This document shows, piece after piece, positions 1 through 64,000 of a stretch of 64,000 nt of DNA. The notes beneath the pieces are model-generated. The model was not told where the DNA came from. It saw nothing but the letters and a program-made list of their open reading frames with translations, and searched no databases. Source of the DNA: Truepera sp. GTDB taxonomy: Bacteria; Deinococcota; Deinococci; Deinococcales; Trueperaceae. Location: the NCBI GenBank assembly GCA_965218435.1, contig CBDCKW010000009.1:2720001-2784000 (forward strand). Direction: 5' to 3'. The translations under genes were made by a program, and so were the position numbers. Every line of letters starts with the position of its first letter. The first letter of the stretch is position 1.

Positions 1-230
1 TAACTCTCAGCGTCTTTGTAGTGTACCAAGTCACCGACCAGAACGACCTCGGCGGTGTTTTCCAAAACCGGTGCGGTCGGTTCGCCGACGTCGCTCGCCA
101 TCCCCCCGGCCCGGAGCGCACTCCAAAGCTCGGCCCACTGTCCGTGTACGTCACCGAGGGCCAGAATCTTACCGTCTAAGTTAGACTCGCCGTCTTGCTC
201 AGCCCCATGTACGCCCGTCACTCGAGACAC
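1..230 (-). CDS. Calcineurin-like metallophosphoesterase, 5' part (runs off the window)
   Basis: Manual translation of the minus strand from GTG at 230 (or 221) gives ...KILALGDVHGQWAELW...VVLVGDLVHYKD, carrying the GDxHG and GDLV motifs. Absent from the ORF track because it is truncated. Confidence 0.85.
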   Translation of the reverse strand, partial: MSRVTGVHGAEQDGESNLDGKILALGDVHGQWAELWSALRAGGMASDVGEPTAPVLENTAEVVLVGDLVHYKDAES

Positions 231-264
231 GTCTGAGCATGAGCTACCAGCCCTAAAACCGGCC

Positions 265-993
265 TCACGCAGGCTCCAGCAGTAGCGCCCTGAGTTTGGC
301 GTAAAGTTCACGAGCCGCAGCGGGGTCGGTGCCGTAGCCCCCATAGGTATTTAGCAGCTTAGCCGCGCCCAACCCTTTGCCGTCGGCTTTAAGGCGGTCA
401 ACGAGTTTATCAATCGCCTGCTGACCCGCAGACTTGGCCGGGCTAGGCTCAGTTTGTGCTGGAGTTTGAGCTTCGGCGGGCGTAGCTATCTGGGGAGTGG
501 ACGGCGCTGACCCGGCGGGAGAGTCTGCTCGAGCAGTAACCGGAGCAGTGTGACTGTCCGTGTAGCTGCCTGTGTAACCGTCTGCAGCAGCCAAATCGGG
601 TTCATAAAGGGGTTGCCGCTGCTCGGGATCGTAGTCAACCCACGGCAGTTCATCAAGGAGCGTGTTCGGACGCAAACCGAAGAGGGCTGCCGCCGCCGCG
701 AGGGCGTCGTCGGCGGTGTCGGTCAGTTCAGCTTCGGCAGTGTAGGACGCAACCGCCGCTTTTGCAGTGTCGGCAACGCGGAGGGTACAAACGAGCCCGC
801 GTTCGCCGAGCGCGGCAAACGCTTGAGACCAACCGCCGACCCCTAAAACCGCGTCGAGCCGCGCCGTCACCGATGAAGCCCGAAGTTGCGGGCGCACCTG
901 CGCACTTAGGCGGTCGGGAGAAAGCTTGACCACGCGCCAGAGGAGGTCGGAAGCGGCAAAAGGCGCAGCGAGAGCGTCCCAGGATATATTCAC
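265..993 (-). CDS. Rad52/Rad22-family single-strand annealing protein (DdrA paralog-like)
   Basis: LAAPF..W....RLDAVLG..GW pattern of the Rad52/DdrA N-domain, Pro/Ala linker and helical C-domain. Start moved to GTG 993 because TATAAT lies 6 nt upstream (leaderless). Confidence 0.7.
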   Translation of the reverse strand: MNISWDALAAPFAASDLLWRVVKLSPDRLSAQVRPQLRASSVTARLDAVLGVGGWSQAFAALGERGLVCTLRVADTAKAAVASYTAEAELTDTADDALAAAAALFGLRPNTLLDELPWVDYDPEQRQPLYEPDLAAADGYTGSYTDSHTAPVTARADSPAGSAPSTPQIATPAEAQTPAQTEPSPAKSAGQQAIDKLVDRLKADGKGLGAAKLLNTYGGYGTDPAAARELYAKLRALLLEPA

Positions 994-1103
994 GGGACTA
1001 TTATACTGGGAAACCAACCCTTGCAGAGGGCACGCTTTCTTACTTTTAGGGGTGTAGTCATAAATACCGTAGGTAAAAAAGACCATACTTTACGGCGCGG
1101 CCA

Positions 1104-1141
1104 GGTAGTCAGTAGTCAAACAGTCGGTAGTCAAGTAGTCA
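1104..1141. repeat. Imperfect tandem (A/G)GTAGTC microrepeat in a divergent intergenic region
   Basis: GTAGTCAGTAGTCAAACAGTCGGTAGTCAAGTAGTCA. Confidence 0.7.
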
Positions 1142-1377
1142 GAGGTTGGTGTTTCGAGCAAGCTAAGAGCGTTTCTCACACACGCGAGATGTGACGAGCA
1201 AATGTAACAATCAGAGCAGACGGCAAAATTCAATGTCGCTACAGCCCAGCGGCGTTTCTTAAAGCGGTATAAGCTGAACGCCTAAAGTCGGGTTACAAAA
1301 CTGGGCTCGAGCCTCAACCTGAACTTTGTCAGCGCCCGCCAAAATCGTATTCTCTAACAGCCGTCTATAATACGGCT

Positions 1378-3858
1378 ATGCAGTTGACCCCTCAACCCGC
1401 GCTTACACCTCGGCGACGCCTTTTCTGGCTGACCACCGTCACCGTGATGTTCGCCTTGTGTTTTTGTATTCAGCTTGCCGCTGCTCAGAGTTTGCAGCTC
1501 AGCACAAAAACGCCTAAAGCTGGCGAGAGTATCAAAGTCACCGGGCTCGAGCTCACACCTGGGGCGCAGGTCACCGCGCGGCTGACTGCGCCGGGAGGCC
1601 GGGTGTCGCGCGAAAGTGTGCAGGTAGGTGACGGGGGCCGCTTCCTGTTAGAGCTCGAGCTGCCAACGGGTGGACGCTATCAGCTCACCGTGCGGGGGCC
1701 AAAAATTGAACGGACGTGGCAGCTGACCGTCCCCAAACCACAACCCAAACCGCCCGCAACCTCACAGAACCAAATAGGAAATGAGGCCGGACCTCTACAA
1801 CCGAAAAATCAAAATGCAGGTCAAAAAAACACAGGGCAAAGCCTGACTCCACCGACTACAGATGGACTCGAGGTCACCCGTACCGAACATGGCGTCAGCG
1901 CAGCTCAGGGCAGCCAGCCGTGGAGTTTGACGTTTCCAGCAGGGAGCGGCCCAACGACGCCGCCGCTGCTCATTTCGGGCGTGTCGGGCTCAGCGTCTGC
2001 GAGGTTGTACCTCGGACACGGCAACAGTGTGCTCAGGTTAGAACCTCAAACCGGCAACGTCCTCTCGCGTTTTATAGTCTCAGGACCCGTCACACGCCTA
2101 GCAAAGATAGACAGTGAGACGGTAGGCATCACGGTGCGGCACGCGCAGGGGTTGCTCGAGCGGTTTACGCTGAAAATCGGTTCTCGAGATAACGGCTCTC
2201 AAAATGACGCGCTGCAAGAACCGGTCAGGTTCGGCACGAATCCTGCAGTGTTCGGCTATCTCCGCGCCGAGGCAGACATCCCGGAGACAAACGTTGCAAC
2301 CTTAACCGCTCGGCTCCGCCGTGACCCAACCAATCCGTGGCTCTATCTCAAGTTGGGCCTGGGACAGCGTAGTGAAACCGCGAGAAAGACCTTTCAAACC
2401 GCTATCAACCGGGCCACGACCTTTTACGACCTCGCTGGACTCGCTACGGTTTTAGAACGTCGGGGCGAACAAAAGCTCGCCGCAACTGCGTTCGACAAAG
2501 CCATGAAAGACTTTGCTGCACGAGATTACGACCCACGGCTCTTGAGCGACGGGACGCTGGGGGCGGCCTATAACTTTCCTTTGGGGCCGCTTAAACGTGC
2601 GTTAAACGCTGGCGACGACCTCAGTGCCGGGTTTTGGGCCGAGCGGCTCTGGCTCGCTGCGCCGAACGTGCCGGGGGCAGCCGCCGCGTTGGGCGAGTAC
2701 GCCGCACTTTTGCGGCAGGTTGGGACGCCGGAACAAGCGGCGCTCTGGGAGGGCCGAGCCGCTTTGAAAATTACGACCGGTGGAGCACTTGAAGGTAGGC
2801 TGGGGCACCTCGGTTTGGCCTTGGCCCGGAACGGTTGGCAGCTCGTCCCGGCTCTTCTCGCAGCTTTTGTGGCGCTTCAGCTGACGCTCCTGGCCAAATA
2901 TGCCCGCGCTCGCCGCAGCGACCGCAGCGGCGGACGTTTGCCCTGGCTCTTCGCCCTGCGTTACGACACCCTGAGCGAAAAACTCGTGCTGCTCTTTCTT
3001 TTAGCCCTCACGCTCGTCTGTGCGGCGCTCGGTAGTTGGGCAGCTCGGAGCGAACCGCCCGCACGGATTATCGGCTCGGGGACGCTCGCCAACCGAGCGG
3101 CGCAAGCCTATCTCAGTGAAGCCGCTCTAAACGGCCCACGTGCGGCCTTCGTCCGGGGTACAGCCGCGCAGACTTTAGGCGACGCGCACGCCACACCACT
3201 TTTACGGCGTGCCGGGAATGACGCTCCGGCGCTGAATAATTTGGGCGTGCTGACCGGTGACCAAACACTTTACCAAAGGGCGCTAACCCTCGAGCCCAAC
3301 CTCCCCGCCGCCCGTTACAATACCGGCGACCGGGCGCTGCTCCCCTTTCAAGCGACGTATGACCCGACACGCCCGGCCCTCGCGCTCCCGACCCCGGCTG
3401 ACTTCAGCGCCGCTTCAGGCAACTGGCAGGACGCTCTGGCAGGGGCGTTTACCAATCCGCAACGTATCTTCAGCACGCCGCCTTACGGCTTCAGCCTGCT
3501 GCTCTGGCACGCGCTGCAACTCCTCTTTTTGCTCGCCTTACTCATCCATGTGGGGTTTTTGATCGTGCCGCGTCCACGCAGCGCGCACCGTGCGCCGCGC
3601 AGCTGGGCCTATACCCTCTTGGCTCTGCTCTTTCCGGGAACCGGTCTGGCCGATGAGCTGTGGGGGATTTTTCTGCTGGTGCCGTGGGCCGTCTTGGGTA
3701 CGTGGGCGCTGTTGTCGGGCTTTGTTTCCGGCTTTCCCCTTACGCTCTCCCTCGCTCTGGCCGGAGTGTATCTGCTCAATACGGTGGCGGTGATCGTCGA
3801 AGGGTGGTCGTACCGTTCGGAGCGGCGGCGGCTCGAGCTGCGCCGGAGCCGCCCCTAG
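1378..3858 (+). CDS. Secreted/membrane hypothetical protein (signal peptide, Ig-like N-domain, TPR-like helices, multiple C-terminal TM helices)
   Basis: 826-aa ORF with an AAA-Q signal cleavage site, TPR-like segments (DPTNPWLY, ALNNLGVL, AARYN) and hydrophobic helices. TATAAT 6 nt upstream of the ATG. Confidence 0.75.
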   Translation: MQLTPQPALTPRRRLFWLTTVTVMFALCFCIQLAAAQSLQLSTKTPKAGESIKVTGLELTPGAQVTARLTAPGGRVSRESVQVGDGGRFLLELELPTGGRYQLTVRGPKIERTWQLTVPKPQPKPPATSQNQIGNEAGPLQPKNQNAGQKNTGQSLTPPTTDGLEVTRTEHGVSAAQGSQPWSLTFPAGSGPTTPPLLISGVSGSASARLYLGHGNSVLRLEPQTGNVLSRFIVSGPVTRLAKIDSETVGITVRHAQGLLERFTLKIGSRDNGSQNDALQEPVRFGTNPAVFGYLRAEADIPETNVATLTARLRRDPTNPWLYLKLGLGQRSETARKTFQTAINRATTFYDLAGLATVLERRGEQKLAATAFDKAMKDFAARDYDPRLLSDGTLGAAYNFPLGPLKRALNAGDDLSAGFWAERLWLAAPNVPGAAAALGEYAALLRQVGTPEQAALWEGRAALKITTGGALEGRLGHLGLALARNGWQLVPALLAAFVALQLTLLAKYARARRSDRSGGRLPWLFALRYDTLSEKLVLLFLLALTLVCAALGSWAARSEPPARIIGSGTLANRAAQAYLSEAALNGPRAAFVRGTAAQTLGDAHATPLLRRAGNDAPALNNLGVLTGDQTLYQRALTLEPNLPAARYNTGDRALLPFQATYDPTRPALALPTPADFSAASGNWQDALAGAFTNPQRIFSTPPYGFSLLLWHALQLLFLLALLIHVGFLIVPRPRSAHRAPRSWAYTLLALLFPGTGLADELWGIFLLVPWAVLGTWALLSGFVSGFPLTLSLALAGVYLLNTVAVIVEGWSYRSERRRLELRRSRP

Positions 3859-3914
3859 AGCGTAGCTTGCGGTTTGGCGCACGTAGGGGAAGTATCGTGG
3901 CACCTAGGAGGATC

Positions 3915-4202
3915 ATGATGCCAAAAGCCGAATATCAGGGAACCGTTTTAGCTGAAAGCGACGACGCTATCTCACTCGAGGGAAACCAGTACTTTCCGCG
4001 CGGGAGCGTTCAGATGGAGCTGTTTTCCGACAGTCCCACCCAGTACACCTGTCCGTGGAAGGGCGAAGCGGCCTACTACAACCTCACCGTTGACGGTCAA
4101 GAGGTTCACGACGCGGCCTGGTCGTACCCGGAGCCGAAAGACGCGGCCAAAGAGATCGCCGGGTATTTAGCGTTTGATAAGAGCAAGGTCACCGTCACGT
4201 AG
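3915..4202 (+). CDS. DUF427 domain protein
   Basis: LAESD..LEGNQYFP..YTCPWKGEAAYY..DAAWSYPEPK..IAGYLAF motifs; AGGAGG RBS at 3906-3911. Confidence 0.9.
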   Translation: MMPKAEYQGTVLAESDDAISLEGNQYFPRGSVQMELFSDSPTQYTCPWKGEAAYYNLTVDGQEVHDAAWSYPEPKDAAKEIAGYLAFDKSKVTVT

Positions 4203-4296
4203 TTATCAGATAGGTTTGCGGTACGGTGGTTAGCGGGTAGTACCGCAGAACGTGCCGGTTAGCAAAACTCAGATAAAAAACGTTGCTGAGCGGCAC

Positions 4297-4856
4297 TTGT
4301 ATAGCTTGGTCAAGTCATAGCCCACCTTTGTGCTGGGTAGCGCACGGAGGTGAGCATAACGTAGAAGCGTCTATCAGCCACGTAGGTTTAAGACAGCTCG
4401 AGGCAGCTGCGTCTCGCCTTGCTGCTTGTCGGTACGGTAAGGTTTCGTCTGGTCGGTACAACGCTAACGAACCTGGACCAGCCTGTGCGTACGCTCAAGC
4501 CCGCGCTCGCGTTCCCTACGTCTTAGCTACCACGGCCACTTCCTGCGGTCGCAAAACGGCAGGTTCGGCTTGCGCCGCCACCGGGCCTGTCCGCTGCTGA
4601 GTTGTCTGCGCTGTTATCCACCGCCAGAACCAGCCACAGCTTATCGCTGAAAGCGGGCCATCTGTGGTGGTCACCTGTAACTACAAGGCGAAGACGTGCG
4701 CTAAACGGAAACGTCTGCCGTTGCCGACTTGAGCCGGGTGGCAGTGTAAACGACCCCGATACCTTGAACTTCCAACGGTTCGGACATCAGGTGATTGACG
4801 GACCTCTTCACTTCAGCCTCGAGTCCTTTGAGCTGTTTTGTAAGTGCCTTCACTGC
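4297..4856 (-). mobile_element. Degenerate IS110-family transposase remnant (C-terminal half, frameshifted)
   Basis: Fragments in different frames read ALTKQLKGLEAEV..EVQGIGVV, AQVGNGRRFR, and CLK/TYVA..FYVM, resembling the IS110/IS116 C-terminal domain. TTGAC sits near the putative right end (~4310-4314). Confidence 0.6.
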
Positions 4857-5165
4857 CCCAATGTCCCCGCGTTTGGCGTCTAAGATCACCGGAATCCCCC
4901 GCGCCCGCACGTCCGCAATCAGTTGCGCCAAGGCGATCAGCCCCGGTACACCGAGCGCCTCAAAAAACCCCGACTGCAGTTTGTAACACGCCACGCTCCC
5001 TTGTGTCGCCTGGATGATGGCCTGAAAGTAGTGAACGACGGCTCTGGCAACTTGCGCCGGGTGCGTCAGCGGATGTGCGCCGGGGCGTGGGTCAATCCCT
5101 AGACACACGCGGGAGTTGGTGTTGTTGATGCGGTCAAACAGTCGTTCGGCAAAAGGTTGAGCCAT
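4857..5165 (-). pseudogene. pyrF: Truncated orotidine-5'-phosphate decarboxylase (N-terminal 103 aa) fused in frame to the IS remnant
   Basis: CLGIDP, YKLQSGFFEALG and VILDAKRGDIG motifs; similarity stops right after DIG. Confidence 0.8.
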
Positions 5166-5194
5166 AGGTTCAGGCTAACAGGTCGAGGAAGTCT

Positions 5195-5971
5195 TTACTC
5201 GAGTCTGACAGCAAAGAGCAAAACGCTTTCGTAAAGACGCTCGACCTCACCGCCGTGCGCGTCAATAACTGTAGCAATATCAGCCAAAAAATGTTCTCGT
5301 AACGTTGGTTCCATCGCCTGCACGTTGCTATAGGTCAAAAGCAGGTCAAGATAACGAGCTTTATTATAACGGTGCGTCCAAGCATAGCGAAAAACCTCTA
5401 AATTGCCAAAATCTGGGGACTTCGCAAGCGCCCCGGCAAAACGCTCGGGGGCATAGTCTGGCGTGGGGCGTTGTAGCTTAAGTGGAGCTTCGTAGCGTCT
5501 ATGGACGGGGTCGGTTGCACGGTAAAAAGCCGTGTCTTGTGAATGGTCTTGATGCCAAACCAAAAGTAGCGCCCCGCCCGGACGCAAAAGTGACGCAGCG
5601 TGTGCCAACCCCGACACAGGCTCAATCCAGTGAAACGCTTGGACCGATACAAGTGCGTCAAAAGGTGTGTCTGAGTCGTAAGCTTCAAATGCAGTGGTTT
5701 CGACGGTAACGTTTAAGTCCTGGACATTGGCGCGGGCAAGTTGAGCGAGCGTTGGGCCTAGCTCGAGCGCGTGAACCCTCAGTCCACGTTCTGCAAGCGG
5801 ACGCGTGGCCTGGCCGGTGCCGCAACCCACCTCTAAGACGCGTGCGCTGGGCTCGAGTCTCCCCTGCTCAAACATGGCGTCTATGAGCTTTTCGGGCGGT
5901 GCAGGCCGCGCCCGGTGATACCGCGCCGCCTCGCGGTCAAAGGTCGTGCGCAAGGTGAGCTCGTCGTTCAT
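5195..5971 (-). CDS. Class I SAM-dependent methyltransferase
   Basis: VLEVGCGTG, FDALVSVQAFHW and LLRPGG motifs. Confidence 0.9.
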   Translation of the reverse strand: MNDELTLRTTFDREAARYHRARPAPPEKLIDAMFEQGRLEPSARVLEVGCGTGQATRPLAERGLRVHALELGPTLAQLARANVQDLNVTVETTAFEAYDSDTPFDALVSVQAFHWIEPVSGLAHAASLLRPGGALLLVWHQDHSQDTAFYRATDPVHRRYEAPLKLQRPTPDYAPERFAGALAKSPDFGNLEVFRYAWTHRYNKARYLDLLLTYSNVQAMEPTLREHFLADIATVIDAHGGEVERLYESVLLFAVRLE

Positions 5972-6009
5972 AGCTCAGCAAAGCGTAGCAGATATACAGC
6001 TAGAGCATC

Positions 6010-6056
6010 TTGACAAAGTAACTTATAGGTTACATAATGTGACGCTTAGGTTACAT
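6010..6056 (+). promoter_or_regulatory. Sigma70 promoter overlapped by two palindromic operator copies
   Basis: TTGACA(6010-15)-N17-CATAAT(6033-38); GTAAC-N6-GTTAC (6018-33) and GTGAC-N6-GTTAC (6039-54). Confidence 0.75.
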
Positions 6057-6071
6057 CAAAGGAGAAGTACG

Positions 6072-6500
6072 ATGACACAAAAAGTGGAACGGTTCGGAAA
6101 CTACGAGAAGCTGCTTAACATCTGTCACTTGATCGGGTTCGGTTTATTTTTGGGAATTCAAACGCTGAAGAGCGTGATGACGCTGCCCTCAGAGGTGTCT
6201 GTGCTGCAAGTTGTTGCCGTGTTCTTCATGCTTCTGTGGGCGTTCGGGTTCTGGCGCTTTTACAGCGCCATAAGAGCCGACAGGTCTCTGGCGCGAACGT
6301 TAGGCGATGAACTAAATGAGCACATCTACGGTCGCGTCAAAAACGTAACGTTTCGGGCACTGATCGTTACTCAAGTGGTGATTCTCGTGACCTCGAGCTT
6401 CGCCTCTTTTTCTGCTGAAGCTGCTGCCAATTTCACCATCTTTGTAATGGTAATGAGTTGGGGTATGGCGTCTCTTTACCTCAACCGTTCAGATGCCTGA
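6072..6500 (+). CDS. Small 4-TM membrane protein, partner of the XRE regulator
   Basis: AAGGAG RBS before ATG 6072, four hydrophobic segments with a central DE motif, and an 8-nt overlap with the HTH gene. Confidence 0.75.
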   Translation: MTQKVERFGNYEKLLNICHLIGFGLFLGIQTLKSVMTLPSEVSVLQVVAVFFMLLWAFGFWRFYSAIRADRSLARTLGDELNEHIYGRVKNVTFRALIVTQVVILVTSSFASFSAEAAANFTIFVMVMSWGMASLYLNRSDA

Positions 6501-6717
6501 ACTCAGCAACACCTTAAAGGTAGAACGCGCCAGACATAACCTTACCCAAGAGCAACTTGCCGAACGGGTCGGCGTTACCCGTAAAACGATCAATACGGTC
6601 GAGCGGGGACACTTCGTCCCATCAACCGTATTGGCCCTTAAACTGGCTCAGGCGCTAAACGTCTCGGTTGAAACGCTTTTTTTCCTCGAGCCCTGCGCTT
6701 CTCAAAAATCTAGTTAG
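6493..6717 (+). CDS. XRE/Cro-family HTH transcriptional regulator
   Basis: LTQEQLAERVGVTRKTINTVERG..PS..LALKLA..VETLF. Confidence 0.92.
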   Translation: MPELSNTLKVERARHNLTQEQLAERVGVTRKTINTVERGHFVPSTVLALKLAQALNVSVETLFFLEPCASQKSS

Positions 6718-9668
6718 TTGCTCGAGACCGCCCCGACCTCGCGCCCGTGACAGTGTTTGAACTTTTTACCGCTCCCACACGGGCACGGGTCGTTACGGCC
6801 TACTTTGACGTCGGCTTGAAGCGGCAGCGTTTTTTGCGCCGTTCCTTGAGGTTGAGAGCCACGCTGCTGGAAGGGATTACTCACGCCTGTAGGACGGCTT
6901 TGGAGACGGGCTTGACCGTTGCTAGCACCGTTACGCCTACCGTTGCTGAGGCTCGAGGAGACTGCCCCGCCGGACGCGCCCGCGTAGGTGGTGCTGACGC
7001 TGCTGTCGCCGTCTGAAGAGGCGGGCGCTTCGTAACGAACTGGTTGCGGCGCACGCTGCTGCGGTACAGGCGCTTCGGTCTGCACCTGCACGCGGAAGAG
7101 CAACTTGGCAACCTGCAAACGGATATTGCCCTTCATCTCTTCAAACAGGTTAAACGCCTCGAACGCGTACTCTTGCAGTGGGTTGCGCTGACCATACCCG
7201 CGCAGCCCGATACCCTGACGCAAGACGTCCATCGCGTGCAGCTGCTCTTTCCAGTCGTTATCTACGACTTGCAAGACGATGTAGCGTTCTAACTCGCGCA
7301 TCAGGGGTGCGCCGAGTTCGGCTTCACGGGCTTTGTAGGCGTGCTCGAGTTCCGGGACCAGCATATCGGTCGCGTCGTCGGGTTCAACGCCGCGCAGCGT
7401 CTCGAAGTCAAAGGTCTCGAGTTCGGGTACCGCGTCAACCACAGCCGTTTTTAAGGCGGCGATGTCCTGTTCTTCGGGCTCGAGCTCTTTATTTAGATAG
7501 TTTTGCACCTGCGCGTCTACATATTCGGCGATCATGTCTTGCACGTCGTCCGAAATATCAGACCCGAGCAAAATGTCGCGGCGCTGCTTGTAGATGACCT
7601 CGCGCTGCTTACTCATCACGTTGTCAAACTCTAAAAGCTGTTTACGGGTGCCGAAGTTGCGGTCCTCAACTCTTTTTTGCGCCCGTTCAATCGCGCCCGT
7701 GACCATTTTCGCCTCGATGGGCTGTTCATCGTCCATCCCGAGCCGGTCCATCATACCGAGCACGCGTTCGTTGGCAAAAAGCCGCATCAGGTCGTCTTCA
7801 AACGAGACGTAAAAGCGGCTCGAGCCGGGGTCACCCTGACGGCCCGCACGCCCGCGCAGCTGATTGTCAATCCGGCGCGATTCGTGGCGTTCGGTCCCGA
7901 TAATATGCAAACCACCCAAGCTGACCACTTCTTCATGGTCTACTTTCGCCTCGTCGCGGAGGCGCTCTAACGTCGGGATGATGTCTTCGGGCAGCCCTTC
8001 GATCTCGCGGGCGACGGCCTTGGCTTCGTCCACCTTGCTGCGCATCACCTGCTTGATAAACAGTTCGACGTTTTCGTCGTAGCGGCTGATCCCCTGCCGC
8101 TCTAAGAGCTGTCCGGCCAACGCTTCAGGGTTGCCGCCAAGCACGATGTCCGTCCCACGACCGGCCATGTTTGTTGAGATAGTCACGGTGCCGCTACGTC
8201 CGGCCTGCGCGACGATCTCGGCTTCACGTTCGTGGTATTTGGCGTTCAGCACCTGATGTTTGATGCCTTTGCGCTTGAGCATTGTAGAAAGCCGCTCGGA
8301 CGCTTCGATTGTCACCGTGCCGACCAAGATCGGTTGCCCCGTCTGATGCAGCTCTTCAATCTCAGAGACGACCGCGCCGTATTTCCCCGCTTCGGTGCGG
8401 TAAACGATGTCTTCAGCGTCTTTACGGATGACGGTCTTGTTCGTCGGGATGGTTAACACGTCGGTCGCGTAGATTTCTTGAAACTCTTTTTCTTCGGTTT
8501 TCGCTGTCCCGGTCATCCCGGCGATCTTGCCATAGAGCTTAAAGAAGTTCTGATAGGTGATGGTGGCGAGCGTCTGGTTTTCACGTTCGATCTTGACACC
8601 CTCTTTGGCCTCAATCGCTTGGTGGAGCCCTTCCCCAAACCGGCGTCCGGGCATCAGCCGCCCGGTAAACTCGTCTACGATAACGATCTGGCCCTGCTCA
8701 TCTTTAACGTACTGTTTGTCGAGGTGGTAGTGCATCCGGGCGCGCAGAGCTTGCCGGACCATATGCCCGAGTTCCATATTTTTGGCGCTGAAGAGGTCGT
8801 CTACACCCAACGCTTTTTCAGCTTTGGTGATGCCCTCTTCGGTCAGGTGAATGTCTTTAGTTTTTTCGTCGGCGCTAAAGTCGCCGGTGGCAGGCTTATC
8901 CCCTTCGGCGGGTTCGCCGCGCTCTAAAGTCCCCGCGATTTTCGCCATCACGTAGTATTTGTCAGTGGCGAGTTCGGCGGGGCCGGAGATAATCAGCGGC
9001 GTCCGCGCCTCGTCAATTAAGATCGAGTCCACCTCGTCAATGATGGCGTAGTTTAAGGGCACGTCTTCACGTAGCACGAGCTGTTCGGGCCGAAAGGCCA
9101 TGTTGTCACGCAGATAATCAAACCCAAGTTCCGAGTTCGTCATATAGGTGACGTCGCAGCCATACGCGGCGCGGCGCTGGTCGGGTCTGAGGTCGTGGGA
9201 GATGACGCCGACCGTCAGACCTAGACCGCGGTACACCGGCCCCATCCACTCCGCGCCGGTACTCGCCAGGTAATCGTTGGCGGTCACAAGGTGTGCGCCG
9301 TGACCGGGTATGGCGTTTAGGGCGAGCGCGAGCGTGGCGACGAGCGTCTTCCCTTCACCCGTCTTCATCTCGGCCATTTTGCCTTGGTGTAGGGCCGCGC
9401 CGCCGACGAGCTGCACGTCGTAGTGGCGCAACCCTAAGTTGCGTACCGCCGACTCGCGGACCAGCGCGAACGTTTCAGGCATCAGCTCAGACAGCGTTTC
9501 GCCTTCGCCGTTCTTGTACCGCTCCCGGAGCTTCGCGTATTCGGCGGCTAAATCGTCTACGTCTTTGAGCTTGGGCTCGAGCGCGTTTACAGCGGCAACG
9601 ATGTCGCGCTCGATGCGGCGAACATCGCGTTCATTATTGTCAAACATTTTCTGGATAAATCCGAGCAT
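6714..9668 (-). CDS. secA: Preprotein translocase ATPase SecA
   Basis: MKTGEGKT, DEVDSILIDEARTPLIISG, RRIDNQLRGRAGRQGDPG and the C-terminal SEC-C motif (GRNDPCPCGSGKKFKHCHG). Confidence 0.99.
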   Translation of the reverse strand: MLGFIQKMFDNNERDVRRIERDIVAAVNALEPKLKDVDDLAAEYAKLRERYKNGEGETLSELMPETFALVRESAVRNLGLRHYDVQLVGGAALHQGKMAEMKTGEGKTLVATLALALNAIPGHGAHLVTANDYLASTGAEWMGPVYRGLGLTVGVISHDLRPDQRRAAYGCDVTYMTNSELGFDYLRDNMAFRPEQLVLREDVPLNYAIIDEVDSILIDEARTPLIISGPAELATDKYYVMAKIAGTLERGEPAEGDKPATGDFSADEKTKDIHLTEEGITKAEKALGVDDLFSAKNMELGHMVRQALRARMHYHLDKQYVKDEQGQIVIVDEFTGRLMPGRRFGEGLHQAIEAKEGVKIERENQTLATITYQNFFKLYGKIAGMTGTAKTEEKEFQEIYATDVLTIPTNKTVIRKDAEDIVYRTEAGKYGAVVSEIEELHQTGQPILVGTVTIEASERLSTMLKRKGIKHQVLNAKYHEREAEIVAQAGRSGTVTISTNMAGRGTDIVLGGNPEALAGQLLERQGISRYDENVELFIKQVMRSKVDEAKAVAREIEGLPEDIIPTLERLRDEAKVDHEEVVSLGGLHIIGTERHESRRIDNQLRGRAGRQGDPGSSRFYVSFEDDLMRLFANERVLGMMDRLGMDDEQPIEAKMVTGAIERAQKRVEDRNFGTRKQLLEFDNVMSKQREVIYKQRRDILLGSDISDDVQDMIAEYVDAQVQNYLNKELEPEEQDIAALKTAVVDAVPELETFDFETLRGVEPDDATDMLVPELEHAYKAREAELGAPLMRELERYIVLQVVDNDWKEQLHAMDVLRQGIGLRGYGQRNPLQEYAFEAFNLFEEMKGNIRLQVAKLLFRVQVQTEAPVPQQRAPQPVRYEAPASSDGDSSVSTTYAGASGGAVSSSLSNGRRNGASNGQARLQSRPTGVSNPFQQRGSQPQGTAQKTLPLQADVKVGRNDPCPCGSGKKFKHCHGREVGAVSSN

Positions 9669-9918
9669 CCCGTCTCCTTCAGGGCAAGAGAACCTAAATT
9701 AACATTCTAGTTTAGCACGTGGGCCGCGAGAGACCTCACAAGCGAGGACTTAAGGCTTTTCACATCTCGGCTTCAGCTTCGTTTCATGGGCGTTTAGAGG
9801 TCGGCTTATGACCCTCCTTAGCTGAATCTTACCGGTTGGCACACGTATTTTTCAAAGGTAGCTGGATAGCAGCCTGTAAAGAGGCTATATCCGAAACGGT
9901 ACAACCGGCTGCTAAACC

Positions 9919-10332
9919 TCAGTCTGATTTGACAGGTCTTATCTTCCCTTGACAGCGGCCCCAGTTCAGCGCCTGCTCGGTTGTCCCCAGCCAGATGTCG
10001 AGATGATTTTTAAGACGGGCGTTCATCGTGTCGGCTACGGTCAGCGGCGTTTCCGGTACCCAGCCGCCACAACCGTCACCGGAAACTGCGATAATCTCAA
10101 CCTCGGAGCCGTAAGGAAGACGCTTTAACAAGTCACGGCTGACCGCCACCGTACCGGGACCGGCAACCGCGCCACTCGCGGTAATAGCAGGCGCGTCATC
10201 GGTTTGGGACGCGCTCGAGCTGTACGCCGTAATGTCAACTGTGAGCGTAGCTGCTTGGGCTAAACTCGAGCCTGACCAACTACTTAAAGCCGTAACTAAA
10301 CACGCGCACCGCAAGTGACTGGAAAACATCAT
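9919..10332 (-). CDS. Secreted 3D-domain (MltA-like/RlpA-like) protein
   Basis: Signal peptide, then [33 protein letters not shown]. Confidence 0.8.
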
Positions 10333-10417
10333 TTGCCGAGCATACCGCGCGTCTATGAAGAGGCAAACAAGCGTCGCCTCGGCGTTTCGGTTCAGCGTTC
10401 GGGTTAGAGTAACGCTT

Positions 10418-11059
10418 ATGCCGTTTTACCCTTTTCGCGGAGGCTTTTTGGAGATGATCGTCGGTCCGATGTTTTCGGGCAAATCCGAAGAACTCATACG
10501 CCGCACCACTCGAGCCTTTATCGCTAAACAGCACGTGCAGGTCTTTAAGCCTGCCCTAGACACCCGTTACGACGATCTACATGAAGGCGTCGCCGTCGCC
10601 TCGCATAATGGCCGGACACTTGACGCGCTGGCCGTTTCAGATGTGACGCAGTTGCGGGAGGGGCTCGAGCCCGGTGTCCAGGTCGTCGCTATAGATGAAG
10701 GCCAGTTTTTATCCCACGATCTCGTAGCGTTCGCCGCCGATCTCGCCGAGTCGGGCGTCCGCGTGGTCATTGCCGGACTCGACCTCGACTTTCGCGGGGA
10801 GCCGTTCGGCCCGATTCCTGAACTTTTGGCCCGCGCCGAATCGGTCACAAAACTCACCGCCGTCTGTGTGCGTTGTGGGGCCGCCGCCACCCGAACGCAA
10901 AGGCTGATCGGTGGGCATCCAGCGCATTTTGACGACCCGGTGATTTTAGTCGGGGCTGCCGAGAGCTACGAGCCGCGCTGCCGCGAATGTCATACGGTGC
11001 CGCGCAAAGAGCGGGCGACGCCATTATTCACGAAAGAGGCGCGAACTGTAAAAAGGTAA
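10418..11059 (+). CDS. tdk: Thymidine kinase (TK1 type)
   Basis: [29 protein letters not shown], CxxC..YEPRCREC. Start set at ATG 10418, with TAGAGT 7 nt upstream. Confidence 0.95.
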
Positions 11060-11087
11060 CTTTAATTGGAAAGGTTACTATACTGAC

Positions 11088-11729
11088 ATGGCTAACGGTT
11101 TGGAACATAGGCAAGAGCAGCGTTATGCGGTACTCAGACATATGTACGATGTTGCAGTTGAGGGTGCAAACAATCCCAGCAAGGAATTTTATGAGAATGA
11201 CGTTGCAAAGGGATTAGGTTACCCTACACAGGATGTTAAATCGGCCTTGAGTTATCTCAAAGGCAAAAATCTTGTGGAAGTTGCCCAAATATATCACGGC
11301 CCTAGAATGAGTTACAGACTAACCCACTGGGGTATCGAAGAAATTGAGCAGTCGCTGCAAGAGCCAAAGGAACGCACCGAACATTTTCCATTTCAGATCA
11401 TCCAAAACTTCAATGCCACGGTCGGCGCTGTTCAAACAGGCACACAATCTACGGCCAATATCACCCAAAACATCGGCGTTGACTTGTCTGACGTATTCAT
11501 CCTGCTCGAGCAGCTAAAACCGAAAGTCGTTGAGCTTCCACCAGAGCAGCAAGGAGATGCGCTGGACTCTATAGATGCGCTCGAAGGTGAGCTGAAATCA
11601 CAAGACAAAAGCCCAAGACGTATTAGGGAGTTACTTGAAGGACTCGGAGGAATTGCTCGAGGAACCGTTACATTTGCTTCTCAAGTAGCAGTTTTAGCGC
11701 AACAGCTCAAAAACTTAGGCGTATTTTAA
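11088..11729 (+). CDS. Hypothetical protein (winged-helix-like N-domain, N/Q/T-rich linker, helical C-domain), AT-richer than neighbours
   Basis: 213-aa ORF; YLKGKNLVE..YRLTHWGIEEIE resembles a wHTH wing. Confidence 0.7.
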   Translation: MANGLEHRQEQRYAVLRHMYDVAVEGANNPSKEFYENDVAKGLGYPTQDVKSALSYLKGKNLVEVAQIYHGPRMSYRLTHWGIEEIEQSLQEPKERTEHFPFQIIQNFNATVGAVQTGTQSTANITQNIGVDLSDVFILLEQLKPKVVELPPEQQGDALDSIDALEGELKSQDKSPRRIRELLEGLGGIARGTVTFASQVAVLAQQLKNLGVF

Positions 11730-11774
11730 TCACGGCTGTAATCGGCTCCCATCTCTTGGAAACACCTGCGCAAA
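11730..11774 (-). repeat. Diverged duplicate of the last 45 bp of aspS
   Basis: 39/45 identical to 12507-12551; reads FAQVFPRDGSRLQP* versus FARAFPRDGSRLQP*. Confidence 0.9.
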
Positions 11775-11898
11775 TCATATAAGTAAAAGCACCGTCAAAC
11801 GCTTTCAGTGCTTCATCCGTGGGTTACAGCGGCGTACCAACAGCTAAGGGCTAGTTTGTAGATATCTGGAAAGCACGAGCACGAGCCGAAGGAGCGAT

Positions 11899-12498
11899 AT
11901 GAATTCACCTGACCCCCAGCGTTTGCCGCCGCAGCTACGTTTTATCACCGAAATAGACAAGTTAAAACGCGTCTTACGGCAGACGACACTGATAGACGCC
12001 TCGAGGCGTGAAAACAGCGCCGAGCATTCGTGGCACCTCGCAGTGATGGCGTCGGTACTGCTCGAGTACGCTCCGCCGGAAACCGACCTCACCCATGTTT
12101 TAGAAATGCTTTTACTCCACGATATTGTCGAGATAGATGCCGGAGACACCTTCGCTTATGACGCCGCTGCAAACTTGGATAGAGCTGAACGCGAACAGGC
12201 TGCCGCCACGCGTATCTTTGGGCTTTTACCCGACGATGTAGAGACTCGGCTGCGCGGGCTGTGGGAAGAGTTTGAGGACGGAGCGACCTCCGAGGCCCGG
12301 TTTGCCAACGCCCTCGACCGCTTGCAACCTTTTTTACACAACTACCACACGCAGGGCGGCACATGGCGGGCTCACGGCGTCTCTAAAGCGCAGGTACTCG
12401 AGCGGATGCGCCCGATTGAACAAGGTATACCAGCACTCTGGCCCTACGTTTTGGAACGAATTGACGAGGCGTGCAAGCTTGGCTATATCGCGCCGTAA
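11899..12498 (+). CDS. HD-domain phosphohydrolase (YfbR/HDDC2-like 5'-deoxynucleotidase family)
   Basis: RENSAEHSWH, LLHDIVEIDAGD, ALDRLQP; AAGGAG RBS. Confidence 0.9.
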   Translation: MNSPDPQRLPPQLRFITEIDKLKRVLRQTTLIDASRRENSAEHSWHLAVMASVLLEYAPPETDLTHVLEMLLLHDIVEIDAGDTFAYDAAANLDRAEREQAAATRIFGLLPDDVETRLRGLWEEFEDGATSEARFANALDRLQPFLHNYHTQGGTWRAHGVSKAQVLERMRPIEQGIPALWPYVLERIDEACKLGYIAP

Positions 12499-12506
12499 CA
12501 AGCTGG

Positions 12507-13796
12507 TTACGGCTGCAACCGGCTTCCATCTCTTGGAAACGCCCGCGCAAACCGCACATTCGGAATGTTGAGTAGGAGCGCCGTCAACCGCTCCGCCCCG
12601 AGCGCAAACCCGCCGTGCGGCGGCATCCCGTACTTAAAGACCTCTAAGTAGCCCCGAAACGCTTCCGGGTCCATCTTCCGCGCCTGAAGCTCTTCGACGA
12701 GCATCTTGTAGGTGTGGATACGCTGCCCGCCGGAGCTGATTTCCAGCCCCCGAAAGATGAGGTCAAAGCCCCTGGTTAGGCCGTCTTGAATCGGGTAGGT
12801 ATAAAAGGGCCGCGCGGCTTGCGGATAGTTCGTGACAAAGACAAAATCCGAGCCATGTTCCTCTTTGGCCCAGTGCCCGATCAAGCGTTCGGCTTCGGGA
12901 TCTAGGTCTTTGCCGCCGGTTTGGTGGCCGTAACGTTCTGCTACGAGGTCCCTTGCCTCGAGCAAGGTAATCCGTGGAAACGCTACGCTTACGTCCGGGG
13001 CAGTCGCCTCGAGCAGCGTCAGCTCAGCCGCACACGTCTCAGCGGCGTGCGTCATCATCGTTTTGAGCAGGGTTTCCTCGAGCCCCAGCACCTCGTCTAC
13101 CGACTCGATAAAGCCCATTTCAACGTCCAAAGACAGGTATTCAGACAGGTGCCGCGATGTGTGCGACAGCTCGGCGCGGTAAACGGGCGCGGTTTCAAAC
13201 ACCCGCTCGTACACGCCGACCATAATCTGTTTGTAAAGCTGCGGCGACTGCGCCAGATACGCGCGTTTGCCGTAGTAGTCCACTTCAAAGAGCGCCGCGC
13301 CGCCCTCAGCGCCCGCTGCAACGAGTTTGGGCGTAAAGATTTCGGTAAAGTCTTGTGCAGTCAGCGTATCCCGAAATGAGCGCACCAGCTCAGCTTGCAC
13401 TTTAAGTGCGGCTCTAGCTTTTGGACTCCGCAGCGAAACGTGACGGTACTCGAGCAGCGTGTCCGGGTTGACATTCCACTCTTCTTTGGGGATTTCAATC
13501 GGTGTGGGTTCGGTGGCTTCAGCAATGACCTCGAGCCCGTCAGCCTGAAGCTCCAGACCACCGGGCGCTTTTTTGCTCTCGATCACCTTGCCCGACGCGC
13601 GTACCGACGACTCGGCTAACGGCAGATCAACTTTGCCGAATACGCACTGCACCACGCCGCTGCGGTCGCGGAGCAGCAAAAAACGGATGCCGCCCAGGTC
13701 GCGGCGAGAATGCACCCAGCCCTGCAAGGTGACGTGTTCACCCAAGTGTTCAGGCAAGTTAGCGACTAGCGTGCGCGGTTCAGCGGTGGTGCTCAT
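12507..13796 (-). CDS. aspS: Archaeal-type non-discriminating aspartate--tRNA(Asp/Asn) ligase (AspRS2)
   Basis: 429 aa with no bacterial GAD insertion; LAQSPQLYKQ, GLEISSGGQR, PPHGGFALGAER. It has the His (GWVH) and Pro (KAPGG) residues typical of non-discriminating enzymes. Confidence 0.95.
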   Translation of the reverse strand: MSTTAEPRTLVANLPEHLGEHVTLQGWVHSRRDLGGIRFLLLRDRSGVVQCVFGKVDLPLAESSVRASGKVIESKKAPGGLELQADGLEVIAEATEPTPIEIPKEEWNVNPDTLLEYRHVSLRSPKARAALKVQAELVRSFRDTLTAQDFTEIFTPKLVAAGAEGGAALFEVDYYGKRAYLAQSPQLYKQIMVGVYERVFETAPVYRAELSHTSRHLSEYLSLDVEMGFIESVDEVLGLEETLLKTMMTHAAETCAAELTLLEATAPDVSVAFPRITLLEARDLVAERYGHQTGGKDLDPEAERLIGHWAKEEHGSDFVFVTNYPQAARPFYTYPIQDGLTRGFDLIFRGLEISSGGQRIHTYKMLVEELQARKMDPEAFRGYLEVFKYGMPPHGGFALGAERLTALLLNIPNVRFARAFPRDGSRLQP

Positions 13797-13810
13797 AAGA
13801 CTCCTTCAGC

Positions 13811-13836
13811 AAAAAACCTCGAGGGGTGCTCGAGGT
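13811..13836 (-). terminator. Intrinsic terminator (attenuator) in the aspS leader
   Basis: mRNA ACCUCGAG-CACCC-CUCGAGGU followed by a U-tract, immediately before the GAAGGAG RBS of aspS. Confidence 0.85.
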
Positions 13837-13858
13837 CAGAGGCTACTCAAATAAGTGC

Positions 13859-13906
13859 CTACGCCCCGTACCACCAATTATCGTCGTCAAGGCGCGGGGG
13901 GTTCAT
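13859..13906 (-). CDS. Putative Asp/Asn leader peptide MNPPRLDDDNWWYGA
   Basis: ATG AAC CCC CCG CGC CTT GAC GAC GAT AAT TGG TGG TAC GGG GCG TAG, lying between the promoter and the terminator upstream of aspS. Confidence 0.75.
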   Translation of the reverse strand: MNPPRLDDDNWWYGA

Positions 13907-13913
13907 AGGATGA

Positions 13914-13942
13914 ACTGTAGCATTCACGCGTCCATAGGGCAA
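13914..13942 (-). promoter_or_regulatory. Promoter for leader/aspS (leaderless start)
   Basis: TTGCCC-N17-TACAGT with extended TG; the -10 ends 7 nt before the leader ATG. Confidence 0.7.
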
Positions 13943-14171
13943 CCGCCGAGTCTTCGTCTTCAGCCGAGAAACGTGACAAACACGACCCGTACAAACTCAG
14001 TTGGCAGATCAGGTCAGTGCAGGCCGGTAGAGCAGGTACGTGAGGGCAACGCCCAAGGTCGGATGAAAAAACGCTGTAACGACCCTTTGCTCCAAATAAC
14101 CGCTATGCTCATAGTGTAGACACCAGCCAGGTCTGGCTAAACTGGCAGCCCCGATTTTGAACGGAGTACAG

Positions 14172-15224
14172 GTGGACTTATCCTCGTTGCAACAGCTTCC
14201 CCTCGTAGACTCACACCTCGACTTGGCTGAAAACGTCACCGTGGCCGGACGCGACCTTACCTTAGACGCAAAAGCAATTAGAAGGCTTGAAAAACGCTCA
14301 GAAAATCAGGCGACCGTCTCGCTGCCTGAACTTGAGCGGGGCGGTATCGCCGTCGCCTTTGCAACGGTGACCGCAGGGTTGCAGGCAGGTCCGGGTCTGC
14401 CCCCCGGTCCCCATACGCCCGAAGCGGCTGAGGCGCACGCGCTGTCGCAGATTGAGCTCTACGAAAGCTGGGCGCGGCAAGGGCGCGTCAGGTTGCTGCA
14501 CTCGGTACGTGACCTCGAGCATCACCTCGAGCTGTGGCAGGGCGACCGCAAACCGGGCTTGGTCTTGCTCATGGAAGGCGCTGAGCCTATCGTACAGGTG
14601 AGTGACTTGCCGAGGTGGTGGCGGCGTGGTCTACGGCTGATCGGGCTGACCTGGGCAGACACGCGTTACGGCGCGGGTGTCGGAACAGGCAGCGAGACGT
14701 TCAGACAAGGTGGCCTAACGCCGGAGGGTGTTGCCTTACTCGAACAGATGGCTGAACAGGGATTCGTCTGGGACATCTCGCACTTGGCCGAAGCGGGCGT
14801 ATGGCAAGGGCTCGAGCTGGGCGTCTCCCGCGTTTGCGCGTCCCACGCTAACGCACGTGCGCTGACGCCGACCGACCGGCACCTTAGCGACACAGTTATT
14901 CGCGCAGTTGCCGAGCGGGGCGGCGTGATCGGCGTCGTGCTTTACAACGGGTTTCTCGAGCACCGCTGGGAGCAAGACCGGTCTATCGTCGTAACGCTTA
15001 ACGAGCAGGTCAGGCGGCACGCGGCTTATCTCGCTGAGCTCGTCGGGTGGGAACATCTAGGCGTAGGCTCCGACTTGGACGGTGGTTTAGGCTTAGAAGA
15101 GAGTCCACAAGAGATAGACACGGTAGCTGACCTCTACAAAGTGGGTGAGGTTGTCCCCGCTGAGGCTCGAGCCGGCGTCTTAAGTACCAACTGGCTCGAG
15201 TTTCTCAGAAGATCATTGCCATAG
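14172..15224 (+). CDS. Membrane dipeptidase family (peptidase M19) metallohydrolase
   Basis: DSHLD, MEGAEP, DISH, SHAN and GSDLDG motifs; GGAG before GTG 14172. Confidence 0.9.
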   Translation: MDLSSLQQLPLVDSHLDLAENVTVAGRDLTLDAKAIRRLEKRSENQATVSLPELERGGIAVAFATVTAGLQAGPGLPPGPHTPEAAEAHALSQIELYESWARQGRVRLLHSVRDLEHHLELWQGDRKPGLVLLMEGAEPIVQVSDLPRWWRRGLRLIGLTWADTRYGAGVGTGSETFRQGGLTPEGVALLEQMAEQGFVWDISHLAEAGVWQGLELGVSRVCASHANARALTPTDRHLSDTVIRAVAERGGVIGVVLYNGFLEHRWEQDRSIVVTLNEQVRRHAAYLAELVGWEHLGVGSDLDGGLGLEESPQEIDTVADLYKVGEVVPAEARAGVLSTNWLEFLRRSLP

Positions 15225-15346
15225 CAGCTAGCAGGAGTCTTGATAGCGCGGCAAGTAAATTTGGGCCGAGACGCTCGAGCCTTCTGGAATTTCGTACCTT
15301 CTTATGCTAAGCTGACGCCATTTTATAGCGTCACAGCGGAGAGTTT

Positions 15347-15922
15347 ATGACTTGGCAAAAGCACCTCAAAGTCGGGCTGGTAGTTGCAGCAATCATGGCG
15401 TTAGGCGCGTGTCGTCAGGAAAAGACCGTTCAGCTTCCTCAAGACAATGACGCGCCGGTAACGACGGATAAGACGAGTTATACGCCCGAGCACTTGAACG
15501 ACCACGGCGAGTATGTGAGTTACACCATTAGCGTCAGCTACAAAAACACTACCGCCAAGAGTGTCTACCTCGCTCCTTGCGGCGTAACACCCCCACCGCC
15601 TGACTATCAGCTCGAGCACTACGACGCCGGAAAGTGGACGTTTAATATTCGCCCCACGTGCCGAACGGGGCCGGGAAGAAATCCCATCGCCGCTGAAATT
15701 AAACCCGGTGAAGGTTTTAGTGGTGACTTGGTTATAGACGCCTACACCTCGCGCACCCCTGAAAACTACGGCTATCCCCTTATTGGTACCGATATTGAGG
15801 TAGGCGTCAACCGTGTCGTTTTGGACCTTTTTGCAAGCGTGGACGACGAAGGGGTTGCCGTGGGTGAGTTGTTACCGCCCCTTCAGCGCGTTTCAAACGC
15901 TTTTGTGCTAGAAACACCTTAA
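15347..15922 (+). CDS. Hypothetical lipoprotein (Ig-like fold likely)
   Basis: Lipobox LGAC after a hydrophobic stretch; paired Cys in the mature region. Confidence 0.75.
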   Translation: MTWQKHLKVGLVVAAIMALGACRQEKTVQLPQDNDAPVTTDKTSYTPEHLNDHGEYVSYTISVSYKNTTAKSVYLAPCGVTPPPPDYQLEHYDAGKWTFNIRPTCRTGPGRNPIAAEIKPGEGFSGDLVIDAYTSRTPENYGYPLIGTDIEVGVNRVVLDLFASVDDEGVAVGELLPPLQRVSNAFVLETP

Positions 15923-15961
15923 ACTAGACCCGTTCAACATCACTTAGCACAAAGCAGTTTA

Positions 15962-17218
15962 ATGTTCGCGTTAAGCTGCTTTGTGCTAGCTACCTTTCGC
16001 TCACTCAAACATCCCAACTTCCGCGCCCTCTGGTTGGGCCTCGCGCTTTCCGCGAGTGGCAGCTGGTTACAACTCGTCGGTCAGGGCCTGCTGGTGCTGC
16101 GGTTGTCGGGGGGGTCTGCACTCGCCCTCGGCGCAACGTCGCTGGCTCAGGGACTAGCCTTTTTTATCTTCGTCTTAGCGGGTGGCGTTTTGGCCGACCG
16201 GCTCGAGCCCCGCCGTATCTTATTCGTCACGCAAGGTGCCGCGCTCGTGTTTGCGCTGATCCTCAGCCTTTTGACCGTTTCCGGACTCGTCCGGGTGTGG
16301 TCGGTCGTGCTCTTAGCGTTTTTTAGCAGCGCCGTCTCGAGCTTTGATCAACCTGCTCGGGCCGCCCTCCTTCCAAGGCTCGTCCCTGAAGAAGATTTAG
16401 GAAACGCCGTCGCGCTGCAAACCTTGGCGTTTAATACGGCGGCGACGCTCGGGCCGACGTTGGCGGGCGTATGTATCGCCTGGTTGGGGTTTTCCGGAAC
16501 CTTTTTTCTCAACGCGGTGAGTTTTTTAGGCGTGTTAGCCGCGCTCGTCTGGATGCGCGTCCCCGCTAGAGAGGGTAACGGCGAAGCCTTGGGCCGACTG
16601 TCTCCGGCGGCATTTTTTAGCTCGAGCTTAGAAGGCATCGCCGCCGTTCGGGGCAACGCGATGTTGTCGTTTGCCCTCTCAGCGTACGGCGTCATGCTCT
16701 TAGTCGGGCCGTCAACCTCGTTTTTGCTGCCACTCTTAGCCACCAAAGTGCTCGGTGCCAGCGAAACCCAGCTCGGTTTGATGTTTTCAGCTGCCGGGAT
16801 CGGCGCAATCGGCGGTGCGCTCGTTACCGCGTCTCTCGCCACCGGGGTCAGCAAAGTCCGGTTTCTGTTACTCTGCCTCGCCGTTTGGTCCGGCGCGATG
16901 GTCGGCATCGGGGTGCTCAGAAGCTTTTGGGTGGTGCTGCCCGTTCTTTTCATCTGGGGCGCGGCGCGTAACGCCGTCGGCACGACCGCCAGCGCCATTT
17001 TGCAGCTCAACGTCGCCGACGCGCTGAGAGCGCGGGTGATGAGCCTTAACGCGCTGATCGTTATGGGCGCACGCCCACTCGGAGACTTCGGGTTGGCGCT
17101 CCTTGTGAGCGCGTTTTCGGTCGCCCCGGTCATTTTGGGCGGCGCGGCGATTGTCGGGGTACAGACGGTGTTTTTAACCTTGAGGCGGCACGCGATCACA
17201 AGCGTGGAGCGAAGCTAA
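15962..17218 (+). CDS. MFS transporter (MFS_3/EntS-like)
   Basis: About 12 TM helices; GGVLADRLEPRR motif A; FDQPARAALLPRLV; LRARVMS. Confidence 0.92.
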   Translation: MFALSCFVLATFRSLKHPNFRALWLGLALSASGSWLQLVGQGLLVLRLSGGSALALGATSLAQGLAFFIFVLAGGVLADRLEPRRILFVTQGAALVFALILSLLTVSGLVRVWSVVLLAFFSSAVSSFDQPARAALLPRLVPEEDLGNAVALQTLAFNTAATLGPTLAGVCIAWLGFSGTFFLNAVSFLGVLAALVWMRVPAREGNGEALGRLSPAAFFSSSLEGIAAVRGNAMLSFALSAYGVMLLVGPSTSFLLPLLATKVLGASETQLGLMFSAAGIGAIGGALVTASLATGVSKVRFLLLCLAVWSGAMVGIGVLRSFWVVLPVLFIWGAARNAVGTTASAILQLNVADALRARVMSLNALIVMGARPLGDFGLALLVSAFSVAPVILGGAAIVGVQTVFLTLRRHAITSVERS

Positions 17219-17244
17219 TCGGTCGGCCTCCGGTAAACTGGGCT

Positions 17245-17424
17245 ATGGCGGACGCTCATGAGCTAAAGATAAGCAAAAACGAACACCCTGAGCTGTTCGA
17301 GCAGGTTGAAGAAGCCCTTTGCAGCGGAGAAAGTTCAGTGGTGCTGGGCGATAAGACCTATGAGATTGTAAGCTCGCAAGTATCTTTAGACGCCGACGCC
17401 TCGTTTATTTTGGTCGAGGTTTGA
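17245..17424 (+). CDS. Small acidic hypothetical protein, 59 aa (below the ORF-track cutoff)
   Basis: MADAHELKISKNEHPELFEQVEEALCSGESSVVLGDKTYEIVSSQVSLDADASFILVEV; TAAACT 5 nt upstream of the ATG. Confidence 0.6.
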   Translation: MADAHELKISKNEHPELFEQVEEALCSGESSVVLGDKTYEIVSSQVSLDADASFILVEV

Positions 17425-17532
17425 TTTAGCTTGACGCGTGTCAGCTAACATCTGAACTTGTACCTCGAGGATTTACGTTTAGTGATGATGTTTGTGGATT
17501 GGAATTTCGGTCAGCACTTGCGCTTTCCAAAA

Positions 17533-18177
17533 TTAGCAGAATACGAAAGTCAAAGTGCGGAGCGCAACAAACGACGATCCAAGCGCGGCAAAAAGCAGAT
17601 AGCTGCTTGGCGAAACGGCGTTGGCCTCGAGCCACGTTTGCGTTAGCGACGCGGCTTCGGCGTTGCCGAGCGTGGTGAGGTGCTGCCCGATTTTTTGAGG
17701 CGTCGCTGCCTGAAAGATGTCGCTGGCCGATGCGGAGTAGATACGTTCCGGCAGGACCGCCTCGGCTCCAACACCTTGGACAAAGTTACCAACTTGCGCC
17801 GAAGTCACGTAGGTATAGGAGCGTTTGGGAAAGCCTACATAAGTTTTAGGGTCTAAAAAACGGACATAGAGGTTGAGCAGCACGTAGCTGCGCGCGGCTG
17901 GGCAGTCTGACGTGTGGGGAATGTTGCGGGTCTCGAGCTGCGTTTTTAGCGTGTTAAAAACTTCTTGACGTACGTGCTGACGTATCATAGGAGAAAGGGT
18001 GACGGCTTCGGTCTCGAGCTGAACCGATGAAGCGTCCAGACAAAACGTGACGCCGACGAGTTGCGGCGCGGGCGTGCCGTGGTCGGCCCAAACCGGCGTC
18101 AAACCGGACAAGACCAACAGTCCTAGCACAGTGATGAGCTTAAACAAAAAAGCTCCCAGCCTAAAGCTGAGAGCCAA
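17533..18177 (-). CDS. Hypothetical exported protein with C-terminal membrane anchor
   Basis: Signal peptide (VWA-D) and a C-terminal hydrophobic helix; exact start uncertain. Confidence 0.6.
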   Translation of the reverse strand: MALSFRLGAFLFKLITVLGLLVLSGLTPVWADHGTPAPQLVGVTFCLDASSVQLETEAVTLSPMIRQHVRQEVFNTLKTQLETRNIPHTSDCPAARSYVLLNLYVRFLDPKTYVGFPKRSYTYVTSAQVGNFVQGVGAEAVLPERIYSASASDIFQAATPQKIGQHLTTLGNAEAASLTQTWLEANAVSPSSYLLFAALGSSFVALRTLTFVFC

Positions 18178-18199
18178 AATACCAGACGTTTGCAGCTTG

Positions 18200-18562
18200 T
18201 TAGGCAGCGTCCGTCACGAGTTCGATCAGTGCTTCTTGCGCACCGTCGCCGCGGCGCGTTTCTAAACGGTAGATACGGGTGTAACCACCCGGACGCGTGC
18301 TAAACGAAGGGGCGATTTCGTCCATCAGCTTACGAACGATAACGATGTCGTGAATCTCTTTAAGGACCAGACGCCGCGCGTGCAGGTCGCCGCCTTTAGC
18401 GGTCGTGATCAGTTTTTCGACGTAAGGCCGCAGGTTTTTGGCCTTAGCGACGGTGGTTTTGATTCGGCCGTGGCGAAATAGCGAGGTCGCCTGTGACCGT
18501 GCGAGGGCGGTGCGGTGGCTGCTGCTGCGGCTCAGCTTACGCCCACTAGACATATGTCTCAT
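18200..18562 (-). CDS. rplQ: 50S ribosomal protein bL17
   Basis: MRH..GRKLSR..HR..KTT..KAK..GGYTRI. Confidence 0.98.
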
Positions 18563-18565
18563 GAC

Positions 18566-19513
18566 CTACTCCTTTAGTTCAAAGCCCTGCGCTTGCAGGC
18601 GCTCTTTGATTTCCTCGAGCGACTTGTCCCCGACGCCGCCGACTTTTTTAAGGTCGCGTTCGGACAACGCGAGCAGTGCGTCAACCGAGTCAATACCTTC
18701 TTCTTGCAGCGAATGAAGCACGCGGCTCGAGAGGTCTAAGCTCTCTAAAGTGACCTGGGTGGCCTCGCCCCGGCCTACAGCGGCGGGTTCCGAAGCGGCG
18801 GCGCTCGAGGTCGTCGGCGCGGCGATCACCGGTACCGGCTCTTCAAACTCACCGCCGCTAAAGACTGAGAGCTGGTTCCGCAAGGTGTCAACCGCACTCT
18901 CTAACGCCTCTTTAGGCGAGACGCTACCGTCGGTCCAAACGCGCAACACCAGACGGTCAAGGTCGGTCTTTTGCCCAACCCGGGTGTCTTCAACGCGGTA
19001 GGCGACGCGGCGCACGGGGGTAAAGACAGCGTCCACCGGAATCGAATTGATCCGGTCTTTGGTCGCGTGAATCTCTGCCGGAACGTAACCGATCCCCGGT
19101 TCGACGCGCACTTCCATCACGAGCTTGCCGCCCCCCGTAAGCGTAGCGAGGTACAACTCGGGGTTGACGACGGACGCGCCCATCGGGACTTCGAAGTCTC
19201 CAGCTGTCACTGGCCCCGCACGTTCGGCGCGGAGCGTCAAGGTGACCGGCTCGTTGTCGTGCAGCTTGACGACCAATTCTTTGAGGTTGAGGATGAGCTG
19301 CATCACGTCCTCTTTCATCCCCTCGATAGTTGAAAACTCGTGCAACACGTCTTCGATATAGACGCTCGTCACGGCGGTCCCGGCAACCGACGAGAGCAAG
19401 ATGCGCCTCAGCGGGTTACCGATGGTGACGCCGTAGCCGCGGGGCAGCGGTTCGACCGTAAACTCGCCGTACTGCTCGCCGACGCGGGCCTTAAATTCAG
19501 GTGTGATCTGCAC
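18566..19513 (-). CDS. rpoA: RNA polymerase alpha subunit
   Basis: EPLPRGYGVTIGNPLRRILLSS, HEFSTIEG, alpha-CTD. Confidence 0.98.
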   Translation of the reverse strand: MQITPEFKARVGEQYGEFTVEPLPRGYGVTIGNPLRRILLSSVAGTAVTSVYIEDVLHEFSTIEGMKEDVMQLILNLKELVVKLHDNEPVTLTLRAERAGPVTAGDFEVPMGASVVNPELYLATLTGGGKLVMEVRVEPGIGYVPAEIHATKDRINSIPVDAVFTPVRRVAYRVEDTRVGQKTDLDRLVLRVWTDGSVSPKEALESAVDTLRNQLSVFSGGEFEEPVPVIAAPTTSSAAASEPAAVGRGEATQVTLESLDLSSRVLHSLQEEGIDSVDALLALSERDLKKVGGVGDKSLEEIKERLQAQGFELKE

Positions 19514-19544
19514 CGTAAACTCCTGTTCTGGTCAAGTCTAGGCG

Positions 19545-20162
19545 CTATCTCGAGTAGTACTCGATGACCTGAAGTTCGTTGACGGGAACGCTCAGGTCTT
19601 CGCGGGCGGGCAAACGCTGAAACTTACCCTTTAAGGACTCTGAATCGAACTCGAGCCACGGGCTGAGTCTCCCCCGTTTGCGCGCTTCGACGTTGCCTTT
19701 GATGATTTCGTTACTCCGGCTACGTGTTGCCACGGCGATCTCATCGCCCGGTTTGACGCGGTACGACGGGACATCAACCGGTTTGCCGTTGACCGTAATG
19801 TGCTTGTGCGAGACGAGCTGCCGTGCTTGACGGCGGGTGTGCGCGATCCCGAGACGGAATACCACATTGTCGAGGCGGGACTCGAGCAGCTGTAAAAACA
19901 CCGCGCCGGTCGCGCCCTCTTGACGCACGGCGTCGTCAAACAGCGTGCGAAATTGCTTTTCGCTCATGTTGTAGAGGCGGCGCAGCTTCTGCTTTTCACG
20001 GAGGCGGACGCCATAGTCCGAAATCTTACGGCCCCGGCGCTGCCCGTGTTGTCCCGGAGGGTAAGGGCGGCGCTCCATGTATTTTTGTACTTTTGGCGTC
20101 TCCGCGAGGTTGACCCCTTCGCGGCGACTCAGCTTGACGATCGGTTCTCTCTGACGACCCAT
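19545..20162 (-). CDS. rpsD: 30S ribosomal protein uS4
   Basis: [25 protein letters not shown]. Confidence 0.98.
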
Positions 20163-20189
20163 AGTTCTCCCTTAGTAGCAGGTGCTAGT

Positions 20190-20588
20190 TTATTTGAGGC
20201 GCTGGCGTTTGGTAAGGCGGCAACCGTTGTGCGCCACCGGCGTCGCGTCAATGATCGAGCGCACGTTGACGCCCGTCGCCTGAATTGAACGAATCGCTTG
20301 CTCACGGCCCGAGCCGGTGCCGCGGATGACGATATCGAGCTGGCTCACACCCATGTTCTGCGCTTTACGGGTCGCGTCGGCGGCGGCGAGCTGCGCGGCG
20401 TAAGGCGTCCCTTTTTTCGAGCCTTTGTACCCAATGCTGCCCGAACTCGACCACGCGACGGTGTTGCCGTCCATGTCGGTAATCGTCACGATGGTGTTGT
20501 TGTACGACGCGTGGATATAGACCTTACCTTCGGCGAGGTTACGTCTGACGCGTTTTTTGGTTTTGTTTCTCGCGGCTTGTCTGCTCAT
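20190..20588 (-). CDS. rpsK: 30S ribosomal protein uS11
   Basis: HASYNNTIVTITD, TPYAAQ, PVAHNGCR. Confidence 0.98.
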   Translation of the reverse strand: MSRQAARNKTKKRVRRNLAEGKVYIHASYNNTIVTITDMDGNTVAWSSSGSIGYKGSKKGTPYAAQLAAADATRKAQNMGVSQLDIVIRGTGSGREQAIRSIQATGVNVRSIIDATPVAHNGCRLTKRQRLK

Positions 20589-20597
20589 GGGGTCCCC

Positions 20598-20978
20598 TTA
20601 CTTCTTCGCGGCTTTCTTCTTGCCTGCGACGGTGCGGCGCGGCCCCTTGCGGGTGCGGGCGTTGGTTTTGGTCGATTGACCGCGAACTGGCAGGCCGCGA
20701 CGATGCCGTAAACCCCGGTAGCAGCCAATATCCATCAGCCGTTTGATGTTGAGCTGAATTTCGCGGCGGAGGTCGCCTTCGACCTTATAGGTCTTTTCGA
20801 CGATTTCACGGAGGCGCGCGACTTCGGTTTCCGCGAGGTCTTTGACCCGCGTGTCGGGGCTCACACCTGCTTCGGCTAAAACCTGCTGCGAGCGGGTCAG
20901 GCCGATGCCGTAGATGTAAGGAAGCGCGTACTCGATACGCTTATCACGGGGAAGGTCGATACCGGCAATTCGCGCCAT
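20598..20978 (-). CDS. rpsM: 30S ribosomal protein uS13
   Basis: [21 protein letters not shown]. Confidence 0.98.
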
Positions 20979-20979
20979 A

Positions 20980-21096
20980 CTAGCCCTGCCTTTGCTTGTG
21001 CTTCGGGTTGACCGAGCAGATCACGAACACTTTGCCGTGGCGACGAATGACTTTGCATTTGTCGCAGATCGGCTTAACGGACGCACGTACTTTCAT
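20980..21096 (-). CDS. rpmJ: 50S ribosomal protein bL36 (Zn-binding form)
   Basis: Manual translation [38 protein letters not shown]. Confidence 0.97.
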
Positions 21097-21108
21097 CTTT
21101 TCTCCTCG

Positions 21109-21390
21109 TTATTTTCGGTAGACAATACGGCCCTTTTCGGGGTCGTAGGTGCTGATTTCTAAAACGACGCGGTCGCCGGGGAGGATGCGGATGTAGTGCC
21201 TGCGCATCTTACCGCCGACGTGGGCTAAAATTTCCGGCCCAGCGTCTAACTGAACTAAAAACGTCGTATTGGGACGCGCCTCGAGCACCACTCCTTCAGT
21301 GCGAATTGAATCGAGCGTCGTCTCTTCGGGGCGCTCGGGGCGCTCTTTGGGTGGACCTCTGCGGCCTCCGCCTGATCTACTACGCGCCAC
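21109..21390 (-). CDS. infA: Translation initiation factor IF-1 with N-terminal extension
   Basis: [32 protein letters not shown] before GTG 21390. Confidence 0.95.
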
Positions 21391-22180
21391 GTACACCTCC
21401 TTCGTAAATGGGCGCACCTGCCATGGTCAGCACGCGCGGCCCTGCTTCGGTAATCGCAACCGTATGCTCGAAATGAGCTGCCCACGACCGGTTGACCGTC
21501 GGCGCGGTCCAACCGTCAGCTAAAATCTTGATCTCGGTTTTCGTTTCGGTTACCATCGGTTCGATAGCCAAAACTAAACCCGGTCTGAGCCGCGCCCCGG
21601 TACCGGCGCGGCCATAATTTGGCACATCCGGCGACTCGTGAAACGAGCTGCCGATTCCGTGACCGACGAATTCTCTGACAACCCAAAAGCCCTCAGCTTC
21701 AACGGTTTTTTGAATCGCCGCTGCCACGTCGCCCAAACGGCCCCCAGGCTGCGCCGCTACAATACCCGCGTAAAGCGAGCGTTCAGTGGCATTTAACAGC
21801 GCCTGGATACGTTTAGAAACGCTGCCGATAGCGTAGGTCTTGGCCATGTCAGCGGCATAACCTTTGTAGAATAACCCAATGTCAACCGAAACGATGTCGC
21901 CGTTATGTAAGGGTTTGCGGTCAGGAATGCCGTGAACGACCACCTCGTTGACTGAGGTGCAGAGCGTACCGGGAAACGGCACTGTAGCTGAACTCGAGCC
22001 CCGGTAGCCCTTAAAGGCTGGCGTCGCGCCTTTTGAGAGAATGTATTCTTCAGCTGCAGCGTTTAGCTCGGCGGTTGACACGCCCGGCTGAAGCAGCGGT
22101 TCGATGGACTCTAACGCCTCACGGTTGATGACGGCGGCCTGGACCATCGCGTCAATCTCCCGAGCACTTTTTAAGATCAT
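21380..22180 (-). CDS. map: Methionine aminopeptidase type I
   Basis: [27 protein letters not shown]. Confidence 0.97.
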
Positions 22181-22204
22181 AAAGAGACCTTCATGACCAG
22201 ACCT

Positions 22205-22774
22205 TCATGATAGTACCTCGGAGATGTTGGCGAACACCTCTTCAACCGTTCCGGTACCTGTTACGCGGCGCAGTTTGCCCCGCACCTCGTAGTATTCCAA
22301 CAAGGGCGCGGTCTGCTCGGTGTAAACCTGCATCCGGGTGCGAATGGTCTCTTCGTTATCGTCAGTACGGCCTTGCTCTTCTGCACGTTTAACCAAGCGG
22401 GCGACGAGTTCGTCAACGTCAACCTCGAGCAAGATCGCCGCAGTGATTGCTGCGTCAAGCTCTTGCAGCAGCCCATCTAACGCTTCGGCTTGAACCGTGG
22501 TCCGCGGAAACCCGTCGAGCAAGACCCTGACCGCTGAAGCTTCCTCTAACTCACTCCGCACCATCGCCACGATCAGCTCGTCGGAAACAAGCTGACCGGC
22601 TTCCATCACCTGCTTGGCTACCCGGCCGACGTCGGTTTCCCGCTTCACGTGGTCACGGAGCATATCGCCGGTTGAAAGCTTCGTTAAGCGGCGGGCACGC
22701 GCCAGCTTTTCGGCTTGCGTGCCTTTGCCAGCTCCAGGCGGGCCGACGAGCAGAAGAACTTCAGAATTCATCAA
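22205..22774 (-). CDS. adk: Adenylate kinase (short LID)
   Basis: GPPGAGKGTQ, STGDMLR, LDGFPR. Confidence 0.97.
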   Translation of the reverse strand: MMNSEVLLLVGPPGAGKGTQAEKLARARRLTKLSTGDMLRDHVKRETDVGRVAKQVMEAGQLVSDELIVAMVRSELEEASAVRVLLDGFPRTTVQAEALDGLLQELDAAITAAILLEVDVDELVARLVKRAEEQGRTDDNEETIRTRMQVYTEQTAPLLEYYEVRGKLRRVTGTGTVEEVFANISEVLS

Positions 22775-24084
22775 AAACGCCGCCCACGCCCGCGAATCCG
22801 GCCGCGGCTGACGAAGCCGTCGTAGTGGCGCATTTTAAGTTGAGACTCGAGCTGGCGCAAGGTATCTAACGCTACCCCGACGACAATCAAGAGGCCAATC
22901 CCGGAAAACACCAACGAGAGCTGCCCTTGGCCGGTAATCCACCCCAAAATCTGCGGTAAGGCGTTGACCAGTCCGAGAAACAGCGCACCCCACAAGGTGA
23001 TGCGGTTCGTGATCCGGGTTAGATGTTCGGTCGTTTGCTGCCCCGGCCGTACCCCCGGTACAAACCCGCCGTACTCGCGCAGGTTTTCCGAAATGCGTTT
23101 AGGATCAAACGAAATCTGCGTATAAAAGTAGGTAAACGCAACGATCAGCAGCGTACTGACAATTAGTCCCTGCCAGTTCGACGGATTAAACCACACCGCT
23201 GCCGACTGCAACCAAACGACGTTGGGGAACGCCGAAATCAGCGTCGTCGGAATGACGAGCACCGACACCGCAAAGATCACCGGAATGACCCCGGCGGCGT
23301 TGAGGCGCATTGGGATATAGGTACTTTGCCCCCCCATGACGCGGCGGCCGACGACTTTACGGGCGTACTGTACCGGGATACGGCGTTCAGCTTGCTGGAT
23401 TAACACCATCCCGGCAATCGCCACGACTAACAGCGCAAAAAAGATGATAATGCCGATCAGGTTCGATTCGCCGGTACCGACGAGCGCGATGTTTTGCGCG
23501 ATGGCTTGCGGATACGCCGCGACGATCCCGGCATAAATAATCAGCGAGATGCCGTTGCCAATCCCGTATTCGGTAATTTTTTCGCCCAAATACATAACCA
23601 CGGCGATCCCGGCGATTTGGGTAATCAGCACGGTCAACCAAAAAAACGGCCCGTTACTCCAACCGACCCTAAGCGCACCGGAAGGCCCAATGACGGCGGT
23701 GGCTAAGAAAAGCCCCTGCACCGCGCCGAGTCCGAGCGCCGCGTAGCGCGTGTACTGCGTGATCTTTCGCCGTCCTTCTTCACCCTCTTTGGAAAGTTTT
23801 TCTAGTGGCGGGTAGATCGAGGTTAAGAGCTGAAAGATAATGCTCGCCGTGATGTACGGAATCACGCCGAGCGCGAACACCGAGAACTGCTTGATGTTGC
23901 CGCCCGAGATAAAGCCTAAAAGTTCGAAGACGCCGTTGTTCAGCTGACCCTGAAGCGCCTGCGCGTCAACCCCCGGCGTCGGGATAAAAACGCCCAAGCG
24001 GTAGACTGACAAAAGCCCGATGACAATGAGCAGTTTAGCCCGCAGGTCAGGGATGCGAAAGGCGTTTCCGAAAGCGGAGAGCAT
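22771..24084 (-). CDS. secY: Preprotein translocase SecY
   Basis: FALGVIPYITASII, GIGNGISL, PGVRPG. Confidence 0.98.
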   Translation of the reverse strand: MLSAFGNAFRIPDLRAKLLIVIGLLSVYRLGVFIPTPGVDAQALQGQLNNGVFELLGFISGGNIKQFSVFALGVIPYITASIIFQLLTSIYPPLEKLSKEGEEGRRKITQYTRYAALGLGAVQGLFLATAVIGPSGALRVGWSNGPFFWLTVLITQIAGIAVVMYLGEKITEYGIGNGISLIIYAGIVAAYPQAIAQNIALVGTGESNLIGIIIFFALLVVAIAGMVLIQQAERRIPVQYARKVVGRRVMGGQSTYIPMRLNAAGVIPVIFAVSVLVIPTTLISAFPNVVWLQSAAVWFNPSNWQGLIVSTLLIVAFTYFYTQISFDPKRISENLREYGGFVPGVRPGQQTTEHLTRITNRITLWGALFLGLVNALPQILGWITGQGQLSLVFSGIGLLIVVGVALDTLRQLESQLKMRHYDGFVSRGRIRGRGRRF

Positions 24085-24570
24085 CTAGTTCGGCCCTTCG
24101 GCCTGCGCTGGGTTGGAGTCTGCCAGGGTAGCGTCACCGACGACAGTACCGCCCGCGTTTTGCAAAGCCTGAACCGCACTGCGGCTGTAGGCGTCAACCT
24201 CGACGGTCAAGTTTTGCACCGTTACTTCACCATTCCCCAAGAGTTTGACTGGGCGGTCTGAATGCCGCACCACGCCCAGGTTACGGAGCGTTTCGGCGTT
24301 GACAGTTGCGCCCGCCTCAAAAGCGTTGAGGTGCTCTAGGTTGACAATCTGGTAGTCCGTATTGTGATGAATAAAGCCGCGTTTAGGTAGCCGCATCACG
24401 AGGCGCGAACGGCCCCCTTCCCAACCGGACCCTTGCGAGAAACCAGAACGGCTCGACTGTCCTTTTTGGCCGCGACCGGCAGTTTTGCCGTGACCGCTGC
24501 CTAAGCCTCGCCCGACCCGGCGGCGGTTCTTTTTCGCGCCGGGAGCCGGTTTTAAGTCGTTAAGTTTCAT
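24085..24570 (-). CDS. rplO: 50S ribosomal protein uL15
   Basis: GRGLGSGHGKTAGRGQKGQ, RLPKRGF. Confidence 0.98.
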   Translation of the reverse strand: MKLNDLKPAPGAKKNRRRVGRGLGSGHGKTAGRGQKGQSSRSGFSQGSGWEGGRSRLVMRLPKRGFIHHNTDYQIVNLEHLNAFEAGATVNAETLRNLGVVRHSDRPVKLLGNGEVTVQNLTVEVDAYSRSAVQALQNAGGTVVGDATLADSNPAQAEGPN

Positions 24571-24572
24571 CC

Positions 24573-24740
24573 TTATCCTTCCACCTTAAAGAGGTACGAC
24601 ACCTTGTTCATCATGCCGCGAACGTCGGGCGTGTCTTTAAGGTCTCGAGTATCGCCGGTCTTTTTGAAACCGAGGGCGCGAACCGTTGCCTTTTGTTCTT
24701 TTTTAACGCCGATCAGAGAACGAACAAGTGTCGCTTTCAC
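24573..24740 (-). CDS. rpmD: 50S ribosomal protein uL30
   Basis: Manual translation [55 protein letters not shown]; syntenic position. Confidence 0.95.
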
Positions 24741-25207
24741 CGCGCGTCTTGCCGTTCTTGCTTCGACTCTTCAAAGGTTTTAAGTTGCTTGAGGCCGTCG
24801 ATCACTGCGTAAGCGACGTTGGTTTGATTGCGTGAACCGAGTTCTTTGGTCAGCAGATTGCGAAAACCCGCCAGCTCGATAATCGCGCGCGGTACGCTCC
24901 CCGCAATCACGCCGGTTCCGGCACCTGCAGGTTTAAGCATCACGCGGCTCGTGCTGTGTGTCCCCAAAACTTCGTGAGGAATGGTTCCTGGCTCTTCGAT
25001 CGGCACTTCGATCAAATTACGACGCGCAACGTACTGACCTTTTTGAACGGCGATCGGCACCTCTTTGGCTTTGCCGAGACCGATACCTACACGGCCGTTA
25101 CGGTCCCCGATGGCGACCATCGCGCCGAAACGAAAGCGGCGGCCTCCCTGATAGGTTTTTGCGGTGCGGCGGATATAGATAACTTTATCTTCAAACTCTT
25201 CAGCCAT
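24737..25207 (-). CDS. rpsE: 30S ribosomal protein uS5
   Basis: [24 protein letters not shown]. Confidence 0.98.
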
Positions 25208-25554
25208 TAGAACTCGAGCCCTCCTTCACGGGCGCTCTCGGCGAGCGCCTTGATACGGCCGTGGTAGCGGTACGCGCCACGATCAAAGACAACGCGCTTC
25301 GCGCCAGCTTGCGCCGCACGTTCGGCGACAGCTTTGCCGACGGCGGCCGCTTGTTCGGTTTTATTGCCGGTAACGCCTAAGCTCTTGCTGTTCGCTTCGG
25401 CGATGGTACGCCCTTGGCCCATGTCAATGACTTGAGCGTAGATATGTCTGCTGCTGCGAAAAACGGTCAACCGCAGACGGTCGGTCGTAACAGGGCGTTG
25501 CAGCTTCCGGCGCGTGCGGAAGCGGCGACGCTCTTTGGTATGTAAAATTGTCAT
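25207..25554 (-). CDS. rplR: 50S ribosomal protein uL18
   Basis: [25 protein letters not shown]. Confidence 0.98.
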
Positions 25555-25562
25555 AACTACTC

Positions 25563-26102
25563 CTAGCGGGCCGCGGTCTTACCGGGTTTGAGGCGAACTT
25601 GCTCGCCTTCGTACCGCACACCCTTGCCGTGGTATGAGTCGGGCGGACGAATTTCACGGATATTGGCGGCGACTTGACCGACAAGCTGCTTGTCAATCCC
25701 TGAAATCGTAATCGCAGTGGGTTGCGGCGCAGCAATCGTGATACCTTCGGGGGGTTCAAAAACCACCGGATGCGAGAAGCCGAGCTGAAGCTCTAACGCT
25801 TTGCCCCGCATCGCGCAGCGGTACCCGACCCCCTGAATCTGCAGGTTACGCGAATAGCCTTCAGTGACACCTTGAACTGCGTTATTCAGTAAGCTTCGGA
25901 TCAAGCCGTGTTGGGCGCGGTCACGGGGCGCGTCGGTGGGGCGTTCTAAGGTCACCACACCGCCCTCTTGGTTAAGTTTAAGGCGTGGGTTAAACGGCAC
26001 GACGAGTTGACCCTTCGGCCCTTTGACTGTCACCGAGGTTCTAGCGGCGCTGATCTCAACGCCTTGAGGCAGCGTGATGGGGGTACGTCCGATACGGCTC
26101 AC
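25563..26102 (-). CDS. rplF: 50S ribosomal protein uL6
   Basis: SRIG, GVGYR, LGFSHP, GKGVRY; GTG start overlaps the rpsH stop. Confidence 0.97.
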
Positions 26103-26497
26103 TACCACACCTCGCAGACGACTTCGCCGCCGACGTGGTGACGGCGCGCGTCGCGGTCAATCAGCAGACCTTGTGGCGTCGAGATAACGGCGACGCCGAG
26201 TCCGCCACGTACGACTGGGATATGCGTCGCTTTGGCGTAGGCGCGCCGTCCAGGTTTCGAGACGCGTTTAATCTCGTTGATAATAGGTGAACGCCTGGGG
26301 CCGTACTTGAGGCCGATACGCAGGACCGACTTACCGTCAACTTTGGTCTGCTCCACCGATTTGAGGTAACCCTCTTGAACAAGCACGTCGGCGAGCGACT
26401 TCTTAAACCTGCTCGCCGGCACGTCAACGGTTGCGGCGGCAATCGCCACGCCGTTGCGGATACGCGTCAGCATGTCAGCAATTGGATCCGTATACAT
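26102..26497 (-). CDS. rpsH: 30S ribosomal protein uS8
   Basis: DPIADMLTRIRN, SKPGRR, GGEV. Confidence 0.98.
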   Translation of the reverse strand: MYTDPIADMLTRIRNGVAIAAATVDVPASRFKKSLADVLVQEGYLKSVEQTKVDGKSVLRIGLKYGPRRSPIINEIKRVSKPGRRAYAKATHIPVVRGGLGVAVISTPQGLLIDRDARRHHVGGEVVCEVW

Positions 26498-26520
26498 GAG
26501 TCTCCTAGTGTCTCCTTCGC

Positions 26521-26560
26521 CGGGGTTGGTCTTAGCACAAACGCGCTAACCATCACCCCG
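26521..26560 (-). promoter_or_regulatory. Bulged RNA hairpin just upstream of the rpsH RBS
   Basis: mRNA CGGGGU GA UGGU UAGCGC GUUU GUGCUA AG ACCA ACCCCG. Confidence 0.55.
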
Positions 26561-26623
26561 TAAAAACGTTGTCTCAATTTACCAGCTTGGTTTACCAGCT
26601 AAACCGTTTACCGGCAGAGCCTT

Positions 26624-26809
26624 CTACCAGCTGGCTTTACGAACGCCGGGTAAAAATCCCTGGTGGGCCATCTCGCGTACACAGATGCGGCAGAGGTTAA
26701 AGTCGCGCAGGTAGCTTCTCGAGCGGCCACAGCGGGCGCAGCGGTTGACGTGACGCACCTCAAACTTGGGCGTCCGTTTCGATTTGGCGATATGTGCTTT
26801 GGTTGCCAT
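26624..26809 (-). CDS. rpsN: 30S ribosomal protein uS14 (Zn-binding, type Z)
   Basis: 61 aa; [18 protein letters not shown]. Confidence 0.97.
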
Positions 26810-26827
26810 ACTCTTATACTCCTACTT

Positions 26828-27379
26828 TCACTTTCTAAAAGGCATCCCGAGCAGCTCTAAGAGGCTCCGGGCTTCTTCGTCGGTTTGGGCCGTTGTAACG
26901 ATAGAGACGTCCATCCCCCGCGTCGCGTCAACTTGGTCAATCGAGATTTCGGGAAACACGAGCTGTTCACGTAGGCCGAGCGTGTAGTTGCCGCGGCCGT
27001 CAAACGCGTTTGGATTGACGCCGCGAAAGTCGCGAACCCGCGGCAAAGCCACGTTAATGAGCTTTTCTAAAAAAACCCACATCCGCTCGCCGCGTAAGGT
27101 CACCTTAAGGCCGATGGGCATTCCGGCGCGGAGCTTGAAGTTCGACACCGACTTTTTGGCTTTGGTCACGACCGGGCGTTGCAAGGCAATCTGCGCCAAC
27201 TCGCGTGAGGCACGCTCAACGACTTTGGAGTCGTCGCGGGCTTCACCGAGGCCGATGTTGATAACGATCTTTTCTAACTTCGGCACCGCCATCACGTTTG
27301 AATAGTTGTGCCGCTCTTGCAGCTGAGCCCGTACGTCGTTTTGGTAGCGCCCTTTAAGCGCCACATCTACCTTACTCAT
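26828..27379 (-). CDS. rplE: 50S ribosomal protein uL5
   Basis: [25 protein letters not shown]. Confidence 0.98.
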
Positions 27380-27386
27380 ACCTCTC

Positions 27387-27719
27387 CTATTCGCCTAAGC
27401 GCACGCCGCTTTTACGGCTGACACGGATTTTGCGCTCACCGTCGAAGTCGGTGCCGATACGCGTCGGCGTCCCAGTTTTAGGGTCTAAGAGCTGAACGTT
27501 CGAGGCGTGAATGGCCGCTTCGCGTTCGTCAAAGCCGCCACGCGGGTTTTCTTGCGTCGGGCGGCGCGTCCGTTTGGTCAGGTTGACACCTTTGACGACC
27601 ACCCGGTTTTTTTCGGGCAGCACCGCGATGATCTCACCTTCAGCGCCGCGGTTTTTACCGGTCATGACGCGTACTCGGTCGCCGTTACGCAGACGGACAC
27701 GCGTTTTTGCACTTTTCAT
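27387..27719 (-). CDS. rplX: 50S ribosomal protein uL24
   Basis: KOW motif [19 protein letters not shown]. Confidence 0.97.
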
Positions 27720-27786
27720 CTAGCTGCTCCTTTCACTATAAAATCACTATAAAAGCTGGTGGCGTAGGGTTTAACCGCACGTTCTA

Positions 27787-28155
27787 TCAGAGCACTTCGG
27801 GTGCGAGCGACACGATCCGCATAAAACGCCGTTCGCGGAGTTCGCGGGCGACCGGCCCGAAAACGCGGGTACCGCGCGGCTCGTTTTGGTTGTTGATAAT
27901 CACCGCAGCGTTGTTGTCAAAGCGGATGCTGCTGCCGTCAGCGCGGCTGATCTCTTTGGCGGTGCGAACAATAACCGCCCGAACGACATCACCTTTTTTG
28001 ACGCCGGCGCGGGGGATCGCGTCTTTCACCGCAGCGACGATTACGTCACCAACGCCGCCGACGAACTGTGATCCCGTACCCAACACGCGGATGCACTGGA
28101 TGCGGCGTGCGCCTGAGTTGTCGGCTACGTCAAGGTAAGATTCTTGCTGGATCAC
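27787..28155 (-). CDS. rplN: 50S ribosomal protein uL14
   Basis: [26 protein letters not shown]. Confidence 0.98.
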
Positions 28156-28157
28156 GG

Positions 28158-28403
28158 CTAGCCCCTGGCTTTCTCGAGGAGCTTCGTGACCGCAAAGCGT
28201 TTGCGTTTGCTGATGGGGCGGCGAGTGATAATCTCGACCAGATCGCCCTCGTTGTATTCGTTGTTTTCGTCGTGCGCGAGGTACTTTTTCGATACTGCCA
28301 CGACTTTGCCGTAAAGCGGGTGCTTAAACCGGCGCTCGACCAGTACGGTGACGGTCTTTTCGGCCTTGTCGCTGACAACGCGCCCTTGGAGCGTCTTTTT
28401 CAT
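28158..28403 (-). CDS. rpsQ: 30S ribosomal protein uS17
   Basis: GRVVSDK, HPLYGK, RPISKRK. Confidence 0.98.
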
Positions 28404-28591
28404 GCGTTTCCTTTCTCGGCGGCAATCGTCAGCAGCTGAGCGATTTCGCGCTTCGCCGTGCGGATACGGCGCGGGTTCGTCGCCTGCCCAACCGACGCCT
28501 GAATCCGCAAGTCGAGCAGCTCTTTGCGGCGCTTGTCCACCTCAGTGCTGAGTTCGGACGCGCTCAGGTTACGCAGCTCACTGGGCTTCAT
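28400..28591 (-). CDS. rpmC: 50S ribosomal protein uL29
   Basis: [20 protein letters not shown]; syntenic position. Confidence 0.95.
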
Positions 28592-29003
28592 CGTAGACCT
28601 CACGTTTAACCATCTTGGTTTTGATCGGCAGTTTGTGTCCGGCTAAGCGAAACGCTTCTTTTGCCTGCGCCTCGGTGACGTTGGCCACTTCAAAGATGAT
28701 GCGGCCCGGTTTGACGACCGAAACCCAGTATTCAACGGCTCCCTTGCCTTTACCCATCCGGGTTTCAGCAGGTTTTTTGGTCACCGGTTTGTCGGGGAAA
28801 ATGCGGATATAAATTTTACCACCACGGCGAAAAAAGCGGCTCATGGTGATGCGGCACGCCTCGATCTGGTTCGACTTGATCCAAGCCGGTTCCATCGCTA
28901 CAAGGCCGTAGTCACCAAAGGCTACATAGTCGCCGCCTTTGGTGTCACCGGACATCCGTCCGCGCATCTGTTTACGATATTTTACGCGCTTAGGTAACAG
29001 CAT
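28578..29003 (-). CDS. rplP: 50S ribosomal protein uL16
   Basis: [21 protein letters not shown]. Confidence 0.98.
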
Positions 29004-29812
29004 TACTTACGCTCTTTCCTGTCAGCCGGTCGGCTACGACCCGGCCGGTCACTGCCACTATTCCCGCCACGTCCGGCACCGGGGCCACCTTCAGGGCGGC
29101 GGCGTGCTTGCGGGCGGCGGCGGCGGCGGTTCTTATCTTCGTCTTGCCGGGGGCGGGGTAAGTTGGCAGCGCGGCGCTGTTTGTCACCGACGATTTCGCC
29201 GTGAAACACCCACGCTTTAACGCCGATGACGCCGTAGGTGGTGCTGGCCCTAGCCGTGCCGTAGTCAATGTCGGCGCGAAGGGTTTGCAGCGGCACACGG
29301 CCGTCCATGTACGACTCGGGACGCGCTTGTTCAGAACCGCCCAAACGACCCGAGCAGCGAATTTTGACGCCCTGCGCACCCGACTCCATCGTCCGCTGAA
29401 TGGCTTGTTTCATCGCGCGGCGAAAGGCGAAGCGACGCTCGAGCTGCTCGGCAATACGCTGCGCAATCAAAGCACCGTTCGTATTCGGGTTGGCAACTTC
29501 TTGGACATTGACGGCAATCGTCCCGTCAATCACACCGTCGAGTTTGCTACGGAGTACTTTAATAGATTCGCCGCCGCGACCGATGACGACGCCTGGTTTT
29601 GCAGTGTGAATCGTCACGTTGATATTGTGTGCGGCACGTTCGATGTCAATGCGGGCGACACCCGAATGCCCCACGTCGGCCATCACGGTCTTACGGATAA
29701 TGTCGTCTTCGGCTAACAGCTTCGGGTACGTTTTGGTATTCGCGTACCACTTGGCCGAGGGCACCTTGTTGACACCCAAGCGGAAGCCGACGGGATTGAT
29801 CTTATTCCCCAT
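29003..29812 (-). CDS. rpsC: 30S ribosomal protein uS3 (Arg/Gly-rich C-tail)
   Basis: [27 protein letters not shown]. Confidence 0.98.
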
Positions 29813-29815
29813 AGC

Positions 29816-30148
29816 TCACTTTTCCTCCAAAATGATGGTGATGTGGCTTGTACGTTTACGCATCAGGTCGGCGCGGCCACGGGCGCGCGGCAAGTAGCGT
29901 TTGATCACTGGACCCTCGTCAACCATGATCTTTGACACGACGAGGCTGTCTTCAAACATATCGTGGTTGTTGACCGCATTGGCTTTGGCGCTGCGCAAAA
30001 GTTTAAGCATCGGCGCGGCTGAGCTGCGCGGCGTAAACCGTAAGATGCTCTCGGCCTCGGTCACCGCTTTACCACGGATCAGGTCGGCGACGAGGCGCGT
30101 TTTTTGCGGCGTGACGCGGAGCATGGTGAGTTGCGCTTTCGCTTCCAC
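29816..30148 (-). CDS. rplV: 50S ribosomal protein uL22
   Basis: SAKANAVNN, PRARGRA, TSHIT. Confidence 0.98.
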   Translation of the reverse strand: MEAKAQLTMLRVTPQKTRLVADLIRGKAVTEAESILRFTPRSSAAPMLKLLRSAKANAVNNHDMFEDSLVVSKIMVDEGPVIKRYLPRARGRADLMRKRTSHITIILEEK

Positions 30149-30414
30149 TACTTGCGGTTCCCGGCGTGAATACGGAAAGTACGCGTCGGTGAAAACTCGC
30201 CGAGTTTGTGGCCGACCATATTCTCTTGAATAAAGACCGGTACGTGCTGTTTGCCGTTATGCACGCCGATAGTCAACCCGATCATTTCGGGCACGATGGT
30301 GCTGCGGCGGCTCCAGGTGCGGATGACCTTGCGGTCATTTTTATCGTTAGCGACGTCGACTTTATCGAGCAAGTGATCGTCCACAAACGGGCCTTTTTTC
30401 ATGCTGCGTCCCAT
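30148..30414 (-). CDS. rpsS: 30S ribosomal protein uS19
   Basis: KKGPFVD, TWSRRS, GHKLGEF. Confidence 0.98.
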
Positions 30415-30416
30415 GA

Positions 30417-31250
30417 TTAGCTTCCTTTCCGGCGGCGCACGATAAAGCGTGACGAAACCTTGCGTTTGGTCCGGGTTTTAAGCCCCTTGGCTTGCTGACC
30501 CCACGGGCTCACAGGTGGCCGACCACTGCTCGAGCGCCCTTCCCCACCGCCGTGCGGGTGGTCCACCGGGTTCATCGCGCGGCCCCGCTGGTGCGGTTTG
30601 CGGCCCATCCAACGGGTACGGCCCGCTTTCCCGTAGATGACGTTTTTATGTTCGGCGTTGCCGACGGTGCCGACGGTCGCGTAGCATTCACCGTGAACAC
30701 GGCGCAGCTCACCCGAAGGCAGACGTAAGGTCACGTAGTTGCCGTCACGCCCCTGAAGCTGCACACTTGTTCCAGCACTCCGCGACAACTGCGCACCTTT
30801 ACCGGGCACGAGTTCAACGTTATGAACGACCGTTCCGACCGGGATAAAGCGAAGGGGTAGGGCGTTGCCTAAAATCGGCTCAGCTTCCGGCCCAGCGACG
30901 ATATGACTGCCGACCACAAGGTTTTCCGGCGCGAGGATATAACGCTTCTCGCCGTCAACGTAGTTCAGAAGCGCGATGCGGGCACTGCGGTTCGGGTCGT
31001 ATTCAACCGTCGCAACTTTAGCGGGTACACCCTCTTTGTCGCGGCGGCGAAAGTCGATCACGCGGTAACGGCGTTTGTGACCGCCGCCCCGAAACCGTGA
31101 GGTGATGCGGCCCCGGTTGTTCCGGCCCCCGGTACGGCGCTGCGGCTCCAAGAGCGACTTTTCCGGCGTAGCGGTGGTGACTTCAGCAAAGTCCGAAGTC
31201 GTCATAAAACGTCTCGAGGGGGTATACGGACGGTATTTCTTAGTCGGCAT
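30417..31250 (-). CDS. rplB: 50S ribosomal protein uL2
   Basis: [27 protein letters not shown]. Confidence 0.99.
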
Positions 31251-31252
31251 CT

Positions 31253-31540
31253 CTATACCAGCCCTTCAAGCTGCTGAATCCGTTGACCTGCGCGGAGCGT
31301 GACCATCGCTTTTTTGCGTTTTGGCCGGAGCCCACGGTAACGGCCCATCGTCTTCTCTTTGCCGCGCACAGTGCTGAGGTTGAGCTTAACGACGCTCACG
31401 CCAAAAACGAGTTCGACGGCATCTTTGATCTGGGTACGGTTCGCGTTTGGGTGAACGTAAAACACGTACTTGCTCGCCTCAATGCCCGTCAGGGCTTTTT
31501 CGCTCAGGACGGGGCGCAAGATCACATCATGCGGGTTCAT
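31253..31540 (-). CDS. rplW: 50S ribosomal protein uL23
   Basis: PVLSEK, KKAMVTL. Confidence 0.97.
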
Positions 31541-32142
31541 GCGGCCTCCTCTTCAGCTTGTACGTCTTCAAAAATAGCGGCGTCGGCAACGATATGGTCG
31601 TAGCGCAAAATGTCGTAGACGTTAAGCGCGTGGCCGGGTAAAACGCCGACCCAAGGCAGGTTGCGCGCGGCGCGGCGAACGAGTTCATCGTCAGTAACGA
31701 GCAGCACGCGCTCGTTACCACTAAACCCATTGTCTTTGGCCCACGAGACAAACTCTTTGGTTTTGCCACCGATGCCGAACGACTCGACGAGCGTGAGCTT
31801 GCTGTCGTTCGCACGGGCGGCGAGCGCCATGCCGAGTCCCAAACGGCGGACGCGCTTCGGGAGTGAGTAGCCGTAGTCACGAGGTTGTGGCCCAAACGCG
31901 ATGCCCCCGCCGACAAAGATCGGCGCTTTATACGAGCCGTGCCGTGCGGCACCTGTTCCTTTTTGGGGGCGGCTTTTCGCCGTCGTACCGGAAACAGTGC
32001 CGCGCGTTTTGGTCGCGGCGGTTCCGCGGCGGCGTTTGGAAAGTTGCCATGAGACAACTTCGTGCAACACCGCTTCTTTAGGTTCAGGCAGCTCGAGCGT
32101 CACTTTACGCTCTGAACCGATCACATCGAGAGTCACAGCCAT
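31537..32142 (-). CDS. rplD: 50S ribosomal protein uL4
   Basis: QKGTGAARHG, GGGIAFGPQPR. Confidence 0.98.
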   Translation of the reverse strand: MAVTLDVIGSERKVTLELPEPKEAVLHEVVSWQLSKRRRGTAATKTRGTVSGTTAKSRPQKGTGAARHGSYKAPIFVGGGIAFGPQPRDYGYSLPKRVRRLGLGMALAARANDSKLTLVESFGIGGKTKEFVSWAKDNGFSGNERVLLVTDDELVRRAARNLPWVGVLPGHALNVYDILRYDHIVADAAIFEDVQAEEEAA

Positions 32143-32762
32143 TACGACGCCTTCCTCTGCGAATCTTTGACGATGACCAGACCACCGTTTGCACCGGGAA
32201 TCGCGCCTTTGATGAGAAGCAAATTCTCGTCGGGGCGAATCTCGAGGAGCTCGAGGCCGACCGTCGTCACCCGTTCGTTACCGTACTGTCCGGCCATCTT
32301 TTTACCCTTGTAAACGCGGCCCGGAAACTTACGCTGACCAATAGACCCCGGCGCACGGTGCTTTTTCTTAACGCCGTGCGACGCGGGCATCCCGGCGAAG
32401 TTCCAGCGTTTCATTACGCCAGTCATACCGCGGCCTTTGGTGGTACCCGTCACATCAACTCTTTGACCCGCTTCGAAAATCTCAACCGTGACGCTGTCGT
32501 CTTCAGGCGCGTAATCACGAAACTCGAGCAGTGTTTTTTGCGCGCCTACACCAGCTTTTTTGGCGTGGCCCAACTCGGGCTTGTTCGCCACTTTGGGTCG
32601 CTTTTCCGACCAACCGAGCTGAACGGCGCTGTAGCCGTCCGTCTGCGGCGTTTTACGTTGCACAACCGGGCAGGGGCCTGCGAGTACGACAGTTACCGGG
32701 ATCAGCCGGTCTCCCTGCCATACTTGCGTCATCCCCACCTTGGTGCCTAAAATTCCTTTCAC
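32142..32762 (-). CDS. rplC: 50S ribosomal protein uL3
   Basis: [20 protein letters not shown]. Confidence 0.98.
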
Positions 32763-33082
32763 TACCGGCCTCCGACTGTCTTGATCTCGATATCAACCCC
32801 CGTCGGGAGGTCTAGGTGCATCAGGCTGTCTATAGTGCTTTTCGTCGGGGTTTTAATATCGATCAGCCGGTTGTGGGTGCGGATTTCAAAGTGTTCTCTC
32901 GAGTCTTTATCAACAAAAGGGCTGCGGAGCACACAGAAACGGCGGATACGCGTCGGGAGCGGCACAGGGCCAGCTACCTTCGCACCGGTACGTTTAACCG
33001 TATCAACAATCTTAGTTGCCGACGAATCCAAACTACGGTGGTCAAACGCCCGGAGTTTGATCCGAATACGAGGGGACGCCAT
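32762..33082 (-). CDS. rpsJ: 30S ribosomal protein uS10
   Basis: [25 protein letters not shown]. Confidence 0.98.
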
Positions 33083-34299
33083 TACTTGGTCACCTGACTA
33101 ACGACACCAGCTCCAACGGTTCTGCCCCCTTCACGAATGGCAAAGCGCAAGCCCTCTTCCATCGCAATGGGTTTGATCAGGTCCACGTCTAACTCGATGT
33201 TGTCGCCCGGCATCACCATCTCCACGCCGTCAGGCAAGGTGCACACCCCGGTGACGTCGGTGGTGCGGAAGTAAAACTGCGGCCGGTAGCCGGTAAAGAA
33301 CGCGCTGTGCCGTCCGCCTTCTTCTTTTTTCAAGATGTACACCGAGCCCTTAAAGCCCGTGTGCGGGGTGATCGAGCCAGGCTTGGACAAGACCTGCCCA
33401 CGTTCGATGTCGTCACGTTGCACCCCCCGGAGCAAGACGCCGACGTTATCCCCGGCAATCCCGGAGTCGAGCGTTTTCCGGTGCATCTCGACGCCGGTTA
33501 CGATGCTCTTGCGGGTGTCCGTCAGACCGACAATCGCAATCTCTTCGCCGGTTTTAACCTGACCACGTTCGACCCGGCCGGTGGCGACTGTGCCGCGGCC
33601 GGTAATGGTAAACACGTCTTCTACCGGCATCAAGAAGGGGCGGTCGATGTCGCGTTCGGGGGTAGGGATGTACGAGTCAACGGCGTCTAAGAGTTCCCAG
33701 ATATGATCCACCCATTCGTTTTCGCCGCGTTGGGTGTTAGGGTTGGCGGTCAGGGCGTCCAAGGCTTTAAGGGCGGAGCCTTTGATCACCGGGATGTCGT
33801 CGCCGGGAAAGTCGTAAGACGACAAGAGCTCACGGACTTCCATCTCAACGAGTTCTAACAGTTCTTCGTCGTCGACCATATCGGTCTTGTTCATAAACAC
33901 GACGATGTACGGCACGCCGACCTGACGGGCCAACAAGATATGTTCTCTCGTTTGCGGCATCGGGCCGTCGGCGGCTGAAACGACCAAGATCGCGCCGTCC
34001 ATCTGGGCGGCTCCGGTAATCATGTTCTTCACGTAGTCGGCGTGACCGGGGCAGTCCACGTGCGAGTAGTGCCGCGCGGCTGTTTGGTACTCGACGTGCG
34101 AGGTGTTGATCGTAATGCCGCGAGCTTTCTCTTCGGGCGCTTTGTCGATCATGTCGTACGAGAGGGTCTCGATCGTCGGATCGGACGCTGCTGCCGTAAA
34201 CGTAATCGCTGCGGTGAGGGTGGTCTTGCCGTGGTCGACGTGCCCCACTGTCCCAATATTCACGTGCGGCTTAGTCCGCGTAAAGGTCGCTTTTGCCAT
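33082..34299 (-). CDS. tuf: Elongation factor Tu
   Basis: [27 protein letters not shown]. Confidence 0.99.
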
Positions 34300-34330
34300 G
34301 CTTTTTGTCTCCTAAAACTGTATGTACGTG

Positions 34331-34359
34331 TCGAGGTGACGTCAGCAACGTCACCTCGA
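34331..34359. other. Perfect 12-bp hairpin between fusA and tuf (no U-tract)
   Basis: TCGAGGTGACGT-CAGCA-ACGTCACCTCGA. Confidence 0.8.
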
Positions 34360-34365
34360 GCCAAA

Positions 34366-36438
34366 CTACTTCTTGGTGAGTTCTTCCTGAATGTTGCGCG
34401 GAACTTGCGCGTAGTGGTCTAACACCATGCTGAAGGTTGCGCGGCCTTGTGTGAGGCTGCGGAGGTCGGTCGCGTACCCGAACATCTCCGAAAGCGGGAC
34501 GTGCGCACTGATGACCTGCGCGTTGCCGCGTGGCTGCATCCCCTGAATCTGACCACGGCGCGAGTTGAGGCTACCGATCGCGTCACCCATGTAGTTTTCG
34601 GGGGTCACGACCTCAACGCTCATGACGGGCTCGAGCACCGCTGGGCCACCCTTACTCATCACTTCTTTAATCGCCATTGACGCCGCAATCTTAAAGGCCA
34701 TTTCGGATGAGTCAACTTCGTGGTACGAACCGTCGTAGACGCTGACCTTCATGTCTACAATGGGAAAGCCCAACAGCGGCCCGTTTTGCATCGCTTCTTC
34801 CACGCCTTTTTGCACGGCGGGAATGTATTCACGGGGGATTGTCCCACCGACAACGGCGTTTTCAAACTCGAAACCGCTACCACGCTCGAGCGGCTCTGCC
34901 TTGAGGCGCACGTCACCGTACTGACCCCGGCCACCCGACTGCCGGACGAACTTGCCCTGCACATCAACCGGACGGGTGATGGTTTCGCGGTAAGCGACCT
35001 GCGGCGCACCGACGGTCGCGCTGACATTGAACTCGCGGCGGAGGCGGTCAACGATGATCTCCAGGTGAAGCTCGCCCATCCCCGAAATCGTAGTTTGGCC
35101 GGTTTCCGGGTCGGTTTCAACGCGGAAGGTCGGGTCTTCTTCAGCCAGCTTGACCATGCCGTTCGAGAGCTTGTCCTGGTCGGCTTTGGACGAAGGCTCG
35201 ATGGCGACGGTGATGACCGGTTCGGGGAATTCCATACGCTCGAGGATAATCGGTGAGTCCGAATCCGCGAGCGTGTCGCCGGTCGTGGTGTCCTTTAGAC
35301 CGATAATCGCCCCTAGGTCACCGGCACCGATACGCTCGATCTCTTCACGGTTGTTCGAGTGCATCTTAAGGAGACGCCCGACGCGTTCCTTTTTACCCTT
35401 CGAGACGTTGTAGATATACGAACCCGATTCCAAAACGCCCGAGTAAACACGCACAAAGGTCAAACGGCCCACGTAGGGATCAGTAGCGATCTTAAAAGCG
35501 AGCGCGGAGATCGGTCCGTTTTCGTCCGCAGCACGCGTATCTTCCTTTTCTGAATCGGGCAAGATGCCGCGAATCGGCGGTACGTCCAGCGGGCTCGGCA
35601 GATAGTAGGTCACGGCGTCTAACAGACGTTGTACGCCCTTATTTTTAAGTGCTGAACCACACAAGACCGGATAGTGCCTAAGCGAAACGACACCTTCACG
35701 GATCGCCGCCTTGACCACGTCGCCGGGAATCTCTTCACCCTCGAGGTAGAGCATCGCCAGATCGTCGGAAATGTCCGCGAGTTTCTCGAGCATGAGGCCG
35801 CGTTTTTCTTCGGCGATGTCGGCGTACTCGGCGGGGATGTCCGATTCTTCGATATTCTGACCTAAATCGTCCAGATAGGTGAAGGCCCGCATCTCAACGA
35901 GGTCAATAATGCCTTTGAACGAATCTTCTTGACCCATCGGCCACTGAATCGGCACGGCGTTCGCCCCAAGGCGCTCTTCCATCGAAGTCAGTACGAGCTG
36001 AAAGTCTGCGCCGGTTTTGTCCATCTTGTTTGCAAACGCGAGGCGCGGAACGCGGTACTTGTCGGCTTGCCGCCAGACGGTTTCAGATTGCGGCTCGACC
36101 CCTTGTGACGCGTCGAACACAGCGACAGCGGCGTCAAGCACCCGCATCGAACGCTCGACTTCCATCGTAAAGTCTACGTGTCCGGGGGTGTCAATGATGT
36201 TAATCCGGTAATCTTTCCAAAACGCCTGCGTCACCGCCGACGTAATGGTGATCCCGCGTTCGCGCTCCTGCTCCATCCAGTCCATCGTAGCTGCGCCTTC
36301 GTGAACTTCGCCGGTTTTATGAATCCGGCCGGTGTAGAACAAAATACGCTCGGTCAGGGTCGTTTTACCCGCGTCAATGTGCGCGGCGATCCCAATATTT
36401 CGCGTCATGTTCAGGTCAATGCCTGTTTTGGTTGCCAT
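34366..36438 (-). CDS. fusA: Elongation factor G
   Basis: [24 protein letters not shown]. Confidence 0.99.
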
Positions 36439-36483
36439 AATCTCTCCTGTAGTTCAAGCAGCACTTGCCGCTGAGCAGAGGTC

Positions 36484-36556
36484 AGCGCCTAGAACGCTGT
36501 TGCCTCGAGGGTAGCGCCGGAGACGCTGTTGCCTCGAGCTTAGCGTCATGGACGCC
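36484..36556. repeat. 2.5 tandem copies of a 29-bp hairpin-containing unit in the rpsG-fusA spacer
   Basis: AGCGCCTAGAACGCTGTTGCCTCGAGGGT / AGCGCCGGAGACGCTGTTGCCTCGAGCTT / AGCGTCATGGACGCC. Confidence 0.8.
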
Positions 36557-36568
36557 TTCAGCTCACTT

Positions 36569-37039
36569 TTACCAACGGTAATGCGCGTAAGCGCGGTTCG
36601 CTTCGGCCATCCGCTCGACGTCGTCTTTTTTCTTGACGGCCCCACCCCGGCCTGCGGCGGCGTCTAAAAGCTCACCGGCGACGCGTTCAACGGCGGTGCG
36701 TTCGGGACGCGCGTTTGACGCAGCAACGAGCCAGCGAAGGGCTAAAGACTGGGCGCGGCGCGGCGCGACTTCGATAGGAACCTGATAGGTGGCCCCACCG
36801 ACGCGGCGGCTTTTCACTTCGATTCGGGGTTTAATATTGTCTAGCCCTTGACGAAAAACCTTGAGCGGTTCTTGCCCACTGCGGTCTTGGATCAAGCGGC
36901 ACGCACCGTAAAAAATGCGGCTAGCCAGGTTCTTTTTGCCGTCACGCATCAACTTATTGACGAACGCCGTCACGGTCGTGTCGCTGTAAACGAGGTCGGG
37001 CTCGAGGCGGCGGATTTCAGCTCTTCTTCTACGTCCCAT
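36569..37039 (-). CDS. rpsG: 30S ribosomal protein uS7
   Basis: RRVGGATYQVP, MAEANRAYAHYRW. Confidence 0.98.
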   Translation of the reverse strand: MGRRRRAEIRRLEPDLVYSDTTVTAFVNKLMRDGKKNLASRIFYGACRLIQDRSGQEPLKVFRQGLDNIKPRIEVKSRRVGGATYQVPIEVAPRRAQSLALRWLVAASNARPERTAVERVAGELLDAAAGRGGAVKKKDDVERMAEANRAYAHYRW

Positions 37040-37042
37040 ATC

Positions 37043-37444
37043 CTACTTCGCTTTCGGTTTCTTCGTACCGTATTTGCTACGGCCCTGGTTACGCTGAACA
37101 TAGCGGCCAACCCCGACACCCTGAGCGTCAAGTGCGCCGCGAACGATGTGGTAACGCACGCCCGGCAGGTCCTTCACACGGCCGCCGCGGATTAACACGA
37201 CCGAGTGCTCTTGTAAGTTGTGTTTTTCACCCGGAATATAGGCGGTCACTTCAGCGCCGTGCGAAAGGCGAACACGCGCGATTTTACGGAGCGCCGAGTT
37301 GGGCTTTTTCGGAGTCTGCGTTTTAACTACGGTGCAAACACCACGGCGCTGCGGGCTCCCCTTAAGGGCTGGAACTTTATTTTTCTTCGGGAGCGCCTTG
37401 CGCCCTTTGCGCAGGAGTTGGTTAACAGTTGGCAGAGCAATCAC
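37043..37444 (-). CDS. rpsL: 30S ribosomal protein uS12
   Basis: [22 protein letters not shown]. Confidence 0.98.
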
Positions 37445-37622
37445 GTCCTCTCAGGTCTTACCTGGTTGCGAGCTTGGGTAAGCTGCAAGGTTGTCTTAGT
37501 GTGGTGGGCGGCAAACGTAGCGGAGCTACATAACGTGGCTACAAAGGCGTTACGGAAACTGGCTGCACACGACAAAACTGCTCCCAGACCCAACGCTGCG
37601 GGTTAGGGAGTTCAAACACTCA

Positions 37623-37652
37623 AGTATAGCCGCGCGGCAAGTGAAAAATCAA
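37623..37652 (-). promoter_or_regulatory. Putative promoter of the str superoperon
   Basis: TTGATT-N18-TATACT on the minus strand, about 175 nt upstream of rpsL. Confidence 0.6.
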
Positions 37653-37835
37653 CCCTGGGACAACATCTATACTCGGTAGTCCTAAACGTAACGAAGCGAA
37701 AGGGGTTAGCTACCGCTAAGGACGTAAGTGTCGGCTGCTCTAAAAGTTGCTCAGAATCAGTAGGCAATTGTCAAGAAGATAACCGCACAGCAAAAGTTAA
37801 GAAACGCTTCAGCTTTAGAGTCTAAGCTGCCGGTT

Positions 37836-38204
37836 GTGATTAAGCCCCATTCCATTTTACTTTTAAGCGCAGGTTTGGCGTTGTGCGCTGCTATTTTTCT
37901 GAACCTCGCCCACCATGAACCCAAAGCTGCCCTTGCTGCTGGTTACGCCCTGCTTGCCGGGATAACCTCGTTGGCGCTCTACCTGAGCAGTCGCCAAACA
38001 GCCCGCACGCTCAGTACAAAAGCGTTCGGTACAAAAGAAGCTGACATCCAAACACCGCAGACCTTGGAAGTGAGAAAGACTCAATCTTTAGCGCAGCTAG
38101 ACAAGCGCACAGCTCAGCGTCAAGCAGATAAGGACGTCAGTAGACCTTCAAGCAAAGAAGCCAGCCGTTACGAACCGCGTTATACCAACCACAGCCGCGC
38201 GTAA
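37836..38204 (+). CDS. Hypothetical protein with two N-terminal TM helices
   Basis: 122-aa ORF; TAAGCT 7 nt upstream of the GTG. Confidence 0.55.
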   Translation: MIKPHSILLLSAGLALCAAIFLNLAHHEPKAALAAGYALLAGITSLALYLSSRQTARTLSTKAFGTKEADIQTPQTLEVRKTQSLAQLDKRTAQRQADKDVSRPSSKEASRYEPRYTNHSRA

Positions 38205-40123
38205 GGGGGCAGCTCGAGCCCCCCGCCCTGCGGCGCAACCCGGTGTCCGGTCAATTGGTCGGTTAGCTCAGTAAACGCGTAAGGACCGAGTGCGCTGACC
38301 GGCAATATCTGCGTCTGTTCGGTAAAGTTGTAGACGCAGAGCAGCGTTCCGAGCGGATGCGGCCGAACATAGGCAAGAAAGGGGTGCGGCACGTCTAAGA
38401 TTTCGGTTTGATAACCCGCGTGAAGCTGCGGCGTGTGGCGGCGAACACGGACCAAATGGGCAACCCCGGCAAAGACTCGAGCCTCAGGCGTCCCGGCCTC
38501 GAAACGCCGCTCGGCCCGTTTCCAGTCCATGTACGGTCGGTGGACCCAGCGGTTGTCGTCCCGAGTATCCGGGTTTTCCGTAAAGGTGTAGTTGTTTAGG
38601 AGCCCTAGTTCATCGCCCATATAGAGGAGCGGCACCCCGCCAAAGCCGAGCATCATGGCAAACCCCAACAAAATGCGCTCGAGGCTGAGGTCAACGCCGT
38701 GGGCGTCGTCTCGGGCGAGGGCTTGCTCGAGCCCCGCCAGACTTGCCAAGGTTCCCGAAATCCGCCGGTCGTTCGTCGCCGGATTGTACTGAAACACCTC
38801 GCCGACCGCGTGTGAACCTGGAAACATCCCCGAATAATAATCAGACAAAAAGCTGCGGTGCGCCGCGCCGTCTAAATTAACCGCCGCCGCGTCTTCGTCG
38901 GTCACGGCCCAACCGATGTCGTCGTGACAGCGGATATAGGTCGCCCACGCCGTATTGGGCGGTGTCGGCGGGAAACCCCTTAGAACGTGCGCCATTAGCC
39001 CCGTATCCCAACTTGCCAAAGATGACCAAAACTGCACCATCAGCGAGTTGTGATACGCCAAATTCGAGACCTTACCAAAGTGCGACCCGGTGCCGAAATA
39101 CTGCACCAAGTCCGCCGGTGAGACGATCGCTTCGGCTTTGTGAATTACAGCCGGAGCCACGATCTTTGAGCACGCCCGGAGCGCCTGCAAAAGCATATGC
39201 ACTTCGGGTTGATTTTGCGAGTTCGTCCCGAGCCGTTTCCACATAAACGCCACCGCGTCGAGGCGAAAAACCTCAACACCCCGGTTGGCAAGAGTCAGAA
39301 GGATGCTGGTGACCTCTAAAAACACGTCCGGATTCGTATAGTTGAGGTCCCACTGGTAGGTGTTAAAAGTCGTCCAGACCCAACGCTCCATCTCCGGCAC
39401 ATAAGAGAAGTTGCCGGGCGCAAAGTCGGGAAAAACTTCGGGCAGCGTCCGTTCAAATTGGTCGGGAACGGTTCGCTCAGGATAGGTATAAAAATAGGCT
39501 TGATAATGTGGGTCGCCCTGTTTGGCAGCTTCAGCCCATCTATGCGTATCGGCGCAGTGGTTGAGCACAAGGTCTAAACAGAGACTGATGCCGGAGCCGC
39601 GCAGCGTAGCACAAAGAGCCTCGAGGTCGTCTACCGTGCCTAGACTGGGTTGCACTGCCAAGTAGTCTTCAACCGCGTAACCACCGTCGTTCTCCCCCGC
39701 TCTGGTCTTTAAGACCGACATCAGGTGCAGATAGCTTACGCTCAGCTCTGCTAAATAGTCTAAATGCTCGGCGACGCCCGTCAGATTCTGCGCGAACCGC
39801 TCGGCGTAGGCGACGTAACCGATCATGGTCTCACGCTGAAACCAGTCGGGGGTCAGTTCACGCTCCAAATCGAGAACTTTGAGGGCTTCGGGGCGATCGC
39901 GGTAAAACTCCGCGAGTTTAAGAACAAGGCGAGCCAGCACCGCTTCAAACTCAGGCTTTGTACCGTAAAGAGGTTCCAACCCCTCGTAAAGATTGCCGAA
40001 CTGCCGCGCCAACCTCAACGTAAAAATTTGCTGATCACGTTGGGCCAAACCCTCGAGGACTTTATCAAGTTGAACCGTCTCGAGCAGACGCTCTAAAACG
40101 GCTTGAACCTCAGCCGAACGCAC
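38180..40123 (-). CDS. Amylosucrase-like GH13 (subfamily 4) glucansucrase/sucrose hydrolase
   Basis: DGGYAV, RLDAVAFMWK, KAEAIV, YIRCHDDIGW, RISGTLASLAG, DNRWVHRP. Confidence 0.9.
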   Translation of the reverse strand: MRSAEVQAVLERLLETVQLDKVLEGLAQRDQQIFTLRLARQFGNLYEGLEPLYGTKPEFEAVLARLVLKLAEFYRDRPEALKVLDLERELTPDWFQRETMIGYVAYAERFAQNLTGVAEHLDYLAELSVSYLHLMSVLKTRAGENDGGYAVEDYLAVQPSLGTVDDLEALCATLRGSGISLCLDLVLNHCADTHRWAEAAKQGDPHYQAYFYTYPERTVPDQFERTLPEVFPDFAPGNFSYVPEMERWVWTTFNTYQWDLNYTNPDVFLEVTSILLTLANRGVEVFRLDAVAFMWKRLGTNSQNQPEVHMLLQALRACSKIVAPAVIHKAEAIVSPADLVQYFGTGSHFGKVSNLAYHNSLMVQFWSSLASWDTGLMAHVLRGFPPTPPNTAWATYIRCHDDIGWAVTDEDAAAVNLDGAAHRSFLSDYYSGMFPGSHAVGEVFQYNPATNDRRISGTLASLAGLEQALARDDAHGVDLSLERILLGFAMMLGFGGVPLLYMGDELGLLNNYTFTENPDTRDDNRWVHRPYMDWKRAERRFEAGTPEARVFAGVAHLVRVRRHTPQLHAGYQTEILDVPHPFLAYVRPHPLGTLLCVYNFTEQTQILPVSALGPYAFTELTDQLTGHRVAPQGGGLELPPYARLWLV

Positions 40124-41275
40124 CTAGCTCGGCTCCAAGCCAGTCAGTTTACGGCGGACAGCCTGAACCTTTTCCGCTGCCGCTACCGGAGTTTCGGCCA
40201 GTGCTGTCAGATGCCCCATTTTACGGCCGGGGCGCGGGTCGGTTTTACCGTAAAGGTGGAGAAATACGCCCGGTTCTGCTAAAACCGCACGCCAATCAGG
40301 TTCACCACCTACCCACAGGTCGCCGAGCAGATTGGCCATCGCTGCCGGACGCTGCGTCGGGGTAAAGAGGGGCAACCCACACACCGCGCGAAGCTGCAGT
40401 TCAAACTGACTTATGTCACACGCTTCGATGCTCAGGTGTCCGGAGTTGTGCGGACGTGGGGCCAGTTCGTTGACGAGGAGCATTCCGTTTGTAAGAAAAA
40501 ACTCGGTGCAGAGCACGCCCACCACGTCTAAAGCTTCCATAATTTCGCAGGTCAGCTCTGCAGCACGTGTTGCTGTTGTAGCGGACACGTCGGCGGGGGC
40601 GAGCGAAACATCTAAGATGTGCCGGACGTGGCGGTTTTCAGGGGGGGCCAGGTGAACAAACGTGCCGTCTAAACCGCGTGCGCCGACGACCGACAGCTCC
40701 CGGTCAAAGGTAATAAACGCCTCTAAAATACATTCGCTGTCTAGTTCGGCAAATGCTGAGGTCGCCTCGGTGAGAGACTTAACGATTCGTTGCCCTTTGC
40801 CGTCGTAGCCGAACCCGGCTGTTTTGAGGACCGCCGGGGTGCCGAGTTCACGCAAGGCCAGCTCGAGTTCATCCGCTTTACGGATCGGCCTGAAGGGGGG
40901 CGTCGGCAAGCCCTGTTTGGCAAGAAACGTTTTTTCCCGGAGACGGTGCTGCGCGGTGTAGAGCGCCCGCCAACCGGGGCGCACGGGCGCGTAGATGGCG
41001 GCGGCCTCGAGCGCAGTGACCGGCACGTTTTCAAACTCGAGGGTGATCACATCAACTTCGCGGGCAAACGCGGCGACGGCCCCAAGGTCGGTATAGGCGG
41101 CGACGTGTTCAGAGTCGGCGACACTACCGGCGGGCGAGGCCGCTTCGGGTGAAAAGACCGAGACGCGGTAGCCCAACCGTTTGGCGACGAAGGCGAGCAT
41201 CCGCCCCAACTGGCCCCCACCAAAGATGCCCACCGTGCTACCGGGTAAAATAACCTTGGCCGCGTCTATACTCAC
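40124..41275 (-). CDS. purK: N5-CAIR synthetase
   Basis: [37 protein letters not shown]. Confidence 0.97.
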
Positions 41276-41757
41276 AAAAGCTCCGCTGCTAAAACACGTT
41301 CAGTTTGTGCCCTGCGAAACTCACCGAGTTTTGTTCGCAGTTCGGGTCGGCTGTTCGCTAAAATCGCCACTGCCAGGAGCGCCGCGTTCGTCGCCCCGGC
41401 TTGCCCAATCGCAAGTGTCCCGACGGGAATACCCGCCGGCATCTGCACGATAGATAAAAGTGAGTCCATACCCTTAAGCGTCCGGCTTTCGACCGGGACA
41501 CCGAGTACCGGGAGCGGCGTCTGCGCGGCGATCATGCCTGGTAGATGCGCCGCGCCGCCCGCACCTGCGATGATAACCTCGAGTCCAGCCCCGACCGCGC
41601 CCTCGGCAAACGCGGTCAGCTTGGCCGGGGTTCGGTGCGCCGAAACCACCTCGCAAAGGTGAGGTACGTCAAAGTCTTCTAACACCTTAGCAGCGTGCTG
41701 CATCGTCTCCCAATCCGAGGTGCTGCCCATCACGACAGCGGCGAGTGCGTCAGCCAC
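41272..41757 (-). CDS. purE: N5-CAIR mutase
   Basis: [29 protein letters not shown]. Confidence 0.98.
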
Positions 41758-42745
41758 GGGTTGCCTCCAAAGTGGATTCAGCCGAGGCGGTTGCGCGCAC
41801 CAAACGGTCGCGGACAGCCGCCCAAACCGGGGTTTCCGGAACCGCTTCGATCAAGATACGCGCCGCCCCGGACGCGTCGAGGTCGCGGAGCGCGGCGTAG
41901 AGGGCGCGGGCGTATCCTTCGGGGTCGCCTGGGAGCGTCAACCAAGTTTGCGCCGCCGAAATCTGAGGACGGCGGCTCAGCACCGCGTCGGTCTCGAGGC
42001 TCTGCGAAACGTCCTCGAGCAAAAAGGCGGGTGTCTGCGGCGCGTAGTGACTTTGAAGACTTCCGGAGACGCGGGGCGTCGCCCCTGTACCCCGTTCGAG
42101 TAAGACAGGCAGCTGCAAAACCGCTTCTAACCTCGCCGCCGAAACCGCGCCGGGGCGCAATATCCTCGGTACGCCGCCACTCAAAGCCATACTCAAATCT
42201 AAGATGGTGGACTCGAGCCCCACGTCAGCTGCGCCACCGTCCAATATAGGAACTCGCGCACCGAATTCGGCCCGGACGTGCTCGGCTGTGGTCGGTGAAA
42301 TGCGGCCGAAACGGTTGGCTGAGGGTGCCGCAACGCCGCCGCCGAAATGCCTTAGCAGTTCTAAAGCCACCGGATGCGCCGGAACCCGCACGCCGACCGT
42401 ATCTTGCCCCCCGGTTACCACGTCACTGACCCAAGGTTGCCGCTCTAAAATCAGCGTAAGCGGTCCCGGCCAGAACGCCTCAACTAAAGGCCACGCCACC
42501 TTAGGGATATTTTTCGCCCAACTCTCCAGTTGGGTGACGTCCGGCAGATGGACGATCACCGGATGACTTGGGGGGCGACCCTTAAGCTGAAAAACTTGAC
42601 GAACCGCCCCTTCGCTTAGCGCGTCTGCGCCGAGGCCGTAAACCGTTTCGGTCGGAAACGCGACGACGCCACCGCGTTTTAGGCTCAGCGCAGCCCGCTC
42701 GGTCGTTAGGGGTACAGCGGTGGGTAAAGTCACGTCGTCAGTCAC
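41750..42745 (-). CDS. sua5: L-threonylcarbamoyladenylate synthase (Sua5-type, with C-terminal SUA5 domain)
   Basis: [32 protein letters not shown]. Confidence 0.95.
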
Positions 42746-42846
42746 GCTGCTGAAAATACCACTCTCGCTAGGAGCCGGGGTTGCAACCTCTCACCAAATC
42801 GAGTTTTGCACCGACTTTTGGGCTTTCAGAAAAAGCCCGATAACGC

Positions 42847-42902
42847 GTCCTAGACGCTTAGGACAAACGTCCCAAGGATATTAGAGGGTCTTATGGTAGT
42901 TT
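42847..42902 (+). promoter_or_regulatory. Palindromic regulator site plus extended -10 upstream of the act operon
   Basis: TTAGGAC-AAAC-GTCCCAA (42858-75), an extra half-site GTCCTAG 22 bp upstream, and TG-G-TAGTTT (42894-902). Confidence 0.55.
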
Positions 42903-42908
42903 AATCTT

Positions 42909-43020
42909 GCCTAGTTTTCTCGCGGTCTTTTCGTTTGGTGGTCGCTTCTCTCTGCGCAACTCACAGCGTTTAGAAGACGGAAGCCACAACGCTTGAAAAA
43001 CCGAGAGAGCTTCGCTGGGT
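42909..43020 (+). ncRNA. Candidate structured RNA (long bulged rod) in the act leader
   Basis: Nested complementary segments paired by eye across about 110 nt (see findings). Confidence 0.4.
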
Positions 43021-43366
43021 AAACGAGAATGGAGGCAGGGGCATTGACGCTTACCAAAGTCGAAACCGGGTCACGGCTTTACGACACTTATGTTTCGTTA
43101 GCAAATCTTTACCTGTTGAGAAACCTACCAGCGAACCTGCGCTTAGCCTGGGCCGAGTTGCACCTCGTTACGCAGCACTCAGCAGCGGCGACTTCATCTG
43201 TTTCAGAAGCTTTTAATCTGGCTATAATGACCTCTATGAAAGGTGTTTATTTTGTGACGTTGCAGCCCCTTACCCTAGCCGTGTGCGCCGCCCTATCAGC
43301 AGCTATCCTGCCAGCATCTATTCTGCCAGCATCTATGCGAGCACCTCTGAAAAGGACGGTCTTTTA

Positions 43367-44020
43367 ATGCCGCAGCTTTTGCCGCCTAATTCGAATACCT
43401 TTGCCAAATGGAGCGTGATCGGCGGCACTGTCTTTGTCGTTGCGCTGCTCTGTGCGCTCGTCATCTACGCTCGCACCGACCGCAACCGCGTTGGCGTCCC
43501 GGTCGCGCAGCCGGTTGGGTTTCAGCATTCGCTGCACGCCGGTGAGCTGGGAATCGACTGCCGTTACTGCCACTATTCAGTTGAGGTCGCCGCGTACTCA
43601 AACATTCCTCCGACTGAAATATGTATGACCTGCCACTCGCAGATTCGCGTCGGTGCGCCGCAACTTTCAGCCGTCTATGAAAGTTGGGAGACCGAAACAC
43701 CGATCGTCTGGAACCGCGTTCACGACCTCGCCGACTTTGTTTATTTCAATCACAGCGCACATATCAATAACGGCGTCGGTTGCAGTTACTGTCACGGCCG
43801 CGTAGACCAGATGTCGGCGATTTGGAAAGCTCAGCCGATGACGATGGGCTGGTGTTTGGAATGTCACCGCAATCCCGCCAAGTATGTAAGGCCCCGTGAA
43901 GAGGTCTTTAATATGGCGTACAAACCCCCGGAAAATCAGCTCGAGCTGGGCGCAAGACTCGTCAAAGCCTATAACATTAACGCCGACGCACTTGCGACCT
44001 GCTCGACGTGTCACCGTTAG
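43367..44020 (+). CDS. actA: Alternative complex III pentaheme cytochrome c subunit
   Basis: N-terminal TM helix; CRYCH, CMTCH, CSYCH, CLECH, CSTCH; start ATG 43367. Confidence 0.92.
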   Translation: MPQLLPPNSNTFAKWSVIGGTVFVVALLCALVIYARTDRNRVGVPVAQPVGFQHSLHAGELGIDCRYCHYSVEVAAYSNIPPTEICMTCHSQIRVGAPQLSAVYESWETETPIVWNRVHDLADFVYFNHSAHINNGVGCSYCHGRVDQMSAIWKAQPMTMGWCLECHRNPAKYVRPREEVFNMAYKPPENQLELGARLVKAYNINADALATCSTCHR

Positions 44021-44094
44021 CCTTAGCTGAGCCTGACAAAATCGAGACACTGATTTAAGTAAGACACTGATTTAAGACGAGGACGGAACCTATT

Positions 44095-47000
44095 TTGGAC
44101 ATACTAGACGCACCCGACACGCAAGCAGCCAAGCAAGAAACCGTCAAACCGCTCGACCTGACGCAGATTCGTGCGCGTTTGGAAGCTCAAAAAGGCCAAG
44201 CATATTGGCGGAGCTTAGAAGAACTCGCCGAAACCCCTGAATTTGAAGAGTTTTTAACCAAAGAGTTTCCGCGTCAGGCCGCGCCGCTGGAAAGTTCGGT
44301 TGACCGCCGCGGCTTTATCAAGCTTTTAGGCGCGTCGCTGGCGCTGGCCGGACTGACCTCGTGTGTACGCCCCTATCAGCAAGACCACTTCGCACCTTAT
44401 GTTAAAGCGCCGGAAGAGTTGGTCCCTGACGAACCCCTCTATTTCGCCTCGGCGCTGACCTACGGCGGTTACGCTCAGGGCGTGTTGGTTGAGAGCTATC
44501 AGGGTCGCCCGACCAAGATTGAAGGGAATCCCGACCACCCCGATAGTTTGGGCAGCTCGAGCCCTCAGATGCAGGCCAACACCTTAGCCCTTTACGATCC
44601 CGACCGTTCACAATTTGTGGTCACCGGCGGCAACGAGAGCAGTTTTGCCGAGTTTACCCGGGTCTTTACCACGGCACTTTCCGGCTTGCAAAACGGCGCG
44701 GGTTTTCATATTTTAAGCGAAACCGTCACCTCGCCGACCTTGGCGCGGCAGCTCGCCGCAGTCTTGCAGCAGTACCCGCAGGCGCAGTGGCATCAGTTCG
44801 ATGGACTGCAAACCGGCGCACAAGCGGGCGCAGAACAAGCGTTCGGCCGCCCCCTTCAAACGCGTTACGACTTCTTAAACGCCGACGTCATTTTGTCATT
44901 AGACGCCGACTTTCTCGGGCCGGGACCGGGCCAGCTCGCCTACAGCCGGAGCTTTGCCGAACGTCGGCGGGTCCGGAGCGCCGACGATACGATGAACCGG
45001 CTTTACGCCCTCGAGCTCACCCCGACGATTACCGGCAGCATGGCCGACCACCGTGTCTCGTTGACCCCTGCGCAGACTGCTGCAGCGGCTCGTCATATCG
45101 CCGGGCAACTCGGTGTAACAGGCGTGTCGGGCGAACTTCCTAAAGGATTGGAGGCCGCCTGGGTCAACGCACTTATAGAAGACCTGCAAGGCGCGAACGG
45201 CCGCTGCGCCGTCGTCCCCGGAGCCGAACAACCCGCTGAAGTTCACGCACTCGCTCACGCGATGAACGCGGCGCTCGGCACCGTCGGGACGACCGTCTTT
45301 TATACCGAGTCCGTCGCCGTCCAACCGACGGATTCTTTAAGGTCGTTGCAAACTCTGACCGACGCCGCTAATAACGGCAACGTTCAGGTGCTGCTGATGT
45401 TAGGTGGTAACCCGGTTTACGCCGCTCCCGCTGATATTGACTTTGAAAAAGTGCTGGCCAATGTGCCTTTTAGTGCGCACCTGAGCCTCTACCGCGACGA
45501 AACCTCGTCACGCGCAACCTGGCACGTTCCGCAAACGCACGAGCTCGAGACCTGGAGCGACGCGAGAGCTTTCAACGGGACTGCCACGGTGATGCAGCAG
45601 ATGATCGACCCGTTTTACAACGGGATTTCGGCGCATCAGCTGCTCGCAGCTATCCTGGGCGACACTGAATCAACGCCGCTGCAGCTCGTTCAAGCCACCT
45701 ATCAAGACCAAGTTGCGGACGACTTCGAAGGGTTTTGGCGGCAGACGGTCTACCAGGGGACGGTCAACGGCACAGCTTACAAACCTATTCAGCCCAAGCT
45801 TCAGGCCAACGCCTTGGCCGCACCACAAAACGAGGCCGCAGGTAATAAAGTTACGGGTGGGGGGCTCGAGGTCGCCTTTCGGCTCGACCCGAATATCTTA
45901 GACGGCCGCTACAGCAACAACGGTTGGCTCCAAGAACTACCCAAACCCTTTTCTAAACTTACCTGGGACAACGCCGCGCTGATCGCCCCGGCTTTGGCCG
46001 AGCGCCAAGGGTTGAGTAACGGCGATATGGTGCGGGTGACGCTGGGGCAAAGAAGTCTCGAGCTGCCCGCCTTGCTCGTTCCCGGTCAAGCGGATAACCT
46101 CATCGTCTTGCACACCGGGTACGGCCGCGAAAACGCCGGTCATATCGGGACCGGTGTCGGTTTTGACGTCGGCGTGCTCCGCACCGCCGCAACGTACTGG
46201 CACGCGACCGGCGCACAGCTCACTCCGACCGGCAACAGTTATCAGCTCGTCAGCACTCAGATGCATCACGCTTTAGACACCAAAGGGATCGAAAACCGCC
46301 ACATCGTCCGGCACGGCACCTTAGCCGAGCTTAAGGCGGAGCCTGAACACCCACATTTCGTCAACCCCACCGAGCACGAAGAGTCAGACCTTTACGCGAA
46401 CTACAGCTACCCGGATTACAAATGGGGCATGGTCATTGACATGAACGTCTGCACCTCGTGTAACGCCTGCGTGACTGCGTGCCAAGCTGAAAACAACATC
46501 CCGATTGTCGGTAAAGGACAGGTCGCCGTCGGCCGCGAAATGCACTGGATTCGGGTTGACGCTTACTATTCGGGCACGGTAGATGACCCGACCTTTTACA
46601 GTATGCCGATGATGTGCCAGATGTGCGAGCAAGCGCCGTGTGAACCCGTGTGTCCGGTCGGCGCGACCGTTCACGATCAACAGGGCATCAACGTGATGGT
46701 GTATAACCGCTGCGTCGGGACGCGTTACTGCTCGAACAACTGCCCTTACAAAGTGCGGCGTTTTAACTTTTTACAGTACGCCGAGCTCGAGGAAACCAGC
46801 CTCGCCATGCTCGCCAACCCCAACGTTACCGTACGGAGCCGCGGGGTGATGGAAAAGTGCAACTACTGCTTGCAGCGTATCCGTAAAGCCACCATCGTCT
46901 CAGGCAATGAGCGCCGCCACATCCGCGAGGGCGAGGTCGTAACCGCGTGTCAGAGTGCCTGCCCGACCAACGCGATTATCTTCGGCGACCTCAACAACGA

Positions 47001-47169
47001 AAAGAGCGCCGTCGTTCAGGACAAACGCTCGGTGCTTAACTACGGCGTGCTGACCGAACTTAACACACAGCCGCGCACGACCTATTTGGCTAAACTCAGC
47101 AATCCCCACCCGACTCTCGCCGAAGCCGGTAGCGACGCGGTAAGAGACGCCGCGACAGGAGCACTCTGA
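44095..47169 (+). CDS. actB: Alternative complex III molybdopterin-oxidoreductase-like/FeS subunit
   Basis: YWRSLEEL, Tat motif DRRGFIK, GRPTKIEGNPDHP, C-terminal FeS clusters (CTSCNAC, CQMCEQAPCEPVCP, CVGTRYCSNNCP, CNYC). Confidence 0.93.
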   Translation: MDILDAPDTQAAKQETVKPLDLTQIRARLEAQKGQAYWRSLEELAETPEFEEFLTKEFPRQAAPLESSVDRRGFIKLLGASLALAGLTSCVRPYQQDHFAPYVKAPEELVPDEPLYFASALTYGGYAQGVLVESYQGRPTKIEGNPDHPDSLGSSSPQMQANTLALYDPDRSQFVVTGGNESSFAEFTRVFTTALSGLQNGAGFHILSETVTSPTLARQLAAVLQQYPQAQWHQFDGLQTGAQAGAEQAFGRPLQTRYDFLNADVILSLDADFLGPGPGQLAYSRSFAERRRVRSADDTMNRLYALELTPTITGSMADHRVSLTPAQTAAAARHIAGQLGVTGVSGELPKGLEAAWVNALIEDLQGANGRCAVVPGAEQPAEVHALAHAMNAALGTVGTTVFYTESVAVQPTDSLRSLQTLTDAANNGNVQVLLMLGGNPVYAAPADIDFEKVLANVPFSAHLSLYRDETSSRATWHVPQTHELETWSDARAFNGTATVMQQMIDPFYNGISAHQLLAAILGDTESTPLQLVQATYQDQVADDFEGFWRQTVYQGTVNGTAYKPIQPKLQANALAAPQNEAAGNKVTGGGLEVAFRLDPNILDGRYSNNGWLQELPKPFSKLTWDNAALIAPALAERQGLSNGDMVRVTLGQRSLELPALLVPGQADNLIVLHTGYGRENAGHIGTGVGFDVGVLRTAATYWHATGAQLTPTGNSYQLVSTQMHHALDTKGIENRHIVRHGTLAELKAEPEHPHFVNPTEHEESDLYANYSYPDYKWGMVIDMNVCTSCNACVTACQAENNIPIVGKGQVAVGREMHWIRVDAYYSGTVDDPTFYSMPMMCQMCEQAPCEPVCPVGATVHDQQGINVMVYNRCVGTRYCSNNCPYKVRRFNFLQYAELEETSLAMLANPNVTVRSRGVMEKCNYCLQRIRKATIVSGNERRHIREGEVVTACQSACPTNAIIFGDLNNEKSAVVQDKRSVLNYGVLTELNTQPRTTYLAKLSNPHPTLAEAGSDAVRDAATGAL

Positions 47170-48578
47170 TGGCTGTTCAACGAAGAGGACGCGTACAAGA
47201 AACGAACCGCGTGATCGCTCCCGGTCAGTCGTACGGCGGCGTTGACGACGTTGTTGATCGCCCGATTTTCCGTACCTTAACGCGCGCCCCGCGTTGGTGG
47301 TTTTTAGGCTTTGCGATCGGCTTTGTACTTTTAATGCTCTGGCTCTACACCGTCGTGACGCTGATCATCCGCGGTACCGGCATTTTCGGCAACAACATCC
47401 CCGTCGCCTGGGCCTTCCCGATTATCAACTTCGTCTGGTGGATCGGGATCGGTCACGCCGGAACGCTGATTTCAGCGATTTTACTCTTGTTTCGGCAAGA
47501 TTGGCGTACTTCGATCAACCGCTTTGCCGAGGCGATGACGCTTTTCGCCGTCGTCTGCGCCGGTCTCGGGCCGATTTTGCACTTAGGGAGGCCGTGGGTT
47601 TTTTACTGGCTCGCCCCTTACCCTAATACCTACGGGTTGTGGCCTCAGTTTCGCAGTCCGCTCGATTGGGATTTGTTTGCGATTTCAACCTACGCGAGTG
47701 TTTCGGCGCTCTTCTGGTTTATCGGGTTGGTACCCGACCTGGCGTCGATGCGGGACAAAGCGACGCACCCGTTTTCACGTATCTTTTACGGTACCCTGGC
47801 CCTCGGCTGGCGCGGCTCGGCTAAACACTGGCAGCGGTATCAGCGGGCCTACCTTCTTTTGGCCGCGCTCTCGACGCCGCTGGTACTGTCGGTTCACTCG
47901 ACGATTGCGATGGACTTCGCCGTAGCGCAGTTGCCGGGATGGAACAACACCATCGCGCCGCCTTACTTCGTCGCCGGAGCGGTTTACGCCGGTTTTGCAA
48001 TGGTCTTGATTTTAGGGATTCCGCTGCGGCGCGCGTACGGTTTAGAAGGTTTGATTACTAAAAAACACCTCGACAACTGCGCCAAAGTGATGTTTGCAAC
48101 CGGGATGATCGTCTTGTACGGCTACATCATCGAACTCTTTATCGCCTGGTATTCAGGCGTCGAGTACGAACGCTTTATGGCGTATAACCGCGTATTCGGC
48201 GACTATGCATGGGCGTTTTGGGCGCTGATCGTCTGTAACGGCCTTACCATTCAGGCGCTCTGGTTTAAGCGGGTACGGCAATCAACCGTTGCACTTTTTG
48301 TGATCTCACTCGTTGTTTCAGTGGGGATGTGGCTCGAGCGTTACGTCATCATCGCCATCAGCTTGACCCGCGACTTTTTACCGTCGTCCTGGGGTAACTA
48401 CACCCCAACCGTATTCGACTGGTCGCTCTTTATCGGTTCGATAGGTCTCTTTTTATCGCTCTGGTTCGTATTTATCCGGCTCCTCCCGTCAATCGCCACG
48501 TCAGAAATTAAAGAGCTGGTTCACCACGAGAGACATCACGGCGCAACCCATGAGGCGACCCCAGGAGAGGTAGGGTAA
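47169..48578 (+). CDS. actC: Alternative complex III NrfD/PsrC-like quinol-oxidising membrane subunit
   Basis: NFVWWIGIGHAGTLISAIL, INRFAEAMT, HLGRPW, SPLDWD. Confidence 0.93.
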   Translation: MAVQRRGRVQETNRVIAPGQSYGGVDDVVDRPIFRTLTRAPRWWFLGFAIGFVLLMLWLYTVVTLIIRGTGIFGNNIPVAWAFPIINFVWWIGIGHAGTLISAILLLFRQDWRTSINRFAEAMTLFAVVCAGLGPILHLGRPWVFYWLAPYPNTYGLWPQFRSPLDWDLFAISTYASVSALFWFIGLVPDLASMRDKATHPFSRIFYGTLALGWRGSAKHWQRYQRAYLLLAALSTPLVLSVHSTIAMDFAVAQLPGWNNTIAPPYFVAGAVYAGFAMVLILGIPLRRAYGLEGLITKKHLDNCAKVMFATGMIVLYGYIIELFIAWYSGVEYERFMAYNRVFGDYAWAFWALIVCNGLTIQALWFKRVRQSTVALFVISLVVSVGMWLERYVIIAISLTRDFLPSSWGNYTPTVFDWSLFIGSIGLFLSLWFVFIRLLPSIATSEIKELVHHERHHGATHEATPGEVG

Positions 48579-49147
48579 TGACTGTAGGTGTTTCAGTAGC
48601 TAATATAGCGGACGTTGACCCTGAACTTTACGGCGTCGTCGCAGAGTTCGACACCCCTGAAGCCGTGGTTGACGCGGCTAACCACGCCCGCGAAGCAGGG
48701 TACAAAAAGATGGACGCGTACACGCCTTTTCCGGTCAACGGGCTCGACGAGGCGCTTGGGATGACCAATACCCGGCTGGGCTGGTTCGTCCTGTTGATGG
48801 GGATTACCGGCGGCCTCGCTGCGTTTGCGATGCAGTTTTACGCCAACGCTGTCTTTTACCCGCTAAATATCGGCGGCAAACCGCTGAACTCATGGCCCAA
48901 CTTCGTCGTCATCACCTTTGAATGTACAATTCTTTTTGCTGCGTTTACCGCCGGACTTTTTATGCTCGCCCGCAACGGTTTGCCGCAGCCCTACCACTCG
49001 ATCTTTAACACCCCCAACTTCGAACGGGCGACCAGAGACCACTTTTTTCTCTGTATCGAGGCTTCTGATGAGCAGTTCGACGCGCAAAAAGTCGGCGAGT
49101 TTTTAGGGACGCTGAGCCCACTACGCGTCTCTGAGGTTGAGGTTTAA
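48578..49147 (+). CDS. actD: Alternative complex III subunit (DUF3341)
   Basis: DAYTPFPV, NIGGKP..SWP, FECTILF. Confidence 0.9.
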   Translation: MTVGVSVANIADVDPELYGVVAEFDTPEAVVDAANHAREAGYKKMDAYTPFPVNGLDEALGMTNTRLGWFVLLMGITGGLAAFAMQFYANAVFYPLNIGGKPLNSWPNFVVITFECTILFAAFTAGLFMLARNGLPQPYHSIFNTPNFERATRDHFFLCIEASDEQFDAQKVGEFLGTLSPLRVSEVEV

Positions 49148-49148
49148 G

Positions 49149-49769
49149 ATGCGTAAGCTCGTCTTTTTAGCCGCTTTACTCGTCGCGCTTACCGGTTGCG
49201 GCCGCAACATGTATCAGCAAGCGAAGTATCAAGAAGATAAACCCTCACCGTTTTTTGCCGACGGTACCTCGTCGAGACCTATACCCGACGGTACCGTCTC
49301 CCGTAGCCGCGGCGCGATTCAAGCGTCCTTTTTTACCGGGCAAGATAAAAACGGGCTTTTAACCGAAGTGCCCTTAGAGGTCACCGAAGCGGTTCTTAAA
49401 CGCGGCCAAGAGCGGTTTAATATCTACTGCTCGCCGTGTCACAACTACTCGGGGAACGGCAGAGGGATGATCGTGCAAAAGGGTTTTGTGCAGCCTACGT
49501 CGTTTCACGACCCAAGGTTGCGCGCTTCGCCGGTCGGCTACTTTTTTAACGTGATTACGAACGGTTACGGGCGGATGTATTCGTACGCGTCACGGGTACC
49601 CCCGGCCGACCGTTGGGCGATTGCCGCCTATATCAAGACGCTGCAGTATTCACAAGACGCGCCGGTCGCAGACCTCCCGGCTAACTTGCGTAAGAGCCTC
49701 GCCCAACCTCAGCCCGCGACCGATCAAGCTGCGTCTAATACCCCCGCAACTGAAGGAGCCAATCAGTGA
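49149..49769 (+). CDS. actE: Alternative complex III monoheme cytochrome c lipoprotein
   Basis: Lipobox LTGC, MYQQ, CSPCH, DRWAIAAYI. Confidence 0.9.
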   Translation: MRKLVFLAALLVALTGCGRNMYQQAKYQEDKPSPFFADGTSSRPIPDGTVSRSRGAIQASFFTGQDKNGLLTEVPLEVTEAVLKRGQERFNIYCSPCHNYSGNGRGMIVQKGFVQPTSFHDPRLRASPVGYFFNVITNGYGRMYSYASRVPPADRWAIAAYIKTLQYSQDAPVADLPANLRKSLAQPQPATDQAASNTPATEGANQ

Positions 49770-50977
49770 GCCGCACCGACACCACCGGGATTTCTTCCGG
49801 CACCCCCTATCAAGCGAGTCTCGGGCGCGCCCAAAACGCTGCGGCGATCGTCGGCGTTTTAGGGCTCGTGCTGGCAGTGATCCTCGTTCCGCTCAGCGGC
49901 GGCCTGACCGCTTTTTTTCAGTCTTACCTGATCGCCTTCGTATTTTGGGTCGGCTTGACGCTCGGGTGCCTCGCGCTACTGATGATTCAGTACCTCGCCG
50001 GGGGTCCGTGGGGCGCGATTGCGCGGCGCTTTCTCGAGGCCGGTGCGAGTAACATCTTGATGATGGCGGTTCTCGTTATTCCCGTACTACTAGGTCTAAG
50101 AAGCCTTTACGTCTGGACCGACCCGGCCTACGTTGCGTCGCATCTTACGGTCAACCTCAAAACGAGCTACCTCAATATCCCCTTTTTTATCGTCCGGACG
50201 ATCATCTACTTTGCGACCTGGGGTATTCTCGTACAGCTTTTCCGGGGGTGGTCGCGGCGTCAAGATGAAGGCGACCCCAAAATGGCGCAACAGCTCAGAA
50301 ACGCCGGGGCAGCCGGTGTTTTGATGTTCGTCGTGACGATGACCTTTGCCGCTTTTGATTGGGGCATGTCGCTGACGCCGGAGTGGTTTTCGGGGATGTA
50401 CGGCGTGATTTTTATGATCGGCCAACTTATCAGCGCCGTGTCACTGCTGATTTTGCTGCTCGTTTCGTTTCAAAATGTCGAGCCACTGCCCAAAGTCTTA
50501 AATGCGGCGCGGCTGCAAGATTTCGGTAACTTTTTGATGGCCTTTACGATGTTTTGGGCGTACGTGCAGATGTCGCAGCTGATTATCCTCTGGTCAAATA
50601 ACGTCGTGGAAACGAACACCTGGTACGTTACCCGCCTCGAGTCGGGTTGGGTCTGGGTCAGCTCGTTTTTACTCGTGTTTCACTTTATGGCACCTTTTTT
50701 GATCCTCTTTTCACGTTGGGTCAAACGCAAAGGCCGCGCCCTCGTCTGGGTGGCGGGCTGGATGATCGTAATGCGCATCGTTGACATCTACTGGATTTTG
50801 GTACCGACGTTTCAGCGTCCCGGCAATGCGTTTCGGCTCCTTGACGTCGCGCTGATTTTAGCTTTGGGCGGCGTCTGGCTCAGCTTCTTTTTCCGGCGGC
50901 TTAAAACCACCTCGATCTTGCCCGCGCACGACCCGCGTATCGAATCCGAGCTGATGGGAGCAGCCGCGCATGACTGA
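49766..50977 (+). CDS. actF: Alternative complex III membrane subunit
   Basis: About 10 TM helices; YLNIPFF, DWGMSL.PEWFS, FWAYV..SQ. Confidence 0.9.
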   Translation: MSRTDTTGISSGTPYQASLGRAQNAAAIVGVLGLVLAVILVPLSGGLTAFFQSYLIAFVFWVGLTLGCLALLMIQYLAGGPWGAIARRFLEAGASNILMMAVLVIPVLLGLRSLYVWTDPAYVASHLTVNLKTSYLNIPFFIVRTIIYFATWGILVQLFRGWSRRQDEGDPKMAQQLRNAGAAGVLMFVVTMTFAAFDWGMSLTPEWFSGMYGVIFMIGQLISAVSLLILLLVSFQNVEPLPKVLNAARLQDFGNFLMAFTMFWAYVQMSQLIILWSNNVVETNTWYVTRLESGWVWVSSFLLVFHFMAPFLILFSRWVKRKGRALVWVAGWMIVMRIVDIYWILVPTFQRPGNAFRLLDVALILALGGVWLSFFFRRLKTTSILPAHDPRIESELMGAAAHD

Positions 50978-52151
50978 CAAACCAGACCGGCAAGACAATC
51001 ATCCCGGCCGTGACAACGATCCCAAAGAGGTTGGGCGCGAAGCTGAAGCGTTAAGTCCCAATCAGGACACGCGAAACGACCGTGAGAATATCGCCGAAGA
51101 CGAGATGGGGGTTCCCGGCCAAGCAGAACTCGACGCCAGTCAGAAAAAAAGCCGTCCTCTCGACCGACCCGAAGACAACGCTAAAGTTGACCGGGTAATG
51201 CCCGCTGAGCCGGAGCAGGTAGCCGCGCCGAAACCGCGTAGCTATGTGATGTCGCCCCACGCCTTACGCAATCTATTTATCGCCAGCAACGTCGCTGGAG
51301 TTTTGATTATCGTGGTGATTTTGACGCTGGCCTCGAGTGCGCCTCAAGGCCGCCTCGCCCCGGCTGACGAAACGCAGTACCAAAGGACGCTGCTCGAGGC
51401 GACCGATACGATCAACACCGCCGCTCAAAATCAGGGAGGCCAAACTGCCCGTATCCCTATAAGCGAGGCGATGACGCTCGTTGCTAAAGAAGGGCTCGGC
51501 CCGGTCACCCAAGCATTGGCTGCGCCGCCTACTACTCCTGCAGCAGCGACGCCCTCACCTACCCCGGCCGAAGCCGCCGCACCCGCGCCCGCGAAACCCG
51601 CCAACGCTGCGGCTGGGCCAGCTGGAGGGGCAACCGCGCAGAAAAACGCAGTGCAGGCTCAGGCTGCCGGGGCACAACCCGCTGGAGCACAGCAAAGTAA
51701 TCAGCAGAGTAATCAAAGCAGTGCGCCTGCAGCGGCACCCGCTCTTGACCTCAGCGCCGGTGAGACCGTCTTTACCACTAACTGTGCGTCGTGCCACCAG
51801 ACCACCGGACTCGGGGTTGCGGGCGCGTTCCCGCCCCTCAAGGGTCATGTTCCGACGCTCTACAACGCCGACCGCAGCTACCTGATTAGCCTCCTCTTAT
51901 ACGGCTTACAGGGCGAAGTTCAGATTGAGAGCCAAACTTATAACGGCGTGATGCCCGCGTGGCAGCAACTTTCAGACGACGATATCGCCAACGCACTTAA
52001 CTACGTGACCCACGCGTGGGGAAACGCCGACGCGCTGCAAAACTTTAAGCCGTACGAAGCTGCAGAGATTAAAAGTGCTAGAGGCGACTCGCTGAGTTCA
52101 GATCAGGTCTACGCGCTGAGGCAAAAACTCGGCTTGACCGGAAAAAACTAA
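50970..52151 (+). CDS. actG: ActG-like subunit fused to a class I cytochrome c (c552-like) domain
   Basis: Acidic N-tail, one TM helix, ARIPISEAM ActG-type motif, A/P/Q linker, CASCH..GAFPPL..YNGVMP..WGN. Confidence 0.75.
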   Translation: MTDKPDRQDNHPGRDNDPKEVGREAEALSPNQDTRNDRENIAEDEMGVPGQAELDASQKKSRPLDRPEDNAKVDRVMPAEPEQVAAPKPRSYVMSPHALRNLFIASNVAGVLIIVVILTLASSAPQGRLAPADETQYQRTLLEATDTINTAAQNQGGQTARIPISEAMTLVAKEGLGPVTQALAAPPTTPAAATPSPTPAEAAAPAPAKPANAAAGPAGGATAQKNAVQAQAAGAQPAGAQQSNQQSNQSSAPAAAPALDLSAGETVFTTNCASCHQTTGLGVAGAFPPLKGHVPTLYNADRSYLISLLLYGLQGEVQIESQTYNGVMPAWQQLSDDDIANALNYVTHAWGNADALQNFKPYEAAEIKSARGDSLSSDQVYALRQKLGLTGKN

Positions 52152-52185
52152 CTACATTACGTCAGATCAAATATCAGGTCAACCC

Positions 52186-52212
52186 AAGGTGAGTTTAGGC
52201 TCACCTTTTTTT
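52186..52212 (+). terminator. Intrinsic terminator of the act operon
   Basis: AAGGTGAG-TTTAGG-CTCACCTT followed by a T-run. Confidence 0.88.
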
Positions 52213-52272
52213 ATGGCTCTTTTATGGCGTACTCAGGGTAAGCTGGCTTTACAGTTCATTTGAGGAGCATCT

Positions 52273-55200
52273 ATGAAACGTTATGGCAGCTTTTTAGCAG
52301 CACTGTCGGTATTAACCCTTTTCGTAACCCCGCTGCAGACAGCCAACGCGCAGGACGTGGTTCCAGAAAACACGGCCCGGATTCACTATAATCGTCCTGA
52401 CGCGGTATACGAAGGTTGGACGTTGCACGTCTGGGAAGACACGACCGAAAGCGTCACCTGGGAAACAGGGTTAGCACCTAGCGGCAAAGACGATTTCGGT
52501 GTCTACTGGGACGTGGGTTTAACCGATAACGCAGAGCAGCTTAACTTTATCGTTCATCAAGGCGACGAAAAAGACCCCGGCCCGGATATGACGCTCGCTG
52601 TAGCGGAGTCGCCGGAAGCTTGGATTATCTCCGGCGACAAAACCGTTTACACCTCTTTACCTAACCCGAACCAGGCTAAAATCCCCGGCGACCTGAGCAC
52701 GGCCAGGGCGCACTGGTTGGACAAAACGACGCTCGTGTGGGACGCTGAACTGCCCGAAGGCGCGCAGGTCATCCTCTCGAACGCAACGCAAGCCGGAACG
52801 ACCCTGACTGAAACCGGATTGAAACTCGACGACACTTCAGACACCGCTGTCGCACTGCTCGGTATCAATCTCCAGGCTGCTCCGGAAGGGCTCAGCGCCG
52901 CGCTTAAAAAGAAGTTTCCTTATCTGGCCGATTACCCCGTTTATAAAACCGACCTCAGCGACGCCGACCTAGCTTTCTTCTTACGGGGACAGCTCACCGT
53001 TTCGGCGCTGGACCAAGACGGAAACCTGCTCGACGCAACGGGTGTCCAGATTCCAGGCGTGTTGGATGATCTCTACGCTGACACGGCTTATCAGGAACCG
53101 CTAGGCGTCGTTTGGCAGGGCGACACGCCTACGGTCCGCGTCTGGGCACCCACGGCGCAAAACGTCCGGCTGCACCTTTTTCCGGACGCTCAAAGTGAGG
53201 CTGAAAGTGTCCTCAAGCTAACCCGTAACGACAAGACAGGAATATGGAGCGTCACGGGCAAGCCTAACTGGAAGGGCAAGGATTACCTCTTTGAAGTTAC
53301 GGTCTACGCGCCTACGACGCAAAAGCTCGAGACCAACCTCGTCACCGACCCCTATTCACACGCACTGGCCCTTAACAGCACCCGCTCGCAGATCGTTGAT
53401 CTAGCCGACCCCACGTTGCAACCTGAAGGCTGGAGCACGCTGAGCAAACCGCCTTTAGCTGCTCCTGAAGACATCAGCGTGTATGAGCTGCACGTACGCG
53501 ACTTTAGCGTTTCAGATCAAACGGTTCCGAAAGCCTTGCGCGGTACTTACAGCGCATTCGGCGTGTCCGACTCAGACGGTATGAAGCATTTGCAAGCCCT
53601 CGCGGACGCCGGACTCACGCACCTTCACCTTTTACCGGTTTTCGATATCGCTACGATTAGCGAGGACAAGAGCACCTGGCAGACGCCTGCAGGCGACCTC
53701 GCCAGTTATCCGCCCAACAGCTCCAAACAGCAAGCCGCCGTAACTGCCGTGCAAGACCAAGACGCTTTTAACTGGGGCTACGACCCGCTGCACTACACCG
53801 TGCCCGAAGGCGCTTACGCTACCGACCCGGAAGGGTCGGCACGCACCTTAGAGTTTCGCCGGATGGTGCAGAATCTGAATCAGACCGGCTTGCGAGTAGT
53901 CATGGACGTTGTATACAACCACACGAACTCGAGCGGACAAGCCGAGTTGTCCGTCTTAGACCGTATCGTGCCTGGGTACTATCACCGTTTGGACTTGAGT
54001 AGCGCAGTCGAGACCTCGACGTGTTGTCAAAATACCGCCACGGAGCACGCCATGATGGAGAAGCTGATGGTAGACTCCCTCGTTACTTGGGCTAAAGATT
54101 ACAAGGTAGACGGTTTTAGATTCGACCTGATGGGGCATCATCTGGTTTCAAATATGATGGCGGTCAAAAAGGCACTCTCAAGTCTTACACTGGAAAAAGA
54201 CGGCGTAGACGGCCTCAGCATCTATCTTTACGGCGAAGGGTGGGACTTCGGCGAGGTAGCTGGAAACGCGAGGGGTGTGAACGCCACCCAGCAAAACCTG
54301 GCCGGACTCGGTATCGGGACCTTTAACGACAGGTTGCGCGACGCTGCCAGGGGCGGCACACCTTTTACGGGACCGCAAGACCAGGGCTTTATCACCGGAC
54401 TTTTTACCGATCCAAATGACGCGGCGCAGGGAACCCCAGAAGAGCAAAAAGCCAAGCTGCTACTCTCGAGCGACCAAATTCGTGTGGGGCTAGCGGGCAA
54501 CTTAGCCGATTACACCTTTCAAGACGCGGCAGGCGAAACGGTACGCGGGGCCGACATCCTCTACGGGGACGCGCCGGTGGGCTACACGGAAGACCCGCAG
54601 GAAAATATCGTCTACGTTTCGGCGCACGACAATGAAACGCTCTTTGACGCCATCGCCCTCAAAGCGCCGCTGACGGCCTCGTTAGACGAACGAGTACGGA
54701 GGCAAAACTTAGGTCTGTCGCTCGTTGCATTGTCGCAAGGCGTCCCATTTTTTCACGCGGGGAGCGACCTGTTGCGCTCCAAGTCTTTAGACCGCAACTC
54801 GTTCAACTCCGGTGACTGGTTTAATAAGCTCGACTTTTCGCAGAGAACGAACAACTGGGGTGTCGGGTTGCCGCCGGAGGGTGACAACCAAGACAACTGG
54901 CCGCTGATGAGCCGTCTTCTCGGCGCGCTTCCGGCACCGACCCAAACGGACATCCGCCGGAACGCAGACTATTTGCAAGAGCTGCTTAGAATTCGTAACA
55001 GCTCTCCCCTCTTTCGGTTACAGACCGCTGAAGACGTTCAGAAAGCCCTGAGCTTTTACAACACCGGCCCGGAGCAAACACCCGGCGTGATCGTCATGCA
55101 CCTTTCAAACGTTGCCGGGATTGACCCGGCTTTTGAAAGCGTTACCGTCGTCTTTAACGGAACACCAGACGTGCAGCAGCTTACGGTGCCGGAGTTGGCT

Positions 55201-55332
55201 GGCCGTATGACGCTTCATCCGTTGCAGCAGCAGGGCAGTGACCCGTTGGTGAGGTTCTCACGGGCGAGGGCAGACGGAACCTTTGTCGTACCGGGGCTTA
55301 CCACGGCAATTTTTGTTGAGCCTTCAAACTAA
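52273..55332 (+). CDS. pulA: Secreted type I pullulanase (CBM41 + CBM48 + GH13)
   Basis: Signal peptide, IHYNRPD..WTLHVW, FNWGYDP, DGFRFDLMGH, YGEGW, YVSAHDNET. Confidence 0.92.
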   Translation: MKRYGSFLAALSVLTLFVTPLQTANAQDVVPENTARIHYNRPDAVYEGWTLHVWEDTTESVTWETGLAPSGKDDFGVYWDVGLTDNAEQLNFIVHQGDEKDPGPDMTLAVAESPEAWIISGDKTVYTSLPNPNQAKIPGDLSTARAHWLDKTTLVWDAELPEGAQVILSNATQAGTTLTETGLKLDDTSDTAVALLGINLQAAPEGLSAALKKKFPYLADYPVYKTDLSDADLAFFLRGQLTVSALDQDGNLLDATGVQIPGVLDDLYADTAYQEPLGVVWQGDTPTVRVWAPTAQNVRLHLFPDAQSEAESVLKLTRNDKTGIWSVTGKPNWKGKDYLFEVTVYAPTTQKLETNLVTDPYSHALALNSTRSQIVDLADPTLQPEGWSTLSKPPLAAPEDISVYELHVRDFSVSDQTVPKALRGTYSAFGVSDSDGMKHLQALADAGLTHLHLLPVFDIATISEDKSTWQTPAGDLASYPPNSSKQQAAVTAVQDQDAFNWGYDPLHYTVPEGAYATDPEGSARTLEFRRMVQNLNQTGLRVVMDVVYNHTNSSGQAELSVLDRIVPGYYHRLDLSSAVETSTCCQNTATEHAMMEKLMVDSLVTWAKDYKVDGFRFDLMGHHLVSNMMAVKKALSSLTLEKDGVDGLSIYLYGEGWDFGEVAGNARGVNATQQNLAGLGIGTFNDRLRDAARGGTPFTGPQDQGFITGLFTDPNDAAQGTPEEQKAKLLLSSDQIRVGLAGNLADYTFQDAAGETVRGADILYGDAPVGYTEDPQENIVYVSAHDNETLFDAIALKAPLTASLDERVRRQNLGLSLVALSQGVPFFHAGSDLLRSKSLDRNSFNSGDWFNKLDFSQRTNNWGVGLPPEGDNQDNWPLMSRLLGALPAPTQTDIRRNADYLQELLRIRNSSPLFRLQTAEDVQKALSFYNTGPEQTPGVIVMHLSNVAGIDPAFESVTVVFNGTPDVQQLTVPELAGRMTLHPLQQQGSDPLVRFSRARADGTFVVPGLTTAIFVEPSN

Positions 55333-55504
55333 GCTAAGTTGCGCTAGCCACGTTGCAGCGTCTCAAGACTATAAGACTCCGAGCCTAAACCGTTGCTGTG
55401 ACATGGCGTCTTATATACTCTTTCAGTAATGGTTTGTGCCCTAAGTAAAGTGATCTATACGGCTCAAGAGATTCCGCTATGTGAGTTTGGCGCGCTCACA
55501 CCGT

Positions 55505-56347
55505 TTAACCTCGTGCCTTTTCCAGCTCGACATAGAGATAGTTAGGGCGCAGGTAAGCAAGTTTGAAACCAACGCCAATCATATTGCGGTAAGACGGGTT
55601 AGGCAACTCAGGTGTATCCTCGCTCGTCTCAGCGACGAACCACCGGCACCCGAGCTTTCGTCCGTCTTCGATACGACGGGCGAGCAGCGCACTTTGTCCT
55701 CCTCGTCTGCGGTGTGACCTTAAGGTGCTACCACTCCCAAGCCAGCCGACCTCGCCCGATACGAACATGGCTGCGGTAGAGACAGGCTGATCTTCAGCAA
55801 AACCAAGATAGTGGTACCAACCCGGTTGGCCAATAGCTCCGTCAAACCACGGCCGCACGTCTGCAGACATCTCAAAGGCGCTAAGGGCAACGTCAGTAAA
55901 GTCGTTCTGGTCTTGGCCCGTTCTAACAGCCTCAACGCGCAGATCGGTCCGCACAGCGGTCGCAGGTTCGTTTCCTCGGTAAAGTTTTGCCCAGCTCTTT
56001 TCTAAATTAAAACCGCGCTGCTCGAGCCGTTCCCCGATTTGCGAAGGTTGCGCCAACGGACTTAGCTGCACCATATACGTTTTACACCCAGCCGTTTGAA
56101 GAGCGGCGATAGCGTCGTCTAGTACTGCTTCTTCAGCCACACCGCTAACCCCTAAACACATAATACGGTTGAAAAAAGCACTGTTTAGTCCCGGTATCAT
56201 TACGACCCAAGCCGAACCAACACGGACAACTCTTACCCCGAGCTTTTCGGCAAATTCTGCTGACGTACAAAGATAAGTGTTCACGAACGCCTCAGCTTCA
56301 CCGAACTCGGCAAGTTTGGCAAGCTCTTCGGGAACGAAGCTAGACAT
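55505..56347 (-). CDS. GNAT-family acetyltransferase
   Basis: HRRRGGQSALL motif A; NPSYRNM..GF; start set at ATG 56347 (MSSFVPEE). Confidence 0.8.
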   Translation of the reverse strand: MSSFVPEELAKLAEFGEAEAFVNTYLCTSAEFAEKLGVRVVRVGSAWVVMIPGLNSAFFNRIMCLGVSGVAEEAVLDDAIAALQTAGCKTYMVQLSPLAQPSQIGERLEQRGFNLEKSWAKLYRGNEPATAVRTDLRVEAVRTGQDQNDFTDVALSAFEMSADVRPWFDGAIGQPGWYHYLGFAEDQPVSTAAMFVSGEVGWLGSGSTLRSHRRRGGQSALLARRIEDGRKLGCRWFVAETSEDTPELPNPSYRNMIGVGFKLAYLRPNYLYVELEKARG

Positions 56348-56495
56348 GTTTCTTAAGCATGGGTTTCTCCGTTCGGTACGGGTGACGATACGCTCAAAAG
56401 GTAGGCGCAAGAGCACAGCTAATGACGCGAGTCTAGTTGAGCTGCCGGTGAGTCGGATGAAAGTAGTGGGCGATAACCGGAACAAGAGGCCGACG

Positions 56496-56999
56496 CTACA
56501 GCCGAGCCAGCCACGCCGCCGCGTCTCGAGGATGCTGAAAACAAAAGACGCGGGTGTCTTGATAAAGCGGTAACACCGCCGAGTATTCGCGCCGCTTTGC
56601 CTCGTACCCGTGTAGACCATGCCGGATACCTGAAAGCGCGATTTTTAGGGTCATCCGGTTTCCCGACCAAGTAGGCGTACCCGAAAGGAACCAGCCGAGG
56701 TTGCGCCGGATAAGCCGCAACCAGACGACGTAACGCGGGTAGTCAAGCCAGACGAGCGTGTCGGCTCGGTTCCAGACCAGCTCGCGTGCAGCGTCGAAGT
56801 TGCCGTCAAGGACCCATTGCGGTTTTGCTGTTACCAAGCCAATCTGTGCATGAACTTCGGTAAGCGGTATCCGCCGCCAGTTTTCACCCCAGTAGAACGG
56901 GTCGGTCGGGATATATGGCAAGCCCGAACGCGCCGCGATTTGTTTAGCGAGCGTAGATTTGCCCGAACCGGTAGAGCCGATGACAATAATCCTCTGCAT
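56496..56999 (-). CDS. Adenylate kinase-like P-loop protein (FlaR/topology modulation protein family)
   Basis: GSTGSGKST, WVLDGN, ADTLVWLD. Confidence 0.85.
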   Translation of the reverse strand: MQRIIVIGSTGSGKSTLAKQIAARSGLPYIPTDPFYWGENWRRIPLTEVHAQIGLVTAKPQWVLDGNFDAARELVWNRADTLVWLDYPRYVVWLRLIRRNLGWFLSGTPTWSGNRMTLKIALSGIRHGLHGYEAKRREYSAVLPLYQDTRVFCFQHPRDAAAWLARL

Positions 57000-57018
57000 C
57001 CTGCATATGGTAGCAACT

Positions 57019-57050
57019 AAAAAACACGCTCAGATTCGCCTGAGCGCGTT
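57019..57050 (-). terminator. Intrinsic terminator of gyrB
   Basis: mRNA AACGCGCUCAG-GCGAAU-CUGAGCGUGUU followed by a U-run. Confidence 0.8.
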
Positions 57051-57066
57051 CGTACGTTACTCAGGG

Positions 57067-59043
<1,977 letters not shown>

Positions 59044-59151
59044 CTATATTCACAGTGTATCACTCCGCAAGCACCCACGGAGACGCCAAGAGACACGCCC
59101 CAGACGCGAATACTCTTTATTTACGAGCTGGTTTTCAAAAGCTACCAGGCT

Positions 59152-60426
59152 CTACTTGCGCACCTGACCCTGCCCACCTATTAGGTATTTGTACGTCGTG
59201 ATTTCAGCTAAGCCCATCGGCCCACGCGCGTGCAGCTTCTGGGTGCTGATACCGATCTCCGCCCCGAAACCGAAGACAAAACCGTCGGTAAAGCGGGTTG
59301 ACGCATTCACATAAACGGCGGCGGCGTCCACCTCATCTTGAAAGCGTTGGGCGTTTTCTTTTGAGGCCGTCAAAATCGCCTCGCTGTGCTGTGTGCCGTA
59401 GCGGTTGATGTGCGCGATGGCCTCATCCAACGAGTCCACAACGCGGACGGCCAGCTCGAGGTCGAGGTATTCTGTCTCCCAATCTATCTCGGTCGCTGCA
59501 TCGGCCTGGGGAAAGATGGCCCGAGTGCGTTCACAGCCTCTAAGCTGTACCCCGGCTTCGGCGAGTGGGGTCAACATTTCAGGTAAGAACGTTTCGGCTA
59601 CAACTTCGTGAACGAGGAGCGTCTCGAGCGAATTGCACACACCGGGGCGCTGCACTTTGGCGTTGATGACGATCTCTTTAGCCTTTGCTAAGTCGGCTGA
59701 CGCATCTACGAAGATGTGGCAGTTCCCCGTCCCGGTTTCAATTACGGGGACTTTCGCCGTTTCAACGACGTGGTTGATTAACGACGCGCCGCCCCGTGGA
59801 ATGACCAGATCAACCTGTCCCCTAGCAGTAAGGAGTTCAGTCACGAACGCCCGGTCGGGCGAATCAATGAGCTGCACGGCGTCTTCAGAAAGTCCTGCGT
59901 ACTTCAATGACTCGCGCATCGCCGCGACCAAGACCCGGTTACTCCGCAACGCATTCGCCGAACCGCGCAAGACCGCCGCACTCCCGGCTTTGAGGGCCAG
60001 CACCGCCGCGTCTACCGTGACGTTCGGACGTGACTCGTAGATCATCCCGATAACGCCGAAGGGCACGCTGACCTTGCGAACCTCGAGCCCATCTGGAAGC
60101 GTCCACTGCGCTAAAGTCCGGTGTAAGGGGTCAGGCAGTTCCGCCACCTGCTTCACCGCGTTGGCAATGTCTTGCAGCCGCGGTTCGTTTAAGCTCAGCC
60201 GGTCTAACAGCGCGTCTGAAGTGCCTTTGGTACGCTCGGCGGCGACGTCTTCGGCGTTCGCGGCTAGGATGGCGGATCGGTGCTCGAGCACCCCCTCCGA
60301 AATCGCCAGAAGCGCCGCGTTTCGGTCAGCGCGGGTGAGCGTCCGGCTGGCAACGCGGGCGCGGCCCAAGAGGGCAGCTAAATCAAAGGTACGGTCTAAC
60401 GTTGCATGGTTGAACATGACGTGCAT
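59152..60426 (-). CDS. proA: Gamma-glutamyl phosphate reductase
   Basis: IYESRPNVT, CNSLETLL, NASTRFTDG, STQKLHARGPMG. Confidence 0.97.
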   Translation of the reverse strand: MHVMFNHATLDRTFDLAALLGRARVASRTLTRADRNAALLAISEGVLEHRSAILAANAEDVAAERTKGTSDALLDRLSLNEPRLQDIANAVKQVAELPDPLHRTLAQWTLPDGLEVRKVSVPFGVIGMIYESRPNVTVDAAVLALKAGSAAVLRGSANALRSNRVLVAAMRESLKYAGLSEDAVQLIDSPDRAFVTELLTARGQVDLVIPRGGASLINHVVETAKVPVIETGTGNCHIFVDASADLAKAKEIVINAKVQRPGVCNSLETLLVHEVVAETFLPEMLTPLAEAGVQLRGCERTRAIFPQADAATEIDWETEYLDLELAVRVVDSLDEAIAHINRYGTQHSEAILTASKENAQRFQDEVDAAAVYVNASTRFTDGFVFGFGAEIGISTQKLHARGPMGLAEITTYKYLIGGQGQVRK

Positions 60427-60443
60427 GGGTCAGTATAGCGTTC

Positions 60444-62033
60444 TCAGGTTGGCGGGTACGTCCAGCTTCCGGCCAGCATCGTTCCTGCGATAGAAAGTTC
60501 GTCTAACGATCTGTGCGGGTCGTGCGACAACAGCACCAGGTCCGCGTCAAAACCCGCCTTGAGCTGTCCCGAACGGTGCTCACGGCTGATGGCGTAGGCC
60601 GCACCTTTGGTGTACGCGGCTAACGCCTCGTCTACACTCAAAGCTTCATCGGGGTTGAGGCTCGAGCCGTCTACCGCTTTGCGAAAGCACGCCGCCTTTA
60701 GCCCCGCAATCACGTCGGGTGACGCGACCGGCGTATCGGAGCCGAACGCGAGGACGGTGCCAGTGTCCAAGAGTGACCGCGTGCGGTACGCGCCGTCTTG
60801 CCGGTCAGCCAAAAGCTCCCCGATGCGTTTGACATCGAAGGTGAGGTGAATGGGTTGCATGGATACGACCACCCCGAGTTGTGCGGCGCGGGCCACATCG
60901 TCCGGGTGAAGGTGTTGAGCGTGCTCGAGCCTAGGTCTCAACCCTTTGGCTTGCCACTGGTCTTGGGTTGCTTCCAACGCGTCCAGCACTGCCCGGTTTG
61001 CCGCGTCGCCAATCGCGTGCGTAACAAGCGTCAAACCGGCTTCTACCGCTTTTGGATACCGCTCACGTAAAACTTCCGGCCCGTGAACCGTGACGCCTAC
61101 GGTCTCGGTGCCGGTGTAGGGTGAGAGCATCCACGCCGTTAGACTCCCGAGCGCCCCATCTGCGAAGAACTTCGCCCCACCGATCATAAAACGGTCGCCA
61201 CCCTGCCCGGTCGCTAACCCGAGCGCAGCCGCCGCCTCGATATGTTCCTGGTCAACGCACGCCCAAACGCGCAGCGGAAAGTCGTCCTGACTGGCAGCTA
61301 AAGCCAGTTGCCGCCAGTTTCGTGCCGGTTCGTAGGCCATGTGATGAACGGTGGTAATCCCGAGACTGGCAAGATGCGCCCCTGCCTGCTGCAGCGCGTT
61401 TTGTAATTCCGCATCTGAAGGCTTCGGGATAGCATCGTCAAGCAGTTTGGTCGCAAGCTCTAAAAGCCGCCCGGTCGGTTGTCCACTATCGTCCCGTTCA
61501 ATCACACCGTTTTCAGGGTCGGGCGTGTCCAGGCCGATACCCATACGTTCTAGCGCCAACGAATTGACCCAAACGCTGTGCCCATCTTGCGAGCGGAGCG
61601 TGACCGGGTGCTGCGGCGCGGCGCGGTCGAGGTCGCGTTTGTCGAGACTTGACACGTTCCAACGGCTCATAGACATCCCCGAGCCTTGAATCCAAGTTCC
61701 CGGTTTTTGTTCTTTGGTACGCGCCGCAACAAGGTTGAGTGCTTCGTCTAAAGTCTGCGTCTCGAGCAGATTGAGCCTCGAGAGGTCAAAGCCGTGTTGG
61801 GTCAGATGAACGTGCGCGTCGTGAAAGCCCGGCAGCAAGCAGCGACCCCCCAAGTTCACCCGTTTTGCGTCCCCAGCAGCGAGGGCTTCCGCCGCCGCCA
61901 AACCGCCGACAAAAGCGATACGTTCACCCCGCACCAAAACAGCTTCAGCACGCGGCTTCGCCTCATCTTGCGTGAAAATCAGCCCACCGTAAAAGAGAAT
62001 ATCCTGCACGTTTATACCCGTTTTAGCGCCCAC
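60444..62033 (-). CDS. Amidohydrolase_3 family (YtcJ-like) metallohydrolase
   Basis: PGFHDAHVH, KFFADGALGS, HAIGD, RLEHAQ, FGSD. Confidence 0.9.
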   Translation of the reverse strand: MGAKTGINVQDILFYGGLIFTQDEAKPRAEAVLVRGERIAFVGGLAAAEALAAGDAKRVNLGGRCLLPGFHDAHVHLTQHGFDLSRLNLLETQTLDEALNLVAARTKEQKPGTWIQGSGMSMSRWNVSSLDKRDLDRAAPQHPVTLRSQDGHSVWVNSLALERMGIGLDTPDPENGVIERDDSGQPTGRLLELATKLLDDAIPKPSDAELQNALQQAGAHLASLGITTVHHMAYEPARNWRQLALAASQDDFPLRVWACVDQEHIEAAAALGLATGQGGDRFMIGGAKFFADGALGSLTAWMLSPYTGTETVGVTVHGPEVLRERYPKAVEAGLTLVTHAIGDAANRAVLDALEATQDQWQAKGLRPRLEHAQHLHPDDVARAAQLGVVVSMQPIHLTFDVKRIGELLADRQDGAYRTRSLLDTGTVLAFGSDTPVASPDVIAGLKAACFRKAVDGSSLNPDEALSVDEALAAYTKGAAYAISREHRSGQLKAGFDADLVLLSHDPHRSLDELSIAGTMLAGSWTYPPT

Positions 62034-62802
62034 GAAACACCGGAGCCCGTTTTTCAGCGAACGCTCTCACCCCTTCGGCAAAGTCCTCCGTCTGACTGGC
62101 TTCTCCTTGTGAGCGGGCCTCGAGTCCTAACTGCGTTTCCAACGTGTTGCTCAAAGATACAGCAACCTGTGATTTGATCCGCGCATAGCTCTGCGTCGGA
62201 CCTTCGGCGAGTGCTTGCGCGAACGCTGCCGCTTTCTCAGAGAAGCCCTCAGCAGGTAAAATGAGTTCGCCCAAGCCGAGTTTAAGCGCCTCGTCAGCGT
62301 TTATTTTGCGCCCGGTATAGGCCAGCTCGAGCGCCCTCGCGGGTCCTACGAGGCGTGGCAGCGTGTAGCTCATCGAGGCGTCCATGACGAGTCCGATGCG
62401 GCTAAACCCGAGAGTCAAAACCGCCGTTTCAGAGAGCAACCTCATGTCACAGGCGAGCGCCAAGCTCATTCCGGCCCCGGCAGCGACGCCGTTTACCGCA
62501 GCAATCACAGGTTTTTGCAGGGACATGAGCGCCGTAGCGACCGGGTTGTAGTATGTTTCGACGATATTGGCGGTGTCTCTATCCAACGTGGTTGCGCTGA
62601 GGTCAGCGCCCGAACAAAAGCCGCGTCCCTCACCGGTCAGTAAAACCGCCCGGACACTGTCGTCGGCAGCTTCTTCTAACGCCATTCGCAGTTCCTCCAA
62701 CAACTCTAAGGTCAAAGCGTTGAGAACTTGAGGCCGGTTGAAAGCAACCGTTAAAAGTGCGCCGACTCGAGTCACCCTCAAAGTTTGATAAGTATCTGAC
62801 AT
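62023..62802 (-). CDS. Enoyl-CoA hydratase/isomerase (PaaG-like)
   Basis: GFCSGADL, AAVNGVAAGAG, DFAEGVRAF.EKR. Confidence 0.92.
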   Translation of the reverse strand: MSDTYQTLRVTRVGALLTVAFNRPQVLNALTLELLEELRMALEEAADDSVRAVLLTGEGRGFCSGADLSATTLDRDTANIVETYYNPVATALMSLQKPVIAAVNGVAAGAGMSLALACDMRLLSETAVLTLGFSRIGLVMDASMSYTLPRLVGPARALELAYTGRKINADEALKLGLGELILPAEGFSEKAAAFAQALAEGPTQSYARIKSQVAVSLSNTLETQLGLEARSQGEASQTEDFAEGVRAFAEKRAPVFRGR

Positions 62803-62841
62803 AGTAGCTCCTTCTTGACGGGTAAATCTGATGAGATTGCG

Positions 62842-63168
62842 TCAGTGCGGCTTGGTCAGTGTGATGAGCTGCTCGAAGTCGTCGGGCGTCGCGTCGTCTA
62901 ACGCGGCCTTGTTGCGCCCGAGTTCACCGCAACGTGTACAGCGGTAGAGAATAACCCAGCCTTTTTTACCGCTGTGCTCTGCGCCGACGGGTTCTAAAAG
63001 CCCGTGACACTCATTCGCGCGGTCGCCGGGGAATACGTCTACATGGAGCGAATAGAGACAAAACGGACAGTGGTTGCGGTACGAGCCGTTTTGTAAGGGC
63101 GGCACAGTGCGCCCGCAGTGTGCGCAGGCAAAGCCGGTATTCGTTCCCTGAGCGGTAAACCGTCGCAT
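62842..63168 (-). CDS. RNHCP domain protein
   Basis: CAHCG..YRNHCPFCLYSLHVD..PGDR..C..CTRCG. Confidence 0.92.
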   Translation of the reverse strand: MRRFTAQGTNTGFACAHCGRTVPPLQNGSYRNHCPFCLYSLHVDVFPGDRANECHGLLEPVGAEHSGKKGWVILYRCTRCGELGRNKAALDDATPDDFEQLITLTKPH

Positions 63169-63196
63169 AAGCTACTACTCTAAACCCTGACGATAC

Positions 63197-63847
63197 CTAT
63201 TGCGCGAGGGTGCCGCTGGTGACGCCGTACTCGAGCGCCGGTTCGTCTTGCCCGACAAATACGTTGACTGTATCCTTAATATCTGCCCCCATCGTATCGC
63301 CGACTTGCGCGGTCACCGAGTTGCGCCCAGCGATGGCGTCGCTAAAGGTCAGGGTCACAGCTGTGCCACAGGGGTACGCTTCTAACAGGTCGCGGCTGAC
63401 GGCGACGTAGTTCCAAGCGGTGAGCGGGACGCCGCACGCGCCTTCGCTGCCGGTCGCGTAGGCAAAGCCGACACGCGCAACCGGGACGCCTTGGGTGGGA
63501 ACCTCGGCAGGACGTGTCGCGGCTTCATCTGTAGAAGCGTTCTGGGCAGGAGAGTCCTCGAGCGGTGCGTTCCCCTCGTCAGTATTGTCGGTAACCGGCG
63601 GTAAGACAGCAACCTCTGCAGGAGTATTAGGGGTATTTTGTGCGGGCACAGCTTCCGCTTTACCTGCCGCCCTATCACCGGCTTTTGCTGGCTGCTCGCC
63701 TAACGCGTCTGCTTGCTGAGCACGCACCGCCGGGTCGCTGATGTCGCCTGCTACCGTCGGCGCGGGGCTTAGTGCCAGCCCCAAGATAACGAGGAGCAGT
63801 ACCCCGATACCGGCTAAAAGCGCCAGGTCAAGCCGTCGCTGAGTCAT
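63197..63847 (-). CDS. Membrane-anchored protein with C-terminal 3D/RlpA-like domain
   Basis: N-terminal TM helix, Pro/Ala linker, [18 protein letters not shown]. Confidence 0.7.
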   Translation of the reverse strand: MTQRRLDLALLAGIGVLLLVILGLALSPAPTVAGDISDPAVRAQQADALGEQPAKAGDRAAGKAEAVPAQNTPNTPAEVAVLPPVTDNTDEGNAPLEDSPAQNASTDEAATRPAEVPTQGVPVARVGFAYATGSEGACGVPLTAWNYVAVSRDLLEAYPCGTAVTLTFSDAIAGRNSVTAQVGDTMGADIKDTVNVFVGQDEPALEYGVTSGTLAQ

Positions 63848-63911
63848 CCTTACAGTCTAGCCATTTGCCGTACCTATGTCGAGTTGGAGATGCTTTTACG
63901 GGCACAGACGC

Positions 63912-63940
63912 TTGTCAACACCCGGTATTCTTGTTAAACT
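63912..63940 (+). promoter_or_regulatory. tRNA promoter
   Basis: TTGTCA-N17-TAAACT. Confidence 0.75.
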
Positions 63941-63955
63941 GCACCTTCTGAGCAC

Positions 63956-64000
63956 GCCGAGATGGCGGAATCGGTAGACGCGCTAGCTTCAGGAGCTAGT
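63956..64000 (+). tRNA. tRNA-Leu(CAG), 5' part (truncated by the window end)
   Basis: GCCGAGA-TGGCGGAATCGGTAGACGC D-arm; anticodon stem CTAGC-TTCAGGA-GCTAG. Confidence 0.92.

Follow-up and report, generated by a model that had tools for sequence, protein, structure and literature searches.

The gene for the archaeal-type aspartyl-tRNA synthetase of the non-discriminating kind (ND-AspRS; aspS2) in Truepera sp. is preceded by what, judged from sequence, appears to be a real and conserved leader-peptide attenuator, whose regulatory action we infer. Very probably it is a ribosome-coupled transcription attenuator, with conservation and modelled RNA folding pointing to read-through into aspS2 under shortage of Asn-tRNA(Asn) or Asp-tRNA(Asp). 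The window that we analysed is a 64,000-nt stretch of the genome, for which a sequence-only reading had proposed an Asp/Asn leader peptide governing competing antiterminator and terminator structures; conservation, reading frame, covariation and predicted folding give that proposal good support. The promoter, ATG, 15-codon ORF, Asp-Asp-Asp-Asn run, terminator and ribosome-binding site (RBS) were all recovered at the positions it had given (Table 1).

On the minus strand, TTGCCC is followed by a 17-nt spacer, TACAGT, 7 nt and then the leader ATG at 13906; transcription is predicted to start at this ATG, hence the leader would be leaderless. The terminator hairpin (13837-13815) consists of eight Watson-Crick pairs and one G-U at -12.7 kcal/mol, with six T at 13816-13811, and folding of the leader RNA has z = -2.5.

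Table 1. Parts of the aspS2 leader and the gene behind it, in window coordinates.
Feature	Coordinates	Strand	Remarks
-35 box TTGCCC	13937..13942	-	window sequence; most relatives have TTGAC- at the same place
extended -10 box TG-n-TACAGT	13914..13922	-	TG at 13922-13921, TACAGT at 13919-13914
leader ORF, 15 codons + stop, MNPPRLDDDNWWYGA	13859..13906	-	stop TAG at 13861-13859
control codons Asp-Asp-Asp-Asn, GAC GAC GAT AAT	13877..13888	-	in the leader ORF
GATAAT (Asp9-Asn10 codons), speculative internal -10 box	13877..13882	-	D. deserti parallel, codon bias
segment 1, predicted anti-antiterminator	13886..13894	-	would pair with 13871-13862 when the ribosome is absent
segment 2, G-box (core CGGGG 13868-13864)	13862..13875	-	within the last leader codons
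segment 3, terminator 5' arm + loop	13825..13837	-	common to antiterminator and terminator
intrinsic terminator (3:4 hairpin) + U run 13816-13811	13811..13837	-	predicted fold, covariation
RBS of aspS2, AAGGAG	13801..13806	-	window sequence
aspS2, archaeal-type non-discriminating aspartate--tRNA(Asn) ligase, 429 aa	12507..13796	-	ATG 13796; profile and PDB matches

The aspS2 product matches NCBIfam PRK05159 at 557.5 bits (cut-off 353) and TIGR00458 at 397.3 bits (cut-off 368.4), its best PDB match is 1n9w/3kfu (T. thermophilus AspRS2, E 2.4e-177), and its closest titled relatives are Trueperaceae proteins. His29 and Pro78, which we take to be the residues tied to non-discrimination, align with His and Pro of T. 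thermophilus AspRS2 (1n9w); in the Thermococcus-type enzyme (1b8a) the aligned residues are Trp and Lys. The two profile cut-offs and this alignment bear out the earlier assignment as an archaeal-type AspRS2 carrying the His/Pro residues. An HD-type ORF with a weak 5'-deoxynucleotidase match (11899-12498, plus strand) converges on aspS2 (12507-13796, minus strand), leaving 8 nt between the stops, and a 355-aa ORF (14157-15224, plus strand) is divergent from the leader promoter; neither the latter nor the 213-aa ORF at 11088-11729 (plus strand) has an NCBIfam match.

The genome also scores over cut-off for bacterial-type AspRS (D-AspRS) and AsnRS, whose genes sit in a hisS-aspS-x-asnS cluster, and for GatA, GatB and GatC, whose genes are scattered; AsnA, archaeal AsnA and full-length AsnB were not found in this genome of 100% estimated completeness. 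Given both AspRSs, AsnRS and GatCAB, and no asparagine synthetase among the genes found, the leader is likely to be an attenuator of asparagine biosynthesis, or supply, in Truepera sp. In T. thermophilus and D. radiodurans the indirect path is described as the sole asparagine route (PMC2330236), and their extra AspRS as being of archaeal origin and serving that path (PMC4206432). At gatA, gatB, gatC and hisS-aspS1-asnS of the Truepera sp. genome, a co-regulating Asp/Asn leader was not found. We discarded the idea that the leader is Asp-rich since ND-AspRS is the only AspRS: the bacterial-type enzyme is over cut-off in 41/41 genomes checked, as is AsnRS in 40 of them.

With the query used, aspS2 was found in 94 of 102 Trueperaceae genomes, and 87 of these were scored, after exclusion of the unpublished genome G097 and of six that lack upstream DNA. 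G097 counts only towards the aspS2 tally (94/102) and the AsnB tally (56/102, below). The unit scored comprises a promoter, a start 6-11 nt behind the -10 box, a short Asp/Asn-rich ORF, a G-box and a terminator. It precedes the ND-AspRS gene in 74/87 genomes (three of the 74 cut by a contig end) and in 16/16 sampled genomes of four other families, counts that, like the frame counts below, overstate their statistical weight, as related genomes are not independent. It is degenerate in one genome of the 87 (G007, where promoter, G-box and hairpin are kept and the ORF has no Asp and one Asn) and missing from the remaining 12. The alignment of relatives that the sequence-only reading had suggested as a check thus shows a conserved upstream ORF with its D/N run, and stems that covary.

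Pooling family, other-family and titled loci and removing duplicates gave 129 distinct calls of promoter plus start, while 24 loci yielded none (contig ends, duplicates, true losses and one -35 variant; 19 were checked by eye). The spacer between -10 box and ATG is 7-11 nt in 129/129 calls, in a search that allowed 4-11 nt, and exactly 7 nt in 65. A terminator-like hairpin follows in all except two (L047 and L051, which have promoter and start and no terminator); these count among the 129 and were left out of the structural sets of 127. With the query used, no relatives were found in viral contigs, and a plasmid search returned 12 distant matches, all below 50% identity.

Some loci are peculiar. 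(i) At L160 (G069) and L179 (G065) the leader is cleanly missing; the promoter directly precedes the aspS2 start, and aspS2 itself looks leaderless. (ii) At L014, L020, L165 and L093 there is likewise no leader, and the gene immediately upstream of aspS2 has at its end a conserved TGCAATAAT, which can be read as Cys-Asn-Asn or as an extended -10-like box; at L014 the upstream frame continues into aspS2, giving a 582-aa open frame. (iii) L040 (G042) retains the hairpin, with no leader ORF between it and a promoter-like site. (iv) L162 (G049:C2:214691-215341) is a second copy of aspS2 and contains one internal TGA; the 63-codon ORF of its leader is still in frame from the promoter ATG to an NND run and the G-box. 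(v) The Thermus-like leaders L024, L030 and L103 have very strong hairpins (-28 to -33 kcal/mol) followed by only 2-3 U. The notion that the leader was lost upon gain of asnB is unsupported, since AsnB is over cut-off in 8/12 leader-less genomes (and below it in the other four) vs 56/102 overall, counts in which many AsnB matches may not be true asparagine synthetases. These matches are of two types, one of ~600-700 aa (often in nearby pairs) and one of ~510-570 aa.

Asp and Asn account for 506 of the 2130 in-frame codons of the 129 leaders (24%), vs 28 and 39 (1-2%) in the other frames. Relative to base shuffles N is enriched 5.35x and D 4.21x, the next residue being F at 1.87x, and all four Asp/Asn codons are used across the leaders, whose ORFs range from 7 to 63 aa. 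The strongest sign, from sequence comparison, that the leader ORF is probably translated is the frame kept between ATG and G-box: their spacing, which takes 21 different values between 38 and 183 nt, is divisible by three in 71 of 76 family leaders, with the start set by the promoter, the G-box by the terminator match, and frame used for neither. The non-coding stretch between G-box and terminator arm served as control, and its length falls into the three phases as 27/28/19.

The run holds both D and N in 115/127 leaders (four ORFs lack N, seven lack D), and their joint presence would fit sensing of precursor and product. The earlier proposal was that both substrate tRNAs are sensed; such dual sensing would not be universal, and the physiological role is better put as asparagine supply. 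Trueperaceae clusters are Asp-heavy (D 177, N 102), as against D 73 and N 110 in the comparison with Deinococcus leaders. The G-box lies inside the ORF in 74/76 family leaders and just behind the stop in 49/49 other-family leaders, 5-11 nt after the last D/N codon. Since the G-box lies within the last leader codons, a C-terminal LGA recurs in the family (51 of 78 leader peptides).

In the RNA, folding predicts an antiterminator in which the G-box (segment 2) is paired to the 5' arm and loop of the terminator. The sequence-only reading had this register right; its duplex is worth -12.2 kcal/mol, and the helix extends to -15.8 kcal/mol (13868-13831) and to -24.2 kcal/mol (13875-13825), vs -12.7 kcal/mol for the terminator. 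An unguided alignment of 78 family leaders shows pairing of 94.8% for the terminator, where 7/9 pairs carry two-sided changes, and of 95.9% for the antiterminator, where 5/7 pairs do, the latter in only 7 cells, a small number of changes among related sequences. None of 500 shuffles matches either the terminator or the antiterminator pairing, slid registers score lower, and segments 2, 3 and 4 change jointly in several rows (e.g. L013, L022, L157 and L161). The segment-1 helix originally drawn is possible in the window (-12.8 kcal/mol) but is mostly lost in L002, the closest relative (-5.2 kcal/mol), and the register is better shifted to 13894-13886 with 13871-13862, the pairing found in the MFE folds of L001-L003 and maintained through compensatory changes. 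Across the family the partner position of this 1:2 helix varies; the helix is stronger than shuffled in 64/76 family and 32/49 other leaders.

Folding with a ribosome covering part of the RNA, another suggested check, gives the expected flip from read-through to termination between Asn10 and Trp11, but the result depends on the footprint. If the ribosome covers 12 nt beyond the A site, the terminator arm of the window model is held at 1.00, 1.00, 0.99 and 0.79 for D7 to N10 and at 0.06 for W11; with 15 nt, N10 no longer protects the antiterminator (0.06), and with 9 nt, W11 still does (0.79). At equilibrium, for the full RNA with the 12-nt cover, the terminator wins from D8 onward, so that read-through at D8-N10 would need co-transcriptional kinetics. 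The median cost of freeing the arm in the 78 family leaders is 11-12 kcal/mol on the run and ~4 kcal/mol four codons later, and in 49 other-family leaders it falls from 9.5-9.8 to 2.4 kcal/mol at the stop. This drop is at least 3 kcal/mol in 61/78 family leaders when taken from the first D/N codon and in 67/78 from the last; the corresponding other-family counts are 34/49 and 27/49. By a noisier probability metric, the arm is held and then released in only 51-52 of 118 leaders. The spacing fits a predicted scheme in which segment 2 is left free by a ribosome stalled at the control codons and covered by one that travels on.

The steps that we envision are as follows. RNA polymerase would start at the leader ATG, and the ORF would be translated leaderless, coupled to transcription. 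A ribosome waiting at Asp7-Asn10, presumably for charged tRNA, would cover segment 1 and leave the G-box available for pairing with the terminator 5' arm, and the folding predictions then favour read-through into aspS2. A ribosome that has moved beyond Asn10 would cover the G-box and let the terminator form; with no ribosome, segment 1 would hold the G-box and the terminator should form likewise. The purpose may be to boost tRNA-dependent asparagine synthesis (ND-AspRS followed by GatCAB) at its first step; this synthesis appears to be the only asparagine route in the Truepera sp. genome. Through its Asp codons the leader would also register the precursor, as multivalent attenuators do.

The 4.8-Mb genome contains 549 promoter-plus-start patterns, of which five are combined with a short ORF and a terminator, and these five units precede ilvB, pheS, leuS, leuC and aspS2, i.e. 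cognate targets in 5/5 cases. A looser scan, using the -10 box only, gave 15 matches that include the same five units. Short ORFs with three consecutive D/N codons number 233, two of them with a terminator, and the aspS2 leader is the only one with the promoter pattern. The combined layout of promoter, ORF and terminator before aspS2 is not due to chance.

Several other explanations were weighed. The translated leader might sense general ribosome speed, or a pause due to peptide or context (Pro-Pro, Asp-Pro, two Trp), instead of Asp/Asn charging; we consider this unlikely. The window ORF does contain PP and WW, DP occurs in 27/127 leaders and NP in 23/127, and the U-ending Asp/Asn codons, strongly over-used relative to the aspS2 coding region, could slow ribosomes whatever the charging. 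However, W is not enriched over base shuffles (0.98x) and P is depleted (0.67x), PP is found in just 6/127 leaders and W just after the run in 5/127, and the enriched residues are exactly the two matching the target enzyme. The UGG UGG of the window is accounted for by its pairing with the terminator loop. Reading by queuosine-tRNA is opposed by depletion of the other such codons, H (0.58x) and Y (0.27x), and arrest motifs of the RAGP type, as in SecM-like leaders, occur in 0/127 leaders. Trp sensing by WW, Pro stalling, queuosine sensing and an arrest motif were thus rejected on codon enrichment and motif counts. We give a very low probability to an RNA-level switch (T-box-like, riboswitch or protein-bound) or a leaky terminator, with the ORF a mere by-product. 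Asn codons following Asp are AAT in 59/61 family cases, vs 21% AAT in aspS2, which amounts to a constraint at the nucleotide level, and in 113/118 leaders terminator formation is predicted when no ribosome is present. Against such a switch, no Rfam family matches the leader (two weak unrelated matches, E 4.5-5.8, in window positions 13500-14500, and none in six relative loci), the 5' part varies over 7-63 codons and keeps only its frame, the Asp codons vary synonymously, and the leader is too short for a T-box.

Still less probable is control exerted mainly on aspS2 translation, by hiding of the RBS, or via Rho, after the manner of mycobacterial Cys leaders, in place of intrinsic termination. 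U tails are weak in some Thermus-like members, and in the window the RBS (13806-13801) begins just 4 nt behind the U run; it nevertheless lies outside both the antiterminator and the terminator hairpin, at least four U stand behind 120 of 127 hairpins, and in many members the hairpin is far upstream of the aspS2 start. As for a chance arrangement in one genome, promoter and terminator are each within shuffle range when taken alone: the promoter scores 8/12 in a generic sigma-70 scan whose limit, 9/12, is reached by no site, and there are three terminator-like sites in 1 kb vs 1.0 +/- 1.3 in shuffles. Conservation in five families, the frame test, covariation and the genome-wide control nonetheless refute chance, whose probability we put at close to nil. 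The ribosome-coupled attenuator thus remains our preferred reading.

A bolder reading adds a second function to the control codons, and we regard it as doubtful: the GA[C/T]AAT pair would double as ribosome sensor and as internal -10 box of a second transcript that sets a basal floor. This transcript would start just before the G-box, lack segment 1 and the ORF, and always fold the antiterminator, so supplying a basal level of ND-AspRS beneath an attenuator of dual Asp/Asn type common to the phylum. An RNA with its 5' end at 13870 is indeed predicted to fold as the antiterminator, and tables for D. deserti give a second mapped start within the leader, at -93, with -10 motif GATAAT and counts of 48/139/40/121 vs 32/556/137/466 for the main start (PMC4007540). 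GA[C/T]AAT is present in just 8/29 Thermus/Meiothermus-like and 2/16 Deinococcus-like leaders, U-ending codons are preferred along the whole run in all families, and slow-codon selection explains the AAT bias equally well as an internal promoter. Kin have the motif in common through descent, and the second 5' end in D. deserti could be a processing product.

The sequence-only reading knew of no described Asp/Asn leader attenuator for an AspRS; a putative one had in fact been listed in 2014. The 14 leaderless leader peptides given for D. deserti include Deide_10019, a leaderless ORF of 14 codons, rich in Asn and Asp, whose start site maps to the A of its ATG (de Groot 2014, PMC4007540 Tables S4, S9 and S10), which Table S9 names as putative attenuation leader of 'Aspartyl-tRNA synthetase, non-discriminating'. 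Because there are 14 of them in D. deserti, leaderless translation would be the norm for such leaders in this group. Like the window leader, Deide_10019 is a leaderless Asn/Asp ORF before a 429-aa ND-AspRS, with a -10 box (TACACT) 7 nt upstream of its start (PMC4007540). In the first column per library of that source, its 45 nt have 117/724/214/631 reads vs 118/36/99/28 for the 1290-nt gene, an excess that fits early termination and is weak evidence, the libraries being 5'-biased. The listing is as putative, and the parts of PMC4007540 covered here contain no RNA structure, family survey or functional test. Near-identical peptides occur in the Deinococcus loci of our set (L077). Deinococcus leaders are Asn-heavy with the G-box after the stop, whereas Trueperaceae leaders are Asp-heavy with the G-box inside the ORF.

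The trpL, hisL, thrL, ilvL and pheM-pheST leaders are Yanofsky-type leader-peptide attenuators. The aspS2 leader resembles them in its cognate-codon ORF, its predicted 1:2, 2:3 and 3:4 pairings and its U-tailed terminator; as in thrL it would read two amino acids, and as in pheST its target is a synthetase. It differs in its leaderless start without Shine-Dalgarno sequence and in its Asp/Asn specificity, and unlike Yanofsky-type targets, ND-AspRS doubles as first enzyme of tRNA-dependent asparagine synthesis. The trp mechanism is summarised in PMC4007540 as well. In mycobacteria, leaderless sORFs with a polycysteine run are reported to sense the amino acid by ribosome stalling, as shown experimentally (bioRxiv 10.1101/834739). 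Those Cys leaders unmask an RBS, whereas the predicted output of the aspS2 leader is transcription termination. In C. acetobutylicum an Asn T-box controls aspS2-gatCAB by binding uncharged tRNA directly, with no translation. That system likewise ties ND-AspRS expression to tRNA(Asn) charging; unlike it, the Truepera leader has no T-box match and the gat genes are scattered.

To our knowledge, the control of tRNA-dependent asparagine synthesis in the lack of an asparagine synthetase is little known outside T-box users. The leader offers a precise, testable answer for Deinococcota, including genera with good genetics (Thermus, Deinococcus). The attenuator would sit on a horizontally acquired ND-AspRS and read both product (Asn-tRNA) and precursor (Asp-tRNA). 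What was a one-line putative entry in 2014 becomes, through the survey, a family that has two layouts, a predicted switch and compensatory changes by which mutagenesis could be guided. We found no functional test or RNA model of an Asp/Asn aspS2 leader in a literature search that covered subscription journals and older comparative surveys thinly; a Shewanella aspS leader is mentioned in PMC2659441, in a passage that gives no Asp/Asn peptide detail. The mechanism itself is textbook and a peptide counterpart was already reported, so the surprise is moderate.

The same order of promoter, ATG, ORF and terminator, with other amino acids, is found before ilvB, leuC, leuS and pheS in both Truepera sp. 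and D. deserti, where these genes are likewise leader targets in Table S9 (PMC4007540). In Truepera sp. the sister leaderless units (L221-L224) are at G000:C9:1024938 (plus strand, ilvB), 1206965 (plus, pheS), 1990337 (plus, leuS) and 783979 (minus, leuC). At G000:C9:125099 (minus strand) a 12-codon ORF with three Trp codons lies behind a -10-like box, with a weak hairpin and a further ORF after it. Runs of the Leu codon CTA occur in the ilvB and leuC leaders.
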